From the NCBI RefSeq assembly GCF_033153115.1, contig NW_026889758.1, positions 50,530,001-50,594,000 of the forward strand: a stretch of DNA of 64,000 bases. Reading direction: 5' to 3'. The DNA comes from Saccostrea echinata (taxonomy: Eukaryota). The notes under the pieces are model-generated. The model ran no database searches. It had not been told where the DNA came from and was given only the letters and a program-made list of their open reading frames with translations. This document shows positions 1 through 64,000 of the stretch, piece after piece. Within the stretch, counting starts at the first letter, position 1. Each line of letters begins with the position of its first letter. A program made the translations under genes and the position numbers.

Positions 1-698
1 ATGAATGAATAGTAAAATGATTGCCGATTTTAAAGATTCACAAAAGGAAAGACAGATATAGTTTTAATTCATTTACTATGCCATTTTTTAAAATTTTATC
101 CCCCCCCCCCCTTACTGCATATCCTAAAATCCATTAGAATCAAAACTGGCCTACCTACAGTATACAGTGACATCTGATATGCAGCAATCGATGATAAATT
201 ACATCTTTATCTTTTTTATCGAAAAGATAAATAAAATCAAATTTCCTAAGTCCGAGAATTACATAAATAATTATTTGTAATCTAAAATAACTACATGTAT
301 TAAAATGATTAAGTCTTATTTAGTTTCAAATAAATGTATATCCATTTTCTAAATTTTTTTTTCAGTTTTCTAAAGTCAATGAATTGCAATAATAATCATT
401 TTCAATCTAAAATATCTACGGTATATTAAGCATTATATCGTTTTAAAAATATCCACTCCTAAATATTTCTAACTTCTTTGCGTGAAGAATCGTGCATTTG
501 CATTAGCAATCGTGAAAGATCGTGTAGAGTGTAGAATCATGTGCATGAGGGATCATTTGTGTAACAGGTTTAATCGTGCGTTAATCGTGCGGAATCGTTC
601 CTGTAATATGATCATTCATGTAAGTTGTCAACAATAATGTTGCAGCCACTGTAGGTAGTTTGGGGTAAAAATTTCTTTGGTTCAATCAGAGTATTTAC

Positions 699-1862
699 CT
701 TTTGATGCCTCAAATATAATCTGGTTAATTTTTTCTTTATCCAGTCCTGTCATGCCTGCTTTGTTGTCATTCAGTAACATTCTAGACATCAAAGTCTCGC
801 TTGATTTTGTCTCAACTTTTCCTGTCTCTTTACTGTTTGATAAATCTGTAAAAAAAAAAAATCTTTTTTTGTAAAAATATCTCATACAGTGTATGTACAA
901 AAATATAAAAGTAGAAAAAAAAATGAAACGCATTGATTAAAGCACACAATTTTACAGCTTTATTGTATTTGAACAATATCTTATTAATTTTCTCTTTTCG
1001 TGTAAGTAGTGAGGAATATATACACATTTTACCAATAAATTTATTAGAAAAACCTACTACATATATGTAATAGTCTTTCGATATCTAAATATATTCCCAA
1101 CTTTTAGTGTTATCAATGATTTACCATTATTTCAATGACCATGCATTCACACATAAGCTTTTCATATGTTCCTACAGCTATAATTGTCTCGTTTTTCTTT
1201 TTAACATCGGGCTCGATGCTATATGATGTTCTAGAAGCTTCCGTCAATATTAAGAGCGGTGAATGACAAAAATAATTTGCACATTTCCCTTTTTAATCGA
1301 TTATCACAACTTATTTCGTTTATGTCATTTAAATCAAGTTTTGATTGAATAATTCAGTGATGACGTTTAATGAAAAAAATAAACGATTGATTGTTGTCAG
1401 TTTCATTGAAAATTGCCAGAAACTTAGATCCGCCAACCGGAAACGCCACCGTACTCACGTTTTTGCTATTTCATGACTGTTTATAGAAAATAAAAGTAGA
1501 CTTTTAATTTAATGTACGATACTTACAATGCGAGTGAAATCTAAATATAGTTTACGGACATCATACTGTATCTAGTGTATTCTTAGAGGAGTAAGAAAAA
1601 ACTCTGGTGCATCCGTTTCGGAGTTTATTTGCAAAATTTATTAATTTATAAGTATAGATTTATTATAATCACACTATGTGTACATGCTTGTTTTAGAAGA
1701 AATCTTATTCAAACCTTTACTAGGCATCACTTTGTCATTGTTGTCAAAACAGCTCTTGTTACGTAACTCTTTTGTGCCAGAGGTAAGATTACTATCCCAA
1801 TTAATTGCCATCCAGTCCTCTTCCTCCTCCTCATCTTCTGTGGCTTCATGTGCATTGTCCAT
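699..1862 (-). CDS. POLK: DNA polymerase kappa (Y-family, DinB), 5' coding exons; gene continues off the left edge
   Basis: Exon 845..699 (TTTACAG acceptor, AAAG|GTAAAT donor) encodes SRMLLNDNKAGMTGLDKEKINQIIFEASKG, the POLK N-clasp signature (vertebrate LNDNKAGMEGLDKEKINKIIMEATKG). Probable upstream coding exon 1862..1715 (ATG MDNAHEATEDEEEEED..., donor AAG|GTTTGA, phase 1 compatible) is less certain. Confidence 0.85.
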
Positions 1863-4426
1863 TCTAGAACTGTAACAATTCAATATTCTCTCTTAATATC
1901 ACAGTGAGCAAATGAAATTGCACAGCTCATACTGACACATTTACTGTCAGTGCAGATCTTTCCTCAAATCAAACAACTATAATAATTGTTCAGCTACTTT
2001 AGCATTACCTGGCTTAAAATTAAGCATGACATCACATTAAAATAAATTAAGCTTTTAGTAAATTTGTGAAGGTAAAAAGTTACATTATTTAAAAACATTT
2101 CTGAAAACTAGGGAGTTTTCACCTCTCCCTCAAAGCAAATTAGGAAGATATTTTGAAAATTAAGGGGGACTTGATACACCTAGGAATAACTACTTTAACT
2201 CCCTCCTATTCTGAAATATGAAAAAAAAAACATTGATTTAATCAATATAAATTTATATTTGGTAATTATATTCTAATTTAAATCTACCTAGAGAAAAATC
2301 AATATGCAGCAAATCATATGGTTGAACATTTAGTTTTATTACTAAAAAAAAAAAAAGAAAGAAAAGAAAAAAAAAAAGAAGAAGAGAAATAAAAGAAGTT
2401 CGGCAGACATATTTTTTGTGAAAAATAATTATTTTCTTAAATGTTTATGCTTAATAACATTAAATAAAACAAATGAATAATATATTTCCCTCACTAGGCC
2501 TAAGTTATTGATAGATTTGAAAAAAAAAAGACTGGATGACATTTCTTTTTGCTTACTGATATTAGTCTGAGCCATATCTATTTACGTCCGTGATGCATTT
2601 ATATAAACAGTGAGCTAACTGACACTGTCATGATATTTATAATTGTTTTCAAGATCAGTATAACATTTAGGTATCTTAAATGGCATAAAAAAATTTCATA
2701 ATTAATTTCAAAACTTTGGTGGTCATTTATCAGATGTATGTTGCATAACTAATTTGATACGATCCCATTTTGATTCCTGTTAATATTTTCAGGATTGCAG
2801 CTGTGTAAACGGCTTTATAGGGGACTATTCATTATATTTCCTCTCTAAATAATTTGAAAAGGATACTTTTATAATTATATTAACGACATGAAACAGCAAC
2901 GAACACAGGCTTCTTGCAGACAAAAAGTGCAGCACCATTACGATTTCGTAAAAATAAGAGATAGAAACTTGTAATTTTCCATGGGAAAAAAGTGTAAGGT
3001 TAGAATTTGGCTGGAAAAAATAGGAGGGGTTGGATAACCGGAAACATATTTTTTTTTTAGTCCTCGGATGACCCATAAAACAAAGAACATGTAATTGGTC
3101 CCCCACAAATAATGATGATACATATGAATGAATGAACTTTATTCTCATAACTGACAAAACAGTGAAGAGAAGATATGTACATTATAATAAACAGAAAATA
3201 TTACATGCCTGAAGAGGGATAACAGAGTATAATTATATTGCATTGTGGGTTACCTGGAGACCCACAATGCAATGCTTGTGGATCTTGTTGCTAACTTCAT
3301 TCTCACAGTAACAACAACTAAAAATTCACAAAAAATGAACTCACCTTGAATTAACGGATATTACATACAGACAGTTAGATTAAATGTTCTTTGTTAAGAT
3401 TTTGCACTTTTTCAAACATCATTTAAGGAAATGCAGCTAACATACAACGTCATGTGACGTCACAGTCTAGACGTTCCAAAAGTCTTGTGGGGTCAGAAGA
3501 GGCAGATCTTAAAATTAAGTGAACAACTGTGCTCACCAAAATGGTCACACTGTAAACATATTAAATTTATTTCTCCTTAAATAGATCTTTGTTTTTACAG
3601 TGACAAGGGCCTAGCTGAAGGATATAATTACAAGGGTGGCCTGGGGGTATGATGATGTGAATGTGACTTGACAGTGAAAAAAATAATCAATGTGAATGTG
3701 TATTTTCAAATAAATCTGGCTTGGTTGACCGATTCAGTATGATGTCAGCAAATTTAACACCTTTGTATTTTTCTTATTGATGGAATATGCACAAAATCAG
3801 CTGCAAAACCATGCTTTTCTGATTTGTCATTTGTTTGTTAAACAAAAACTGTTAAAAATCTCGATTATCTGTGTACCTAGAAAATACATAAAACCATACC
3901 AAAAATAAAATGCAAATAAGATGTTGAAAATATATTGCAAACCTGGGAGTACCCGAGATGCTGACTCTTGAGTTATTTCAGTTCTCCCGCGACATTTTCT
4001 ACTTTCGTTTTACATCTATTGATAACTCGACCGTACATTAGTCGCTTTTATCTAGGCTTATGTAAACAAATCCAACTTATCTTATGCTTACTTATGGACC
4101 CAATCTGAAATATGAAGTAAATGACGATTGTTTAATGTATATCAGGTAAGTGATTGTTTTGTAGTCTAGACCAGCAAATGAACTTGATAGTCTGATGAAG
4201 CATAAGCATGACATCGTTACATCTATTTTAAAACTAGTGACAAAATGTTGTGGTCAAGAGTAAACGTGTGTGCTGAATGGAAACGCCCCATCTCTTTGTG
4301 TCTGCAAAACCCCATAGAAAAATGAGTATAGATTATTAAAACGGTACGTTTTTTAGGATCCTTGGTCACATAGATAACTAGAGATCTGCTTTACAGAGTT
4401 GTCGTTCGTTCTCTCTGTTGTAGTTT

Positions 4427-4796
4427 TATGATGCACCGTTTTAATATTTTTGAGGTATTTGCTGTTATCAGAAATTATATCAAGAATTTGAGTTTTTATG
4501 TCAACAAAATCAAATTTTTGATATAAAAAATTCAGAATTCTTTTTGATATCGAAATTTCGATTTTGTGATATCAAGAATTTGATTTTTCAGTATCAGTAA
4601 ATCTTTTTTTTATATCAGGAACTCGAATTTTTGATATCTTAAAATGATTATCTGATATCATTTTGATTATTTTTATATCAAGCATTACTTTTTGATATCA
4701 AAAATTATTTTTATATCAGGAATTCGAATTATTTATATCATTTATCTTCTATTGATATCAGAAATTACCTCAAAAATATTGAAACGGCACCTCATA
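4427..4796. mobile_element. MITE with ~40-bp imperfect TIRs and internal ~20-bp degenerate tandem repeats
   Basis: Left end TATGATGCACCGTTTTAATATTTTTGAGGTA is the inverted match of right end TACCTCAAAAATATTGAAACGGCACCTCATA; the interior consists of repeated TTTTTGATATCAAGAATTCGA-like units. Confidence 0.75.
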
Positions 4797-4954
4797 GTTA
4801 TTAGGCGTTAGTCAATAGGAATTCATATTAGCTTTCCATGTATATTATCGTCTGAATAAAGAAAGTGAACTTGGTATTTGATGTTTTTGATATTTTACTT
4901 GTATGTATTTTTTTTTTAACTTTGAACGTTGAACATTTTGAAACTTTTTTATTC

Positions 4955-5110
4955 GGGGAAGGGGGGGGGGGCTTTTTTTGAGTCAGAATTTTGAGCACCA
5001 GTCAAGGACATATTATATACTTTCGTGTCATTTGAAGATAGATTATTTTCAACATTTTTAGGACAGGTTATTTACCCCCCCCCCCTTTCAGAATCAAATG
5101 GCCGTCACCT
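4955..5110. mobile_element. Degenerate copy of the MITE family also at 48248..48532
   Basis: Shares poly-G/poly-C subtermini, internal AGTCA(A/G)GGACA repeats and the terminus CCCTTTCAGAATCAAATGG with the 48.2-48.5 kb copy. Confidence 0.6.
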
Positions 5111-5274
5111 AGCACTGGCCGCGCCATTGTGAAGACTGGAGTTTTCATTATTCGACTTCTGCCAATTTTCTATGCGTGTAATAAACATCAAACTTAAAAC
5201 TCATCAGTTGCACACTTGAAAGATAAATGTGATGATTTTCATGTTTGAATTTTTTTTTCAGGATTGGTTGAGAA

Positions 5275-6192
5275 ATGTCGTTAGACCGCCTTGAACAACT
5301 TCGTAATGGTCGTTCGAAAGACCTCGATATTTTTCCCGATCCTGAAAAAGTCCCTGTGGATTTAGACATGCAAAGATTCAATAATGGACGTAAATTTTTT
5401 CAGGATAATGTTTCTATGTGCGTTCTTGGAATGTTTTGCTCCCTTGTAGCAGGTTTCAGCGTTGTTAACCTCTTAGAACCACTAGTTTTTACAAACAAAT
5501 CGAACACGGCCAAAAAATCACTCAACCGTTACTTGGATACTGTACGTCACGTCGCTCTGTGGCATTATGGTGATATATGGGACCCACTATCCTTGGCTAG
5601 AAAATCCATAAAGAAAGTTTACGATATGCACACTCATGCCAGAGATAGTATGAAGAAAGCAAACAAAACCAATAGACATTTTACTCAGTATGACATGAGC
5701 CTAGTTCAAGCCGGTTTTATTGGATTTATAATTATGTATCCAGATAGGCTTGGTCTGCGGGGCTCTAGATCTCATCTAGATGACTTTGTTTACTTTTGGA
5801 GATGGATAGGCTTCTTTTCAGGAATCCGGGACGAGAACAACATTTGCATTAATGGATTCGAGGATGCGTATCAAATCTGCAAACAAGTTGAAGATGAAAT
5901 CGTTTACCCCGCACTTTTTAACCCACCAGACCACTTCAACTCGATGGCAAAAGCTTTTACAGAAGGTCTTTCGCTCTTGACAAATGTTACCCTATACACA
6001 CCAGAGTCTGTCATTGGTTTTTCTTTGGATATGGCACGTAAAAAAAGAATTAAGGATGTTGACTTCCTAGACAGTTGCCGGATAATTTATTTAAAAATAA
6101 TCGTTATTTTAGTAAAATATTGTTCCTGTTTCAGAAGTATGGCCAATAGACTGACTGAATCCTTGATTGTGCCAAATAAATTCATTTTCTGA
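5275..6192 (+). CDS. DUF2236 / MpaB / latex-clearing-protein (Lcp)-like oxygenase catalytic-domain protein, paralog 1 (305 aa)
   Basis: Intact single coding exon preceded by acceptor TTTTTTTTCAG (5261). Motifs NRYLDT, VYDMHTHAR, FTQYDMSLVQAGF and LDDFVYFWRWIGFFSGIRDENNIC are typical of the MPAB/Lcp catalytic domain; hydrophobic C-terminus; clearly paralogous to 8061..9014. Confidence 0.85.
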   Translation: MSLDRLEQLRNGRSKDLDIFPDPEKVPVDLDMQRFNNGRKFFQDNVSMCVLGMFCSLVAGFSVVNLLEPLVFTNKSNTAKKSLNRYLDTVRHVALWHYGDIWDPLSLARKSIKKVYDMHTHARDSMKKANKTNRHFTQYDMSLVQAGFIGFIIMYPDRLGLRGSRSHLDDFVYFWRWIGFFSGIRDENNICINGFEDAYQICKQVEDEIVYPALFNPPDHFNSMAKAFTEGLSLLTNVTLYTPESVIGFSLDMARKKRIKDVDFLDSCRIIYLKIIVILVKYCSCFRSMANRLTESLIVPNKFIF

Positions 6193-8060
6193 CTTCTAGT
6201 TTTTAAAACAGTTTGTTGTTTATGGCCCAATTAAGGTATGTCATAAAATTGACATAAGGTCATGTCTTGAAGGTTCAGGTCATGAGTTGTTGAAATTTTG
6301 TCACAGGAATACCATTAATATCGGAACCTTTAAATGGAATAAATTCAAAATACAGTACCCAATATATTTTTGCAGATTGCAGATGACATACAGATTTTTT
6401 TAAAATCTTCAATCAAGGTCACCTCTTTAATGCCAAGGTCGCTTGGCAAATAGATTATGTCAGTACCTTGATGTTGGAATCCGTGAAAGAAGATGTAAAG
6501 TAGGAACCTTATTCAAGAAAATCTCTTATTCCGGGTCAAATATTGATGGTTACACTTATTGGTTTAAAGGGAGGGATATAAGTTATAAATAAGTTTGGTT
6601 AACTTGTCATTACTCTTTCCAGATTTTTTCGGGGGGGGGGGGGCAATGGCCTATCTAGGGTCTTTTTAAATCTTTCTATCACTCGTCTCAAAATCAGTTT
6701 TGTTGAATTTGATAGTATCTAATCGAGAAAAAAAGAGAGATGATATGCTATTATAATAGAAATATGTAAAACCGCTACAACTGGAGAAAGTTTTGCGATA
6801 TATTGCGAAAGAATATCGAGAGAGTTTTGCGTTAAAACGCGAAAATTATGCCTTTAAATTATTCGCAAAAGTTTTTCGTTGTAACGCGGCCGGCGGTTTC
6901 GTTCTAAAAAATTAGGCTTTTATTTGCGAAAGTTTCTCCTTATAATGCGTTTTTTTTTACCTATGTAAGACTCCCCGTGTAGCTTTAATATGAATTAATT
7001 TGGCTGTTAAGAGAGGTACACAGGTCAACCTGAAACACCAATATCGATTTCTTTGTTAAAACATTGGGGGTTTTTTTTTCTTGTAAAATATTTTTCATAG
7101 TTAAGAGTCTCACTGAAATTTTATTGTTCCATGATTTAATAATTAAGAAGGGGAATCTAAAAACAGAAAACATTCTTTAGAGAGATACTCTTCATAGTAA
7201 CTTGTGTGTGTTGGGGAGGGGGGGGGGGTAGTCAAAGGTTTTTGGGGTGTTGGAAGGTTCTACTGATTAAAAGTTCATACCTCGCAGTGATACCTTCACT
7301 TACAAAAGATGTGATACACTGAAGCTTTTTAAAATGAGTGAATGAATGAAAACATACTATATACAATGTAACAAAATCTTATCAACTATACATGTACATT
7401 TTTATATTAAGTGAAAGAGTATAATGCATAGAGACATTCTAATAGTGAACATGAATAATTAAAAGAATGAATGAATGATAACATTCCATGTACCAAATAT
7501 CATTGGCTACATGTACATCATGTGCAACAAACTACATGTACATTTGTATATTAAAGTGAGGAAAGTCTCCGAGAATTCAATAATATCTTGTATTTGGGCA
7601 TTTAAGTTTTATTATTTATTAACACGATCATTCAGTTTTTCGACACGTTAATAATAAATCAATCTTCTTTTCAAATAACCTATGTAGGACTTCAAACATC
7701 TTTTAAAAATTAAGTTATTTCACGTGAGGATCCGTAGAAGGCATGAAGGCATGCTTGACATCACTTTTATTTAGAAAACTATCCTAAGGAAAATCATTTA
7801 GATACTTGGTACATCTCTTTACCGGATAGTGCAGACACTGGACCGGAAAACGAACCAGGTACTAGTAACCGGTTACTAGATTATGACGGGTTTGACAACC
7901 CTAAGTAATAAACTGTCATCTTAGTATCCCTGTAGCTTTGTTTAAATTGTAAACATCCTGAAGACTGACATTAGGAACCTCTTGCCAGTTTTGTAGCTCA
8001 CTCAAGTCCTGAATTATTTCCTTCTCCTAGGACTCTTATTATACGACTGTCTCGATTGAT

Positions 8061-9014
8061 ATGCTAATGGATATACAGACCAAATATTACTTGAAAATTC
8101 TACATGAAGGGAGTTCATATTCCCTTCAACCTTTTCCGGAATCTGGTACTCTATTGCAAGTACACGAGGACATAAATGCTAAGAGATTCAACAATGGACG
8201 AAAGTTTTTTCGTGATAATCTTTCCATGAACGTTTTGGGATTGTCGTGTACTCTTGTGATAGGATTTAGCATTCCAAACCTTCTGGAACCATTAATGTTC
8301 ACGAAGAGGTCAAACTCACCAGAAGCCATTTTACAGCGTTATTTGACAACCATACGTCACGTGACATTATGGCATTATGATGTTTGGGACCCGAACTCTG
8401 CTGCTAGGAAATCCATTAAAATGGTATACAATAGGCATTTAAATGTACGAAATCAAATGAAAGAGCATAATGAAGACACACAATGCTTCACTCAGTACGA
8501 CATGAGCCTTGTGCAGCATGCATTTATACATTACGCCATCTTGCTTTCAGACAAATTAGGTCTTGAATGCACAAAAACTGATTTGGATGATTATGTTTAC
8601 TTCTGGAGATGGATGGGATATTTTTTGGGAATTCGTGATGAGAATAATATTTGCATTAATGGGTTAGAAAATGCAAGAGCTATATGCAAAGAACTGGCAG
8701 AAGCCGTGGTATATCCTGCACTTTCAGCAACTTCAGAAAATTCTGAGAACATGGCACAGACCTTTGCAGATGGATTAACGCTCCTGACATTCATTCCCAT
8801 ACAATCAGCCAAGTCACTTATGGCATTTTACTTGGACATTGACGATGAACCAAGGGATTTTAAACTCACCATTCTTGACAAATGCAGAGTTCTGTTTTTG
8901 AGAAGTGTAGTTCTCGTGTTTAAGCACAGTGCTCTGTTTCGATTTGTGGCGAACAGGGTCACAGAAAGAATCATTTCAGTATCTTGGTTTAGATCTCAGG
9001 TTCTTAATTCATAG
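8061..9014 (+). CDS. DUF2236 / MpaB / Lcp-like oxygenase catalytic-domain protein, paralog 2 (317 aa)
   Basis: Intact single coding exon preceded by acceptor CTTCTCCTAG (8030). Shares RFNNGRKFF, NLLEPL, RYLxT, H-x3-R, FTQYDMSLVQ, YFWRW.G and IRDENNICING blocks with paralog 1. Confidence 0.85.
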   Translation: MLMDIQTKYYLKILHEGSSYSLQPFPESGTLLQVHEDINAKRFNNGRKFFRDNLSMNVLGLSCTLVIGFSIPNLLEPLMFTKRSNSPEAILQRYLTTIRHVTLWHYDVWDPNSAARKSIKMVYNRHLNVRNQMKEHNEDTQCFTQYDMSLVQHAFIHYAILLSDKLGLECTKTDLDDYVYFWRWMGYFLGIRDENNICINGLENARAICKELAEAVVYPALSATSENSENMAQTFADGLTLLTFIPIQSAKSLMAFYLDIDDEPRDFKLTILDKCRVLFLRSVVLVFKHSALFRFVANRVTERIISVSWFRSQVLNS

Positions 9015-9293
9015 CTTAGTCTTCAAATATGAATACTGCTATATACATATACATGTATTATAAATGAGCTCAATTCAGTTTTGACAGTTGGTTATTATTG
9101 TCTGTTTCTCAGCAAATTTTAAAAACCCCACCTTTTTTTTCATAAATTGATCGAATTTAGACAACGGCGGATTTTTTCTTTATTTTTGCCTTTTATTTTT
9201 TGAAATGTAAATTTTCACTAACATTTTATGGGAAATATTGTGTATGATTAGTTTGATAATGAGGTTTGCTTAAATGACGTAGCTCATAGATGA

Positions 9294-11758
9294 TTATTCC
9301 GTTATGGTGAATGTGACGTCAGATGAGTCGTAAATCTCACTGTGGGGATGATTACTTCCACACTCTCCATTGCAGATAACTGAAGAGAGAATCGTATACA
9401 TGTAGGTGAAATTAAAGACATGTCAAATTAAAATACAACAAATTAAAATTGTAGGCATAAAAATTACTCACAGAGAGTATTACGATTAACTGGTGACATT
9501 TACTATTATCATCAGTATGCCTTATCTGCAAGTTTGTACCATGAGAAAATGATAAATGTATATGGAATACTGAATAAACGATAACATATCAGTTGGTTGA
9601 CTTTATAAAAGAAGATTAAATTATCAAGCAACGGTCTACACAGTAAACCTTTACACTTCTTTCTATTTCTGATCAATTAAATTTAATTTTTATACTCCCT
9701 TACATATTTTAACTGTGTAGTTTCCTGGCAGCCACTGTTCGCATGGTTGTTGTGTAGGGTCACACTGCGGATCTGGTTCAGCCTTTAGGTTGAACTTTTG
9801 TGAGTACTGCCCTGCAGGCTGTTCCTCGGCGATGAATCCTCCCTCTGAAGTAGGAAGACATTTTGTGTAAAAAGAAATGAAATCAATCATCGCTTTTTTG
9901 GCGGGAATACTGCAGCATAGTTTGGGCGATGTATAGATTGATTGTAATTGAATTATTGTTTTACGCCGACTCGGAAGTATTTCGACCACATATTGACAAC
10001 GATTTGTACGGAAATTACAGATTCACCAATTAAAATAAAAAATCGCTGAGTATAAGTACTCTCGTATATATTGCAATTATATGTTAGAGAAAAAAAAATC
10101 GATAGTATTTTATTGTAGGATTATTTTTGCAGTCGTAATGAACTTTGTTCCTAAAATCTTAATTTCTTATCAAATGAGGTACATGTACTTACCAACTGGG
10201 ATTCCGTCAACAGTTTTGCATTCCAAGATGATTTCACCGGTTCCTGTGCCATTTTTAGACTCGTACTCAAGATCAATTTCGAAAACACCTTGAAGTATGA
10301 TGGAAATTGATAATTTGTTAGTATATCAAGTATTTGGTAGCAATTTAAAGGAAGTGTTTGAATGGTAATTCTTGATTACCCTGTGGTCCCGATGTTGGTG
10401 TTATAGTCATTGATGTGATTTTAGCGTCACCATCATCCTTGATAGGACAAGCTTTTAGTAACTCACAGAAGTAGATTGGGTCAAGATCTGCTCTGAAAAG
10501 TATCGAGGAAAAAAAACATCTATCAGCAGTTTGTCTCGTAGCTGAATTCTTAGCTTAACAATATAAAAAGGATTAAGCTTTGAATGTGTCAGGTCTCATA
10601 AAGCTCATAAAGCTCTAGCCCTTGTACTAGCTCCATAACTCTCCACCAATATCATACTGATCGGTCGACAATAATCCATATCAAAATGCACATCACTAGA
10701 TGGGCCGGATTCACTTTATATTTTTATTACCTGGCAAATTAGTATTAGTTTCTTTTTTTAAAAAAGCTGATACACATAATTTTCTATCTTTAAAAAAGGA
10801 TTTATACTTCTCGACCAGCTTGACGAATTCCTCTACTCCAACAATATCGCACAAAATATTACAGACGGCACCAAGGGCTTGACTTCCTGTTTTCTGCGCA
10901 AGTGCGTTGCAAAGAGCCCCACATGTGCCAACAACACCGCTTTCTACAAGTATTGCGAGAAAGCCCTAAGAATAATGATGATAAATGACGAAAATCTCAA
11001 AATTTGTTGAATTTTTGAATTGTGAATCAGAAGTTATATTGCTTGCATGTACAACTAAAAAGAATTTCACTCAAAGGACTTGATAGATTTATATATTTAC
11101 ACTTTGCTTTTATTCAAAAAGAGATCAGTATCACGATACTCAATTCTTAATTGTCCAATTCCTATATATGGTAGCCTATTATTTCCTGATCTTTTTTTTT
11201 ATTTCCTTTATGTCGCTTGACACGTACATGTATGGTGACGATTTTGTAAAATTAAAAAAAGTAATTCCACATTATAATTTTAGTGTATAAAGAAAAAATA
11301 TAACTTGGAGAAAATGTTCATGTTTTTTTTTTCCTATTACGTACATATTGTTTATGACTTACGAAGAATGATGTTTAGAAGTATGTCTATGGTTTGACTG
11401 GTGAAGTTGATGCACGTAGGGCAAAGGTCAACGCCCACCTTTGTTGCCTGGGACGGGATGCGGGTCATCGATACCTGACGGAAAAATGTGGCTCTGTTTT
11501 TGGTCACGGGGGTTCCATTTAGGAGAGTTGCTGCAAAAGCTTCCGTCAATAGAAGACCACAGATCACAAACACAGTACCCTAAAGTCGGGAAATGAATCA
11601 CATAATCCCGGATAACGTTTTTTGGTTTGTTCAAACTATCCATATAAATTATTTTAATGTCATGTTGCAACATTTGGAGAAATGAAATTATTTATTTATT
11701 TTGAAAATTCATATTGTTCATGTCTTATAGTTTGACCTGTGTCATACTATACCTTCAT
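9294..11758 (-). CDS. Countin-like secreted protein (saposin-like domain plus beta-rich C-terminal domain), 7 exons, ~264 aa
   Basis: Exons 11758-11753, 11579-11363, 10943-10808, 10492-10380, 10288-10193, 9844-9704 and 9379-9294 all have GT..AG borders and join in frame: MKGTVFVICGLLLTEAFA (signal peptide) ...LCPTCINF...LLNIILQSGVVGTCGALC...AVCNILCDIVG...DLDPIYFCELLKACP...ICNGECGSNHPHSEIYD...TE*. The saposin cysteine pattern and the CxGECGSxHPHS tail are characteristic of countin-family proteins. Confidence 0.88.
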
Positions 11759-12195
11759 AGTGGACGCCTGGCTGAGATTCTACACTTCGTGTGAATTTGG
11801 ACAAAACGCAGATCTCATTATAAGACAGGGTCTATGGTGGGCTGTAGAGGAATAAAAGTGGTCGTCTGAGGACACAATTTCTTCATACACATTTATACTA
11901 ATATTGGGTATGATACCAAGAAAAAAAAAGAGATACTTTAATGAAATGAAAAAAAGACGGTGAGAATACTTTATAAAACCTTTTTTTTTAATATTAAAGG
12001 TACCTGAAACGTATGTATTGTCGTATTGTACATATACATTGCTAGCACCTATCCGCACTGCACATATTTAGTATTGTCAATCTAGATGTATTGTCGCCGT
12101 TCGAGAAATACATATGCATGAGTTTACATTGAAATAATGCTATTCGAATTGAAAATTATACCTTCAGTTTTCATTAGATTGCATGTAACAGAATC

Positions 12196-12500
12196 GCCCG
12201 CAACATTTGGCGCAGTGGTTAGAGCGTTCGCTCTAGAGTTGCGGAGTAAGGAGTTGATCCTTACGTCGCGGGTTCGAATCCCACCGTGGGACGTGGAGAC
12301 CGGTCCTTCGGATGAGACCGTATAAACCGAGGTCCCGTGTCGTAGTAGGTGCTGGCGCGAAAAAGAGCCCTCACTGCTCAATGGCCATGAGTGCCGAGCA
12401 TAGGTCAAAATTTGCAGCTCTCCACCGACAAGTGGTGGCGTCTCCATATGAGTGAAAAATTCTCGAGAGGGACGTTAAACAATAAACAAACAAACAAACA
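12196..12500 (+). mobile_element. tRNA-derived SINE with V-type central domain and (CAAA)n tail
   Basis: Pol III A box TGGCGCAGTGG (12208) and B box GGTTCGAATCC (12271), V-domain-like GATGAGACCGTATAAACCGAGGTCCCGTG, and 3' end GGGACGTTAAACAATAAACAAACAAACAAAC; a GC-rich island in AT-rich DNA. Confidence 0.9.
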
Positions 12501-12633
12501 CTAACATAAAAATAAGTTTTTAATACATAGTTGTCATTTATAACTCTAAATAAGCAGCTGCATGAAATGTGATAGTTAAAATATATACAAGCTGCACTGT
12601 GAAGAGGGAGAATGGTGCGATTAACATGATTAA

Positions 12634-12941
12634 GGACCCTCTCTACACGAAATGAAAATATTATACGAACATAGAGAAAATTATATTGTATAAAGGTGTA
12701 AATATTAAGCTTTAATATTTGTTAATTTTCAACATAGGGTGCCTGCCCCCCCCCCCTCCTCCAGGAAAAAAGTTAAAATTATCTTAGCCAATCAAAATGT
12801 TAAGAATGCTTCAAATGATAAGAAATTGATTAATAAACCGTATATTTCAATTTACTTCATTTTAGATCTAAGGGCAGATTACTCTAACTAAGTAAAATAC
12901 CAAGAATCAGGGCTCTTTAGTGTGTAGTGTGTAGAGGGTTC
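12634..12941. mobile_element. MITE with TTAA target site (Kolobok/piggyBac-like)
   Basis: TTAA|GGACCCTCTCTACAC ... GTGTAGAGGGTTC|TTAA. Confidence 0.6.
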
Positions 12942-14009
12942 TTAATATAAATTCATTAATAATAATTCCCCAAAACCCTCTCTCTCTCTCTTCCTCTCCA
13001 ACCCCAGTACAACATTCTTCGAACAACACCTTTGGAGACAAGACATGCAAATTCGCAGCATACATCGTCACCAAACACAATATATGCCAAAATGTACTTG
13101 GTACACTTTGGCACTTTTTAGCAGGGAGAAAAACAGGCTCATCTCAACACATATTGTGGCCGGTGTCAGTATGTAAAGGACGACAATATGTACGGTGAAG
13201 ATAGGTACATATTGTCAACACCGACAACATGTACAGGGTGACAAAATGTACCGTCACAAACATGCTTTCCTGTTCTTAAAGTTCTTCATCTCACTGGATA
13301 ATACAAATTGCAAACGCTGTATCATAAAACACTCAGTGAATGCAAACAGCAAAATTGGTCTTGTTGATACACGTGTCTCTTGAAAGAAGAAGACACTAAA
13401 TATACATCTATATTGTAGGGCTATCGACCAGCCAATGATGACCCAAGAAACTCAAAGAACTTTTCCTGGGAATGCCATGGGTTGGTTTACTTAATATGTA
13501 TACATCAAGAGATCTCTATCTACTGTTACTTAAAAAAAAGATGTCATTCATATTTCAAGCATTTACTTAGGTTTTCTGGGATATGGTAATTATCAAATAA
13601 ATACACGTATACATATGAACAGTTTGAAAAGATTGAAGTTCATGTTCAAATTATGCAGATCTTAAATACAAAGTCGACTTATGCATTGTCTTCTTGAAGG
13701 GGCTGTGAGAAGATTGTCAATGCAACCAGAGTAAACGGCGAGTTTAACACCACAAAATGGACAAATGTAATCATGTCAAAACGCGATAGGATTAGATGGG
13801 ATTGCCTTTGCTTATTCTTCCTTCGTTAATCTCATGGCTTGTTGCAGTCACATGATTTCATGCTTATATTGTACACAGATCTCTAGAAAAGCATTTCATC
13901 TACGGTTTGCCATAGCTATTTCTTATCAGCTTATAGAGCTTTTGGAGAAATTCTTGACCTTCTTGAATGAGATCTACGTCTCATGATAATATCTTGCTTT
14001 GTTCTAATA

Positions 14010-15161
14010 CTAGTATAGAATAGAATATATTTATTATTCCATATCAGGTCCCTTTAGAGCATATAACATACATGATTATTAAACAGAACATTCAAGTACA
14101 ATAATAATAAGAATTTACAAATGTGATAATTTAGGAGTATTCAGCACTATTTTAATATGTACTTAATCAATTTACACAATGCTTATAAGTTGAGATAATT
14201 GCTAACATGTAAAATTAAAATAAACATTGTAAAGTATAGGCCTAAACAAGTACCACCGTGTACAATAATGCAAAAAAGCCAGAGATGTACATATACACAA
14301 ATATATACTGTATAAAAAAAACTGTATAAAAAATATTCCACTAAATTGCCAAAGATACCACGGGACAGTGCATTGGTACTTTATAAGTCACCATGTTTGC
14401 ATTTGTTATAACCAAACTAACATTTATTGAGTGTCGAAAGTATGCAATTTTTCAAATTCCATATACATGTAAAGACACACTTTATTGCTCCCTTGGTCAA
14501 TTCATAAAGGGATTTAAAAACATCAGTAACTTCACAATTCAATATCCATATTAATTTGTTCATGATATCAAGAAGTAATTTCTTTTACAATGTTGTATAC
14601 TTTCATACATGTTTTGTCTAAGTTCATTATATTTTGAATATTCGAAGTGTAAATTAATTTCATCTCCAACTTGGTAAGAACAATTTGTACAAGTTCTAAG
14701 TTCTCTAGGAATCACCAAGTAACGGCCTCGTTCTACTGGTATAAATTATGTGCTGATGTCCGCAACCTTGTAAGTACTTTGCGTTGTTCAGGTGATAACA
14801 GTGCTAGGTAATTTTCAAAAACCAAAATATTTTTGAATTTTATATAAGTTTCAAGTTTTCCCTTTTGTAAGTTTCTGACCGTTTCTCATAATGTACCATT
14901 TATTTGTGTAATGATTGTATCAAAAACATGAGGAGATGTTCTAATGCTTGGTTGCAGTGATAACAAATCTTTCTGTAATTTAAAATATGCTTTCATTGCC
15001 TTTTTGTACAAATTATCAAGAGCACTGGAAAAATTTCCAGCTGCATTAAAATAGATTCCTAAATACCTATAAGAAGACACACATTCTATTTGTTTACTAT
15101 CAAAAATAAAATCACAGTATTTGTAATATATCTGAAGTTCGATTGAAAAGGATGACTGCAC
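14010..15161 (-). mobile_element. 5'-truncated, decayed non-LTR retrotransposon (CR1/L2-group) RT C-terminus, 3' UTR and (ATTCT)n tail
   Basis: ORF 15161..14886 contains IECVSSYRYLGIYF (RT thumb YKYLG motif) and KKAMKAYFKL...FDTII. Downstream there is a frameshifted SAHNL...GRY...R.C..C remnant; the element ends in AATAAATATATTCTATTCT at ~14010-14035. Confidence 0.8.
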
Positions 15162-17007
15162 TTAACGCCTGTTTTTGGGTCTTTTTCGGTTGCTTCTGTT
15201 GCTTTTATATCTAAACTTTATTTCACTTTTGTATGTTTATGAAAGAATCCTGTCAATTTGAAACCAAATTTAAATCTTAAAATGATTTTAGACTGTGATA
15301 CAATGAAATGATTCAATGTTTTTGTCCTTAGTGTTTTCCAAATATAGTGAATTTACAGTTAACTGCCCTTGATTGAACATTAGATATGCATGAGAGGTGG
15401 AGCTAACATTGTAAATATGGGTCTTAAATTAGACTTGATAAATAACAATGACATGTTTGGAAAAAAAGAACATAATCACTCTTTCCAATCTCCCTCTCCA
15501 TTCTGAATGGCACAAATACACTTCTGACAAAGGTTTCAAAACGAAACTAACAATATGAGCACGTCAATGTATAATTGTATATCAATGCCAGATGACTTAA
15601 CGTGTTCGAACACAATGTTCCAGTTAGCACAAAACATGCTACCTTACAAGTCACGTGACGGAATTTGGTATTCACAAAGTTACCCGAGGTAGGACATCAC
15701 GTGGTGAATTATAATATTCAACATGTCACAATCCTTGGTTACAACACAGAGAGCGAGTGTAAGAAGAGGCAGTTTTTTCTCTTTTTAACCATGAGCGCAT
15801 GTTTGTCTATTAATCTCCTTTTGACACATTATTATTTATGCAAATATACAACTACTGTGAAACGAAGAACAATAGACAAACATGCGCTGACTATGTATAA
15901 AGTCAGTAAAAAAGTGGGCGTCCTCATTATCGTACGGAGATTCAAGAAATTGTGATGACCCCTGCCTTTGAAAACAGATTCAAACTTCGTAAATACACAC
16001 TTTTATTAAACGTAATTACATAAAGTTGTAGATTGGATGTTGACCATTCTTGCAATGAAAAGGAAAATGCTTGTTTTGAAAGTTTATTTTGTCGCAAATT
16101 TCGCATGTCCTTAAGTGCAGTCATCCTTTATTTAGCAATTCTTTCGTATTTTGTACAAATTATACTTTAAAAAACCTTAAATGATCAAAATAGCAGTCTA
16201 CATGTTTTGATATTTCAAAAACAAACTAATGCAATGGTTAACAACATGTAAGAGATTTTAAATGAATTTTAATCGGTGGTTCAAATTTACTGACGACAAA
16301 ATTTATATCATAAATACGTCTCGTTGCCCAGAGACATTGCCTTTGCATTATGACCTTCAGCCAAGATTACAGCATACGTTTGATCATCAGAAACAATGTG
16401 AATTCATTCCAAAGGGGTATGTTTCATAGTTAATAATATCCCATTGCTTGGTGATCTTTGAGATTCATCCTGATTCAAAACTACCAAATTATGTAATGAT
16501 TTTAAAGGCATCTTTATACTCAATATTGAATTTATTTCAAAAGAAAACTGAAAATAACAGAAAACTTTATTTGATTGGGTCCAAAAATAATTATATTGCT
16601 AGTCTCTAGCTAATGCAAGTATCTGAACCTCCGATATTTGACTTTCTTGATTCTATTTTTACAGTTAAGAATTTACAAGCTAGAACTATTACAGGATACA
16701 AATCTGTAATTGCTGCTCTTCATATTATATGTACTACCAGATGTAACTGATATTTTGTTGACTATATCTTGAATGTGTGTCAAGCTCTTGAATCAATGGC
16801 ATATCTCATCAAGACCTATGGACAATGAGATAGAGAAATCGTGCCCAGGCTGCTAAAACCCTAAATCGGAAAGAACCGTTTGAATGTATTTCGTGTACAA
16901 AATGCTGCTCTTTTAGACATTGATCTAGGAAACCCTTCCTTAATGTACTGTTTGATGATATTCATGCTGAATATAAAAAAAATATTTCATGCTGTTATCT
17001 TTAACAT

Positions 17008-17432
17008 TATACATTTATTGACTGGGTTCGAGGGCAACATGCGTTTTATCGGACCCAAGAACCAAACTGCAAACACAGTTTGTTTCGAGAGGTCGACAAA
17101 ACGCATTTTGCCCGAGAACAGAGTCAATAAATGTTTTGTTATACCTTGTACTTTTTATTTTGACATAACATGATGTAAATTTTGTTTACCTTCACTGCGG
17201 TTTAAACTTGATCAATTCCGTAAAGTTCTATCGAACTCCAACGAATGCAAATAAGATACAGCTGATCCCGCCCACAATGTGACGTAAGCGGTCCAACATC
17301 TCATCGACAGGTCCAATATCTCGCTCTGCGGTCAAACATCGATTTTTTTATGACCGCTCAGTAAAACGTTGGAAATGTTAGACTTTTTAAAGTATAGAAT
17401 TATATAGGAAACAATTTTTAAATGTATAACAA
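17008..17432. mobile_element. Non-autonomous element with a ~125-bp terminal hairpin (possibly Crypton-type)
   Basis: ACATTTATTGACTGGGTTCGAGGGCAACATGCGTTTTATCGGACC ... GGTCGACAAAACGCATTTTGCCCGAGAACAGAGTCAATAAATGT fold back on each other (17011..17134). TTTGTTATAC after the hairpin pairs with GTATAACAAA at ~17424-17433. The class assignment is tentative. Confidence 0.55.
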
Positions 17433-18408
17433 ATTTATGTATTAATTTGCATGTAGAAGTCTGCTCCTTGCTGGCTTTTTAAGTTGTGTAGCATGCATGT
17501 ATATAGCTTTGGTAATCTATTATTCTGTTAATGGGAACCATGGCTCACGGTGCCGCCTCATCAAAAGGGGGGGGGGGTATCAGTATTCATTATGAAGTTC
17601 GATGACTGAACTTTCTGCAGTATTTTGGGGAATTGGTTTACAGTTAGCATAATGATGTTCCCTGCCACCTGAAAAGTCCCTTCTCTTTCTTGCATATCAC
17701 CAATCAGACAGGCAAGGCCAATCTATATCAGTATACTAGCTGAACACACTGATCAACTGACAGGTCGAGCTATAAACATTCCTCTGAGATAGAACTGAAT
17801 TGACAGGCTGATACCAGAGTTGCAAACAGATTTATTTGTGGTTTGACCCAAATATCGAATATTATCTGAGCAAAAACCCTGTATATATAACATCCATTTT
17901 GCTATCCTCACAACGTCAGGGGTCCTGTGGAGTCATGGCCGTGGAAAATGGTCTGTTACCGGTATCTCTATAACTGAAAATGTCCACCTTCATCCCTTTC
18001 CAGTGAAAAAAGAAATGCAAACCGCATTGGAATGGGTCTCAAACTTTTTAAGCTACTGGATCTATGTATAGGAAATCATGTTATTCCTAATACTCGTACA
18101 TGTAATAGTCTCACAAGTGCCCTTGTCTTAATCTGCCTCTGCTGCCTCTCAAAATGTCATTTCCCGAGACAACTGGTCAGAGAACTTACCTAAGTATGCT
18201 AAGTGCTGGTACATGTATGTCTGGAGTGAAAAATCTATTGCTGACCAACAACCGCAAAAATTAATCATAAAATATATCTATTACTGTCATTTGTTTGATT
18301 TCAAATAAAATAAGGGTAATAGCACTACCGTATTTGTATCTCACCCCCCCCTCTTTTTTTTCAGAACACGAAACAATAAGCATTGAGTTATTCAAAATAT
18401 GTAGTAGT

Positions 18409-18430
18409 GTACGCATGCGCACCGGAAAAG
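18409..18430 (+). promoter_or_regulatory. NRF1-like and ETS-like housekeeping promoter motifs upstream of NSL1
   Basis: GTACGCATGCGCACCGGAAAAG lies 17-38 bp upstream of the NSL1 ATG (AAAATGGCG context). Confidence 0.5.
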
Positions 18431-18446
18431 TGGGAAATTTTAAAAA

Positions 18447-21400
18447 ATGGCGGAGCGCATCCAGTGTCGAAGTCGTCGATCAACAGAAAATCTCTTTGTT
18501 ATGATAGAAGAAAGTGTATCGAAAACATTCAGAGACTGTGAAGATATTGACAGTTACGAAAAACAAAGAGTTTTTGAGCGTTTTAAAGAGGTACACGATG
18601 TCAAAATGAATATATAATTACAGAGTTTGTTTATAAACAAGATTACACCCATTTGCAGAATTTGTTGAATAGATATTGGATTCTTTTGAAAATTAATTTA
18701 TTGCTTGCGGTAATATGCATTTTTTTTTGTTTAGGTTTTTTGTAATTCTTTATTCTTCTTTTGCGTATTTCTAGATATACTTTGGAAGTCTTAAGAGTAA
18801 TATTGTTATTGATGGAGTGGGATGGGAAGAAACAAGTTGTGATGAAACAGCAGGTAAAGATTCTCGAAGCATTCCTAGTTTAATGTATCAACATATCATA
18901 AAAATGGTTATGTCAATATCTAAATATAGCAAATACTTTTTGATGATCTTATTTTAATTATTAAAACAGCTGCACAATCATAGGGGGATTAACATGATTA
19001 AGGAGATTTGAAATATTTCAATGTTGTTTTTTTTTCAATCTGTTTCACTGAAAAGTCTTTATAAAACGAATTTATTTTTCAGAATACAAACCCATTGACA
19101 TGGAGAAAAAGAAATATGTTGATACCACACTTGTGGAATTGGTGGATGATTCAATCATCAGAGTGAGCAGTCGACGGAAGAAGTACCCATCAAAGCTTAC
19201 CATTAACTGCAGGAAGATGTTGGAGGCTAGAACAGTTCAATGTGTGAGTTAAAGTATTGGTAAATTAATATTTTACTAACAATAAAAGGTGTACACATAA
19301 AGATTTTAAAGTTCTTGAATTTGAACTAAAGATACATGAGGTTCGCTATTTGATACTAGAGTTGGGTACTGCGAGTGAAAACCGTATTGCAATATTTATA
19401 CCCCCGTTCCGAAGGAGAGGGGGGTATACTGTTTTACCCTTGTGTGTCTGTCTGTCTGTCTGTCCGTCTGTCTGTCTGTCTGTCCGTAACAAATTTTGGT
19501 CGCAGTTTTCTCAGCAACTACTCATTGCAGATGCTAAAAATTTTAGCACTATGTTTGTTTAGGCATGCCATATGGTGGGATTCATTTTTGTACGAATTCG
19601 ATGTCAACTTCCTGTTTTTCCGTGCGTCTGTCCGTATCATACATAACAAATTTTGGTCGTAGTTTTCTCAGCAACTACTCATCGCAGGTGCTTGAAATTT
19701 TAGGACAATCTTTGTTTAGGCATGCCATATGGTGGGATTCATTTTTGTACAAATCTGATGTCAACTTCATGTTTATCTGTGTCTGTCCTTACCATACATA
19801 GCAAACTTTGGTCGCAGTTTTCTCAGCAACTACTCATTGCAGATGCTTGAAATTTTAGGACAGTCTTTGTTTAGGGATGCCATATGGTGGGATTCATTTT
19901 TGTACAAATCGGATGTCAACTTCCTGTTTATCCGTGCGTCTGTCCGTACCATAGATAACAAATTTTGGTCATAGTTTTCTCAGCAACTACTCATCGCAGA
20001 TGCTTGAAATTTTAACACACTCTTTGTTTAGGCATGCCATATGGTGGGATTCATATTTGTACTAATCCGTTGTCAACTTCCTGTTTATTCGTGCGTCTAA
20101 CCGTACCATACATAACAAACTTTGGTCACAGTTTTCTCAGCAACTACTCATCCCAAGTGCTTGAAATTTTAGGACAGTCTTTGTTTTGGCATGCCATATG
20201 TTGGGATTCATCATTTTTGTACAAATCCATTGTCAACTTCCTGTTTATTCGTGTGTCTGTCCGTATCATATATAACAAATTTTGGTCATATTTTTCTTAG
20301 CAACTACTCATCGCAGGTGCTTGAAATTTTCAATTTTCAAATGTTTATCCCTTCATCTGTCTGTACCATACATAACAAATTTTGGTCGCAGTTTTCTCAG
20401 CAACTACTTATCACAGGTGCTTGAAATCTTAACTCAATGTTTGTTTAGGCATGCCATATGTTGGGATTCATTTTTTACTAATCCAATGTCAATTTCCTGA
20501 TTATCACTGTGTTTGTCCGTAACTGAACTTGTGTATTCACATCAGAGCGGGGGTATTATTAGTGAGCATTGGCTCACAGACTTCTTGTTACATTAACTTT
20601 GACTATTGCTATTTATTGTAACAAATTATTTTTCATTTTTTTGAAAAAAACAATTTTTTATTGTTTTTATGAAGTAGCATAAATTTTCACTTAGCATTTC
20701 ATAAAAAGAATAAAGAGAAGAGTAAAGAAGAAAGTTGTGACATGTTTTCATGTGTTTAGGGGTATTATCAGTGCTCCAAGTCACACTTTCTATGAGGTTG
20801 CTAAATGGCGACCAAAAATTTTTTTGGTCGCCATTTCAGAATTTCTGGTCACCATCATCAGATATTTCACTCGCCATGGTGAAATCATTTTGTAAATATT
20901 ACATATAGTATATTATAAAAGCAAAGAACAAACACTCATAAATATGTACATGTATAATGTCTTTTTTAAATCAAAGATTACTTATTGCTATGACTAAACA
21001 CAGGGTTCTCCACATTTGAAAATTTAACCAGGGAGGAAGCTGCGCAAAAGTGAAATGTAATTGAAACCATGAATGCATGTTCAACCCTCTAACTAAAGCT
21101 TCCTTTCATTAATCAGTGGTTTGATTTCACAAATATTTTTTATTTACCATGGCAACACAAAAAGTTGAAATAGAGTTAATTTTTCTGTACACGTAATTTC
21201 GGGGAATTCCAACATGTTCACCATAAGATTATAACAGATTTACAAAAGATGACATAACGAGCAGTAACAACATAATAATCGACAAGCATCCGATTCAAGT
21301 TTCTGTGCCCAGAAAAAAATTAACCCTTTCAATTTCTTATTCCTTTGTATTTAATCAATTCCCCATGCTCTGTTTTTAAATATTTCTGATAAAATGTACA

Positions 21401-24400
21401 TAAGTGCAAATCGCCGTCTTAGCTTTATTAGAGTTATCTCCCGTTTTTATGAAACGTCGTGTGGCGCTATTTTTAGCACTGAGGCACGTGGAGAAGTAAA
21501 CAATGGCACAGGAAACTCGGCAAAAAATGCAATATGTAGAAAATAGAACGTTTAAAAAAAACAGAATAGAGAAAGAAAAATTACAGCTATGTCAAATTTA
21601 TGCTCCTGGTTATATTAAGTTATGATACTTTTACCATGTATGCCATCAGTAAGTTTTCATAGACCATGCAGCATGCAGTTAAAAAAGCTTAGGCATTGTT
21701 AGGATGTCAGTGTTCGTTCGACTGTTGGTTTGTGTGTCTGTCAACTTTTTTTTCAAAATACAATACTACCAATTCATCAGTCTTAGTCATATATAAATAA
21801 AAAGTTTCATACAACAGGTAACATCAATTCTGTATATCAGTTTTTGAATAATGTTGCCATGGTTACTTTATCAAAATATTTTTTTTTGAAATTCCTTCAA
21901 AACATTCCTACAGTTTTGGACCAATTTTGGTACATTTGTAAAGTAAGATACATAATTCTTTTTATTTTCATTTATATATATATTTTTTTTTTCAACTTTT
22001 TGTGTTGAAGTGGTTAAGTTTTGTGAAACCAATCATTGATTAATTAAGGTTAGAAAGTATAACATGAATTCGTGTTTTTGGTCACATTTCGCCTTCGCGC
22101 AGCTTCCTCCATGGTTAAATTTTCAAATGTGGAGAACCCTGTGTAGGTAGGTAGGGAAAACATTTTATTTTATTTCAATATTTTATTGGCAAGCACGCTA
22201 CCAATTTTCCCCAGGGAAATTGCTGTCAAAACATTTCTGATTAATGTGTGTAGGATATGCATTTTCTGAAACACGGAAGTGATCGAGATTAGGATTTCTA
22301 ATAGTGAAACTGGAATAGTTTACCCCTGGAAAGATATCTTCGGATAAATTTTTGGGGTCGGCTCATATATTTTAGGGTCGGTCGGGGAACCTGAAACACA
22401 CAATTTATTTATTTAGGCCTTTCTATTGTACTACATTCTCACAGTGCATTACACAGTAGATAATGACAGGGCTAGACATCAAATAGCATTGCCCGATGCC
22501 CAGGACAACCAGTTTTGTTTGGCGGGCAAGTTATTTGATAAATGTTACTTGCCCATGGACAAGTGCTTTTCTAGTTAACAAAAAATTAAGATGTTTGTTT
22601 TGCCGCTTTTGAAATATAATGAATAACGGCAGTGCACCAGTTTTCGCTGCTGTTGACCACACATCGAATACTCGGTTGGAACTCCTCTAAAATTTACCCA
22701 TTCATGTGTAGTTAAAATATTTATGCACAAGGTGTAAAACATGGCAACTATCGATATTAATGTCAAAAAAGTTGAAGAGGATTTTAGACCTTTTTTAGCT
22801 CACCTCAACGAAGTCGAGATGAGCTTATGCTATACCCTCGGCGTTGGCATTAGCGTCGGCGTCCCGGTTAAGGTTTTAGGAGCAAGTCCCATTCCCAAGT
22901 AACTATAAACCCTACCTGGACCAAACTTGCATGGATGATGCATCTAGGGATGGACACTACCACGCTTGCTTCGGATGCTGGATATGACCTAGATTTTCCA
23001 GATGAGTGACCAGGTTAAAGTTTTTGGAGCAGGTCCATTCCCAAGTAACCATAAGCCTACCTGGACCAAACTTGCATGGATGATGCATCTAGGGATGGAC
23101 ACTACCATGCTTGCTTCGGATGCTGGATCTGACCTAGATTTTTTAGATGAGTGACCAGGTTAAAGTTTTTGGAGCAGGTCCATTCCCAAATAACTATAAG
23201 CCCAACCTGGACCAAACTTGCATGGATGATGCATCTAGGGATGGACACTACCACGCTTGCTTCAGATGCTCAGGGGCTGACAAATCCCATTGCCCGACGC
23301 CCGAGGCTAGTGAATTTTAAGGGAGGGCAAGTGGAATTTTATCAACCACTTGCCCGTGGGCAAGTGACTTGAAAAAAATAAAATCCATATGTAAGTCATA
23401 GATCTAAAGCTTTAAACAGGGGTTTGCATGATCTACTCAGTATTTGTCTTCAATTTGTTTTTAAATATATATATAAATATGATAATAGTTTATGGTAGGA
23501 CAAGCAAATATCCAGGTAGGGCAAGTGAATTTTGACCCTGCACTTGCCCTTGGACAAGTGCCTAAAAATCTATTTGTCAGCCCCTGGATGCTGGGTCTGA
23601 CCTAGATTTTCCAGATGAATGACCAGGTTAAAGTTTTTGGAGCAGGTCCATTCCCAAATAACTATAAGCCCTACCAAGACCAAACTTGCATGGATGATGC
23701 ATCTAGGGATGGACACTACAACACTTGCTTCGGATGCTGGATCTGACTTAGATTTTCCAGATGAGTGATCAGGTTAAAGTTTTTGGAGTAGGTCCATACC
23801 CAAATAACTATAAGCCGTACCTGGACCAAACTTGCATGAATGATGCATTTAGGGATGGATATTACCACGCTTGCTTCGGATGCTGGATCTGACCTAGATT
23901 TTCCAGATGAGTGACCAGGTTAAAGTTTTTGGAGCAGGTCCATTCCCAAGTAACTATAAGCCCTACCTGGACCAAACTTGCTAGGATGATGCATCTAGGG
24001 ATGGACACTACCAAACTTGCTTTGGATGCTGGATCTGACCGATTTTCCAGATGAGTGACTAGATTAATGTTTTTGAAGCAGGTCCATTCCCAAGTAATGG
24101 GATGCTGGATCTGACCTAGATTTTCCAGATGAGTGACTAGGTTAAAGTTTTGGAGCAGGTCTGTTCCCAGGTAGCTATAAGCCCTACCAAGACCAAACTT
24201 GCATGGATGATGCATCCAGGGATGAACACTACACACTTGCTTCGGATGCTGGATCTGACCTAGATTTTGGAGCAGTCCCATTCCCAAGTAACTATAAGCC
24301 CTACCTGGACCAAACTTTCATGAATGATGCGTCTAGGGATGTACACTAAACAACCTGCTTCGGATGCTTGATCTGACCTAGATTTTCCACATTAGTGAAT

Positions 24401-24660
24401 TTTAGCCATATTTTAACTAAATTAGCATGGATGGTGTATCTAGGGATGGACACTTCCAAACTTGCTTTGGATTCTGAATCTGACTTACATTTTCCAGATG
24501 AGATACCAAGGTAATTTTTTTGGAGTAACTATATACATGTAATACTATGGCGTGTTATGATTAAACTTGCATAGATGGTGCATCTACGGATGAAACTTCC
24601 AGACTTGCTTTGGATGTTGGAACTGACCAAAATTTTCTTGATTAGTAAACAGGTTAAAAG

Positions 24661-24706
<46 letters not shown>

Positions 24707-24760
24707 CATTTTGTCTGTAGTCCGTCTGTCCGTCTGTCCGTCTGTCTGTAAACTTTTCAC

Positions 24761-24815
<55 letters not shown>

Positions 24816-24822
24816 AGTATCT

Positions 24823-24868
<46 letters not shown>

Positions 24869-27800
24869 CTTCCAAGAATTCGTGAAAAATTAATGGCATC
24901 ATTAAAAAATCTTCTTCTCAAGAACCACTGTGCTTGAAAACATGAAACTTATGTGGAAGCATCCTCAGGTAGTGTAGATTCAAGTTTGTTCAAATCATGA
25001 CCCCCGGGGCTAGGGTGGGGCCGCAATGGGCGATCGAAGTTTTACATAGGAAATATACAGGAAAAATCTTTAAAAATCTTCTTCTCAAGAACAGCAAAGC
25101 CATAATTGGTCATATTTATATGGTAGCATCCTCAGATAGTGTACATTCAAGTTTGTTCAAATCATGACCCCCGGGGGTCGGGTGGGGCCACAATGGGAGA
25201 TCAAAGTTTTACATAGGAATATATAGGAAAAATCTTCAAAAATCTTCTTCTCAAGAACAGCAAAGCCATGATTGGTCATATTTACTTGGAAGCATCTTCA
25301 GGTAGTGTAGATTCAAGTTTGTTCAAATCATGACCCCCGGGGGTAGGGTGGGGCCACAATGGGCGATCAAAGTTTTACATAGGAATATATAGGAAAAATC
25401 TTTAAAAATCTTCTTCTCAAGAACAACAAAGCCATAATTGGTCATATTTACATGGAAGCATCCTCAGGTAGTGTAGATTCAAATTTCTTCAAATCATGAC
25501 CCCCGGGGGTCGGGTGGGACCACAATGGGCGATCAAAGTTTTACATAGGAATATATAGGAAAAATCTTCTTCTCAAGAACAGCAAAGCCATGATTGGTCA
25601 TATTTATATGGTAGCATCCTCAGATAGTGTACATTCAAATTTGTTCAAATCATGACCCCCGGGGATCGGGTGGGGCCACAATGGGAGATCAAAGTTTTAC
25701 ATAGGAACACATAGTAAAAATCTTCTTCTCAAGAACAGCAAAGCCATGATTGGTCATATTTATATGGTAGCATCCTCAGATAGTGTACATTCAAATTTGT
25801 TCAAATCATGACCCCCGGGGGTCGGGTGGGGCCACAATGGGCGATCAAAGTTTTACATAGGAACACATAGTAAAAATTCTAAAAAAAAAAAAAAAAAAAA
25901 TAATTTGTTAAGAATAGCAAAGCCATGATTGGTCATATTTATATGGTAGCATCCTCAGATAGTGTACATACAAATTTGTTCGAATCATGACCCCCGGGGG
26001 TAGGGTGGGGCCACAATGGGCGATCAAAGTTTTACATTGGAACACATAGTAAAAATCTTAAAAAAAAAACAATTTGTTAAGAATAGCAAAGCCATGATTG
26101 GTCATATTTATATGGAAGCATTCTTAGATAGTGTACATTCAAGTTTGTTCAAACATGACCCCTGGGGATCGGGTGGGGCCACAATGGGTGATCAAAGTTT
26201 TACATAGGAATACATAGGTTAAATCTTTAAAAATCTTCTACTCGAGAACAGCAAAGCCATGATTGGTCACATTTAAATGGAAGCATCCTCAGATAATGTA
26301 GATTCAAATTTGTTCAATTCCTGACACCCCCCCCCCCCCAACCACTTTTATATTTAAACTTTTCAACCTTTCAAGATTGAAATGATTTCTGCTTTTTCCT
26401 AGCCATAGTGCTCAGGTGAGCGATGTGGCCCCTGGGCCTCTTGTTTGAGCAGATCTATTTCCAAGTAACTATAAGTCCTTCTTAAACAAAACTTGCATGG
26501 ATAGTGATCTTGGGATGTACCCTAACTAGAAAAAAATATGATGTGAAAGTTGCCTTACTTATAGATAACATTCATCGAGGTGAGCTTCATAATCTTTGAT
26601 TACCTATGTTACGTATTGTCAAAATATAAAATTCATGTCATGAATACAATCGTTTTACTGATATTAAAATTGGAGCTGTTGACTGGCAATCACAGTCAGT
26701 CACGATGTCAATCACTCAATCGGCATGCAGTAGTGGTTTTCATAATGAAATACTGTATATGTATTATTTTTTGTTTTCATTTAAATAAATACACATTATT
26801 TTTAAAAAAAAAAATAAGGAATACCTTACTGAAAAAGAATTTTGAAGAAAATAGAATGAAACTTTAACTTTACTAATACCTTGAAAATATGGAAAGAATC
26901 TGAATCTTACATGTAAATTAATGTCAAATTTTACTATGTACTTAAATAATGAATGCATATTATGCTAGAAATGAAGTAACTTTTTTCAGTTGAGAAAATG
27001 TAGATTGTGCACTTAATGTGCACTTAAATTTTAATGCTAGATATTCATATGCCTTGACTGCAACTGGAAATCAGCACACTGCATACGTTAAGAAGTCTCT
27101 CTGGACTTGAAATTTCCCCTTAATTTCTCCAACAATTATGCTCTAATTTTATGTCGTTTAAGAAAAAGGTGGGGCAAGCATATTTTTTGGTAGGAAAGTA
27201 ATTTTATGATCAGGTCGGGTACACTACCTTTTATGGAAGGCACTTTTCAACACGTGACAAAGTTTTCGTCAAACCCATTCTCCAATCAGTTGAATTAGTC
27301 GCAAAGCATGACGGTCTACTACGTGTTTACGATTCACTAGCGACAGGTGTTTTCGTCGGTTTACTGCATAATATAATTTACTTGGTCACCGGAAAAAACA
27401 TACAACTTCTTTTTATACGTCCGTCTATAGACGGGACGTATTATGTAATGGCGTTCATGTCCGTCCGTCTGTCTGTCTGTTAGCTTTTCTCGTGCTCATA
27501 ACTTTAATACTATTAGGCATAGGATTATAAAACTTTGTCAGCTGATACTTCTTGGGTAGAAGGTGTGTCACACACTAAAAGTAGGTTGCTCTGACCTTTA
27601 ATGAAGATGCTATTGCCAAATATGGAAAAATCCTGTCCGGCTCATATCTAGAAAACTCTTGTACTTAGAATCATCAAACTTGGCCAATTTATGCATCTTA
27701 GGTAGAAGGTGTGTTGCGACCTATTTCAAGGTCACTGTGACCTTTAATTTAAGTGAAATTTTAAAAAAAAATTGTCTTTATACTATTGAATTACACAATA

Positions 27801-30726
27801 CCAAAAAATGTAAGAGTTTTGCAGTATCCTTCTTAAAAAAATGTTTAATCAAGAAAATACTTATTTTTTTCATTATATACTTTACAGCAATCTATAACAA
27901 AGGTAATGCTACAAGGAAAATTCCACCTCTCCCATGGGTGTAATTATCAAGCACTGGTCAAAGAGAATTTGATAACAGAAAATTGCATGTCAAATTAGAG
28001 AGAAATTAATGAGTTTAGTGTGAGGAGCTAACTGGTAGAGCATCTCTGATCAAGCAGGTGTTATCTATATCTCTTGGGAACTGGGCAAAAAGAATCAGTT
28101 GTGTTGGATTAAATAGTTGGCTAGCCTAACTTTTAAAATGAATTTGGTGAAAAGTAATTAAAACTTATTTGATATTGTGTAATAAATTAATTTGATATTG
28201 TATAATAAACTAATTTGATATTGTATAATATAATTAAAACTAATAAGACTCGGGGGGGGGGGGGGGGGGGATATTGGAATCAGCATGCCTGTTATCCATA
28301 TGAATTGCAGCTTAAAAACGGGCTGACATTAAATCTAAAAAAAAAAGTATTTAAAAAAAATGTTTTAAGTATGGTAGATAGTCCCTACAAATCTAAGAGT
28401 AATGCAGGAACCTTATTAAAAATACTGCATCAAGATTGCACAATTTTTTTTTTTTTTTTTTTTTATCTTTGTAACAAATTTAAAAAAAAATCTTTGTTTA
28501 AAACTTCAATTTCAGAATGACATAAATATGCATTTTTATTGCACTACAAAGCAGATAGTATGTATAGATCCATTCATCCGTTGGGAGTAATGAGTGTATG
28601 TGCATCCAGTTAAAAATTAATTAATGAGTTCAGTGTAGGAAGGCTAGCTGTCTCAATCATTTCCGTTAGAGGATCTCTGATCAAGCAGCTCTTATCTGTA
28701 TCCAGTGGGAATTAGACAGAAGAACTGCTTGTCAGTTTATAGCATATGTCATTTGATGGCCAGCCTTTTATTTTTAATATTAATTTGATATAGATTAAGT
28801 TGTTAAAACTAAATTGATATTGTTTAATATGATATTTTTATTTAATTTTTTGAAAATATCAACTAATTCAGAGCATTATGTCTCACAAATCTGAAAGCTG
28901 GGGGGGGGGGGGGGGGGGGGCTGCAGATGGGCATTTGTCAAGCTCTAACACAACCAGTTGAAGATCTATGTAATATTTGTTATAATTAATGCCTACACCA
29001 CAGGAGATGTATAAACAAATATTATACGGAATGGAAAAATTGTTGAAATCCTTGTATCAAGGTTGACATGATTTTCTTGCACTCTAAACTGTTTATGACA
29101 ATTGAACAATATTTGACGGGCATATCATGCTGTGGCGGGGCACTTTATTTACTTTATAAGGCTGAAGTTGAAAGATTATATTCCAAAGACACTGTTCCTT
29201 GCTCACATTTGATATTTGTCAATGAGTTGTTTTAGATGATTAATAGTTGCTTGATATACCGTACAAAAGCTTTGAGGTTTGAGTGTACATAAACACGTTT
29301 TGATGATATTGAGGAGTTAAATAATAATTGTGCACCTTGTACTGCTGTCTAAAAACAATGTACATGTATATCACGTGAAAAAAACATTGTCAGTGCTTTA
29401 TCGACACAATAGCACCTACGTCTCTTTGAACAATGGTTTACGCCGATGTATTACAAGTTGATATAAGGCTTCACAAAGGAAATTTTGTAAATGTGAGCAT
29501 AGAAATGAAAGATTATACATCATTTTCAATATTTCTTTCATGAAAATCAAAAAAGAATTGAAAATGAGTTTCCAAGGAACAATTCAAGTTGCCCTTCATT
29601 TTCAACACTTGATACGTGTAGAAGCCCATAATGCACTGCGACTCATTCAACAGTCTGTAAAGTAAACAGATAGCTAATTTACATGCAAATTTATGCTGAC
29701 GTCAGAAAATCTAGTGGTCTCGACCTGATGATGGTAACCTGTCCGAGGGCAAGTACTGCGAAATTCCATTTGTCTACCCCTGAATGTAAATCCATTTGTC
29801 CATTGGGAGTAATGAGTGGACATGCATCCAGTTAAAGATTAATTAACGAGTCCAATGAACAGCCTTTTATTTTTAAAATGAATTTGGTATAAAGTTATCA
29901 AGATTAATTAGATATTGTATAATTTTTTTTTCACCAAACAAATTGCAGAGTGTCATGTCTCACGAAGAGGACAAATAGTTGCAATTTATTTTTGTCTATT
30001 TTGGACAGCTCACTTAATCTGGGTTACTCATATAAAGCCATTTTAACAAAAATCAACATATGTATGTTATAAGAATTTATAAAGTTTATATACATCATGT
30101 ACATGTGTCTAAAACTAGCAACAGTACAGAAGAATTTCATGTCATAATATTAGGAATTTTCTTAATTTCTTGAAATTTAGAAATTCTAAAATATGAATGG
30201 AAGGTATAATTTTTTCTTTTTTCATTTAAAGGTCAAGAGAAAGTTTCAGCTACCTAATATGAAAGTGTGCAATCATACTGTAGCAGAAAAGATAGTCAAC
30301 CCAATAAGAATGGAGAACCTAGCAGAATCCTGCAAAGTCTTGGCAACACAAATTAAGGTATTGATTTGTCAATTACAAACAATTTTATAAGAAAGAAACT
30401 TTTCAATTGCTTGACAGTGCATATTAAATTTCTCTATTTAAATAATCATAATTTTTTATGGAGTTAGTATAAACTTTAAAAAAAGGTGAAATGGAAGGAA
30501 ATAGCTTATTCTCAAAATAAAAATTTTAAATGAACCCTTTTTTATGTCAAGAGATATTTTTAAAAAAAGATTTAGTTATTTTTTTAGTATAATCCTATAA
30601 ATTTTGTAGTTTTGCACATTCTTCAAGTAATGAAAAATTTATAAACTATAAGAAAATTGGATTCAAAATATCATATCTTCATAAACTGTGGAACTTGATG
30701 CAATGCAGTGTGCATTGCAGGAGGAG

Positions 30727-30793
<67 letters not shown>

Positions 30794-31071
30794 TTCTTTT
30801 TAATGAATAAAGCTTTGTATGAATAAAGCTCTACTTCTCATACATGCAGATTTCACATTTTCCTACATTGCACCATTGCTCACATTTATTTCTTTAAATA
30901 TTTCAGACTGTTCCCAATGCCCTTATTAAAACAGAAAGACTAAAGAAATCAACAGAAATGTTTGAGAACCACAAAATGACTCTACCCAATGGTGTTTTGT
31001 TTAATGACAGTGAAGTGATTCCTCATGAGGACTCCTCCCTTCAGAGCAAACTCCTTGTACAGTTGCAGTAG
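18447..31071 (+). CDS. NSL1: Kinetochore-associated protein NSL1 homolog (MIS12 complex, Mis14), 5 exons, ~224 aa
   Basis: Exons 18447-18590, 18775-18853, 19083-19243, 30232-30357 and 30907-31071 join in frame: MAERIQCRSRR...LKSNIVIDGVGWEE...VDDSIIRVSSRRKKYPSKL...RMENLAESCKVLATQIKTVPNALIKTERL. This matches vertebrate NSL1 RVRCTSKR / ENISINGQAWQE / FDEIIVDIATKRKQYPRKI / HMENL...SLPALIEQ. Confidence 0.85.
19395..20589 (+). mobile_element. HINE/Helentron-type non-autonomous element with ~157-bp internal tandem array (~7 units)
   Basis: 5' TTTATACCCCCG + hairpin + (GTCT/GTCC)n microsatellite; units recur at 19490, 19647, 19802, 19959, 20116, 20276 and 20376 (the 20276 unit is internally deleted); 3' sub-terminal inverted CGGGGGTAT and stem-loop GTGAGC-ATTG-GCTCAC followed by CTTGTT. 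Confidence 0.9.
20999..22143. mobile_element. Non-autonomous DNA transposon with ~60-bp TIRs
   Basis: CACAGGGTTCTCCACATTTGAAAATTTAACCAGGGAGGAAGCTGCGC... is inverted at ...GCGCAGCTTCCTCCATGGTTAAATTTTCAAATGTGGAGAACCCTGTG; TA on the right flank, AA on the left. Confidence 0.85.
23271..23586. mobile_element. 316-bp MITE with 15-bp TIRs and 6-bp TSD (hAT6-like)
   Basis: GATGCT|CAGGGGCTGACAAAT ... ATTTGTCAGCCCCTG|GATGCT; it interrupts one 146-bp unit whose neighbours show the empty site CGGATGCTGGATC. Confidence 0.92.
24661..26445 (+). mobile_element. HINE/Helitron-N-type element carrying a Cg170-like ~166-bp satellite array (~9 units)
   Basis: 5' TTTTTAGCTCACCTGAGCCGAAGGCTCAAGTGAGC + (GTCC/GTCT)n; units with AAATCATGACCCCCGGGG...GGTGGGGCCACAATGGG at 24994, 25161, 25327, 25493, 25649, 25805, 25984 and 26152; 3' CTCAGGTGAGCGATGTGGCCCCTGGGCCTCTTGTT. 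It is inserted in the T-run of a 146-bp unit. Confidence 0.92.
27410..29150 (+). mobile_element. HINE/Helentron-type element with diverged internal repeats
   Basis: 5' TTTTTATACGTCCGTCTATAGACGGGACGTA hairpin + (GTCC/GTCT)n; 3' sub-terminal inverted GACGGGCATAT and terminal GC-rich stem then TTTATTT. Internal duplicated blocks at ~28000-28240 and ~28615-28830. Confidence 0.7.
30730..30787. repeat. (TA)n microsatellite
   Basis: Perfect TA run in NSL1 intron 4. Confidence 0.98.
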
Positions 31072-33008
31072 GAGAATGTTGTTGGTGTTACCTAGGTCCC
31101 ATGTTGAATAGTCTGTTATTTACTGGTTTTGTTTTAACATTGTTTTTTTTTTTTTTTTTTTACTAGTATTTTAAAGTCACTAGTGCGTTATTTTTGTGGG
31201 TGCCCTATATGAACCATGCTGTCTGTCTCTCTGTCTGCAAGTTGTTTATTTTGAAGTTAAGGTCATGAATGAAGGATGAAGTTTGCATTCACAGAAGGGT
31301 GGATTTTTATGATGTCCATACTATATTGTGGTAAAAATATACATTTTATTGAAATAAAATTTTCACGAAGAAAGAGTTTAAAAAAAATCTTTTTCTTAAT
31401 TGCTGCTATGTAATATGTTTATTGTGTAAAATGATTTATAAATTCAAGGAAACTATTTATTTTAACAGGCACAGTAATAATAGCTTCATTCTATCGTTGC
31501 TGACAATGTTCTTATTGTAATCTTAAAATATAAAGGTTGTAAACTATAAAAAAGAAACAGTAGAACAATAAATTCCCTGGGATTAATTATCTTGTCTGCA
31601 GTAAAAAACCTGGTACCTAATCTTTATCTGTCACATTAAGATTACTTAACACCTGTTTGAAAGTGATTTTTGTTTTAAAGTTAAGGTCAAGTCTATGTGA
31701 TGTTTGCATTCACCAAGAGCTGACATGGTTTATTCTGATTTAAATACACATTTAAACCAGATGATGTTTTTTACTGTCTTATATGAATACAAGGATACTA
31801 TTAATTCCTAACAGGTAATTGGATAATCTCATTTGTCATTCAGGAAGTATATCCAAATTTTATAAATACAGTTGCTATTTCATATTCTTCATATATTTTT
31901 AAATTTCCTTTTAAATTTTTTCCCCAAGTCAAATTCTCATCTTAGATTTCTATCCCTCTGTGGGGTCCTTGCTGACTGGTCATTTTTCTTGTTAAGAGAG
32001 AGAAATTATTTACCTTAAGCTTTTTTAAATGTATATATGTAGTATTATATCAGTGTTGCTGATATTTTGTTATGTTTTGTATAATTTTGTGTCTTTCTGT
32101 ACTCATTGCAAATGAAGTATAGCATAAAATGTATAAAATTATACAGATTCTGTAGAATTGTTAATGCTTGTTTAAGATGCATTATAAGGCTACTGATACC
32201 TATTGTGTTAAATCTTATTTTCTTTAACTTATATTTATCAGATAAGTTTTCCCACTTTTTGGTATTTCATTATTGGTTCAGCAGCAGTAGCACCTTCTTC
32301 CACCTGTTTACACGCAAGGTTGTAGGTGGGGTGAATGTATGACTCACCTTAATTTCAACTTTAAAAAAAAAAAAATTAGAAAGTAAGAATTGGTAGACTT
32401 TGCAAAGAACATGCAATGCTGTTTTTATTTTTAAGCAAGACTCTGTTTGCCTTTCAACAGTACATTTTATGTCAAGAATTTACATGTGCATTATATCCAA
32501 GGAAAATTTTCCTTGTTCTTTATTAAGGCTTAGTGCATGTAAATTGGAATGTCATGCTTTATCACAGTTGCAGTGTCCATTCCTTTGTAACAGTGTCTAG
32601 GCATCAAAAATGCTTTAAATATATTATTGGTGATGTAAACATATGTATACCTTGGTAGTTATACAAAGATTTTATACAATGTAAATATGAAGTATAAACA
32701 TTTGAAATAGTGATCAGAAAATGTAAATGTTTTGCATGTACTATTGCACGATTGATATTATAACAAATGTCAAAAAAACAAAAAACAAACAAATGTCAAT
32801 GTACATTATCACAGTAAAGCTATAAGCACACTTTCAATCATGTTGACCTTGTTTTATTCTTTCCAAGTTGGAGATATGCAGAGGGGTTTTTTTCACAGTC
32901 CACAGGAGAGGTAACACTGCCAACAACTCGAGCAGAAGAGTTGCTTGGTCCCTCCATCCTAGCCTACGGACCATGTTCCTTTTTGTAATCTTCTACAGAT
33001 TGTTATTC

Positions 33009-36023
<3,015 letters not shown>

Positions 36024-37364
36024 TTCGGCGGTTTTAATTTTTTGTTGTTAAATGCCACACGACGGTTTGTTTATATACTATGTACATACATGAAGACTAA
36101 AACACGCTGGAAGTATTGAGTTGTTCTATCACATCTATATTTAGACAGCAATGAATCATTCAAACGCTAGTTCGTCTAATATACTAGTAGATATTAAATA
36201 AATATTAAATTGTTATAACTAAGAGGAGAGTGTATATATAACGGGGGATGATGATTTCAGTGAAAAGGTTTTACCACAGGCTTCTGACGTGTGGACGGTT
36301 TATCCTTCCCCCTCACACACATAGGCACGTAGTATCAAGGGGTGGATGAAATTAAAGGCCTGCCCCCTTTCCCACTTTTACTGCATTTTAGTCAAGTCAT
36401 CCCTTGGTAGCGAATTAATAAAAGTTATTTGTGAACCTACAACACCCTCCCAACCACTACCACCACCACGAAATAGGATAATTTACCCTTTTTTTATTTT
36501 GCTTGTCAAAGATTTTCAGGTATATTGTCAACTCATTTTTGTGGTTGCCTCTTTCAAAAACATTACTACGTGCCTGACACACGCATTAACACATCAGAGA
36601 ATTTGTAAAAGACACGACGCCTTATCAAAAACGCACATACTAGCATATCATACCTACATTTTTTGATATCATTTTCCATTATTTATGTTTTAGAGATTGT
36701 CACTCCATTGATAGTGAAAATACGATTTTACATACGAACAGAGAGGCAGCCTCTACATCGTAGGATATCAGCAGAATGGGGGGGGGGGGGGGTTATACAC
36801 CATCCATTCCATATACCTCAAGTGCCTGTGATTTTAAAAAGCACATTTTTTTGTTCAATTAGAAAAAAACATTACTATATAGTGTGCGTTATTTATTCTA
36901 AACACAAGTCCTGTATCTTTTGATTAACAAAACAGCCATTTTTATTTAACAAAATAGTTTTGTCTAAAAGAGAGCATAAACTGATTAACTCAAAACAGTG
37001 ATGATAAATGCCAAGCTCCAATTTGGTGAAAAGGGAGTTCAAAGAATCTTTTCAAGGAAATATTTCCAAATCCAAATCCTCGTTGTCCATTGCCATGCTA
37101 TATACAAAATTAACATACTTCAGCTGCAACTTCAGTAAATATACTCCAGTTAATATAACTATTTCTTGATTATTAGTAATCCGCTTCATATAAAAATATA
37201 TCCGCCTTTTTGAGTTAACATTTTATCATTTTAATAATGCTTAAGTTCCCACTGAACAAAATAATAAATAAATTATAAGTCACGCTGAAATGTTATTGCG
37301 TATTTTTGAACGTTATGATAAAAAATTCTTTAAAATGATAATTAAAAACGCCAAAACTTCCAGT

Positions 37365-38246
37365 CTAACAAACTGTCATAACTGATAAATGAGATCCTGA
37401 TTTCAATCTCTGCTTTGGGGACAGTGGTTTAAGTCTAACTGGTCGACTTGTGGTTAATATCTCATAACCCATGATTTGCCTTCTTCTGGTTAGCAAACCT
37501 CGATCCAATTCGCCCATCTTGTACACGCTTTCGACGCTTAGTTCGCTACTTGGGAAATGTCCTCGTGTAAGACACCGATTCTTCTCCCACATCTTTGAGA
37601 CAAGGGTCAGGTCTGGTTTGGAGCTGCTCTCTCCATAGAAGTCACTTCCAAGGTTGTGATTCTCGGCAAGACTTTTGTCCATTCGACTTAAATTTCTTTC
37701 ATTCAGTTTTGAGAAACGCCTGTCTTGTTTCTTGTGGCCTCTCCCTCTCTTTGATCGGCTCTGAGAGGAAAACTTGAAAGGATTCCCCAAAGTATGGGGT
37801 CTCACAATGGTGCCGTACGGAGCATTCTCAAACACCGGATCCAATGTTGTATCGAAATTTGAAGCCGATGCATTCGAAAATGGCAGAGATTCGCTTGCAC
37901 TTTCGTAATTTGAAGCACTGGCTGTTGGAACAGAAGTCAAAGTAGTGGTTGAAGTAGCAAGGTTTCTGTTCAGATGTCCTGGAACATCTTCACTTTGAAA
38001 AGTTTTTCTATTAGCATATTTTTTCATTAACCTCATTGCGATTTTATCCTTTTCTGTTTGCATAAGGTCCAGTTCTCGTCTGGTTTCGATGATTTGCTTT
38101 TGCATTTTGTAAAGAATTACATCATATTTTTCCTGAAGCCCGTTCAGATACATCTGTAACCGAGTGTCGGCCATTTTGTTCACCTTAGATACCAAAGAAA
38201 TATCCAGATCATAGGAATCATTGATCAACTTTTTAGAAAGCGTCAT
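37365..38246 (-). CDS. Uncharacterised intronless protein (293 aa) with N-terminal coiled coil, Ser/Thr-rich middle and basic C-terminal half
   Basis: 882-bp open frame in AT-rich DNA, more GC-rich than its flanks, with AAAATG start context; heptad-like LQEKYDVILYKMQKQIIETRRELDLMQTEKDKI. No family recognised. Confidence 0.65.
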   Translation of the reverse strand: MTLSKKLINDSYDLDISLVSKVNKMADTRLQMYLNGLQEKYDVILYKMQKQIIETRRELDLMQTEKDKIAMRLMKKYANRKTFQSEDVPGHLNRNLATSTTTLTSVPTASASNYESASESLPFSNASASNFDTTLDPVFENAPYGTIVRPHTLGNPFKFSSQSRSKRGRGHKKQDRRFSKLNERNLSRMDKSLAENHNLGSDFYGESSSKPDLTLVSKMWEKNRCLTRGHFPSSELSVESVYKMGELDRGLLTRRRQIMGYEILTTSRPVRLKPLSPKQRLKSGSHLSVMTVC

Positions 38247-38664
38247 TTTTTCAAAAAAATAATTTCACTGTCTCGTGCTTGCAGATTGTCAATATCTACA
38301 ATGCAGTTGTTCTCAAATTACCACCTAACTACTGTCATTTGTTTATCAGACATTTGAACTTTCGAAAGACAAAAGATGAATTCAAGCAGATAGTTAATTA
38401 TAGAGGCGTATATAGTTATAAGCTCTGAATACTTGTGTAAAATACTACATGTAGCACTGTGTAGTGGAATAGGACACACAAAAACCCGGTTCATATCATT
38501 TATAAGATCCCAGGCCTCATCAAACAGGCAAAGTGAACTTTTGTATCAAATGTATTTAGTTTATATTGAACATTTAATCGTTTACATACATGTTCATACA
38601 ATTGCATTACCCAATTTAGGTGACCACGTCTTGTTGCACAACTGAAATGAAAAAGTACAGTATC

Positions 38665-39000
38665 TCAGCCAAGCTAACCAAAGCTGAACTATTAATTTCA
38701 GCCAGCCAACCAAAGCTGAACTATTAATTTCAGCCAAAATGATTAAGGCTTGACCGTTTCTGACCTCAGCCAATCTGACCAAAATTTAACTATACTGACC
38801 TCAGCAAAGCTGACCAAGGCTCAACTGCTCCTCACCTCAGTCAAGCTGACCAAGGCTCAGCTTCTCATAGCTGACCAAAGTTAAAGTGCACTTGATCTCT
38901 GCCTAGCTAACCAACGTTTAACTGCTCATGACCTCAATCAGACTGATTATGGCTCAACTTCTGACCTGAACTAAGCTGACCAAAGCTTAACTGCTCCTGG
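38665..39000. repeat. Degenerate ~30-33-bp minisatellite
   Basis: Repeated TGACCTCAGC(C/A)AAGCTGACCAAGGCTCAACTG-like units. Confidence 0.8.
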
Positions 39001-39378
39001 CACCCTTTTTAAAGTTCTGGTATTAACTACTTGTTTAACTAAAGCTTATGCAATTCAGAAGTAATCTACAGTTACAAGGGCAAACATTCATCACTATAGG
39101 TACAAATAAGCAGATTTGATCCTTCCATCCACTGATAAAATAATTTATAAAATGATTTATTTCCTTCGGATATCAAAATGATATACATATATGTACACAA
39201 ATTCATTGAATTCTGACATAAATCTCCAGTATTTTACACATTTAAAATTTTTGTCTTTAATTTAGGATCCACAACACTTTTCCTTTTGTAATGAGGGGTG
39301 TGTACTTTTCCTTCTGTAATGAGGGAAGTGTTAGGAAGAGACAGGAGATGAAGTCACTGTGCGTTAGATCAGACCTCA

Positions 39379-42300
39379 CTACTCGCGTCTCTTTTTACTT
39401 TTACTTCCTTCATAGTCCCTACTCGACCGTGAATCATCAGCATTCCTTTTATCTCCCCTCTTGGCCTGCTCCAAGAACTGACCGAGACCGAAGGGATCTT
39501 CTTCATCTTGTTCAAACTGGACTGGCCCCTCCCTTCTAGCATTCCTGTCTGTTCCTGCAAATCCTCTGTCAGGTACAAACCTAGGGCGAATTACAAAAGA
39601 TACTTAATACCATGATAAAAACATCATTGGAATCAATGAGAAGGCCTTAAAAATTAATTGTATCACATGAATTTCAGTTAAAATGGTTAAACCTTCACCA
39701 GCATTGGATAAGAAAAAAAATTAATTATAATGCATTTTTCAGACTGATCTGATTGATATTGAAATGGAATATGCCCTAGCCTGACATCTCTAATTTAGGA
39801 TCAATCTAAAAAGTCTGCAAGTCATTCAAAACATTACCCCCTATTTTTCTAGGCACCTAAATCATAACAGGTCTTCCTTGGAAAATGTCACGCTTACCTG
39901 TTAGACTTCATAAGAGTGTCCAAATCATCACCATACATCTCCTTGTCTACATTCTTGGAGGGTCGATAGATGCTGTTAGCAATCTGTGAGTGATCTTTTC
40001 TCCAGGGTTGGTCATAAACATTGTATGCTTCCTCATCCCCATAACCACTATCCATACCCTTCAAAAATAAAGCACATCAATGAAACATTCAAATCATAAG
40101 CATAAAAGTCCACTGATCACCTTTACTGCAAATCATGTGAGGTTTGGAATCAGCATTTTTGATCTTTCAGAAGTCAATAGCCTCTGCTATCTCTACCTTG
40201 GACTGATTAAACAGACGCTGATCAAACTGGACATCACCACTGCCGCCCGCTCGGGAGTCTGGTATGTTCAGGGCAATCTTCTCACTGATGTCCCTCTCTC
40301 TTTCCCTTTGTATGCGAGATCTTCGGTCTGGGGCAGCCCTGGCCAAGTTTCTGTCTCGTTGTCTCTCCTTTTGTCTTTCTCTCCTGATTTCATCTCTCTC
40401 TGCAACTTCTTCATCTGATACATACAGGAAAAGCAATCAATAAAGTTAACTTTTGTTTTCTGTTTACATGTATATTGAACATTATTTTCTACTAAATCAA
40501 TCACAAATACTTGAACATGCATATGTAAAATTGTCTTTCATTCTTGTTTAAGAAAATTCTCACAAATACTTCCAGTACACTCATAAAAAAATACAGAGAT
40601 CAAAACAGATGCATGACATTGATATGTTATATACACAATGGTAGAAAAGAAAAAGAAGGTAATTTTCAGGATGTTTCAAGACATTAACTCAGTATTAAAA
40701 ATGAGCAAAGGAAAAAAAGGATAAAACTGATGTTAGTTTTTACCATCATGTTGTTTGATTCCTGCCCTTTCATCCCTAGCTTTCTGAGCCAGCTGTCTCA
40801 GAGTTGCCTCCTTCTTTTCCTTTTCTCTCTGTGCAATCTTCCTGTCAATCTGTGCTCTCATTTCAACTGCTTCTCTTGCCTGAAATCAGAGAAATCAATC
40901 AATTTTAAAAGGTTTATTTTCTATCTTAAAAAATTGTCAAATTTGTACTCACTTTTCTGCTAAACTTACACAGTAAAACATATTAATGTGTGTATCTAAA
41001 TGCAGCAATCTTGGCATAAACTACTTTGTGCTTTCCCAGAGGTAAATATATTATTAACAAAATTAATTTTAAGTCCTCACCTTTCTGTCTGCTATGTACA
41101 AAGCCTCTGCAAGTTTGGCAAAGTTTTCATTGATGTGGACACCTTGTAGACCCCTCCCATCTGCTGCTAGTCTCTTGTCAAGAGGAATTGTGTAACCCTA
41201 GAATTGAAAAATTTTAAAAACTGAATTACACTAAAAAAAACCCAAAAAATTAATGTTTTCCTTTTTACTATTAAGCAACTAGATTCAAAAGATAATTTTA
41301 AGATCTTTTATAAGTAAAATACCATGGTTAATGTCAATGAATTAAATGTAAAAACAAGTTATACATTGTACATTAATTTAAAACTACTTCTTTCTTTGTT
41401 ATTTCTAATTTCTTTAATTCACCAGAGTTTAGTTCAAACTGCTTGGTGAAATTTGAACCAAGATGGATTCAATAAGTCTCACCAAATCACAATTAATGTT
41501 ACCTTTGCATTTTTCCAGTTGGAGATACAGGGAGGAATCTTCCATTCTTGCTGCTCTTTTACTGTAACCTTAAAAAAAGAAACATGGGTTATACATGTAC
41601 TTTTCTTGCGGCAAAAACTGTAGTATTCAATTGGTTAAATTAGGCATTCTTCATTGAAATGAGGCAATAACAAGAGAATGTCAGACCTTTCTGTTGGGTG
41701 AGTGCATTACAGGTGCTGGAGGTGAGGGGGGTCCTCTGGGAATCTTCTTGTTAACCCTGAAGACAAAATCATCAAGATGATAAATATCATTTAATGCAAT
41801 CCAAGAGGGATTAATGAGATTATATTCAATGTTTTAACCCCCCCCCCCCCCCCGAAAAAAAAAATATTATTTCAAATTTTAACATTTATAAATTGTAATT
41901 TAAAGAATATTTCATTTGGGGTGGGGTAGATGTGTGTGTAAAAATTCATTGATTTGGGTGAGTAGAACAACACTTACTTAAACTTAGGAGGTTCCATGGG
42001 GTCTTTCTGTGCCTCCACCATTCTAATAATTCTCTGTTTTGCACCTGAATTGAATGCCACTCCTTCTTGCGATGGAGTGTACCTAGAAAGAAAAAAAAGT
42101 AATTCAGATTAAATATCTGTAACATTTTCAACTTTTAAGAAATCTAAATTTTGCAGATTCGCTACTAAAGAATCCAAATAATTACAAATGATATTAACAA
42201 GGTCTTATGTGATACTAAGGAGCAGGCAATTAATTCAGCCAATGGTTGACTTCAGTACAACATCGGAATTATGAGGAATTAGTCGAAATATCCAAGTGAA

Positions 42301-45300
42301 TGACATGATCTCAAAAAATTCCAATTTTTTCCTCCTAAATGTCAATCCCTACCTGATATACTGTGCAGGGGCCTGTTTTTCTGCTGCTCGGACCGGCAGG
42401 GCAGCTGAGATTTTTGTGGACACCAGTTTCTCCAGGGCTTGCCTTGTTTTCTCTGTAGTGTCCATCACAGCTTCCTCATCAGGCAGCTGCATATCTGGAT
42501 CATCTTCATCTATTTGTTTTGGTACTAGGTCTTGAAATTTGGAGTGAACAACCTGTACAAGAAAACCACCCCCCAAAATTAATATTTTTTCCTACATGGA
42601 AAGCTTTTTCAAACAACAGCTTATAAATTCAGTGATAAATATGTTTTGAAGAACAATTTCAATTAATCTTTATAGTGTCTTGATTTTTTTTTTAAATAAA
42701 GTTGCTAATAAATGTGTTTCTACTGAAGAAAATCACAAATTTGTATATAGACTATTGCATTTTACAAACATTTGAATTAGACACAACATTCCATTACTGA
42801 ACAGTTGATGTAGTTCGCTATGTCAAAGACTGAAGAACAATGACAGCCCCTTAGAACTTCTTTGATTTGGATTTTTACTTGTCTGACACCAATTTCACGA
42901 GCCTTGGTCTTCTGACCACTGAAGTTTGGTGAAAACTGCTTAGATTTCTATAAAAAGTTTCATTTACCTTGTCCTTCCCATGGCCATATCTGGCAATAGC
43001 ATCATACTTGATTTTCCCACTGCTGTCTAGCTGCACTGCCAATGCATTTGATGTGGACTTCTTCTGTCCCATTCCCAGTGGAAACTGTGCCACTGGGACC
43101 TCTGGAAATGCTCCCCCATCTCCAAAATCCTATCGAAAATGAAAGATACATAACCTCATTTTCAGAATACAGGTGAAAATTTAGTACATTTACTTTTCAA
43201 ATTAGAACCAAAGCTGCAGAATTGAAATAGTCATGACAATGCATTTAGGTTACATGTATAATCAAAGTAAGAATTTGCATACAAATAAATTCAGCTTATG
43301 AATGTACCCAAACTTGAAAGGACCATAACAATTAGTCCATTTCTTACTTAATACTAATAATAATACATTATATCTGATAATAATTCCTATAATTTGAACT
43401 TTTTTGGAAGAAAAGAAATAACCTACATGTATTTCATTACAGACATACATAGTAGAAAAACACCTCTTTTGAATAATACTAGATGTGTCAGTGTGACACG
43501 AATGCCCGGCTGTCCATCAAATTTAAATATGTGAAAGTCCAAGAGTGTGAAAATAACAATGGGTGAAAAGGCACAAAAAATAAAATATCATGTTGCTGCA
43601 TTTATTTTATGGAGTCAATTATCTATACAACAACATACTTATGCTACATAAAACAGTCATCACTGGCAAGCAAATCAATAAAAAAGACCAAAAACAGTGA
43701 ATGATTCAGCAGCCAAAAAAGTCCTGAAAACAGTGAATTATTAGAAATTTACAAAGTCTAAGGGCCATAACTTTTGTAAAAATGGGTCAATCATCAAGAA
43801 ACTCAAACCTAATCTGCAAGTCATCACTATCAAGAGACATAACAAAATCATCTCATCATCTACCAGCATAGTTAAAAAAAGTAGGGAAAACAGTGAATTG
43901 TTAAAAATTTTGAAAGATTTGGGGCCACAACTTTCATAAAAATTAGCCAATCAACATGAAACTTAAACGTGAACTGTATTAAAGTCATCAATATTAAGAG
44001 ACATACCAAAAATCAGCTCATTATCTACAAGAATGGCCAAAACAAAAAGTCTGAAAACTCAATATGACAGAATAATGGAATGACAGATGGAATGGGATAA
44101 CATAATATGCTCAAGCCATTTCATGAAGGGGTCATAAAAAATAAGATCAACAGGGAAAAAAAAACATTTGTACATGAAAATATGAATAAATATTATATTA
44201 GGTATATGACAATGATAAATGCCACACCTCCTGTGTTCGTGGAATCCATCCTTTTCTGTGACCATATGGTGGGGCAGTTCTTCTGCTCATTACAGGCATC
44301 AGCTGATTAAAAAAAAATCAGTAAACAGAATGTGAATTAAAGTTGCAAATGGGCAAATATAACTAATATACAGATAAGCTACAAATTTCTTATTTATAAA
44401 AAAAAAAAGGTCAGTTAAAAAAACCCTAAATTCAGACTTTCTTGGGCCTTATCTTGAAGGAGTGGTTATCCCTATTGCCCTGATAAAATGATATGATAAA
44501 AATTATACCTGTGTTTGAGCCCTCTGTTGACGTTCATCATCTTCTCTATCAAAGACATGCTGGCTAGGAGCCGGCAAAATGCTGCAATAATAAAAATCAG
44601 ACATGAATGGGTTGAGAATCATTGCTCAAATAGAACATTATATCCCAAAATGATTTCAAATGAATAAGATTATAAACTATGGCTTATTTTTGAATACTGG
44701 TATACCTGCCAAGGACAGAGAGCAAAGCTTTCAAAAAGATTAGAAACAGCTTTTTTTCCCCTTATATAACTGGTACCGGTAAAAGGTACCCTTCCCAAAT
44801 GCCAAAAAAAAAAAAAAAAAAATGTTAATTCTTCCCAATTTTGAGTCTAAAAATTCCCAATTCAACTGCTGAGGAACATTATGATGACATCATAATTCTT
44901 TTCATATGAAATGTTCTATGAGTTAACTAAATGTTTAAGTTCCTCTTAAATCAAAAGTAGAGATCCCTGATAATATGACGGGAAGTATTTTGTTGACAGC
45001 ATAGTTATGCTAGTGTCTTACATTTTTGACAGCTTGAAAGCATGACAACCTGAGAACAAGGGACATTAATATGTAAAACAATGAATACTTGTTGATTTTT
45101 GAAAGCGCGAATTAAAAGGTTACGAGTTTAGAATAAACGCAAAATAAATTTCATTTGTTGTCATGATAGAAAATTTCTGTTTGTTCTATTTCGATATTTT
45201 TCCCAATTGAATTGGTACCGGACCCATTCCCAACGGGTGGGAAAAAAATTGCTGTAGAAACAGGTGGTACTTTTACAAAAATAGGAGGTACCTTGTGGAA

Positions 45301-47659
45301 GCAACTTCAATTAAATAATTGAATTTTTCTCAGTTGAATATTTTGGCCCATACAATCATGATTTTAAAAGGGTAGAAGCACTGGTTTTGAAAGGCCTGAG
45401 TGAGGAATATCTTCAAAATATCAAAGTTTTGATTTAAACATATTTTTCTCCCATACTTAAGGAGTTATAATTGAAATATGTAGATAATAAAATTTTTTCA
45501 TGGCATTCAATTCAAAATCATGTGAAAAGTAATCTGTATATACTTCTTTTCAATTTCATACCTTTTCTTTTGCATATTAAAGATAAAAATTTTATGACTT
45601 GTTCCATAGAAAATACCATTAAACATTTAAGTTTCATCATTTCCAAATCAGTTTTAGCCAGATTGGATACTGTACAAGTACTTGAAACAAAGTAACATGT
45701 ATGACACGATTTTTCTATGAAATACAATGTAAATTTTGGCTGCTGCTGTCTAGGGCAAGAGGGAGTTGTTATTTACCCAGTGTGATGCATAATTTGATTC
45801 TGAGCATGTGCATCATTACGTTATTGACAACAAGAAACAAGCATTCTGAGAGTATTGCATTAGCAATACTAGTCCCCTACCGGCAAGTGTAATCTGGTTC
45901 CTGCAAAAAATTGGAAATGCTATAATTCCATCAAAAATCAATGAAGCGGTTGATCTATAACTCATCAAGGTAAAGTCACATACCAAAAATCAGCTCAATA
46001 TCTGCAAGCGTTTAGAAAAAAATTGCGGAAAACCCTGAAAAATTGAAAAGGTCGTAATTCCTCTAAAAATCATTGAAGCGGAACGAAATGCAAACTTGAT
46101 CTGTAACTCTTCAAGATACACTCACATACCAAAAATCAGCTCAATATCTGCAAGTGTTTAGGAAAAAAGTGCAGAAAACCAAATGGGACAGACTGACAGA
46201 CAGACAGAGGGACAGCTAGACAGATGGACGGACAGACTCAGAGGAAACCTTTAGTCCCCTGCAGTTTCACTAGGGGACTAACAAGAACAATGATGAATCC
46301 CTTTCTGAATTAGCAGCCATTTTTGAAATATATAATCCCTATGGACTTTGAATTTGCTGTTATCATTGCCCATTGAAAGCCCTGTCAATATACTAGATGA
46401 ACTCGAGGGTTCCCATCAAAGCAGAGTTGGAAAAACTGATATACTGATCAAACTAGTTTGAATGCTAAGGTATTTATGTATTTTGATATATAATGCAAAA
46501 AGTGATTCCTTGAAAGGTACCATGGGGGAGACTATATTCTCTAATGAGAAGTTGATGGCTCGTTTTAATACTCCCCCTAAACTTCTCTACGAAAGACCTA
46601 ATAAAAGCAGTTCAGAAACTGACTATAAATGAAGAACCAAACCGGACCCCACTTTGATTGATGTTTTAGGTCTGATGGGATATCACAGACCTAGTCTGAA
46701 TGCACAGATGTTATTCTGCCATAGAAATGCGAATAAATATCAATTCTGCTGACTTAAAACATGTTTTTAATGAAAGAACTTTTACTTGCAATATCTGTAT
46801 TGCCGGATTTGTTTATTCACTGAAAACTGCGTTTGAACCCAGGTTGACCTCTAAAAAAGTCTAAAACTATTCCTCCGGACAACTATATTGCACTTGAACA
46901 TTTAATCCAATTTATCTGGAGAAAAAGTTTTAGACTTTTTTTAGAGGTCAACAGGGTTCAAACGCAGTTTTGAATGAAGAAACGAATCCGGCGACACAGA
47001 TATCGCAAGGAAGTGTTCTACTGTGATAAATGTTTTTAAGTCAGCAGAATGGGTATTTTTAATCGCATTTCCATTGCAACACAACATCTGTGCATCCAAA
47101 ATATGTCTATGATAATGCATCAATCCTAAAACATCAATCGAAGTGGGACCCGGTTTGGTTCTTCATTTAGTCTATTTCTGAACTGCTTTTATTAGCCTAG
47201 GCCTTTCGTGAGAAGAAGTTGAGGGGGAGTATTAAAACGAGCCATCAACTTCTCAATGGAGAATAGGGGAGACTATAACTTAAAAATAATGTCCTGATAC
47301 ACCTTTTTGACCAGTCTGTTGACCACGCTATTGTTACAGTATTAAGTATCATTAACGGAAGTCAGTTTTCAAATTTGAGAAACATTTAGCCACAGTGAGA
47401 CACCTTTCAATTTTTAAAAATAAATCTTTATCTTCAAGTTCAATGCAATTATTGATATCACTACACCATGTTAAACTGCTGCGGCCTGAATAGTGTAGTA
47501 CAGTGTCTTATATGTTTATAATACACCCAGTGAAATATCTTAAAAGATGGCTGTAAATCATATAAAAATTATTCTCTTTTTGATTTGACTCATCTCTGCT
47601 ATTTAAAAGAATTTTAAAGATTTTTTGTTTTCAACTCACTCTGATAGTTTCATCGCCAT
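39379..47659 (-). CDS. SNW1: SNW domain-containing protein 1 (SKIP/Prp45), 13 exons, ~534 aa
   Basis: Exons 47659-47640, 44581-44509, 44302-44228, 43129-42968, 42552-42353, 42082-41978, 41756-41687, 41568-41503, 41197-41081, 40879-40744, 40414-40197, 40058-39898 and 39580-39379 join in frame: ILPAP, APPYGHRKGWIPR, DFGDGGAFPE, AQYIRYTPSQ, KIPRGPPSPPAPVMHSP, WKIPPCISNWKNAKGYT, ERDISEKIAL, FDQRLFNQSKG, GPVQFE, DPFGL. Confidence 0.97.
43477..44141 (-). mobile_element. HINE/Helentron-type element (reverse orientation) with diverged internal repeats
   Basis: ACTAGA-TGTGTCAGTGTGACAC hairpin at one end; ~180-bp diverged repeats (GGGCCATAACTTT...AAACTCAAACC...AAGTCATC); GACA/GATG remnants and GGGGTCATAAAAA at the other end. 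Confidence 0.65.
44725..45398. mobile_element. Short MITE (GCTTTCAAAA...TTTTGAAAGGCCTG) interrupted by a younger MITE
   Basis: Removing 44747..45254 restores a sequence co-linear with the intact copy at 61905..62082. Confidence 0.75.
44747..45254. mobile_element. MITE with 6-bp TSD (hAT6-like)
   Basis: TAGAAA|CAGCTTTTTTTCCC ... GGGAAAAAAATTGCTG|TAGAAA; repeated TTCCCAA and GGTACCGG sub-terminal motifs. Confidence 0.85.
45837..46283 (-). mobile_element. HINE/Helentron-type element (reverse orientation)
   Basis: AACAAG...GTATTGCATTAGCAATAC hairpin + TAGTCCCCT; two ~146-bp units (CATACCAAAAATCAGCTCAATATCTGCAAG); (GACA/GGAC)n; TAGTCCCCT...AGGGGACTA end. Confidence 0.8.
46535..47265. mobile_element. 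Foldback (near-fully palindromic) transposon with 10-bp TSD, Mutator-like
   Basis: ~345-bp arms (TATTCTCTAATGAGAAGTTGATGGCTCGTTTTAATACTCCCCCT... / ...AGGGGGAGTATTAAAACGAGCCATCAACTTCTCAATGGAGAATA) around a ~35-bp loop near 46880-46915; GGGGAGACTA on both flanks. Confidence 0.88.
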
Positions 47660-47947
47660 CTTGTCTGACGTCTGAATGTAACCTAAGTATTAAAACTTAA
47701 AACATAGAGAATAATTAATCCCGGATATTATTGAGTAAATAAAAAAAAAAGAAGTTATGGTTATTATACAAAAGATTACAGAACTAAAAAGTAATTTCTT
47801 GTGGTTAATTAAATATAATGAATATATTGATAAATTTACATCAAAGATAATAAAGCAGTGTTCTATTACGAATTAGTCATTGATTAAACTGTCTATAACC
47901 CTTAAAACACCCCAATGACAAGTTACACAACTGTCAGGTGGGTAAGT
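47660..47947. promoter_or_regulatory. Putative bidirectional promoter SNW1 / ADCK1, with non-coding ADCK1 first exon
   Basis: SNW1 ATG at 47659 (-). A + strand donor cluster CAG|GTGG|GTAAGT lies at 47937-47947, and an acceptor (TTGACAG, 51757) just before the ADCK1 ATG requires an upstream UTR exon. Confidence 0.5.
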
Positions 47948-48247
47948 ACCTGAATTTCTTTGCATTTATTGTATCTCCTACTCTTATCCATTTGCAATGG
48001 TACCTGTTCACTATATATTTGTATGCTTACTCAAACTATAAGTGATGAACATTTTCTTTTGAAAAGTTAAAGAAATTTACATTTTAAAAAGAGTAAATTC
48101 GGATCAAAATGTCAAATGGTAGACAAGATATTGGCAACCAATTAGATCACTGCTCTACAGTACGGTTTCTTTCAAGTGCCTTGACAAACAAAACCTTCAT
48201 CTGAAGAGTAAATAACCAGGGTTAATGTGGGTGAAAAGGGTGGGGGA

Positions 48248-48532
48248 AGGGGACGACCTTTTGATTCTGAAAGGGGGGGTGTTACTTTTTTTTCATGCCA
48301 GTCAGGGACATATTATTATTTTCAAGATTATCAAGGACAGATTATTTATTTTCTTATTCACTGAAAAAAGTTTCACAAGCCAAAAAAAAGGAAAAGGAAA
48401 ACCCTAAAATTCTAGGGGGAGAGGGGGGGGGGGGGGTTGGTAAGCAGCACTAGTCAAGGACAGATTATTTATTTCCAAAATCTGACAGCCCCCCCCCCCC
48501 CCAACTCCCTTCAGAATCAAATGGTCGGTCCT
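48248..48532. mobile_element. MITE with TIRs AGGGGACGACCTTTTGATTCTGAA / TTCAGAATCAAATGGTCGGTCCT (Kolobok-like)
   Basis: Inverted termini followed by G/C runs; a second copy lies at 4955..5110. Confidence 0.7.
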
Positions 48533-48660
48533 TGTTTTAAAGATTTCATAGCTTCAAAGTCCATATTATAACACCCATTAACGACAATGGACCTAATTAA
48601 TTTCTGCAATAGATTTTTCATTCAAATTTTAATATGAGGTAAAGTGATTACTATAGGAAG

Positions 48661-49742
48661 TAGGGATGTCAAATCGGTCAATATTTGATAATCGGTTACT
48701 AGGACGATTTTCCGATCGAGTACCCGGGTACTCGGAAAAAGTGTTTATACATGTAAAAGTTTGAGACCTGTTTACCACGTCGATGTTTTCTTTCGTTTAT
48801 AACATGCTATAATGCATGTACAATTTGTACATAAACATCGAGCCCAACAAAAACGATTTTTTTTGGTACTTAATTTATTTATCAAACAAACACAAAAGAC
48901 ATGATCAAATAATACACCAATAATTACAAATGCGTTACAGTTCTTATTTATGAAGACTATTTGGTCAATGGAAGAGAAGGACGCAACTTTGTAATGATTA
49001 GACTAGCGAGAGAGAATATCTTTGGGAACAGTGGGAATGAACTCTGTATAGTGATCCCGAGTCGTATATATTATTTACGTTTGCAAATGCTTTCTTTGTG
49101 ATAACTCTGAAAGTTAAGCATGTTAATTTCTCGATACTTACAACTCCACCTGTTATGCATAAATTATTCCACGTTTCCAACTGCCGTTGATGCCCAGGTA
49201 TGCACAGCAAACTAAAAAGTGATTCCTTTAATATATTGTTGTTTCCACCCTATGCGCTTTTAAAATTTTTTAATCTTCGATTATTTATAAATATTTATTC
49301 ACTTTGAACAGTCTGGTGAATCGGTAGCGGTATTTCTATGTATGTCCGATTTCGTTTCCATATGCTAATTGAATAATCATAGAATAATTAATAGATCATA
49401 ATTAAACGATGTTCATTGAAAACAAATAATGAAAGCCATCTCAAAAATTAGGGTCACAAGAGGTGAGAACGGCTGTGTACAGTGTCCAGTGATTAATTAC
49501 TGTATATACACGAACACAGCCACAGGCGATAACGGGTATTAACTGGTGTAGGTGACGGTAATTACTGTATAGACATGGACAATGCATATTTAAATCACAT
49601 TTTTTGGTAAGTTTTTAATAAATATATGCACTTTGAAATATGAAAAAAATATACATCCGAGTAACCGAGTACCGATTTTAGTATTTGATACTCGGACGTT
49701 CGAGCGAGTACCCGGTTAACCGGGTACTCGTTGACAACCCTA
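48661..49742. mobile_element. Non-autonomous hAT transposon, 1.08 kb, 8-bp TSD
   Basis: ATAGGAAG|TAGGGATGTCAA ... TTGACAACCCTA|ATAGGAAG; sub-terminal palindromes CGAGTACCCGGGTACTCG and CGAGTACCCGGTTAACCGGGTACTCG. Confidence 0.93.
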
Positions 49743-50387
49743 ATAGGAAGTAATGGGAAATTGCCAGTGTAGGGTATAAGAGTGATCATTGAAAAAATTC
49801 TGCAATTGAATTTTTATTCATATTAAAGGACAATGTTAACAAGAAAATTTACCAGCAAATTATGCCAAAAAACAAATGGGTCATTGGCTTAGATTTTTCA
49901 GGGGGGCATGTCAAACTCAGGTGTAGGGCACATTTTTGGGGAAATTTTCAATGAAAATACATTGGCCAAATAAACTATTTATTTATAAAATTAACAAATG
50001 AATATAAATCAAAATATTTACAATATTTTTGAATTGAGAGGGAGCGTTTGAATATCTTTAAAAGAATTAAAAATGTATATTTTTTATCTTTTCCAATACA
50101 TAATTAAGTCAATTTGATTCAAGGCATATGCACGGTTTTCTGTGCAGTGGCATGAAATTTCGAATTAGGTCCGTCGTCCTTAAGTTGGCACATATGGCAA
50201 AGACTGAGATTGAAATGTTTCCATTTATTTGGTTGAAGTCCTAAATTTTGTTGTTTTTTCCACTCTTTGGCATTTGCAGTCAAATGCAAAATCTACACAA
50301 AGAAACATAAGGAATTTTTTAGAAGAAAAGTAATTCTTGTCAATTGAATTAGATATAAGGCCTAACTAAGATAACAGATTATGAATA

Positions 50388-50705
50388 GATGACTTTCACA
50401 TTTACAAAAGTTATTTCCCATTGCAGAGTCAATCTGGGGTCAATCGGTGTAACCTACTGTTTTCCTTCTATAAAATTACTAACTGTATGGGGCAGTGTCT
50501 TACAAATTAAATCTGTACATATATATATTTATTCAATATGTTTTCTTTTATGCCCCATACTTTGATAATACAGGAATGGTACAAAATAGCTAGTCTGAAA
50601 GTGTTTGAAGGTTTGAAATATTTATAGGTAAGTTACAAAGGATATAGTGAGAAAAAAAGAGTGTTACAATGACAGAGATAACTCTAAAGAATGTGAAAGT
50701 TGTCT
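50388..50705 (+). repeat. Dispersed repeat, second copy at 56084..56400
   Basis: ACTTTCA(C/A)ATTTACAAAAGTTATTTCCC...GGGGTCAA(T/C)CG...ATGGGGCA.TGTCTTACAAAT...GGATATAGT..GAAA...GAGATAACTC...GTGAAAGT; the ends are loosely inverted, suggesting a MITE. Confidence 0.75.
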
Positions 50706-51332
50706 TTGAACTCTTTAAAATTATATTGTCTTAGTTACAAATATTTCATATTCCATTGTTAAAAAAAAGTTAAAGATCTGTACTCTTTTATCCACCATGT
50801 TTGGGATATTTTCCACTAGATCTTGAAGAAATACTCTGAAAAGAAAAGTCCACTGGCAGATAAATTACAGATATCTATATAAATAAATTTGAAATTTGAT
50901 ATTTACATGTTCAACAATATTTCATTTTTCAAAATCAATTGTATTGGTCAACAAGAAAAACCCATAAACATGATAAATACTTCTGTAGTAAATGTTGAAT
51001 ATTGTTTAAATGTTTTTGTCATCCTTCAGAAGTTTTGGCCTTATCATGTCACATAAATGTTGTCTTTGCTACCATCTCCTGTAGACATTAATGTTAAGCA
51101 TTTCTGTATTTGATTGTGAATTGGTCATGTTGGAAATACTGAGTTTAAATGTCACAGTAAACTGTTGAATTGAAGACATTATTCCCTGAAAAATGACATT
51201 TTCACAAATGCTTTCTTAGACTGAACAAACAAAAACAAAACTAAAAACAACATGCACATTGGAATGAGAATGTAAACAATGCAAAATTGAAATTAGAGTT
51301 CATGTGCAAGCCTTTCTATAATAAACAAAAGA

Positions 51333-51512
51333 CAGTTGAACTTCGGTATCTCGAACATGGATATCTTGAATACCATGGATATGTCATTATGAAGTTATTT
51401 TGAAGTTCCAACTACTTATTCCTTAAGTATTTTTCCCAGGATATCTTGAATTCTTTGTTATCTCAAAGTATTTTCTGGGTCCCTTTGAGTTCAAGAGAAC
51501 GAGGTTTGACTG
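51333..51512. mobile_element. pogo/Tigger-like (Tc1/mariner) MITE
   Basis: CAGTTGAACTTCGGTATCTCGAAC ... GTTCAAGAGAACGAGGTTTGACTG|TA; internal ATATCT(T/C)GAA repeats. Confidence 0.75.
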
Positions 51513-51762
51513 TATAGTTCAATGAATAATATCTGATCCCTCATGAAGAAGTGGTGCAAAGCATATCAACTTTCAGTATCCCACCAAGGAGTCCTGTGGT
51601 AGATGCTACTTAGTGAATGAATCATTAAGAGACTTTTTTTATTGGAGTACTGTATAACAGTTTTACAGAATATTGATTATGGAAGAGTTCATTCTTTTAA
51701 ATGCTTTGCTGCATGCCATTCTGATTTATGAGTGATCTATAATGTTCTCGTTGACAGAAAAT

Positions 51763-54700
51763 ATGGTGTTTAAAAGGTTGTGGAGGATAACAAAATATGG
51801 AGCCCTTGGAGGGGCCATAGGAGGAACAGGTTATCTATTACAGAAGAATGACTGGGATATATCAACCATTGGAGTGGTCAGATTTGGCCGAGCAGCATGG
51901 GCAGTAAGTTTAGATAATGTGTCGTGACTTTGTTCAACCAGTTTAATTTTAAATGTTATTTCAATGGTTAAATGAATTTTATTGTATTCATCTGTCTTTC
52001 TATGATCTATATGTTTCTTTCTCAGTACCATAAGTTTAAATAATGTGTTGTGGTGAGCTTTGCAATTTTTTAAGTACATGTATTTAACCATTGAGAATAA
52101 GTAGTGTGGGTATAATTATTAAACATGTTAAAAAAGATGAAATGAAGCATTTCAGTGTTTTGTAAATTTTACTTACACAGGCAGTGAGACTAGTAGCAGA
52201 TTATAAGATTAATCTAAGGGGACTGGACTATGATTCTCCAGAATACCAGAAAGTCAAATCAGAGGTAATATAAATCAGACACAATTGAGTCAAAATCTAA
52301 AGTCAGAGGTACTGGGAGTAAAAGGGTATAGCATGTGAGTCAAAGGTAAAGGGCTAAACTGTTTCAATTTTGATATTTGAACAGAATCAAATAAAAGGGT
52401 TAAATTGTTAATTTTTTTTATTGGAATGAAAAATTACACACTTATAATTCTTAAGAATAAATTAAAAACAAAAAAATTCTTTTATTTTCTTAAGATTCAT
52501 CTGAGGTCAGCCTTGCGTTTGAGAGATATGTGCTGCATAAATGGGGGAGCTTTCATTAAAGTGGGTCAACACGTAGGGTCTCTTGAGTACCTTTTACCCA
52601 AAGAATATGTAGAAACTATGAAGGTTTTACATGATAAAGCCCCCCAGTCTGATGTGGAAGAATTGAAAAGAGTTTTTGAAGAAGATTTGAAAATGAAGGT
52701 AACTTAAAGAACAAATTTCTTTATTTATTTTTTTTTTTTTTTACAAAAAAATTTTGTACATTGTATATGCAGCTTTTTGATAAAAGTTGGTTACTGTACA
52801 AAATATATAATAAATATTTTATTGTTTTTCAAGTTTGAAAATTAAGGTATGCTTATTATCATAGGTGGAGGATGTTTTTGAGAGTTTTGAAAAGAATCCA
52901 CTGGGAGCTGCTTCATTAGCACAAGTACACAAAGCGACTCTGAAAGATGGAACAGTACTCGCTGTCAAAATTCAACATCCTCAAGTCAAAAGCCATTCTT
53001 ATGTAGACATCAAAACAATGGAGGTAATAAGCTAACTGAGTATTTTTAAATATGTACTATTGTTAACACTCTTGTAAACACTCTGACGGTAGTCATTTAG
53101 AGCAAGTTCTATTTTCTATTGTAGCTTCTAGTGCACTGTATTGCCTGGATTTTCCCAGGCTTTCAGTATATGTGGCTTGCTGAGGAAACCAAACGGAACC
53201 TTCCACTGGAACTGGACTTTGTCCATGAGGGACAAAACTGTGAGAGAGTAGAGAGACTTTTCAAACATTTCCGCTTTCTGAAAGTGCCCAAAATTCACTG
53301 GGAGTTGTCATCAGAGAGGGTACTGACGATGGAATTCTGTGAGGGAGGAAAAGTAGATGACAAGGCTTACATGGAGAAACATGAAATTAATGTTAATGAG
53401 GTATTTGAAAAATTTTGTTTGTGAGAATGAAGCATTACCTAGTACACATATTTATAACATTTTAGCTTTAAAAACTTTCAATTGTTTTCATGCATTGGTC
53501 ACACTACCATATTATATTTAGGGGTTTATTAGTTCTTGTTTTATTACTTTCTTTAACCAATATTGAATAAATCAGATAAAGGGAACAAACTTTTATTTTG
53601 AAAGCTCTTTGATGTTTGATTATTGTTTTTCTATAAAAACAAATTTACAAGAGATTCAGATTCACTTTTAACCACATAAAGCCTGTTTTTTCAGGTTAGT
53701 AAGAATTTAGGGAAGCTGTACAGTGAGATGATATTTGTCCAGGGTTATGTACACTGTGATCCCCATCCTGGAAACGTCTTGGTGAACAAAACGGAAGATG
53801 GAACTCAGATAATTCTTCTTGACCATGGATTGTATCAGGTTCAGAGATGATTTAGATGTATGATTTATTAAATTTCATAATTTCAAAGCACTCTTTGACT
53901 TAGTCAAGTTGTTTGTCTACTTATCTGCAGTTTTATACATAATAATTCAAGTAATTTTTCCAATACATGTACTTAATTGAAAAACAAGACAGATAACATT
54001 TTTTGCAGACATTTCCAAATACTTCAGTAAACATACTGAAAATTATAGAAGCATTGAAACTTAATGTGCATCCTATTTGTTTAAATTTGTAAAGGGGATT
54101 TTCTTGTAAACATTTAGACTTTGACTGATCCATTTCGGGTGAGCTATAGTAAGCTCTGGATGTCGCTTATCAATGCTGACTTGGAGGGCATTAAGAAGTA
54201 CTCAGCAGAACTGAATTGTGGTGACATGTATGGACTGTTTGCATGCATGTTAACAGCCCGCTCCTGGAAGGCCATCACTAGCGGGATAGACAAATCACAA
54301 ATTACACAGTCTGAGGTATCCCCAAGAAAAATCCAGAATTTTTGTTTTGAAACATCAGTTTTTCAATATGTGAACATGTCAAATCGTTAACACACAGATG
54401 GTTTGCTCATAACCAGAGCATGCCATGGCTTTTAAAAGCATCAATTGGTTAATTTTTTTTCTTTCAAAAACAGTATATTTTGTCTAAAAAATTTGAATAT
54501 TAGTGAAGTTATAGACTATATAAAACAACTAACAGCTAAGAGTGCTGGTACATTGAATGTTTTCAAATATTGCCTTGGAAAATAAACTTTATAGTGATAT
54601 CAATTTACAAAAGCAGTATTAGCTCTTGAAATAATTTTAAAAAACTGTATGACTGTAGGAACTTTTCAGACATTCTAAAATTCAATTCATGTGTCTAACA

Positions 54701-55084
54701 AAATCAAATGCATTCAAATTTAATTGTTCTTTCCTTTCTCAGAGTGATGAAATTAAGGACAATGCTGCAACATACCTCATAGAAATCTCAGAAATACTTA
54801 ACAAGATTCCTAGGGAGATGCTTCTAATTCTAAAAACCAACGACGTCCTACGTGGGATAGAGTATAGTTTGAACATTCGACCAAATGCCACTTCTTTCCT
54901 GAACATGTCTCGCTGTTGTGTACAGGCAGTGGGAGAGGACGAGTACAGACAATGCCATTCCTGGACCAGTCGGATGGCAGTACAGTTTTCTACTTCATGG
55001 CAGCTCTTGAAAATTAGCATTTATGAATTTTTCCTTTGGTTACAGTCAGAATACTCATGGTTGTTAATGAGATTGCCAAGTTAA
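51763..55084 (+). CDS. ADCK1: aarF/UbiB domain-containing protein kinase 1, 8 coding exons, ~515 aa
   Basis: Exons 51763-51903, 52181-52264, 52495-52698, 52865-53023, 53125-53400, 53695-53838, 54118-54315 and 54743-55084, all phase 0. Motifs GVVRFGRA, NGGAFIKVGQH (KxGQ), PLGAASLAQVHKA, AVKIQHP, NLPLELDF, VHCDPHPGNV, LLDHGLY and LLILKTND. Confidence 0.96.
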
Positions 55085-55683
55085 TGTTAATCAGTATTAG
55101 TTGTTTTATTTAATGTACTTTATTTATTGTTTGACAGAATTTATTAGTAGTTCTTCATTTTGTTGTTATGAACTTGTTCATAGATGTTACAGTAAGGCTT
55201 TTGGGCATGTCTAAATCAAAACTAGTTTCATGATAAGTGGTTCTAAGGCTAAATTTTGAAAACGAATTATTTTGCCTCTGGACAATAACATTAATTCCTA
55301 TTGTATGTACATGTTATTAGAACATAAGTTTGCTAAATTTCTTATTGTGGTTTAAAGGCAAGAGGGGTTAATTACTCCACAATTCCAAAATGATTCTCAG
55401 AAGTTGTGTCAAATTAAATTGTACTAACAAGCCATTTCACTGGGGGAGAGGAGGGGAGATAATATTTTTCTACATCAGTTGTTCATTTAATAGTATGGCA
55501 TTAAGGAAGTAGGAGGGTAGAAGTCTGTTAACAGGACAAGAACTTTGTTCATTTTCAGTGAATGTATTTATTTGATACCTCTGATTTATTGCTGCCATTC
55601 ATCATATGAAAGAAAAAAAAACAAAACATTTGATTTCTTTTAATGAATAAATTGTAAAATATTTCTTATAATTTTTTTTATCC

Positions 55684-57631
55684 TTAACAAGTTCTCGTTG
55701 AATCTGGATATCTTGACTTCAGTTCCTCTTTGAAATCTTGGAAGAGAGCTTTATTTTCTCTATGGTCCTTCACTTTTTCCAAGTAGAATGTATTCTTTTG
55801 CTTCTGACCTTTATGAACCAGGAAAGCATTGTTCAGAACAAAAAACTTGTATCCAGCAACATACATCTCACAGATCTGGAAAAAAAAAGAAAGTACCACA
55901 AGCCATTTCATATTAATGCTGCTACAGAATCCATCCGAGACAAAGCAGTGTACATGCAATTATAGTTTGATTTTTGTTCTGATCATGTAGATACCTATCA
56001 CTACACAATGTGCAGCAATCTATGTGAGTGGATCAAATGATCTCACTTTTATTTAGATTGGGACAAAACAATATTGCCAATAGACAACTTTCAAATTTAC
56101 AAAAGTTATTTCCCTTTGCATGGTCAAACCGGGGTCAACCGATGTAAGACAGTTTTCCTTTATAACATTACCAACTTTATGGGGCAATGTCTTACAAATG
56201 AAATCTATTTGAATATGTTTATTATGATTTTTATGTTCCCCCATAATATGGCAATGCAGGAATGGATCAAAACTGTCCAATTCTGTTTAAAGGTTGAAAA
56301 TATTTACAAGCAATTTACAAAGGATATAGTAAGAAAGAAAAAAATAAGAGTAATGCCAACAATAGGAGATAACTCATAAGAAGGTGAAAGTCGTCTATTG
56401 CTCCTATTTATAAATTGTAAAATGTGAAATTTGAACAAACATCAATATACATGTAGATTAATTTGCAAGTACCAAATACTGCAAATACATGTTAGAGAAA
56501 GTAGTGGAGATTTACTGACAGTCTTGATAAATGTTAGGATTAGACAGTGATAAAATACATGTATGTAGCATTTTACAAAAGCACAACCATCAGGTTCACT
56601 TGTGGGCAATATGTTGGAGAATGCCCTACCTGGCTGACTCTGTTGTAGCCATACTGTTTGAATCTCTCCTCATAGAGTGGTAGTAATGACTTGTGTGCAA
56701 TAAAGAATGGTTCGTATGGGAGTTTCCACTGAACTTCATATGCCACTTCTAGTTTTTCACTGCTCTGGAGGGATTCCCATCTATGATAATCTGTTGCAAA
56801 TTGACACCAATGGCACACATTTGCATAAAATGGATGTATATTTTTATTTTGCAAGAGCTCTTGTTTAGTGGACAGAATATGATTTTCACCTGTTTCAAAT
56901 ACAGGTACAATATATGCTGTCCTATCACCAACAGAACTGGAAGACAAAAGATCCCTTTGGAATGAATATAACAGATTTGCTGAAGGATATATGTCTATAT
57001 CAATAGCAAGAACAAATTTGGCTGCCAATGTTTTTATGGCAAGGTTTCTAAGAATATTATGTGGGTATTTTAATTTGTCCTCAAGGACAAAGTTTTGATT
57101 AGATGATTTAGCAAAATATTCTTCAATACAGTCCACATCATGGTATGGAATCTTTGTTATGTTGGTATGGCTTGAGACAGGGAAAACTAAATGGAAAAAA
57201 ACATTGAGCTGTATATGTCTGTAACATGCATATAAATTCTGAATGAGTTGAAGCGCAAAGTCAGCATCATGACTGTGTGTGAAGACTGAAACAGAGATAG
57301 GTCCCGCCCACCTCTTGCTTATTTGCACAAGGTTATGTAGATGATTGGAGGTAGTGTGGGTCACCAGAGCAAGGTCATATGAATCTGTGGGATGTTGTTT
57401 ATTGCTCCCAAGAATATCAGGCACAAGGAAGTAAAACCCGCTGCTGTCAGTCTTGTAAGCGTCTCTAACTCTCTGCATTATTCCATCCCACACAGAGTTA
57501 GGGTAATTCTTTGTGTCTTTGAAATCTTCCAGTTGCCCCATGAGGTAAATGTGATAAACCTGAAGCATTATCACCAATACTACCATGAATAGGATCACTT
57601 TCTGTATACTTGGTACACATCTTGCTCTCAT
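55684..57631 (-). CDS. B4GAT1: Beta-1,4-glucuronyltransferase 1-like (GT49), 2 coding exons, ~397 aa
   Basis: Exons 57631-56630 and 55875-55684. Type II TM anchor, RWAGPISVSVF, YPHNILRNLA, DID (DxD), YEPFFI, PLYEERFKQYGYNRVSQ|ICEMYVAGYKFFVLNNAFLVHKG. Confidence 0.92.
56084..56400 (+). repeat. Dispersed repeat, copy of 50388..50705, in the B4GAT1 intron
   Basis: Co-linear similarity to the 50.4-50.7 kb copy. Confidence 0.75.
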
Positions 57632-58145
57632 TATACTGGAAATACAATGATTTCATAACTTGGTACCTGAAAAGAGATAAACTGAAATGACTTGCATGCC
57701 CATTAAACAAACAATGTTTTATAATTCTTTCACAAGAAAGATGATGTAGCTGAATTCCAAAAATATTTGAAATCATGAGATCAAGTTCTGCAGACCCTAT
57801 GGTGAAACTAGTACCAGATTGAGAAGTGTATTTTAAAGAATTGACAGAGTGCAACACCTTCTTGTATAATAATCTTTTAATAATGAACTTGATATTTGAA
57901 TTGACACATCAAGCAATTTATATGTTGAATGAATGTACTTTTATTGAACAGTAAGTTTAGTGAACTTATCTATTGTTAATGACTTTTTATCTCTGTTTTG
58001 AATGTATAATGCATACACCTGCATCAAACAGCTGAGCTTTGATCCTACATTTTAAAAGAAGCTCAAATGCTAAAGACATATAAAAAAATCAGAAAACATC
58101 CTGAAAGCTCCATCGCAGGTAATACTCATGTATAATATGACAGAA

Positions 58146-58289
58146 CAGGCACTTGACATTTTAAAATTTTCTTTTTATATATAAAAAAATCCTCCATGTT
58201 AAAAAAAATAACATATTATTATTTTACAGTAGCATGGAGATTTTTTTTTATCTATAAAAAAGAAGTGTTAAAAACGTCAATTGCCTGTG
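58146..58289. mobile_element. Small foldback/MITE with ~55-bp inverted arms
   Basis: ACAGGCACTTGACATTTT...AAAATCCTCCATGT / GCATGGAGATTTT...AAAAACGTCAATTGCCTGT. Confidence 0.65.
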
Positions 58290-58589
58290 ATTAGTGTCCC
58301 AAAGGGGTGAAAACATGACCCTTTATTTGAATAACTTTCATCAGATGAAAAGTATACAGACAGACAAACAGATCGACGCCTGACAGGTGATCAGAAAAAG
58401 CTCGCTAGTTTGTCTGTCTGTATACTTTTCACCTTTTCATCTGATCTGCTAAAAGGGATCAGGCTGTTTACTATACTAACTTGCTGAAATTAGTGGAAGG
58501 TGTAACGTTAAATGCTGGAAAAAAATAAAGAAAAAAAAAAGAGTGCACAAGCATTGTGATAAAAATCCATTATTAAAAAAAACATATAA

Positions 58590-58828
58590 AAGTCTCTCAC
58601 ATTTCATTATAGTAGTGTTGTCTTCTAACAATATCAACCCAGACTGCATTTAAATTTTCATCCCATTATAAGTTATAAAAGTAGGCTTAGCCCTTAGCCC
58701 TAAAATACGGGTTTGTCAAACCGGAAGTAAACAAATTGCTTGACACCTTTGACATGCGTAGCAGCTAACAAACAATGAGAAACAAGTTCATTGAAGTGAG
58801 AACTTGGAGAAGTCGTTGATTGTAAGTA
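58590..58828. promoter_or_regulatory. Putative bidirectional promoter B4GAT1 / sushi-domain gene
   Basis: ETS-type CCGGAAGT at 58721, + strand donor GTAAGT at 58822, - strand donor-like GTGAGA near 58600. Both ATG-bearing exons are preceded by splice acceptors (57667 -, 61680 +). Confidence 0.45.
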
Positions 58829-61684
58829 AACCATTAAGCTGATCATCAAAACTTTTCGTACCCCAGTTGTTTATCTAATTTTGAATTATTTAATCTACAT
58901 CGGAGGGTGATGGTTGATTTTATTTACCATGTTTATTGTGTGTATTTGACGTCATCTACTGTCTGCTTAAGCTTATTCATTCCCGTTAAAGGCTTTCATT
59001 ATGCCTATATCATGTAATATCTCTCCACAACCTCATTACCTTTGGCTCATGCCAAAGATTTTGTGTGTGTGTGTGTTCAAACTGTGAAAAAAGATCTTAA
59101 CCTTAAATTGTTTTTCTTCAGCCCCCCCCCCCCCCAACAAACTCTCTCTCTCTCTCTCTCTTGGCAGTTCTTTGTGAAATAAGAGAATGTCTCCCCTAAA
59201 AGTGATACCTACCAAAGGCTCAAAAGAGCTTGTTTAATTGAACATTCTCCATCGGTTCATTGTCTGGCATCTGTGCTCTGTTGTCCTTTTCCACGTACAT
59301 GTTCAATTTCATCAAAACTTAGAAAAGAAAGCATTCTTGAGGCTACTCAAATTTGCAAGAACTCCATAGTAAAAGCCAACTACTGCTTTCAGCAGTGAGC
59401 CAGCATGCTATAAATGAAATCATCTCAATATAAATCACTGAACTAGAAAAGACTAAAAATTATGTTAAAACTTCCATCATACAGGAACACACAGTATACT
59501 TATAGCAAACACCTTTATAATGAACTCTTGCTTATGTATCGGAAGTGGTTTCTATTCCTTGTAGTTCTAAAACTTTTCTGTACAGTGTTACTGTAGTTTC
59601 AAATTAAACAGGGCTTTCAATTGTCAGTTGTTCAAGGGCTGTTGAAAGACCCCATTCCCAATTCAAGAAGGTATCTTTCCCAATAGCTGTTTAATAACAC
59701 CCCCCCCCCCCCCCCCCAAAAGAACTTATATTTGGATTTTCAATAACTCACTTAACTTGCTATTATTGCTCATATATATATGTAAATGTATCATAATTTC
59801 CCACCAAATTCTCTTATTCTCCTTATTTTATCAGTCGTGACCCCTGTTCCATAAAGTAGTGTGAGAGGCTAGTCAACATTCAAGTTCTAGTCTCATGGCT
59901 GGGGTGGGACCACAGTAGACACATGGTCATTGAGGCTAAAGTTGCTAAAATGATGGAATTTGAAAAGTTGATGGTTATTATAAGAAAGCTTAGATGACTC
60001 AGATGAGAATTGCCCTGGCTCTCTTTTTTTCTGAATCTCTATCTAAAATGGCATCAAACAATTGATTAAAAAATTATCCAAAGAGGGAATGTTCAAGTAC
60101 ATGTATATGGTATAAGTGCATAATTCTGAGCAACAAATATTTGTTGACTGTATTTGCTTTAAAAAATTGAAAAAATCTGTGCATTAGCCATCCTTTTTTA
60201 GATTTATTTGAAATGTGGGGTTTTACAGACATATAAATGCATCAACATATCATAGATATTTTAAGTTGGTTATAGATATTTAATACAAAATAATGTCATA
60301 TAAATGAAAACATGCATCTTCAAATGATGATTGATTTATAATAAATGATGGCCATGATGACATTATTTTTATTGTTATTCAGTGACACATGTTTGTGGCA
60401 TAATATTATTGTCAGTAGATAAGTGCCTGAGAAGGTGGGGAAGCAAATATCTAATTATCTATTAGCTGCTACTTATCACTATAAATGTTAAGGTGTGTGT
60501 GATTTGAAGTAGACATATATACATGTAAATGTTTCTTTTTTTTTTTTTAAATTGCATTGCTTAATCATATATATACCGTACCAGGCAATACAAAAATATT
60601 TGTGTCTGAAAACTAGGATTCTGAATTTCATGTTGTACAAAGCCATGTAAATTACAACTTGTTCGATTCTCCTCCCTTCCTTTTTAAAAAAAGTGTCTCA
60701 CTCCAGCATTTTTTGTTTTGATTTAAAAATGTATGGAATAAAAAAAATGATTCTGCATACAAAAATAATCAGAATGCATACATGCCTTAGTATTGTAAAA
60801 AATAATTTTTTTGTAACTGATGCTGATGCTGTAACTGATGCTGAATAAAATGGTAAATAAATATAAATATATCAGCATTAAAAAATAAATTGAGCAATTT
60901 GCACAAGAGAAATGTGATAAATTTTTTTTTTTATAGAATTCATCTTCCCAATCCATATTAGGATGAAATCTAAAAATAAGTTTATCGGGTCAAATGAACA
61001 CCTAGAAATTGAAAGTCCATAAGAGTACTTTTTGATCATTTGATTGTTTCATAATAAATATTCAATTAAGAAATTCTGGAAAGAGTAGGCATCTCAGAAA
61101 TCATTTTGAAAGAGATTCACAAAACAAATATATTGGGTAGTACATCCAAACACTAATAGAGACTTTAATTTAAAAAAAAAAAGGAAATGGAAAAAAGCAA
61201 GCAAAAATCCAGGCCTATAAATTTTGATCCATGATAGAGTTGTCACCTTCATGGAAAATAATGAGATATATATTACAAAGTGTATCATATTACAAGAAAG
61301 CCCATGTAATTTGTTTTGTACCAGGTAGATAATGTTAAATAGATTGATAGACAAGGCAATTTACCATAAAATGTTTTTTTCCTTTTTTGTAAGTAAGTGA
61401 TAAACTAATTAAACAGTGCAACCAAAGTAGAAATAGAGTGCTGGTAAATTGCAAGGGGGGTGGGGTGGGGGGGGGTGGGGGGCTTAATATACAAGCCAGT
61501 TGTTGATAGAAGAAACTTTTTGGACTTTCTCTGTATGAAATCTTGGGAAAAAAAAAAGAAATGACTGCCCTTAGGCTGGGGTGTAGTGATTAAATATTTC
61601 ACTCTGCTGTACATATATGTTTGACTCATTCACAACATGAGTTTTTTGCAAAGATTTCTTTTTTAATCCTTATTTTTTAGTATA

Positions 61685-64000
61685 ATGAAGAAAAGCTGTG
61701 TCAGATTATTTGTGATATCTGTGGCATCTCTTTACCATGTCTATGCAGGAAATCAAGGGCAAGTGAAAGGTAAGAAATGACAGTTATCTAGAAAAAGGGG
61801 ATCCCATTACTTGTACCATCTTTGCCATGGTATTGTTAATGGGTACTAAAACTATAATTCAATAAAAAGTGAAACAGAATTATTTGTTGTTATTTTATAA
61901 ATCATGGCTTTCAAAAAGGTTAGAAGCAGGTGATACTTTTATAAAAATAGGAGGTACCTTGTGGAAGCAATTTTTAATCAAATGTGTCTTTTAAAAATTT
62001 TCTCCATTGAATGTTTTGGCCAGTACAATCATGATTTAAGCCAGGTAAAAGTACCAGGTACTGGCAGATTTTGAAAGACCTGTATAAATAATACTACACT
62101 TATTTTATTCATGTAAAATTAAGCATGGGTATACTAGAAGATAACATTTTTAGGTTACAGAACACTAAACCAGTTTCAATAAAATTTAGTACAAAGCGTC
62201 CCTGAGTGAGAGATCCTTAGTTTGTTTATATGATGGAGGATGAATTATAAACAAGTGTGGAGAATTTTAATTTAAAGATTTAATTATATGTTATTCAAGG
62301 AACACCAAGGTTAAAAAAAAAAAACAACAAAGTCTACATTCAAAACATAGTCTACATTCAAGTCAACTCCTGGATCCAAGATTTATTGTAAAAAAAAATT
62401 TGAAGAATTGGGAATCTGTAGGATGTAGGATAGAAATTTGATATCCCCCCATTGATCTTTTAAATTGTTTATTTGTTATCTACCATAATTTCAGAAAACC
62501 ACGCAGAAAATAATTGTGGAGAATTTCCTAAAATCTCAAATGGTCAAGTAAAACATAAAGGAATCTATGCCAGAGTAAGTTGTAAAGAAGGCTTCTTTCT
62601 GAAGGGAGATGATACTTTCAAATGTGACCATCACACAGGGTATTGGAGTCCCCCAACAAGTCCTGAGTGTCTGCCAATAAAAGGTATGTTTTTTGGTTTT
62701 ATTTGGGTCACCAAGTCCTTAATTTACATGTGTGGGTTTAATGAATATGTGGCCTCTAGTTATTTATAATTTATGTATTTATTGCACTTTGCATGTTTCC
62801 AAGGCCCCCTTTCATTTAGGATTGTATTTACGTTGTTATATTATCTTGTGTTATCGTTTTCAATTAAAAACTAGAGTATGAGAATTTTTTTCAATGAAAA
62901 TGTTTACAATGAGCTAATAAGATTTTTTCCTTAGTCTCTAGATATTTTATTTCAGAAAGCTGTAGGTTGCCATTACTTGATCATGGGATGATCGAGAGAT
63001 CTGAGGGATCCAAAGATGGAGTATTGTATTGTAGTAATGGATATTATATCAAGCGGGATGAGGGATCGTATGAAAGTGTAATTTCTGTGCACTGTTATGA
63101 CGATACTTGGTACTTCAGTCTGTTTCCTTCCATAGAACGAGTGAGAGATTGTGAAGAAGGTAGATATCAAAGTGAATTTGTTACAAATCCACATTTAGCT
63201 ATGTGTTGAAAGTAAAATTTAGTGTTTGGTATTTTTTTTTAAACAGTAAAAAAAAAAAAAATCAAATAACAAAAAAAAAAAAAAATAAGAGAATGGTGAC
63301 TGCAATGAAAATAAGTGGTTTTAAGAAAAGTACCTTTTTTCCTTAGAATTATCATAATTTTTTTTTTATATTACTTGCACAGAGCTAACTATATCATACA
63401 TGTACTGTGGCATATAAGAATATATTTTTCTTCTATTAGTTCCCAAGAATCAATGCAGCAAACCGCAAGATGTACTCCATGCCAAATGGGTAATTGAATC
63501 AGAAAGTCTATTTCACCGGCCAACATATATGGATGTTTTTACGAAAGGCATGAAGGTCCATTATTATTGTGTGGACGGGTACAGTTTGATTGGAGAATCT
63601 ACAGTTGTGTGTCAGGAAGGAGGGTACTGGACTGAACCTCCAGAATGTGTGGAAAGCTCAGGTACTCATATCTGTCAATTTTTCTGTGTTGCCTGCAAAG
63701 GACACACAATCCCATCCCATTGTTGCACATGCAATATAAAAAAAGGGGTTGTTAAAATTATTTATTTGAATTACGTCACATTGTCCATTGTTTAGGAATC
63801 CTTTTAAAATTATAAAGGTGGATGTATATTAATGTGACATAGAACCAATAATGAACAATAACGAAAATAACATTTATCATGTTTTCAATATGAAATATAT
63901 ATCAGAAAGATTGAGCATTTAATTTGTAGAAAAGTTGAATGTTATATAAAATTAGATCTTTTTATAACAATTGCAGATTGACACTTTGTATTACAGGACC
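61685..64000 (+). CDS. Secreted/cell-surface sushi (CCP/SCR) repeat protein, 5' part; continues off the right edge
   Basis: Exons 61685-61769 (signal peptide MKKSCVRLFVISVASLYHVYA), 62495-62683, 62956-63159 and 63440-63661, each bounded by phase-1 introns. The last three each encode one CCP-like module (C..P...NG/HG...C..G[FY]...C...W....P.C; the second module is more divergent). The next exon probably starts at 63997. Confidence 0.85.
61905..62082. mobile_element. Short MITE, intact copy of the family at 44725..45398
   Basis: GGCTTTCAAAA ... TTTTGAAAGACCTG termini; internal AAAAATAGGAGGTACCTTGTGGAAGCAA is identical in both copies. Confidence 0.75.

What the first reader, a model, noticed from the sequence alone, without database searches (positions are those of the whole stretch)
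5275..9014. Tandem animal Lcp/MpaB-like heme oxygenases that keep the rubber-oxygenase active-site pattern
Seen: two intact paralogs. Paralog 1 has E68, R85, T89, H119, R123; paralog 2 has E76, R93, T97, H126, R130. Known (from memory): Streptomyces K30 latex clearing protein uses Arg164, Thr168 and the heme ligand His198, with Glu148 as proposed base and conserved Arg195/Arg202, and fungal MpaB cleaves a farnesyl C=C bond. In paralog 1 the R..T (+4), R..H (+34) and H..R (+4) spacings equal those of Lcp exactly; paralog 2 is +4/+33/+4. Both have a Glu at -17 (Lcp -16). Both replace the Arg195 position with Tyr (VYDMH, VYNRH) and the Lys167 distal-ligand position with Asp/Thr. Inference: these may be catalytically competent b-heme dioxygenases cleaving isoprenoid or other lipid double bonds (dietary algal carotenoids/phytol, squalene, dolichol, quinone tails) in a bivalve. 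I do not know of this activity being characterised for animal members.
Basis: partly seen in the sequence, partly recalled or inferred. Interest (0 to 1): 0.8.

Follow-up and report, generated by a model that had tools for sequence, protein, structure and literature searches.

The report
Two oyster Lcp/MpaB-family heme oxygenase genes
Two neighbouring, expressed oyster genes encode proteins of the bacterial/fungal heme oxygenase family that cuts carbon-carbon double bonds; they keep its three key heme-site residues, but they are ordinary members of a large invertebrate and protist branch whose function nobody has tested.

Summary
Window 5275-6192 and 8061-9014 (+ strand) are intact ORFs of 305 and 317 aa, 50% identical.

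A high-confidence AlphaFold model (pLDDT 93.6) matches latex clearing protein (Lcp) at Z 20.6. It matches trans-anethole oxygenase at Z 15.8, and no other chain scores above Z 2.5. A 103-sequence profile of relatives hits Lcp at E 8e-12. It aligns R93/T97/H126 of paralog 2 with Lcp Arg164/Thr168/His198. These three are the only invariant columns in that alignment.

The other "pattern" residues are weaker:
- The Glu is one position off Glu148 and is poorly conserved.
- The second Arg is not conserved.
- Tyr in place of Arg195 is a change specific to the oyster clade.

Both genes appear in spliced transcriptome-like contigs, and paralog 1 has a 5'UTR intron. These are therefore real animal genes, not contamination.

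The family is not special to this oyster. An exhaustive search found 1353 clusters, with named members in other molluscs, insects, crustaceans, ticks, mites and protists. Orthologues already carry the automatic MpaB/rubber-oxygenase label.

Most likely these are intracellular b-heme oxygenases that cleave an alkene, with the substrate unknown. They are new members of a known kind, of moderate interest.

The parts
4112..4145 (+). 3' end of the non-coding first exon (5'UTR) of paralog 1. The donor is ...TATATCAG|GTAAGT at 4145|4146.
   Evidence: Loose letters that precede position 5258 in contigs of X2 and X4 map exactly and uniquely to 4112-4141. The donor was read.
4146..5261 (+). 5'UTR intron of paralog 1 (GT..AG, 1116 nt). 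The acceptor is tttttttttcag|G at 5261|5262.
5275..6192 (+). Paralog 1 coding sequence, a single coding exon of 305 aa plus stop. It is an MPAB_Lcp_cat protein and the orthologue of Saccostrea cucullata LOC134278818 (85% identity).
   Evidence: ORF. Pfam 27.3 bits against a cut-off of 23. Covered by contigs in 4 runs, 5258-6196. Tree.
5527..5541 (+). Paralog 1 distal-helix codons R85...T89, equivalent to Lcp Arg164...Thr168.
5629..5631 (+). Paralog 1 H119 codon, the predicted proximal heme ligand (equivalent to Lcp His198).
8061..9014 (+). Paralog 2 coding sequence, a single exon of 317 aa plus stop. A public gene model starts at the third codon, giving 315 aa. It is an MPAB_Lcp_cat protein and the faster-evolving older duplicate.
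   Evidence: ORF. Pfam 32.1 bits. Contigs covering 7970-9072 and 7333-9379. Tree branch 0.82 against 0.095 for paralog 1.
8337..8351 (+). Paralog 2 distal-helix codons R93...T97, equivalent to Lcp Arg164...Thr168. H100 follows at 8358-8360.
8436..8438 (+). Paralog 2 H126 codon, the predicted proximal heme ligand (equivalent to Lcp His198).
8376..8377 (+). Site of an in-frame 3-nt indel polymorphism. Contigs of X1, X2 and X4 have +ATG here, adding one Asp (WHYDDVWD).

Best explanation
Both genes encode intracellular, all-helical, globin-like proteins of the Lcp/MpaB/trans-anethole-oxygenase family (Pfam PF09995, formerly DUF2236). They most likely bind one non-covalent b-type heme. The proximal ligand would be His119 in paralog 1 and His126 in paralog 2, on the F-like helix. 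Arg85/93 and Thr89/97 would sit one turn apart on the distal E-like helix and position heme-bound O2. By analogy with every characterised member, the proteins would use O2 to cleave a C=C bond in a hydrophobic substrate into two carbonyl products. They have no Lys at the Lcp distal-ligand position, so the resting heme is probably five-coordinate ('open'). Alternatively it may be gated by the conserved His three residues after the Thr (H92/H100), a feature shared with trans-anethole oxygenase. Shown here: family membership, fold, conservation of the triad, expression, and eukaryotic gene structure. Inferred: heme binding, the O2 chemistry and the C=C target. The substrate is unknown; an isoprenoid or lipid alkene is a guess drawn from the known substrates of the family.
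For: - **Pfam.** PF09995 scores above its cut-off for both proteins, and for 84 of 103 relatives at E <= 0.001.
- **Fold.** An AF2 model built from the 103-sequence alignment has pLDDT 93.6 and pTM 0.92. VIA-align gives Lcp 5o1l Z 20.6 (291 residues aligned, rmsd 3.9) and trans-anethole oxygenase 8s1j Z 15.8. The next chain scores only Z 2.5. Foldseek ranks Lcp first, probability 1.00, TM 0.62.
- **Profile hit.** The clade profile hits Lcp at E 8e-12. It aligns R93=R164, T97=T168, H126=H198, Y123=R195 and R130=R202.
- **Invariance.** R93, T97 and H126 are the only invariant columns among 103 sequences at about 25-50% identity. Both paralogs also keep all 16 nearly invariant residues.
- **Literature on the triad.** R164, T168 and H198 are the three near-invariant DUF2236 residues in 495 Lcps. 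H198 is the proximal ligand. R164A is inactive and T168A keeps 2% activity (PMC5522427; PMC6311187).
- **Chemistry of characterised members.** All of these oxygenases cleave C=C bonds, and b-type heme is on record for Lcp and Nro1:
  - Lcp cleaves polyisoprene.
  - MpaB' cleaves the farnesyl C19=C20 bond.
  - Nro1 cleaves nitrile rubber, is 323 aa and shows a Soret band at 425 nm.
  - Trans-anethole oxygenase belongs to the class described by Purwani et al. 2024, as cited.
- **Expression and gene structure.** Contigs from four runs in two studies cover both coding sequences. The same runs contain spliced joints, and paralog 1 has a GT..AG 5'UTR intron.
- **Localisation.** There is no N-terminal hydrophobic segment, so no signal peptide.
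Against: - No cofactor or activity can be measured here.
- No atomic coordinates were available, so the geometry of the His and the pocket was not checked directly.
- The proposed base Glu148 has no clear counterpart. E76 aligns one residue off and is Glu in only 33 of 122 relatives.
- Arg195, a stabilising residue in Lcp, is Tyr in the oyster clade. Trans-anethole oxygenase has Asn there, however.
- Sequence identity to Lcp is only 11-14%.
- Variants in the RNA contigs are rich in non-synonymous changes: 8 non-synonymous to 4 synonymous in paralog 1 and 4 to 2 in paralog 2. One is G167C at a nearly invariant Gly. This may indicate relaxed constraint, but the numbers are small.
Confidence: 0.65

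Rival explanations
1. The proteins bind heme but are not alkene-cleaving dioxygenases. They could be gas or redox sensors, heme carriers or buffers, or they could catalyse another heme reaction such as peroxidase, mono-oxygenase or epoxidase chemistry.
For: Lcp has a 3/3 globin fold that resembles globin-coupled sensor proteins. The acid/base residue proposed for C=C cleavage (Glu148 in Lcp, D124 in MpaB') has no conserved counterpart in this clade. The clade has its own nearly invariant residues with no Lcp equivalent, N196 and C198.
Against: Every characterised member of the family cleaves C=C bonds. The two residues needed for catalysis but not for heme binding in Lcp (Arg164 and Thr168; their muteins still hold heme) are invariant here. 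That is hard to explain for a mere heme binder.
Confidence: 0.2
2. The proteins have lost heme binding and act as non-enzymatic scaffolds or lipid-binding proteins (pseudoenzymes). Alternatively, paralog 2 is drifting towards loss of function.
For: Paralog 2 sits on a long branch, 0.82 against 0.095 for paralog 1. Arg195 has become Tyr. Variants are rich in non-synonymous changes and include G167C. No orthologue of paralog 2 was found in the databases.
Against: Both ORFs are intact and transcribed. Both keep the 3 invariant and all 16 nearly invariant residues of the clade. The Tyr predates the duplication and is shared by five oyster-clade sequences. An active family member has Asn at that position.
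Confidence: 0.1
3. The ORFs are bacterial or fungal contamination, or a recent horizontal transfer, rather than resident animal genes.
For: The coding sequences have no introns, and the family is best known from actinobacteria and fungi.
Against: Paralog 1 has a spliced 5'UTR exon with canonical GT..AG ends. The genes lie inside a 54-Mb contig between ordinary animal genes. The tree groups them as oyster, then bivalve, then mollusc, as expected for vertical descent. GC content of 33-36% matches the flanks.
Confidence: 0.02

Closest known systems
Latex clearing protein LcpK30 of Streptomyces sp. K30 (PDB 5O1L/5O1M), the rubber oxygenase of Pfam PF09995
   Same: The whole-chain fold matches (Z 20.6, 291 residues aligned). 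The profile hit is E 8e-12. The Arg164/Thr168/His198 triad and the Arg202 equivalent are present. Further motifs are shared: S-Q-x-D, H-x-W and L-G-x-x-D-x-Y.
   Different: Sequence identity is only 11-14%. The oyster proteins have no secretion signal (Lcp is extracellular), no Lys167 distal ligand, Tyr instead of Arg195, and no aligned Glu148. They are about 70-100 residues shorter. An animal is very unlikely to use polyisoprene rubber as a substrate.
Trans-anethole oxygenase of Stenotrophomonas maltophilia (PDB 8S1J) and the related bacterial heme C=C-cleaving oxygenases, including Nro1 of Gordonia
   Same: The size is similar, about 300-323 aa. The fold matches at Z 15.8. The distal-helix motif R-x3-T-x2-H-x3-W and the proximal V-x-x-x-H are shared. 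The Arg195 position is likewise not Arg.
   Different: The sequence match is weak (E 0.09). The bacterial enzymes act on small phenylpropenes or synthetic rubber. The animal/protist clade has its own conserved N-x-C loop (N196, C198).
Fungal MpaB/MpaB' of mycophenolic acid biosynthesis
   Same: They belong to the same Pfam family and are eukaryotic and intracellular. MpaB' cleaves the terminal C=C of a farnesyl chain. The ESM Atlas model of paralog 2 matches an Ascomycota PF09995 cluster at TM 0.82.
   Different: MpaB' is an ER-bound monotopic membrane protein encoded in a biosynthetic gene cluster. The oyster proteins show no clear membrane anchor and no pathway context. No direct alignment with MpaB was made here.
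Uncharacterised invertebrate and protist PF09995 proteins, for example Saccostrea cucullata LOC134278818, Dreissena LOC127873084, Patella LOC126822497 and Artemia LOC136027213
   Same: This is the clade to which the two genes belong. Identity is 85% (paralog 1) and 51% (paralog 2) to the Saccostrea protein, and the invariant and nearly invariant residues are the same.
   Different: The oyster subclade has Tyr at the Arg195 position. Paralog 2 is a divergent extra copy with no orthologue found elsewhere.

Membership tests
Pfam PF09995 MPAB_Lcp_cat (DUF2236) | Score above the curated gathering threshold of the family HMM | tested here: met
   27.3 and 32.1 bits against a cut-off of 23. 84 of 103 clade members match at E <= 0.001.
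Pfam PF09995 MPAB_Lcp_cat (DUF2236) | All-helical 3/3 globin-like fold with N- and C-terminal helical extensions, as in Lcp | tested here: met
   The model has pLDDT 93.6. Z is 20.6 to 5o1l and 15.8 to 8s1j, and the next chain scores 2.5.
Pfam PF09995 MPAB_Lcp_cat (DUF2236) | Near-invariant Arg/Thr/His triad (Lcp R164/T168/H198) | tested here: met
   R93, T97 and H126 are the only invariant columns of 103 sequences. They align to R164, T168 and H198 at E 8e-12. The definition of the triad comes from PMC6311187.
Pfam PF09995 MPAB_Lcp_cat (DUF2236) | Non-covalently bound b-type heme | not testable with these tools
   This needs purified protein (Soret band, pyridine hemochrome).
Pfam PF09995 MPAB_Lcp_cat (DUF2236) | O2-dependent cleavage of a C=C bond | not testable with these tools
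   Biochemical assay only.
Latex clearing protein (rubber oxygenase) in the strict sense | Secreted enzyme with an export signal | tested here: not met
   The N-termini are hydrophilic and charged. No hydrophobic window lies before residue 45.
Latex clearing protein (rubber oxygenase) in the strict sense | Lys167 distal axial ligand (59% conserved in Lcps) | tested here: not met
   D88 in paralog 1 and T96 in paralog 2. The position is variable across the clade.
Latex clearing protein (rubber oxygenase) in the strict sense | Glu148 as the channel base | tested here: inconclusive
   The ungapped profile alignment places E76 on Arg147 and P77 on Glu148. E76 is Glu in 33 of 122 relatives. In Nro1 the equivalent acid was assigned spatially, not from the sequence alignment, so a structural superposition is needed.
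Latex clearing protein (rubber oxygenase) in the strict sense | Strictly conserved structural Arg195 and Arg202 | tested here: not met
   The Arg195 position is Tyr in both paralogs. The Arg202 position is Arg in both, but in only 38 of 122 clade members.
Fungal MpaB/MpaB' | ER-bound monotopic membrane association within a mycophenolic acid gene cluster | tested here: inconclusive
   No N-terminal anchor was found. The hydrophobic stretch at residues 46-68 aligns to a buried helix of soluble Lcp. The neighbouring genes are unrelated animal genes.

The most novel reading that the evidence does not exclude
The invertebrate and protist PF09995 clade, including this oyster pair, would be a second, unrecognised class of animal alkene-cleaving dioxygenases. 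It would be heme-b dependent and unrelated to the RPE65/NinaB-type carotenoid oxygenases. It would act on an endogenous or dietary isoprenoid, such as sesquiterpenoid hormone precursors, polyprenyl-quinone or dolichol tails, phytol, squalene or carotenoids. The oyster duplication would then have produced two substrate specificities.
Probability: 0.3. Interest if true: 0.7.

Novelty: new member of a known kind. Interest (0 to 1): 0.4.

Why it matters
All characterised enzymes of this family come from bacteria or fungi. They carry out an unusual, ozonolysis-like cleavage of C=C bonds. A conserved and expressed clade with the intact catalytic triad exists in molluscs, arthropods and marine protists, which suggests animals have a heme-dependent alkene-cleaving activity with no assigned physiological role. 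Finding its substrate could reveal a new step in isoprenoid or lipid catabolism, or in signalling. It could also supply small, soluble eukaryotic biocatalysts. The oyster pair itself adds little beyond being a clean, single-exon and expressed example that is easy to clone.

Tried and rejected
- **Single-sequence search of the PDB.** Paralog 2 found nothing. A 7-sequence profile reached Lcp only at E about 0.8. The 103-sequence profile was needed.
- **Word-indexed homologue search.** It returned only 9-11 relatives, which wrongly suggests a tiny family. The exhaustive HMMER search found 1353 clusters.
- **NCBIfam.** No meaningful hit; UgtL scored 18.9 bits against a cut-off of 120.
- **More copies.** None was found, either in the window by tblastn or in the 923-Mb genome with the clade profile or PF09995. 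These counts are lower bounds by the tool's own caveat.
- **dN/dS between the paralogs.** dS is saturated.
- **Contamination or recent horizontal transfer.** Rejected because of the spliced 5'UTR and the mollusc-congruent tree.
- **A transmembrane reading of the hydrophobic stretch at residues 46-68.** Rejected, because it aligns to a core helix of soluble Lcp.
- **Literature searches for a characterised animal or Drosophila member.** They found none.
- **Search for the trans-anethole oxygenase paper.** It returned only unrelated papers. That enzyme is cited through the PDB title and the reference list of PMC12724181.
- **Earlier findings of this scan.** Nothing for this place or for these words.
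- **Tree.** The careful tree search did not finish. The quick IQ-TREE tree was used.
Full report
**What is there.** The window holds two intact ORFs on the + strand, at 5275..6192 (305 aa, paralog 1) and 8061..9014 (317 aa, paralog 2). They are 1.87 kb apart and there are no N runs in the window. The proteins are 50% identical over 296 residues, E 5e-111. At the DNA level only about 500 nt of the coding core is still alignable, at 67% identity, and dS is saturated. The duplication is therefore old. The Lcp residue numbers it recalled are correct according to the LcpK30 structure paper PMC5522427.

**These are real, expressed animal genes.** Contigs from four public runs in two studies lie on both coding sequences. 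The runs are flagged only as "RNA?". However, they are 45-75 Mb assemblies, and they carry a joint at 9379->9704 that skips 324 nt with CT..AC ends. That is a GT..AG intron of a convergent minus-strand gene, so they behave as transcriptomes.

For paralog 1, the letters that precede position 5258 in two contigs map uniquely to 4112-4141. The genome there reads ...TATATCAG|GTAAGT, and the acceptor is tttttttttcag|G at 5261|5262. This shows a 1116-nt intron in the 5'UTR, with the whole coding sequence in one exon.

For paralog 2, contigs read straight through from at least 7970 (7333 in one run) to beyond the stop codon.

Three runs carry an in-frame +ATG after 8376, which adds an Asp (WHYDDVWD). 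This restores the Arg-to-His spacing of +34 seen in paralog 1 and in Lcp.

Neighbouring ORFs are ordinary animal genes, with Ras-family exons and a Glyco_transf_49 ORF. The clade profile and PF09995 find no further copy in the 923-Mb assembly (lower bounds).

**Family and fold.** Both proteins pass the gathering score of Pfam PF09995 MPAB_Lcp_cat, at 27.3 and 32.1 bits against 23. The word-indexed search found only nine relatives. The closest named one is an uncharacterised Saccostrea cucullata protein. The exhaustive profile search found 1353 clusters at E <= 1e-3 and 202 at E <= 1e-30.

Named members come from these groups:
- Molluscs: Patella, Dreissena, Mizuhopecten.
- Insects: Blattella, Chelonus, Gonioctena.
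- A crustacean: Artemia.
- A tick and a mite: Haemaphysalis, Sarcoptes.
- Protists: the diplonemid Lacrimia, a Picozoa record and an MMETSP transcript.

The nearest ESM Atlas clusters are arthropod PF09995 families. Several orthologues already carry UniProt's automatic name [quoted passage not shown].

An AlphaFold2 model of paralog 2 rose from pLDDT 74.5 with 7 sequences to 93.6, pTM 0.92, with 103 sequences. VIA-align gives Lcp 5o1l Z 20.6 (291 residues aligned, rmsd 3.9), Lcp 5o1m Z 20.3 and trans-anethole oxygenase 8s1j Z 15.8. The next chain scores Z 2.5. Foldseek agrees.

**Active-site pattern.** In the 103-sequence alignment, at 22-51% identity to paralog 2, the only invariant columns are R93, T97 and H126. 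Sixteen more columns are at least 90% conserved, and both paralogs carry the consensus residue at all of them.

The profile of this alignment hits Lcp at E 8e-12 over 170 residues. The alignment puts R93 on Arg164, T96 on Lys167, T97 on Thr168, Y123 on Arg195, H126 on His198 and R130 on Arg202. It also shares the SQxD, HxW and LGxxDxY motifs.

The rubber-oxygenase review reports that R164, T168 and H198 are the three near-invariant DUF2236 residues in 495 Lcps. H198 is the proximal heme ligand, R164 is essential and T168A keeps 2% activity. The review concludes that other DUF2236 proteins presumably also hold heme (PMC6311187; PMC5522427). The animal clade reproduces this signature independently.

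In the model, R93, T97 and H100 lie on one helix (87-103) and H126 on the next long helix (114-136). This matches the distal E and proximal F helices of Lcp.

- **The Glu.** E76 aligns with Arg147, one register off Glu148. That position is Glu in 33 of 122 relatives.
- **The H+4 Arg.** It is Arg in 38 of 122 relatives.
- **The Lys167 position.** It is variable.
- **The Arg195 position.** It is Arg in 102 of 122 relatives. It is Tyr in the five oyster-clade sequences and Arg in the next bivalve sequences. The Tyr is thus a derived trait that predates the duplication. Trans-anethole oxygenase has Asn at this position, so Arg is not required in the family.

The clade shares the distal motif R-x3-T-x2-H-x3-W with trans-anethole oxygenase. 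It also has its own nearly invariant N196 and C198 in the loop after helix 172-188. Their role is unknown.

**Evolution.** A quick maximum-likelihood tree, with SH-aLRT support only because the careful search was unfinished, places paralog 1 next to the Saccostrea cucullata protein (85% identity). Two unnamed oyster-like sequences come next. Paralog 2 is sister to that group (99% support) on a long branch of 0.82, against 0.095 for paralog 1. The whole set sits inside a bivalve and then a mollusc grouping. This pattern fits vertical descent, with an old tandem duplication and faster evolution of paralog 2.

Variants in the RNA contigs are rather rich in non-synonymous changes. One is G167C at a nearly invariant Gly in one run. 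The numbers are too small for a conclusion.

**Mechanism.** I commit to an intracellular b-heme oxygenase that binds O2 at a five-coordinate heme held by His119/126. Arg85/93 and Thr89/97, and perhaps His92/100, would shape the distal site. The enzyme would cleave a C=C bond of a hydrophobic substrate to two carbonyls, as Lcp, MpaB', Nro1 and trans-anethole oxygenase do.

Shown here: family, fold, triad, expression and gene structure. Inferred: heme binding, the chemistry and the class of substrate. There is no signal peptide, so rubber-like extracellular substrates are not expected.

**Limits.**
- The runs used for expression are only presumed to be RNA.
- No joined or spliced sequence was needed, since both coding sequences are single exons.

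**Verdict.** The genes are well-behaved members of a large, already auto-annotated but functionally unstudied invertebrate and protist branch of the Lcp/MpaB family. They are new members of a known kind, and of moderate interest, mainly because no animal member has a known substrate.

Noticed in passing
window 9172-9800 (minus strand): A convergent minus-strand spliced transcript. Contigs in three runs join 9379 to 9704, skipping 324 nt with CT..AC ends (GT..AG on the minus strand). Its 3' end, near 9172, lies about 160 bp from the stop codon of paralog 2. One assembly merges the two transcripts into a single contig.
   Followed up: partly
window 8376: An in-frame 3-nt indel in paralog 2. Contigs of X1, X2 and X4 have +ATG, adding one Asp. 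The window's assembly allele is one codon shorter than those three runs and than the family consensus.
   Followed up: yes
window 8559: One run (X1) carries G>T, which gives G167C in paralog 2 at a Gly that is conserved in at least 90% of the clade. It could be an allele of a divergent population or a sign of relaxed constraint.
   Followed up: no
window 8640-8654 (paralog 2 N196-C198) and the equivalent codons in paralog 1: The animal/protist clade has a nearly invariant N-x-C loop motif (GI-x-D-x-[YFN]-N-x-C). Lcp has no counterpart there (it reads GVSDEYIP). The conserved Cys is unexplained.
   Followed up: no
window 33009-33605 (minus strand): An ORF with matches to Ras-family GTPase exons (Pfam PF00071, E 1.4e-17), interrupted by what look like introns.
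   Followed up: no
window 56573-57631 (minus strand): A 352-aa ORF that matches Glyco_transf_49, a dystroglycan-type glycosyltransferase (E 2.4e-64).
   Followed up: no
window 5075-5110: A short stretch upstream of paralog 1 (about 32-34 nt) also occurs at the end of an unrelated 1703-nt contig in X3 and in a 44-nt contig in X2. It is probably a dispersed repeat.
   Followed up: no
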